This document shows positions 1 to 4,073 of a DNA stretch of 4,073 nucleotides, piece after piece; positions within the stretch are counted from its first letter, which is position 1; the number at the start of each line of letters is the position of its first letter. The position numbers were made by a program, and so were the translations under genes. The stretch comes from a virus (lineage: Duplodnaviria > Heunggongvirae > Uroviricota > Caudoviricetes). Under the pieces are notes generated by a model. That model searched no databases. It worked only from the letters and a program-made list of their open reading frames with translations, and was not told where the DNA came from. The stretch lies in IMG/VR virus record IMGVR_UViG_3300007747_000097; one strand, 5' to 3'.

Positions 1-429
1 CTTCCTCATTACTGGATGTATTACATCCTGTTGTTTTGCGTTAGCTATGTGCTTAACGGCGTTGTTAATTCCGCTTATCACGCTGTGACTGTAAGAATTG
101 AGATATTCGCTGCTCAGAAGCGCAAATCTAAAGAAGAGAAATACGTGCAAGATTTGTTTGATTCGTTAACTCTTGGAGAAAGAGCGTATTTGGCATTCGC
201 TGTAGCCGCTAATAACCAGCTAAAGACAGAAAAGGGAAGCCCTGAAGCAATCTCATTGCTCGAAAAAGGGCTTCTTATTCGGGTACCTTCTGCTACTGGA
301 TATCCTGAAATCGACCGTTTTGTTATCCCGGAACGCTATAGAAATGAGTGCTACATTAGGTTTGCTGGGAAGAAAGACAGTCTTATGGATGAACTTATCG
401 CTCAGGATAAGCATGGCAAAAACAAGTAA
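1..429 (+). CDS. Hypothetical protein, 5' end outside window; hydrophobic N-terminal stretch then charged C-terminal region; possibly a SieB-like superinfection exclusion protein (tentative)
   Basis: Reading frame is open from nt 1 (no stop before the first ATG at 16) to the TAA at 427-429, so at least 143 codons. No comparable minus-strand ORF exists in 1-456. Visible part begins with a hydrophobic segment (YYILLFCVSYVLNGVV). It is convergent with N, so it cannot be transcribed from PL. The SieB assignment rests on position only, and I am not certain of the orientation of sieB in lambda/P22. Confidence 0.5.
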   Translation, partial: LPHYWMYYILLFCVSYVLNGVVNSAYHAVTVRIEIFAAQKRKSKEEKYVQDLFDSLTLGERAYLAFAVAANNQLKTEKGSPEAISLLEKGLLIRVPSATGYPEIDRFVIPERYRNECYIRFAGKKDSLMDELIAQDKHGKNK

Positions 430-456
430 TTAGCAAATGAATTTATCATCTCGCCG

Positions 457-711
457 TCAGTTGTTTTGATTTCTTCCACTGCATTCATCTACTTTCTTGC
501 AGCGAAGGCTTCCGAGTGATATTGCTTTTTCAGAAAGGCTTAACCGCTTTCTCGGGTCTTCCTGAACAGGTTCCTCACTGTCTGTGCCGAAGATCGAATC
601 GATGATGTTGCAGATGGAATCACGCTCGATGGCCAGCTTTCTGCGCCGCTCATGACGGCGAGTTTTGGCATTTCCTGCAAATGTTGATTTTCCGTACACG
701 ATTACCGTCAT
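457..711 (-). CDS. N: Antitermination protein N, P22 (gene 24) type
   Basis: Translation from the ATG at 711 gives MTVIVYGKSTFAGNAKTRRHERRRKLAIER..., containing the arginine-rich motif GNAKTRRHERRRKLAIER that I recognise as the P22 N boxB-binding peptide. A GAGGA Shine-Dalgarno lies about 7 nt upstream on the minus strand. The ORF track's 112-aa form (start at 795) adds 28 residues with no such support. Confidence 0.85.
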   Translation of the reverse strand: MTVIVYGKSTFAGNAKTRRHERRRKLAIERDSICNIIDSIFGTDSEEPVQEDPRKRLSLSEKAISLGSLRCKKVDECSGRNQNN

Positions 712-829
712 GATGTTTTCCTCATGTGAAATGGCTTTGGTGGTGATGCGCCAGATGCTGATCTTCTGGTTGCTGTCGTTACTGCTGCAATTCACATCAC
801 CCCAAACCCATCTCGTTTGGTATCTGTTC

Positions 830-864
830 GCGCTTTGTCAGCGCATCATCGAAGTTAAAGAGCC
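830..864 (-). promoter_or_regulatory. nutL site: boxA-like element plus boxB hairpin (P22-type, GACAA loop)
   Basis: Minus strand reads GGCTCTTTAAC (boxA-like, plus 854-864), a 9-nt spacer, then GCGCTGACAAAGCGC (plus 830-844), a perfect 5-bp stem with a GACAA pentaloop matching the P22 boxB I recall. It lies about 120 nt upstream of the N start in the leftward transcript. Confidence 0.75.
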
Positions 865-899
865 TGCCAATCTGTTCCGTTTGGCTGCCAGCGTCCTGC

Positions 900-1000
900 T
901 GATGGCGATTATAATGAACCAATAGTTCGATATTATCAAGAACTATAAGTACGAATTGTTTGTGGTTCATTAACTTAATGAGATATGTTTTTGATATGTA
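900..1000 (-). promoter_or_regulatory. Putative PL promoter / OL operator region (approximate)
   Basis: AT-rich non-coding DNA upstream of nutL on the minus strand. It contains ATTATAAT (908-915), a minus-strand TATAGT (revcomp of 940-945) and the 9-mer AAGTACGAA (947-955), which is identical to the right half of the OR palindrome at 2947-2955. The -35/-10 pairing is not clean, so boundaries are inferred from lambda architecture. Confidence 0.3.
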
Positions 1001-1118
1001 AAGGAATTTATTTTTGTAAAGATTGAAGATTGGTCAGTAGGAGAGAAAGAATTGTTTGCTGGCGTGTTAGTTCGTGGGTTAGCACATGTGCGGATGTTAA
1101 ATAAGGTAGACGATCGTG

Positions 1119-1147
1119 AGGAAAAGAAAAACCGGCGCTGAGGCCGG
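1119..1147 (-). terminator. Rho-independent terminator ending the cI / 299-aa gene transcript
   Basis: Hairpin CCGGC-GCTGAG-GCCGG (1132-1147) lies 6 nt past the stop of the 299-aa ORF and is followed on the minus strand by TTTTTCTTTTCC (plus-strand A-tract 1119-1131). Confidence 0.6.
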
Positions 1148-1153
1148 GTATAA

Positions 1154-2053
1154 TTATTTGATTATTTCTTTTATAAAGACTTCTTTCGGTTGGTATTTTT
1201 TATCTGATGATTTGAGCTGGTACGTTATTGTTATATCAGCACGTACAGAAAATTTACCTGCAAAATCTGATGGGTTTACGTTGGGGCCAAGAACCATATT
1301 TACTCTTCGATCTATTAATCCAGGGATAACAGCAGCCCAACCTTTCTCTGGATTGTCGAGGTCTAATGCACGGATTTCAACATCAACATCAAAATGATCC
1401 TGAGTATATGACTCTGGTGTGAAGACAACTTCAGTTGGGGCTTTTTTAATGGTTTCAGCGGGAATGGTCACTGTACCACCCCCTGTACCTATGACCATCG
1501 TAGATCCTTCGTCTGCCCTAGCTGGGGCAAGCGTCTTAATGGAACTTTTGGCAAGAGTCTTCTTATTGGTTACCGTGCTTTCTATGATTGCTTGAAGACG
1601 GTCAGGTGAAATATTAGCCTCACCGGCACCAATATTGATGATTGTATTGTTATTTGCTTCAAAGTGGGAGGTGTTGCTTGGAGCCATAGCCTTAGTTGCT
1701 AGAACTAAGCCATATCCAACCAGACCAATAACAACAGCACCAACGAGAGCGTTTCTCATTTTCCCATTTCCGATCTTTGCATGAGCGCCAGCAAGAAACT
1801 TGTCCATTTCTTCTTGGCTACCAAAGAGGAGTTTAATAACAATATCTTCATAAAGGCTTCCTGCTTCTAATCGCGCAACATGCACCGATATATCAAGGAT
1901 ATTAGCCCCTGTCAGTTCCTGCAAAACACCTTCTGATTGTTTTGCGATGGCCTCCCACCCTTGAAGGGAGGTAATCACATCTTTGATGCTTACAGGTTCT
2001 TTAGTTGAATAATATATGTTTTCGGTAAAGGTTAAAGATAATTCTTGGGACAT
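1154..2053 (-). CDS. Hypothetical single-pass membrane protein, 299 aa, unknown function; candidate lysogen-expressed exclusion/abortive-infection protein
   Basis: 900-nt ORF with a GAGGG Shine-Dalgarno 5 nt upstream of its ATG (2051-2053). One strongly hydrophobic segment at about residues 101-123 (NALVGAVVIGLVGYGLVLATKAM) is preceded by GKMR, suggesting N-in topology. Same strand as cI, 130 nt downstream of its stop, then a terminator. I recognise no family motifs (no kinase, nuclease or HTH signatures). Confidence 0.8.
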   Translation of the reverse strand: MSQELSLTFTENIYYSTKEPVSIKDVITSLQGWEAIAKQSEGVLQELTGANILDISVHVARLEAGSLYEDIVIKLLFGSQEEMDKFLAGAHAKIGNGKMRNALVGAVVIGLVGYGLVLATKAMAPSNTSHFEANNNTIINIGAGEANISPDRLQAIIESTVTNKKTLAKSSIKTLAPARADEGSTMVIGTGGGTVTIPAETIKKAPTEVVFTPESYTQDHFDVDVEIRALDLDNPEKGWAAVIPGLIDRRVNMVLGPNVNPSDFAGKFSVRADITITYQLKSSDKKYQPKEVFIKEIIK

Positions 2054-2182
2054 CCGAGCCCTCGCTGTTTCTTTCGATTTGCTGTGTTAAGCTAATATTT
2101 TAATATCCATGTTTCTGTTTGCTTGCAGTGTGTTTCTCACCACCATCCAAACGTACTGGTTACTAGCTATGTGATGATGAAG

Positions 2183-2890
2183 TCATGAACTTTTCAGCCA
2201 TTCCCTGGCCTCGATGTCATCTAGGTGGCGAGATTGCTTCAGAATACCAGCTACATACTCCACCTTTGCTACTTGATGATAAGGCAACGTTATTGGCCTG
2301 TGGTCTTGGTTGATGCTTGTAAATTGGTATTCTCCGTCTCTGTCATAGCCAAGAACCTTGATCATGTTGTGCCCTTCAATGGTTCTGACAAACACCTCAT
2401 CACCTGGGAATACTTTGGTGTTAGGCTCAATGAGTACATATTCTCCTGATTTTATTCTGGGCCACATGCTGTCTCCTTTTACACGAAGACCAAAGGCATC
2501 TGGATCATCGCTATAAATCTTGAGCCACCCATCGCGCTCTTCGGTCATCTCGATGGCACCATCAACACCAAGAATTGCCTCACCAACCACGCGCACTAAC
2601 CCTTTTTTTAATTTGCCAACAATTGAAAAAGTATCTTCATCATTCGCTCCATTTAACGAAGTGCCGTGCTGAAGCCAAACAACATCAACGTTTAGAAATT
2701 TCGCAAGCGCATTCATTTTTTCCTGGCGTGGTAAAGACTCAGCATTAAACCATTTGCTAACGCCTTTGGACGAAAGAGAAAGGGCACGGGCTATGGCCAT
2801 TCCCCTACCATGTTCATCAAGACCAGCTTCTTTACAGGCTTGCGCTAGCCGCTGGGCGAATTCTTTGCGCACTTTTTCATTCTGAACCAT
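2183..2890 (-). CDS. cI: CI prophage repressor, N-terminal HTH domain plus C-terminal LexA-like S24 autopeptidase domain
   Basis: 235-aa ORF. N-terminal region has an HTH-like segment (GMAIARALSLSSKGVSKW). C-terminal region carries the S24 Ser/Lys dyad context (VKGDSMWP ... HNMIKVL). No Shine-Dalgarno precedes the ATG at 2888-2890, consistent with a leaderless PRM transcript as in lambda. Divergent from cro across a 78-bp operator region. Confidence 0.9.
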   Translation of the reverse strand: MVQNEKVRKEFAQRLAQACKEAGLDEHGRGMAIARALSLSSKGVSKWFNAESLPRQEKMNALAKFLNVDVVWLQHGTSLNGANDEDTFSIVGKLKKGLVRVVGEAILGVDGAIEMTEERDGWLKIYSDDPDAFGLRVKGDSMWPRIKSGEYVLIEPNTKVFPGDEVFVRTIEGHNMIKVLGYDRDGEYQFTSINQDHRPITLPYHQVAKVEYVAGILKQSRHLDDIEAREWLKSS

Positions 2891-2968
2891 GAGTACGATA
2901 CTAAAGCACTTGCAAAAACTTTCAGTTCAACCATAATGCGTACTGAAAGTACGAAAAAGGACATTCCT
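2891..2968. promoter_or_regulatory. OR region: divergent PR (rightward) and PRM (leftward) with operator candidates
   Basis: Candidate PR is -35 TTGCAA (2910-2915), 16-nt spacer, -10 CATAAT (2932-2937). A 15-bp palindrome CGTACTGAAAGTACG (2939-2953) overlaps the predicted start site, in an OR1-like position. AGTACG recurs at 2892-2897 next to the cI start, and CTTTCAG/CTGAAAG inverted repeats sit at 2919-2925 and 2943-2949. A minus-strand TAGTAT ends 11 nt before the cI ATG and could serve as the PRM -10. Confidence 0.55.
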
Positions 2969-3196
2969 ATGCAAAATCTTGATGAGCCGATTAAAGGTGT
3001 CGGCATCCCTGAAGTTGCGAAGGCTTGTGGAGTTAGCGAAAGGGCTGTCTATAAGTGGCTCAAAAACGGCTTCCTCCCTAAGACTGAGTTTTTTGGGAAA
3101 ACGAAATACGCATCAAAAATCGAAGAGATTTCTGGTGGCAAATATCAAGCAAGCGAAATGCTTGAAATAAGCAAAAAGAACCTTCTGGCAGCATAA
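2969..3196 (+). CDS. cro: Cro-like HTH repressor (75 aa)
   Basis: ATG at 2969 is preceded by AAGGA (2956-2960) at 8-nt spacing. HTH motif GIPEVAKACGVSERAVYKWLKNG. First rightward gene, divergent from cI. The in-frame ATG at 2936 used by the ORF track lies inside the -10/operator and lacks a Shine-Dalgarno. Confidence 0.8.
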   Translation: MQNLDEPIKGVGIPEVAKACGVSERAVYKWLKNGFLPKTEFFGKTKYASKIEEISGGKYQASEMLEISKKNLLAA

Positions 3197-3203
3197 GTAA
3201 CAC

Positions 3204-3238
3204 CGCTCTTTATCAATCTGCACCGCCGACAACGCGGT
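3204..3238 (+). promoter_or_regulatory. nutR site: boxA plus boxB-like hairpin
   Basis: CGCTCTTTATCAA (3204-3216) matches the boxA consensus. It is followed by ACCGC-CGACAAC-GCGGT (3222-3238), a 5-bp stem whose loop contains GACAA, as in nutL. Located just downstream of the cro stop, as in lambda. Confidence 0.7.
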
Positions 3239-3302
3239 AACTAATTAAGAACTCATCGAAAGATGCGTATTAGTGATTATTTACCTATGGAAATAGTAAG
3301 AA

Positions 3303-3602
3303 ATGGAACAAACAAATTACAGCAAACTATCACAGCGCGACGTTGATCGCGCAGAAACAGATTTACTTATCAACCTGTCAACGCTTACTCAGCGCGGTCT
3401 GGCAAAGATGATTGGCTGTCATGAATCGAAGATAAGCAGAACAGACTGGAGGTTTATAGCTTCGGTCTTGTGTGCTTTTGGCATGGCATCAGACATCAGT
3501 CCGATTAGCAGAGCTTTTAAGTATGCGCTTGATGAAATCACCAATAAAAAACGCCCGGTGTGCAAGACCGAGCGTTCTGAACAAATCCAGATGGAGTTCT
3601 GA
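3303..3602 (+). CDS. cII: CII transcriptional activator homologue (99 aa), mosaic
   Basis: C-terminus ...TNKKRPVCKTERSEQIQMEF closely matches the lambda CII C-terminus (...TNKKRPAATERSEQIQMEF) as I recall it. The N-terminal two-thirds is divergent but retains an HTH-like segment (TQRGLAKMIGCHESKISR). Position between cro/nutR and O. Confidence 0.85.
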   Translation: MEQTNYSKLSQRDVDRAETDLLINLSTLTQRGLAKMIGCHESKISRTDWRFIASVLCAFGMASDISPISRAFKYALDEITNKKRPVCKTERSEQIQMEF

Positions 3603-3624
3603 GGTCATTACTGGATCTATCAAC
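3543..3624 (-). ncRNA. oop: oop-like antisense RNA overlapping the 3' end of cII
   Basis: The minus strand from 3624 reads GTTGATAGATCCAGTAATGACCTCAGAACTCCATCTGGATTTGTTCAGAACGCTCGG..., matching the lambda oop RNA 5' sequence from memory. It ends in a hairpin (wobble-containing stem around CGGTCTTGCACACCGG) followed by a TTTTTTATT run (revcomp of 3543-3551). Exact ends are approximate. Confidence 0.55.
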
Positions 3625-3634
3625 AGGAGTCATT

Positions 3635-4073
3635 ATGACAAATACAGCAAAAATACTCAACTTCGGCAGAGGTAACTTTGCCGGACAGGAGCGTAATGTG
3701 GCAGATCTCGATGATGGTTACGCCAGACTATCAAATATGCTGCTTGAGGCTTATTCGGGCGCAGATCTGACCAAGCGACAGTTTAAAGTGCTGCTTGCCA
3801 TTCTGCGTAAAACCTATGGGTGGAATAAACCAATGGACAGAATCACCGATTCTCAACTTAGCGAGATTACAAAGTTACCTGTCAAACGGTGCAATGAAGC
3901 CAAGTTAGAACTCGTCAGAATGAATATTATCAAGCAGCAAGGCGGCATGTTTGGACCAAACAAAAACATCTCAGAATGGTGCATCCCTCAAAACGAGGGA
4001 AAATCCCCTAAAACGAGGGATAAAACATCCCTCAAATTGGGGGATTGCTATCCCTCAAAACAGGGGGACACAA
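3635..4073 (+). CDS. O: Replication initiator O, N-terminal part (3' end outside window)
   Basis: ATG at 3635 is preceded by AGGAGT. Translation MTNTAKILNFGRGNFAGQERNVADLDDGYARLSNMLLEAYSGADLTKRQFKVLLAILRKTYGWNKPMDRITDSQL... matches lambda O as I recall it. The ori iterons lie inside the coding sequence, as in lambda. Confidence 0.9.
   Translation, partial: MTNTAKILNFGRGNFAGQERNVADLDDGYARLSNMLLEAYSGADLTKRQFKVLLAILRKTYGWNKPMDRITDSQLSEITKLPVKRCNEAKLELVRMNIIKQQGGMFGPNKNISEWCIPQNEGKSPKTRDKTSLKLGDCYPSKQGDT
3983..4068. repeat. Lambda-type replication origin iterons (four O-binding sites)
   Basis: Four roughly 18-bp repeats, each internally dyad-symmetric: ATCCCTCAAAACGAGGGA (3983-4000), ATCCCCTAAAACGAGGGA (4003-4020), ATCCCTCAAATTGGGGGA (4027-4044), ATCCCTCAAAACAGGGGGA (4050-4068). 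Confidence 0.9.

Follow-up and report, generated by a model that had tools for sequence, protein, structure and literature searches.

Between the repressor gene of a prophage and PL/N lies an interval known as a hotspot of defence genes that are expressed in the lysogen, such as rexAB and bstA. When a gene of no recognizable kind occupies this interval, the question is whether it too protects the lysogen and, if so, by what means. Such a gene is present in a 4,073-nt stretch of DNA from a member of the Caudoviricetes (IMGVR_UViG_3300007747_000097), referred to here as the window. An earlier note on this DNA described a membrane protein encoded in the cI operon at the rexAB position, and proposed that it serves as a single-gene exclusion or abortive-infection effector. 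Our description of the locus, which covers the gene, its layout and terminator, the boundaries of the cassette, the linkage to repressors and the lack of homology to known families, can be given with high confidence.

The 900-nt ORF that had been noticed on the cI strand is indeed there, on the minus strand at 1154–2053, with an ATG start and a product of 299 aa (Table 1). It is a real gene and not a chance ORF, because full-length homologs form 56 clusters in one search and 662 in an exhaustive search. The Shine-Dalgarno sequence ascribed to it was found as GAGGG, and falls within the DNA segment common to loci with different repressors. A gap after the cI stop was also found as described, although its measured length is 129 nt rather than 130. 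On the minus strand of this spacer no terminator-like site was found, and a consensus scan, which covers canonical sites only, returned no sigma-70-like or other promoter-like site.

The terminator likewise lies where the earlier note had it, right after the ORF and ahead of PL. Its hairpin, CCGGCCTCAGCGCCGG (1147 to 1132), begins 6 nt past the ORF stop and is followed by TTTTTCTTTT; the folding energy is −9.1 kcal/mol, with a z of −2.65 relative to shuffles. Further along, operator-like repeats at 915–935 and 942–955 match OR at 2883–2903 and 2942–2955, a PL-like promoter runs from 939 to 911, and the N gene (PF25694) is found beyond OL/PL at 457–795. The SieB family (PF14163) is represented in the window by a match to the neighbouring gene at 16–429, not to the ORF. 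An Rfam search of the window at E ≤ 0.1 gave no matches, so that neither the cI-ORF gap nor the ORF-OL spacer contains a known RNA element.

Table 1. Coordinates of the repressor-linked cassette, its surroundings and the parts of its product (positions in the window).
Feature	Position	Strand	Basis or remark
Transferable cassette, extent	1119..2115	-	blastn of window vs L010, L011, L012, L043, L045
Cargo gene of cassette, 299-aa ORF, phrog_4506 family	1154..2053	-	full-length homologs; M1 kept in 97% of 91 diverse members
Shine-Dalgarno GAGGG, 5 nt 5′ of ATG at 2053	2059..2063	-	read from sequence
cI-type repressor, 235 aa, HTH_3 + Peptidase_S24	2183..2890	-	presumed transcription source (PRM/PRE)
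cI-to-ORF spacer, 129 nt	2054..2182	-	cassette-exchange breakpoint at 2155
Intrinsic terminator: hairpin 1147 to 1132, then T-run 1131 to 1122	1122..1147	-	sequence + folding
OL operators + PL-like promoter, 3′ of terminator	911..955	-	operator repeats + promoter scan
N-terminal domain, residues 1–98, beta-alpha-beta-beta-alpha (ferredoxin-like), predicted cytoplasmic	1760..2053	-	AlphaFold2, pLDDT about 74–92
Single transmembrane helix, residues about 99–123, Gly-rich (VGAVVIGLVGYG)	1685..1759	-	hydropathy + AlphaFold2
Juxtamembrane motif ANNNTIINIGAGE, residues 133–145, predicted periplasmic	1619..1657	-	invariant in 35-sequence alignment
C-terminal beta-rich domain, residues about 184–299, predicted periplasmic	1157..1504	-	

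The transferable part of this locus is revealed by loci in which the family gene follows other repressors. Behind five different repressors, the edges of the shared DNA vary between 2062 and 2115 on the 5′ side and between 1119 and 1127 on the 3′ side, and what the five loci have in common is the RBS, the ORF and the terminator only. Upstream of the ATG, just 10–60 nt are conserved between loci, with no conserved promoter, and a unit of this composition fits transcription from the repressor promoter. Retention of a terminator is a more general trait, since a terminator-like site is located 3′ of the family gene in 30 of 54 distinct loci (56%), versus 73 of 1080 random windows (6.8%).

The same slot can hold other cargo. 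It is occupied by PDC-S43 (assigned by PADLOC, E 7e-42) together with a NYN nuclease in 465 E. coli genomes and in Stx2a phages, all having a cI that is 95–99% identical. The breakpoints of this alternative cargo correspond to window positions 2155 and 1020. In the Stx2a phages the pair has exactly the same insertion site as the ORF, behind a 97% identical cI and on the cI strand. It differs in consisting of two genes, whose proteins are unrelated to the ORF product and have no transmembrane (TM) segment, and its defence role is itself a candidate one.

A classical moron comprises a promoter, a gene and a terminator placed between conserved genes, often with deviant base composition. For the ORF, a discrete insertion with sharp homology boundaries and an own terminator were found, while an own promoter was not; we read it as a lysogen-expressed moron. 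The earlier note had taken the AT-richness of the locus as consistent with moron acquisition; this richness is only marginally true (41.2% GC in the ORF, as compared to 45.3% in cI, 45.0% in cII and 43.0% in the whole window). The difference is small and makes a weak argument for recent acquisition; a mobile cassette is far better attested by the sharp breakpoints in homology.

Linkage to repressors extends well beyond this phage. In 49 of 70 loci, the homolog is located 3′ of an HTH and/or S24 repressor and on the same strand. When clustered at 90%, the linked repressors amount to 32 distinct ones, and at 40% identity they fall into no fewer than 18 families; direct adjacency to the homolog (≤350 nt) is seen for 22 of them. 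Hosts include E. coli, Edwardsiella, Kluyvera, Leclercia, Citrobacter and Pectobacterium, and a repressor-linked homolog that is only 24% identical occurs in Pseudomonas phages. These synteny counts are lower bounds, because in at least one locus (L010) a real S24 repressor escaped the local HTH/S24 profiles and was picked up by Pfam instead. The same profiles flagged an uncalled and probably spurious 161-aa ORF in L004, and the crude ORF caller gave antisense artefacts in high-GC loci. No conserved partner gene was found among the loci, and the E. coli copies are solitary; in the Pseudomonas phages, a 165-aa neighbour with no PADLOC match lies 5′ of the homolog.

Altogether, the family gene is found in at least six different slots. 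For instance, it lies antisense to late transcription between Q and the holin/endolysin genes (L050), after an endolysin gene and DUF2514 (L074), or after the primase gene of an AlpA/P4-type element (L006), all of which are classic moron positions. Elsewhere it precedes a lysozyme gene (L009), and it also occurs in a satellite-like element with neither lysis nor structural genes beside it. In some distant members, the gene is co-oriented within a structural operon, for example before a Mu-like protease (L004) or before tail genes and the tape measure (L015), so that those members may conceivably act in the cycle of the phage itself.

With respect to family, the ORF product matches phrog_4506 over its full length (E 1e-170, 567 bits, residues 1–299 against positions 1–300 of the 300-position model), and is weakly related to phrog_3243 (E 0.004). 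Membership gives no mechanism, since neither of the two has an assigned function. No family match was obtained for the product in Pfam or NCBIfam, nor any match at E ≤ 1 in PADLOC (PADLOC-DB v2.0.0). A weak match to DUF1206 (E 0.007) was dismissed, being below the cutoff and spanning the TM segment. When Pfam and PADLOC were applied to 91 diverse family members, no family was matched at significant levels apart from a single PDC-S42 match at 2.9e-5, which was accompanied by four PADLOC matches near E 0.01; PDC-S42 was then sought in the ten longest family members and is carried by none of them.

Searches of PDB sequences with phmmer and with the family profile gave no matches, and a fold search against PDB and BFVD returned nothing significant except one uncharacterised homolog. 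None of the PHROG lysis or structural families was matched by the product. A confident match to a known non-defence family, which would have spoken against the role first proposed, was thus sought by profile and structure in PHROG, PDB and BFVD, and none emerged. The suggestion of a new family stands insofar as there is no Pfam, NCBIfam or PADLOC entry and the protein or family is not named in any paper found, but not insofar as it is already catalogued as phrog_4506. The family comprises about 660 clusters at 50% identity, with nearly all members about 300 aa long and unfused. About 3% of complete E. coli genomes carry it, EPEC E2348/69 among them, as do many other Proteobacteria; roughly 30% of the homologs are located outside prophages.

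The protein has exactly one hydrophobic segment. The highest 19-aa Kyte-Doolittle score, 2.24, is that of the segment from residue 102 onwards, no score outside residues 90–135 exceeds 0.93, and the AlphaFold2 model has a helix at residues 101–123, in agreement with the helix that had been placed near residues 100–123. The flanks, estimated at the time as roughly 100 and 175 aa, correspond to predicted domains of ~98 aa and ~175 aa. One TM segment is present in all 35 homolog sequences examined, and every one of them has more K+R on its N side (3.6 vs 0.94). By the positive-inside rule alone, an N-in/C-out topology is predicted.

Both soluble domains are conserved and contain near-invariant residues. 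Conserved in the N-terminal domain are L30, G65, S66, E69 and F77, while the C-terminal domain has a conserved core, IRAxDxDxxxxGW...R (A229, D231, D233, G238, W239, R250), in addition to P206. The TM is the least conserved part, with a pairwise identity of 0.20 as compared to 0.27–0.40 in other segments, and the most conserved part is in the predicted periplasmic region. Invariant residues of the latter are kept from Enterobacterales to Nitrosomonas and cyanophage, a range that would be better explained by a host target under conservation, or by a site for catalysis or ligand binding, than by a phage target that evolves fast.

The best explanation of the whole, to which we would give slightly less than an even chance, joins a moron cassette, a membrane protein and protection from superinfection by a block to entry. 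A promoterless cassette of RBS, gene and intrinsic terminator would have inserted directly 3′ of the prophage repressor gene. Being promoterless and so placed, it would be transcribed with cI from PRM in the lysogen and, by analogy with lambda, from PRE as well; we infer this co-transcription from the layout. The terminator would end the cI-ORF transcript ahead of OL/PL. The product would be a bitopic inner-membrane protein, with a ~98-aa ferredoxin-like cytoplasmic domain, a Gly-rich TM and ~175 aa in the periplasm. In this last part, the conserved motif next to the membrane would be joined by a helical linker to a small beta-rich domain, which has an invariant patch of acidic and aromatic residues. 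Protection of the lysogen from superinfecting phages would occur at the cytoplasmic membrane, where the periplasmic domain may engage the genome-delivery machinery of the incoming phage, or a membrane component used by that machinery. The conserved cytoplasmic domain, in turn, may anchor the protein, oligomerise it or relay the genome-delivery event.

These proposals differ in strength. The protein is a good candidate for a new product that protects the lysogen against other phages, and an anti-superinfection role of any kind, as argued from position and architecture, appears somewhat probable. The specific entry-block mechanism is putative and is offered tentatively. Speaking against it, known entry-blocking Sie proteins are usually small, tend to be phage-specific and, to our knowledge, have no conserved cytoplasmic domain of ~100 aa, and the invariance of periplasmic residues over so wide a range does not suggest a phage target. 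Homology to a known exclusion or defence protein was found neither by PADLOC nor by hhalign against RexA, RexB and SieA, and the distant members in structural operons count against the reading as well.

Several known systems invite comparison. T4 Imm/Sp and lactococcal Sie2009 are inner-membrane superinfection-exclusion proteins. Together with P22 SieA and HK97 gp15, they represent prophage-expressed membrane proteins that block genome entry, either facing the periplasm or acting at the inner membrane, and the likeness of the present protein to them is one of predicted location only. HK97 gp15 is also encoded by a moron with its own terminator. Homology to SieA was rejected (hhalign probability 0.6%), and gp15 was rejected as too small; the two are 164 and 62 aa long, respectively, versus 299 aa here. 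None of these Sie proteins is known to have a conserved ~100-aa cytoplasmic domain, unlike the family described here, which is also far more widely distributed.

The slot and order are the same as those of lambda rexA and rexB, with cI-rexA-rexB-OL-N of lambda corresponding to cI-gap-gene-terminator-OL/PL-N here. The rexAB-equivalent position assigned by the earlier note was thereby borne out, and the homologs behind 32 distinct repressors agree with it. Both sets of genes are on the cI strand about 110–130 nt past cI, and both include a membrane component. In contrast, lambda has one gene for RexA, which is cytoplasmic, and another for the polytopic RexB of 144 aa, whereas a single bitopic protein with a large predicted periplasmic domain is encoded here. 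Direct hhalign comparison led to rejection of homology to either one (probability 0.1% for RexA and 1.2% for RexB).

Both rexAB and bstA occupy the cI-N hotspot, and bstA is a single gene 3′ of cI that has its own Rho-independent terminator and is presumed to use the repressor promoter (PMC8585504). BstA homologs occur repeatedly downstream of diverse prophage repressors, and the BstA protein of Salmonella prophage BTP1 has been reported at sites of phage DNA replication (Owen et al. 2021; PMC8585504). The present gene resembles bstA in being a single gene past the repressor with its own terminator, and in the family-wide occurrence behind diverse repressors. Unlike BstA, its product is predicted to be membrane-anchored, and no BstA family match was found by Pfam or PADLOC in the query or the 91 members.

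The sharing of this slot with the Abi systems rexAB and bstA raises the alternative of an abortive-infection effector, which we consider improbable. Its cytoplasmic N-domain would sense a phage product and its Gly-rich TM helices would oligomerise into a depolarising pore, in the manner of RexB or of single-protein TM effectors, but within one polypeptide. A glycine-zipper-like pattern in the TM, where G115 is kept in 86% of members, and a conserved cytoplasmic domain that could serve as the sensor are consistent with such an effector, and one member weakly matches a PADLOC 2TM effector model at a non-significant E of about 0.01. However, the segment that would form the pore is the least conserved of the protein, and its most conserved part, being periplasmic, would have no role. 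The lack of RexB homology and of any significant PADLOC effector match also argues against it.

There is likewise only a small chance that the main role is other than defence, namely that of a lysogen-expressed accessory protein for envelope or stress fitness, for lysogenic conversion, or for tuning the lysis-lysogeny switch as a membrane sensor. RexA/RexB have themselves been proposed to assist the transition to lytic growth. A tight and ancient linkage to at least 18 repressor families is what a partner in switch control might also show, the two-sided layout recalls anti-sigma or RodZ-type transmembrane couplers as an architectural analogy only, and periplasmic residues that stay invariant from phylum to phylum hint at a host ligand that is conserved too. 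One would not, however, expect a dedicated switch component away from repressors, in the Q-holin, post-lysis, satellite and structural slots, nor in a cassette that moves independently of repressor specificity; and the alternative cargo at identical breakpoints consists of defence candidates.

Finally, a lytic-cycle protein that lies near cI by chance, for instance a lysis regulator of the holin/antiholin type or a membrane-associated factor for morphogenesis, is very improbable: class III holins have a superficially similar topology of one TM and a large periplasmic domain, and some distant homologs adjoin lysis genes (L009, L074) or head/tail genes (L004, L015), but the only PHROG matches are to phrog_4506 and phrog_3243 and to no lysis or structural family, a holin expressed together with the repressor would be lethal to the lysogen, and core lytic genes hold fixed module positions, whereas the family gene has its many slots, including the antisense one in L050 and that of the satellite-like element.

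The reading as a superinfection block can be carried further, to the first member of a large and hitherto unrecognised family of single-gene anti-phage proteins that act by transmembrane coupling, an extension that is rather unlikely to hold in full. Here, some generic feature of the delivery of phage genomes at the inner membrane would be sensed or bound in the periplasm by the ANNNTIINIGAGE motif and the DxD...GW...R patch, and the response would be carried out or passed on by the ferredoxin-like domain in the cytoplasm. Spread of the family would take place by way of the promoterless cassette, which would use repressor transcription. We know of no Sie or Abi protein for which a two-sided architecture of cytoplasmic and periplasmic domains has been described.

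An uncharacterised membrane-protein family thus makes repeated use of the repressor-PL/N slot, behind at least 32 repressors, as a compact RBS-gene-terminator cassette. If its members block or sense superinfection, prophage-encoded immunity would gain a new family of wide occurrence and, with it, a membrane architecture of a new, two-sided kind, with a bearing on phage therapy host range and on competition among gut prophages. Even if the role is not defence, the gene is among the commonest unannotated ones linked to repressors. It is also tractable, as a single gene in a cultivable phage (1H12 and relatives) with conserved residues that are open to mutation. A minor and anecdotal observation, from two loci, is that two distant homologs adjoin defence-type genes, represented by PD-Lambda-3_B/HEPN-like and DUF499 neighbours.

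The window spans 4,073 bp of a lambdoid immunity region. One 43-bp indel aside, its sequence is shared at 100% identity by Escherichia phage 1H12 (Jouyvirus) and by a group of gut coliphages named 'Lambda_ev'. Within this region, the gene for the 299-aa protein occupies the repressor-operon position and has its own ribosome-binding site and terminator. Each feature that the earlier note had seen was confirmed. The gene lies on the cI strand, starting 129 nt past the cI stop (130 nt in the note), with GAGGG 5 nt before its ATG and a terminator directly after it and ahead of PL: a hairpin (CCGGCCTCAGCGCCGG) with a T-run starts 6 nt past the stop and folds at -9.1 kcal/mol (z = -2.65). The operator-like repeats and the PL-like promoter place OL/PL downstream of this terminator, and the resulting order cI - target ORF - terminator - OL/PL - N corresponds to the lambda order cI - rexA - rexB - OL - N. 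A consensus scan of the gap between cI and the ORF found no terminator-like or promoter-like site. Strand, spacing, this signal-free gap and analogy with lambda and BTP1 suggest that the gene is expressed in the lysogen from PRM/PRE. The locus had also been described as AT-richer than its flanks, which is correct in direction (41.2% GC vs 45.3% for cI), but the difference is small and the point a weak one.

Features of the immunity region and regions of the 299-aa protein
Feature	Position	Strand	Remark
sieB-like gene (PF14163, phrog_1301)	16-429 (region 1-429)	+	start outside the window; 1H12 gene begins 152 nt upstream
N	457-795	-	
PL-like promoter	939->911		
Operator-like repeats	915-935, 942-955		paralogous to repeats at 2883-2903, 2942-2955
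Target ORF, 299 aa	1154-2053	-	
cI-type repressor	2183-2890	-	HTH_3 + Peptidase_S24
cro-like gene, cII, start of O	after cI region	+	
Iteron-like repeats, at least 4 (ATCCCTCAAAACGAGGGA and variants)	~3975-4070	+	inside O gene
N-domain, beta-alpha-beta-beta-alpha	residues 1-94		AlphaFold2
Helix	residues 101-123		AlphaFold2
Short helices	residues 125-180		AlphaFold2
Beta-rich C-domain	residues 185-297		AlphaFold2

The gene is a mobile promoterless cassette with family-wide repressor linkage. Among 70 loci with a callable homolog (24-100% identity), 49 have an upstream repressor (HTH and/or S24) in the same orientation. The linked repressors comprise 32 distinct proteins at 90% clustering and 18 or more families at 40% identity; these are minimum counts, since the local profiles failed to detect at least one repressor. 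Twenty-two repressors are directly adjacent and the remainder one or two genes off (e.g., in Pseudomonas phages D14C and U9), with the exception of three distinct cases 1.8-2.9 kb upstream. Five different repressors precede copies with 90-97% protein identity, and behind them DNA homology to the window extends only from 2062..2115 to 1119..1127; it begins 10-60 nt before the ATG and stops shortly beyond the T-run of the terminator. The transferable unit comprises the ribosome-binding site, ORF and terminator and lacks a conserved promoter. Of 54 distinct loci, 30 have a terminator-like site after the gene, compared with 73 of 1,080 control windows.

The slot behind cI is itself a site of cassette exchange. 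The window's cI family occurs in 615 E. coli genomes, and the target is present in the 150 that carry the ≥99%-identical cI sub-allele; in the other 465, homology breaks off 28 nt beyond the cI stop, at window position 2155. In Stx2a phages with a 97%-identical cI, homology resumes at 1020, and the intervening DNA encodes a 113-aa, full-length match to PDC-S43 (E 7e-42), a candidate in the PADLOC phage-defence profile collection, and a 285-aa NYN-domain nuclease (PF01936). This two-gene cassette, itself uncharacterised, lies on the cI strand (1027-2545 of the L077 locus, Stx2a phage LC616032) and is also found in the 465 E. coli genomes. The cI-N interval is a mosaic hotspot that houses rexAB and bstA, and bstA, like the target family, lies downstream of diverse repressors with its own terminator (PMC8585504).

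An exhaustive profile search recovered 662 clusters at 50% identity, 286 of them at E ≤ 1e-30; nearly all members are about 295-335 aa long and match over their full length, with no fusions. The exact target protein occurs on at least 1,000 contigs, always annotated as 'hypothetical'. Among 5,426 complete E. coli genomes, 151 contain the protein, EPEC E2348/69 being one of them. The E2348/69 copy (L076 4055-4825) has 99.4% nt identity, its annotated product E2348C_RS03600 being shorter at 256 aa, and the EECO1006 copy (hit H46) is split by an IS1 insertion; both are possibly inactivated alleles.

The architecture of the protein is bitopic, with a conserved soluble domain on either side of the membrane segment, and known families show no homology to it. 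Its full length matches phrog_4506 (E 1e-170), a family of unknown function, but no Pfam family reached threshold and there was no match to NCBIfam, to a PADLOC profile at E ≤ 1 or, even with the family profile, to a PDB sequence. Searches of 91 diverse relatives against Pfam and PADLOC likewise matched no family, save for a single member, not among the ten longest, that matches PDC-S42 at E 2.9e-5; if the whole family shares this similarity, a connection to a defence-island-derived candidate would follow. No paper mentioning the family was found in the literature. An AlphaFold2 model built on a 35-sequence alignment is confident (mean pLDDT 82.8, pTM 0.68), and the single hydrophobic segment, as previously noted, is modelled as a helix. 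K+R residues are more frequent on its N-side than its C-side flank in all 35 aligned homologs (mean 3.6 vs 0.94), so that the positive-inside rule predicts a cytoplasmic N-domain and a periplasmic location for the C-terminal ~175 residues. Across the 91 members, down to 24% identity, conserved residues include L30, G65, S66, E69 and F77 in the N-domain, G115 in the membrane segment, and P177, P206, A229, D231, D233, G238, W239 and R250 in the predicted periplasmic part; the ANNNTIINIGAGE motif just outside the membrane is invariant within the closer relatives. Constraint is about equal in both soluble domains and the membrane segment is least conserved, which suggests that the protein is active on both sides of the membrane.

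These features are best read as those of a candidate protein that protects the lysogen against superinfection at the inner membrane. Entry-blocking Sie proteins are usually inner-membrane-anchored or periplasm-facing, and the most likely mechanism is thus that the predicted periplasmic domain would block entry of the superinfecting phage. Direct comparisons excluded membership of RexA, RexB and SieA, and HK97 gp15 is only 62 aa long vs 299 aa here. The main rival to an entry block is an Abi-type pore or effector. Also to be taken seriously is a role outside defence, as a conversion factor or a modulator of the switch, since the invariance of periplasmic residues across phyla points to a conserved target on the host side. 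A role in the lytic cycle is unlikely, as the gene's position is too varied for a core lytic gene: homologs away from repressors occupy other recognised moron positions, namely the interval from Q to holin/endolysin, where they run antisense (L050/L058), sites downstream of endolysin and DUF2514 (L074) and of an AlpA/P4-type element's primase (L006), a Mu-like head region (L004) and tail genes (L015).

Lysogen-expressed accessory or defence genes in the repressor-proximal hotspot are known as a kind of element, and an unknown gene there is no surprise to a specialist. The earlier note had suggested a possible new family; the family is already catalogued, yet entirely uncharacterised and unrelated to the known hotspot occupants. 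Breadth of repressor linkage, promoterless-cassette design and two-sided membrane architecture make the proposed superinfection-exclusion protein a well-defined, easily testable candidate, and its family a candidate widespread new exclusion or defence family.

Two distant homologs have defence-type neighbours. In Methylocaldum (L024), a PD-Lambda-3_B/HEPN-like gene (5121-5912; E 2.8e-14) lies just upstream in a repressor-led operon, and in Motiliproteus (L022) a DUF499 defence-type ATPase (3125-6343; PADLOC, E = 0) lies two genes downstream. In 1H12, outside the window (L001 14443-14967), a lipocalin Blc gene lies antisense just after Q, in the Q-to-lysis moron slot that holds target homologs in L050/L058.

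The cassette terminator and OL are separated by about 175 nt of AT-rich DNA (956-1131), within which the Stx2a-phage breakpoint falls; the composition window containing this spacer (901-1200) is 34% GC with a strong G-over-C skew (+0.45). No ORF could be assigned to the spacer. In E. coli NC101, the cI 3' end of a lambdoid prophage is reported to encode an anti-phage sRNA, svsR (2026; PMC12803456); an Rfam search of the window, including the spacer and the cI 3' end (2183-2300), gave no match. The iteron-like repeats within O represent the lambdoid ori, as expected. The sieB-like superinfection-exclusion gene adjoins N, as sieB does in lambda and P22, and the immunity region therefore holds a second putative exclusion gene. 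Finally, a 43-bp palindrome-containing segment (…CGGTAGCCTGCCGCGTAAATAGCTACGTTTGGCAGGCAAACA…) of the 1H12 N 3' end (L001 6473-6516) is absent from the window at 470-476, so that the N protein of the window ends ...DECSGRNQNN instead of ...DECSGSVCLPNVAIYAAGYRKSKQLTAR; the difference could reflect a small mobile or hairpin element, or a deletion.

What the first reader, a model, noticed from the sequence alone, without database searches (positions are those of the whole stretch)
3303..3602. Mosaic junction inside cII: divergent N-terminal domain fused to lambda-like C-terminus, oop and O/ori
Seen in sequence: the CII N-terminal two-thirds is unlike lambda CII as I recall it, while from about nt 3540 onward the DNA (CII C-terminus, oop region, O start, iterons) is nearly lambda-identical apart from a small indel (RPVCKTERSEQ versus lambda RPAATERSEQ). 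N and both nut sites are P22-type. Inference: the immunity region is a three-way mosaic with a recombination joint inside cII. The CII DNA-binding specificity, and hence PRE/PI recognition, probably differs from lambda; I found no lambda-type TTGC-N6-TTGC repeat near the cII start.
Basis: partly seen in the sequence, partly recalled or inferred. Interest (0 to 1): 0.45.

Follow-up and report, generated by a model that had tools for sequence, protein, structure and literature searches.

The report
Phage 21-type cII meets lambda oop
The sharp switch to lambda-identical DNA near the end of this phage's cII gene is real, but it is the long-known boundary between the phage 21-type immunity region and the lambda-type replication region, so it is ordinary.

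Summary
Lambda matches nothing left of nt 3538. From 3538 to 4073 it is 99% identical, differing only in an 8-column block at 3559-3566 (with the 3-nt indel) and at nt 3961.

- **Not a new chimera.** The "divergent N-terminal domain" is the common phage 21/933W/HK97/HK022 allele of CII. It is 100% identical to phage 2B8 and about 90% to phage 21. On its own it matches Pfam Phage_CII (E 2e-26).
- **Known tail variant.** The RPVCK tail is the phage 21 variant.
- **Known joint.** GenBank record AJ237660 marks a "border lambda immunity" inside phage 21 cII, about 28 nt right of the joint. The lambda imm21 hybrid DE3 has the same cII-to-O sequence.
- **What the joint is.** It lies 7 nt beyond the 3' end of the convergent oop antisense RNA (3625→3545). 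It is therefore the left edge of the lambda-type oop-O-ori module. That module overlaps the last 21 cII codons, roughly lambda CII's C-terminal FtsH degradation tag. The indel sits in the loop of the oop terminator.
- **Changed DNA specificity is not supported.** TTGC-N6-TTGT lies at 3312-3325 on the minus strand. This is the same offset from the ATG as lambda's TTGC-N6-TTGC and P22's annotated C1 site.

Already known; low interest.

The parts
3303..3602 (+). cII gene (99 aa), a CII-family lysogeny-establishment activator of the phage 21/933W allelic class
   Evidence: ORF. Pfam PF05269 Phage_CII E 7e-34, profile columns 1-91 of 91. PHROG 191 'CII-like transcriptional activator' E 4e-39. Annotated as CII-like activator in 1H12.
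3303..3537 (+). cII body (codons 1-78, plus the first base of codon 79): folded DNA-binding part, 21/933W-type allele, not alignable to lambda at the DNA level
   Evidence: 100% identical to 2B8, 96% aa to 933W, 91% aa to phage 21. Alone it matches Pfam Phage_CII at E 2e-26, columns 1-76. The lambda body covers columns 1-77. No blastn or BLASTP match to lambda.
3312..3325 (-). Candidate CII box of the establishment promoter pRE: TTGC-tgtaat-TTGT, inside cII codons 4-8 on the opposite strand
   Evidence: Pattern hit. Same offset from the ATG as the lambda TTGC-N6-TTGC and as the annotated P22 C1 binding site 32045-32058, which is nt 10-23 of c1. Function is inferred.
3287..3292 (-). Candidate pRE -10 hexamer TACTAT, in the position of lambda AAGTAT
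   Evidence: Alignment anchored on the cII start codon. Inferred by position only.
3538..3602 (+). cII tail (rest of codon 79 through codon 99 and the stop; protein ITNKKRPVCKTERSEQIQMEF). It corresponds roughly to lambda CII's C-terminal FtsH degradation tag and overlaps oop.
   Evidence: Identical to lambda except the 3559-3566 block. PMC5869508, citing Kobiler 2002, reports that the C-terminal 16 residues of lambda CII are the FtsH tag and that CII1-81 is still active.
3545..3625 (-). oop antisense RNA gene, convergent with cII and overlapping its last 58 nt including the stop codon
   Evidence: Coordinates transferred from the oopRNA feature 644..724 of phage 21 record AJ237660 (offset 2901). 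Two-hairpin fold of -27.8 kcal/mol, z -3.2, the same topology as lambda. No Rfam family matched.
3548..3578 (-). oop terminator tO: 12-bp stem, 7-nt loop, then a T-run
   Evidence: Terminator scan and folds. Lambda has the same 12-bp stem with a 4-nt loop.
3559..3566 (.). Variable block (four substitutions plus the 3-nt indel) that turns lambda RPAA into RPVCK. It lies in the loop and closing pair of the oop terminator. This is the phage 21 allele.
   Evidence: Column-by-column differences. Identical to phage 21 and Stx2a_EH0505. 2B8 carries the lambda allele.
3632..3660 (-). oop promoter pO (TTGAGT, 17-nt spacer, CATAAT), overlapping the start of O
   Evidence: Promoter scan. 100% identical to lambda here.
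3635..4073 (+). 5' part of replication gene O with the first ori iterons, lambda-type
   Evidence: 146 aa, 100% identical to lambda, 21 and 2B8. One nucleotide difference from lambda, at 3961.
3197..3287 (+). nutR (boxA and boxB) and spacer, P22-type. The left joint of the cII-body cassette lies at about 3287/3288.
   Evidence: boxB ACCGCCGACAACGCGGT is identical to P22 nutR. 933W, 2B8, H-19B and HK97 start matching at 3288, HK022 at 3276 and phage 21 at 3297.

Best explanation
This is an ordinary cII gene of a lambdoid prophage (the 1H12 lineage), sitting on the classical boundary between an immunity module and a lambda-type replication module.

The first 78 codons are the widespread phage 21/933W/HK97 allele of the CII DNA-binding core. 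They also carry, on the opposite strand in codons 4-8, the activator's own target: the TTGC-N6-TTGT box of promoter pRE. The protein core and its site are therefore always inherited together.

The last 21 codons belong physically to the neighbouring unit, the oop antisense RNA gene (terminator, transcript, promoter) followed by O and ori. This unit is 99% identical to lambda. [quoted passage not shown] The tail can therefore travel with the replication module without harming CII.

The conserved tail/oop stretch acts as a homologous crossover site. Through it, cII bodies, oop alleles and replication modules are reassorted among lambdoid phages.

Shown here: the identity steps, the family membership, the position of the box, and the oop terminator and promoter.
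Inferred: that CII binds the box, that FtsH targets the tail, and that the joints arose by homologous recombination.
For: Joint with lambda:
- Lambda homology starts at 3538 and runs at 99% to 4073. Nothing matches upstream.
- The joint is 7 nt beyond the oop 3' end as annotated in phage 21. Terminator and promoter scans agree with that placement.

Not unique to this phage:
- Phage 21 record AJ237660 annotates 'border lambda immunity' inside cII. DE3 (lambda imm21) has the same cII-to-O sequence.
- Hayes et al. 2012 (PMC3349717) describe the imm21 sequence as altered within cII left of oop, with five base changes in the oop/cII overlap. They report that OOP still acts on it.

Same family as lambda CII:
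- The body alone scores E 2e-26 against Pfam Phage_CII, on the same columns as the lambda body.
- The CII box is kept in register in 10 of 10 phages. The chance of a match at one fixed register is 3e-5.

Reassortment:
- One body occurs with three tail types. Lambda and 2B8 have different bodies on an identical tail.
- Window versus phage 21: 24 differences in 243 nt left of 3546, against 2 in 528 nt to the right (p 7e-11).
- Window versus 933W: 0/152, then 26/81 exactly over oop, then 4/358 (p 1e-20).

The indel:
- It lies in the terminator loop. The 12-bp stem is preserved.
Against: - No binding, transcription or proteolysis was measured for this allele. The proximal repeat is TTGT, not TTGC.
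- In the 1H12 genome I found no CII box within one mismatch on the correct strand in the xis or Q regions. The lambda-like pI and paQ targets could not serve as an independent check.
- The single-sequence structure model was too poor to compare folds (mean pLDDT 53).
- Part of the long-term conservation of the tail could come from dual coding (protein plus antisense RNA) rather than from exchange.
Confidence: 0.9

Rival explanations
1. One reading: a recombination event peculiar to this phage fused a foreign DNA-binding domain to the lambda CII C-terminus. This would give an activator with a new DNA specificity and new pRE and pI recognition.
For: - The body has no BLASTP or blastn similarity to lambda.
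- No exact TTGC-N6-TTGC lies at the cII start.
- No lambda-like pI or paQ boxes were found in the 1H12 xis or Q regions.
Against: - The same body-tail arrangement occurs in phage 21, DE3, 2B8, 933W, H-19B, HK97, HK022 and Stx2a phages. The query 3197-3537 matched 336 phage records, most of them over the cII body.
- The body is a full Pfam Phage_CII domain.
- TTGC-N6-TTGY sits in the lambda and P22 register in all ten phages. Phages 21 and HK97, which carry this body, have the perfect TTGC-N6-TTGC. P22, with an annotated C1 site, also has TTGC-N6-TTGT.
Confidence: 0.04
2. No exchange took place. The identity step reflects selection only. The tail/oop/pO/O-start stretch would be frozen by overlapping functions (protein tag, antisense RNA, terminator, promoter), while the cII body drifted or diversified.
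For: - All 21-type cII genes become alignable to lambda at the same point, 3538, even where the tail is only about 70% identical (933W, HK97, HK022). This fits an old, constrained segment.
- The two body classes are true homologues.
Against: - Constraint cannot explain 1 difference in 438 nt of O coding sequence against lambda, synonymous sites included.
- It cannot explain opposite patterns in different pairs. Against 933W the oop stretch is the most diverged part (68%), between flanks of 100% and 99%.
- It cannot explain different bodies on an identical tail (lambda versus 2B8).
Confidence: 0.05
3. The junction is an assembly or chimeric-contig artefact.
For: The window differs from all close database relatives by a 43-bp deletion at 473/474. 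Its exact source is therefore not in the collections searched.
Against: Nt 473-4073 of the window, which include the whole cII-oop-O junction, align without a mismatch to phage 1H12, and ten further phage records are listed at 100.0% over the whole window. The joint also exists in the separately sequenced phage 21 and DE3 records.
Confidence: 0.01

Closest known systems
Phage 21 cII-oop-O region (GenBank AJ237660) and the lambda imm21 hybrid (for example phage DE3, NC_042057)
   Same: - Same cII allele class (90% aa overall).
- Identical RPVCKTERSEQIQMEF tail.
- Identical oop.
- O N-terminus 100% identical in amino acids.
- The same switch to lambda homology inside cII. A lambda immunity border is already annotated inside cII in AJ237660, about 28 nt right of the joint placed here.
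   Different: - The body is closer to 2B8 and 933W (100% and 96% aa) than to 21 (91%).
- Codons 78-81 read EITN, as in 2B8. Phage 21 reads GLTK.
- The window therefore looks 2B8-like up to at least 3545 and 21-like from 3559.
- cI and cro carry 933W immunity, not 21 immunity. N and the nut sites are P22-type.
Lambda CII (PDB 1XWR, 1ZPQ, 8IGR) with pRE and the oop antisense RNA
   Same: - Same Pfam family over the full length.
- Same gene position between nutR and O.
- CII box at the same offset inside the cII 5' end.
- Last 11 residues identical.
- oop, pO and O are 99-100% identical in DNA.
   Different: - The body cannot be aligned by BLAST.
- The proximal repeat is TTGT, not TTGC.
- The candidate -10 is TACTAT, against AAGTAT in lambda.
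- The tail has VCK for AA, and the terminator loop is 7 nt rather than 4.
933W and H-19B cII (Stx phages), and phage 2B8
   Same: - cI and cro of the window are 933W immunity.
- The cII body is 96% (933W) and 100% (2B8) identical in amino acids.
- All have the TTGC-N6-TTGT box.
   Different: - 933W has a different oop/tail allele (SPVAAGDSKQIDMQF; 68% nt identity over 3542-3622), a different nutR, and two extra iterons.
- 2B8 has the lambda loop allele (RPAA).
P22 C1 with pRE and oop
   Same: - Same architecture.
- The annotated C1 site is TTGC-N6-TTGT at nt 10-23 of the gene.
- An oop-like terminator overlaps the 3' end of c1.
- N and the nut sites of the window are P22-type.
   Different: - P22 C1 has the lambda-class body and an unrelated tail (KEKPQDCGNSFEA).
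- The replication genes are different.

Membership tests
CII family of lysogeny-establishment activators (Pfam PF05269) | Full-length match to the family profile above the curated cut-off | tested here: met
   116.4 bits against a cut-off of 21.3, E 7e-34, profile columns 1-91 of 91. The body alone scores 92.3 bits. Lambda, P22 and phage 21 proteins hit the same model.
CII family of lysogeny-establishment activators (Pfam PF05269) | Gene located downstream of cro and nutR and just upstream of the replication genes, on the rightward early operon | tested here: met
   Order is cro 2969-3196, nutR about 3200-3240, cII 3303-3602, O from 3635.
CII family of lysogeny-establishment activators (Pfam PF05269) | Direct tetranucleotide repeat TTGC-N6-TTGC flanking the -35 region of a leftward promoter that overlaps the cII 5' end | tested here: met
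   TTGC-N6-TTGT at 3312-3325 (-), 7 of 8 bases, in the same register as lambda and as the annotated P22 C1 site, which is also TTGT. It is perfect in phages 21 and HK97, which carry the same body class. A window-wide count alone is not significant (2 found, 0.64 expected). The fixed position is what counts.
CII family of lysogeny-establishment activators (Pfam PF05269) | Four-helix core with a helix-turn-helix, forming a tetramer, and a disordered C-terminal tail | tested here: inconclusive
   The AlphaFold single-sequence model shows four helices and a low-confidence tail from residue 84. Mean pLDDT is only 53, so no fold search was attempted. phmmer aligns residues 13-99 to PDB 1XWR at E 3e-7.
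CII family of lysogeny-establishment activators (Pfam PF05269) | Binds the box, activates pRE, and is degraded by FtsH through its C-terminal tag | not testable with these tools
   The last 11 residues (TERSEQIQMEF) are identical to lambda. The FtsH-tag role in lambda is taken from PMC5869508, citing Kobiler 2002.
oop antisense RNA of lambdoid phages | Short leftward transcription unit with its promoter at the start of O and an intrinsic terminator inside the 3' end of cII | tested here: met
   pO-like promoter at 3660-3632 (-) and terminator at 3578-3548 (-). 99% identical to lambda. Matches the annotated phage 21 oopRNA. Two-hairpin fold as in lambda.
oop antisense RNA of lambdoid phages | Match to a curated RNA family model | tested here: not met
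   No Rfam 15 family matched the window, even at E up to 1. No oop model matched, and whether Rfam holds one was not checked, so this says little about membership.
Lambdoid mosaic joint (module boundary) | Abrupt step in nucleotide identity between two phages, at a gene or domain boundary, reproducible in independent genomes | tested here: met
   Against lambda, identity goes from none to 99% at 3537/3538. Against phage 21 it goes from 90% to 99.6% at 3545/3546 (p 7e-11). Against 933W it runs 100%, 68%, 99% with the low stretch over oop (p 1e-20). Against Stx2a_EH0505, homology ends at 3598.

The most novel reading that the evidence does not exclude
The roughly 80-nt oop/cII-tail stretch (3542-3622) may behave as a separate, independently exchanging micro-module with at least three alleles: lambda-type, 21-type and 933W/HK97-type.

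The 21-type allele present here enlarges the oop terminator loop from 4 to 7 nt. It also inserts Val-Cys-Lys at the start of the C-terminal 16 residues, the stretch that forms the FtsH tag in lambda. This allele might measurably change OOP termination or stability, or the half-life of CII. If so, swapping it would tune how often the phage chooses lysogeny, independently of immunity type and replication type.
Probability: 0.12. Interest if true: 0.3.

Novelty: already known. Interest (0 to 1): 0.08.

Why it matters
It matters little beyond correct annotation.

- The window is a textbook case of lambdoid modular mosaicism. A module boundary falls inside a gene, close to the point where a folded core gives way to a dispensable regulatory tail, and where a convergent antisense RNA gene ends.
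- Practically, this cII should be annotated as a normal 21/933W-class CII with a conserved pRE box. It is not a novel chimeric regulator.
- A lambda homology border inside phage 21 cII is already recorded in GenBank AJ237660, and the lambda imm21 junction is discussed in the literature (PMC3349717).

Tried and rejected
- **Rfam, permissive thresholds:** no hit, so oop could not be confirmed with a curated model. I relied on lambda identity, the phage 21 annotation and folding instead.
- **AlphaFold single-sequence model of CII:** mean pLDDT 53, too poor for a fold search, so none was run. I ran no further search on a deeper alignment, because the Pfam result for the body alone was already decisive.
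- **Independent CII boxes at pI and paQ in the 1H12 genome:** none within one mismatch on the right strand in the xis or Q regions. Int/xis and Q appear from their annotation not to be lambda's (not compared). This test of specificity was uninformative.
- **BLASTP of the two CII bodies:** no alignment. Homology rests on the shared profile.
- **Source of the 43-bp deletion variant in complete E. coli genomes:** all 15 listed best hits carry the 43 bp. The other 693 matching records were not inspected.
- **Kobiler 2002 (PMC137528):** not held in the library. Its findings are cited second-hand from PMC5869508.
- **Assembly artefact and selection-only explanations:** considered and rejected (see the rival explanations).

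Full report
**What the window is**

The 4073-nt window is 100% identical to Escherichia phage 1H12 (NC_049947, genus Jouyvirus) and ten sister records. The one exception is a 43-bp deletion in the window at 473/474.

Gene order:

| Feature | Coordinates | Strand |
|---|---|---|
| 3' part of sieB | 16-429 | + |
| N | 457-711 | - |
| unknown 299-aa ORF | 1154-2053 | - |
| cI | 2183-2890 | - |
| cro | 2969-3196 | + |
| cII | 3303-3602 | + |
| O with the first ori iterons | 3635 to the end | + |

**Checking the observation**

Local blastn against lambda gives only two matches. One is 3538-4073 at 99.07%. The other is a 39-nt terminator-like stretch at 1111-1149.

In a multiple alignment, the window differs from lambda across 3538-4073 in just two places. 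One is a contiguous block at 3559-3566: four substitutions plus a 3-nt insertion, giving RPVCK instead of RPAA. The other is nt 3961. Immediately left of 3538 the two sequences cannot be aligned. BLASTP of CII residues 1-78 against the corresponding lambda residues finds nothing.

The O N-terminus is 100% identical to lambda in amino acids over 146 residues.

The statement about N and the nut sites also holds. The nutL and nutR boxB sequences are identical to those of P22, and N is 71% identical to P22 gp24.

**What the "divergent N-terminal domain" is**

It is not foreign to the CII family.

- The whole protein matches Pfam Phage_CII end to end (E 7e-34).
- Residues 1-78 alone still score 92 bits (E 2e-26) over profile columns 1-76. 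The lambda body covers columns 1-77.

It is the common second allelic class of cII. A search with 3197-3537 matched 336 phage records, most of them over the cII body. These include phage 21, DE3 (the lambda imm21 hybrid), 933W, H-19B, HK97, HK022, 2B8 and many Stx phages. Amino-acid identity of the body is 100% to 2B8, 96% to 933W and 91% to phage 21.

The RPVCKTERSEQIQMEF tail is exactly that of phage 21. Stx2a_EH0505 has it with one substitution (E to D).

**The joint is already documented**

GenBank record AJ237660 (phage 21) carries a feature "border lambda immunity" at 665/666, inside cII (402-701). That corresponds to window 3566/3567, about 28 nt right of the joint found here. The record also annotates an oopRNA at 644-724 on the complementary strand.

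With an offset of 2901, that oop maps to window 3625→3545. DE3, which is lambda with the imm21 substitution, has the same cII-to-O sequence.

Hayes et al. 2012 (PMC3349717) sequenced lambda imm21. [quoted passage not shown] They also report that OOP RNA still acts on it.

**Anatomy of the joint**

- A promoter-like site (TTGAGT, 17 nt, CATAAT) lies at 3660-3632 on the minus strand.
- An intrinsic terminator lies at 3578-3548 on the minus strand.
- Together they bracket the oop unit.
- The RNA folds into the same two hairpins as lambda oop: -27.8 against -28.5 kcal/mol, z about -3.

Lambda homology begins 7 nt beyond the oop 3' end. The joint is therefore the left edge of the oop-O-ori module, and that module overlaps the last 21 codons of cII.

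The 3559-3566 block lies in the terminator loop and its closing pair. The 12-bp stem is kept, while the loop grows from 4 to 7 nt.

In lambda, the C-terminal 16 residues are the FtsH degradation tag, and CII1-81 is still active. This comes from PMC5869508, citing Kobiler 2002. The joint falls at lambda residue 78/79. That is within three residues of the boundary between the active core and the dispensable tag.

**Evidence for reassortment through this stretch**

The same body occurs with three tail types:
- lambda-type in 2B8;
- 21-type here, in phage 21 and in Stx2a phages;
- 933W/HK97-type.

Lambda and 2B8 have unrelated bodies on an identical tail.

| Comparison | Segment | Differences |
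|---|---|---|
| Window vs phage 21 | 3303-3545 | 24 in 243 nt |
| Window vs phage 21 | 3546-4073 | 2 in 528 nt |
| Window vs 933W | 3390-3541 | 0 in 152 nt |
| Window vs 933W | 3542-3622 (essentially the oop transcript) | 26 in 81 nt |
| Window vs 933W | 3623-3980 | 4 in 358 nt |

Fisher tests give p 7e-11 for phage 21 and p 1e-20 for 933W. Against Stx2a_EH0505, homology runs from 2155 to 3598 and stops at the cII stop codon.

The tail/oop stretch therefore carries several distinct joints. It behaves as a small exchangeable linker between the immunity and replication modules. Selection alone cannot explain 1 difference in 438 nt of O against lambda, nor the opposite pattern seen with 933W.

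**DNA specificity**

On the minus strand at 3312-3325 there is TTGC-tgtaat-TTGT.

I anchored ten phages on the cII start codon. All ten have TTGC-N6-TTG(C/T) at the identical offset:
- Perfect TTGC-N6-TTGC: lambda, phage 21 and HK97.
- TTGC-N6-TTGT: P22, HK022, 933W, H-19B, 2B8, Stx2a_EH0505 and the window.

In the P22 record, this exact 14-nt stretch (32045-32058, nt 10-23 of c1) is annotated as the C1 protein binding site of pRE. The chance of such a match at one fixed register is about 3e-5.

The motif is kept even though the encoded amino acids differ and the two classes differ by a 4-residue indel nearby. This points to selection on the DNA site. A -10-like TACTAT sits where lambda has AAGTAT. 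I conclude that the specificity is most likely the same as in lambda and P22. This remains an inference, since no binding was measured.

The site lies inside codons 4-8 of cII. The body and its own target therefore form one inseparable cassette, 3288-3537. It is bounded on the left by a joint at about 3287/3288 next to the P22-type nutR.

**Mosaic structure of the whole window**

There are at least six segments rather than three:

| Segment | Affinity |
|---|---|
| sieB, N, nutL | P22-like; N is 97% aa identical to the Stx2a_EH0505 N over 73 residues |
| 299-aa ORF | absent from all references; PHROG 4506, unknown function |
| cI and cro | 933W immunity |
| nutR | P22-type |
| cII body | 21/933W-type |
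| oop, O, ori | lambda-type |

**Verdict**

The feature is a well-known kind of lambdoid module boundary: in effect the right end of the imm21 non-homology, inside cII. It occurs in an already sequenced phage lineage. It is not novel, and interest is low.

The only mildly open point is whether the three tail/oop alleles differ functionally.

Noticed in passing
window 473/474 (N gene, minus strand; N ORF 457-711): The window lacks 43 bp that are present in phage 1H12 and in all 15 listed best E. coli genome hits. The loss shifts the reading frame of N. The conserved C-terminal 23 residues (SVCLPNVAIYAAGYRKSKQLTAR, shared with P22 gp24) are replaced by RNQNN. N may therefore be defective, or the source may be a decaying prophage or an edited sequence.
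   Followed up: partly
window 1154-2053 (-): A 299-aa ORF sits between PL/N and cI, where lambda has rexAB. It matches PHROG 4506 (unknown function) full-length at E 1e-170. It has no PADLOC hit and no Pfam hit above cut-off. It is absent from lambda, P22, 21, 933W, HK97, HK022, 2B8 and Stx2a_EH0505. It is a candidate prophage-expressed cargo or exclusion gene.
   Followed up: partly
window 3542-3622: Against 933W and H-19B, the divergence is confined to an 81-nt patch that coincides with the oop transcript (68% identity against 933W). The flanks on both sides are 99-100% identical. The oop/cII-tail stretch therefore behaves as its own small exchangeable unit.
   Followed up: yes
window 3598/3599; locus L008 (Stx2a_EH0505) about 4402: Homology to the Stx2a_EH0505 group of Stx phages ends at the cII stop codon. 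Those phages keep the oop terminator and most of the overlapped oop sequence. They have unrelated DNA where pO and O lie here. Whether they still make an OOP RNA is unclear.
   Followed up: no
window 1111-1149: A 39-nt stretch just downstream of the 299-aa ORF is 95% identical to the sequence immediately downstream of lambda rexB (lambda 35787-35825). It is also found in H-19B. It may be a shared terminator at the left end of the immunity transcription unit.
   Followed up: no
locus L012 (phage 1H12) 21757-25206: The 1H12 genome carries genes annotated as the manganese ABC transporter SitABCD downstream of the tail genes. This is outside the window.
   Followed up: no
locus L012 (phage 1H12) xis 28534-28770 and Q 41027-41404: No TTGC-N6-TTGC within one mismatch lies on the strand expected for pI or paQ. 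In this phage the only recognisable CII box is the one at pRE.
   Followed up: partly
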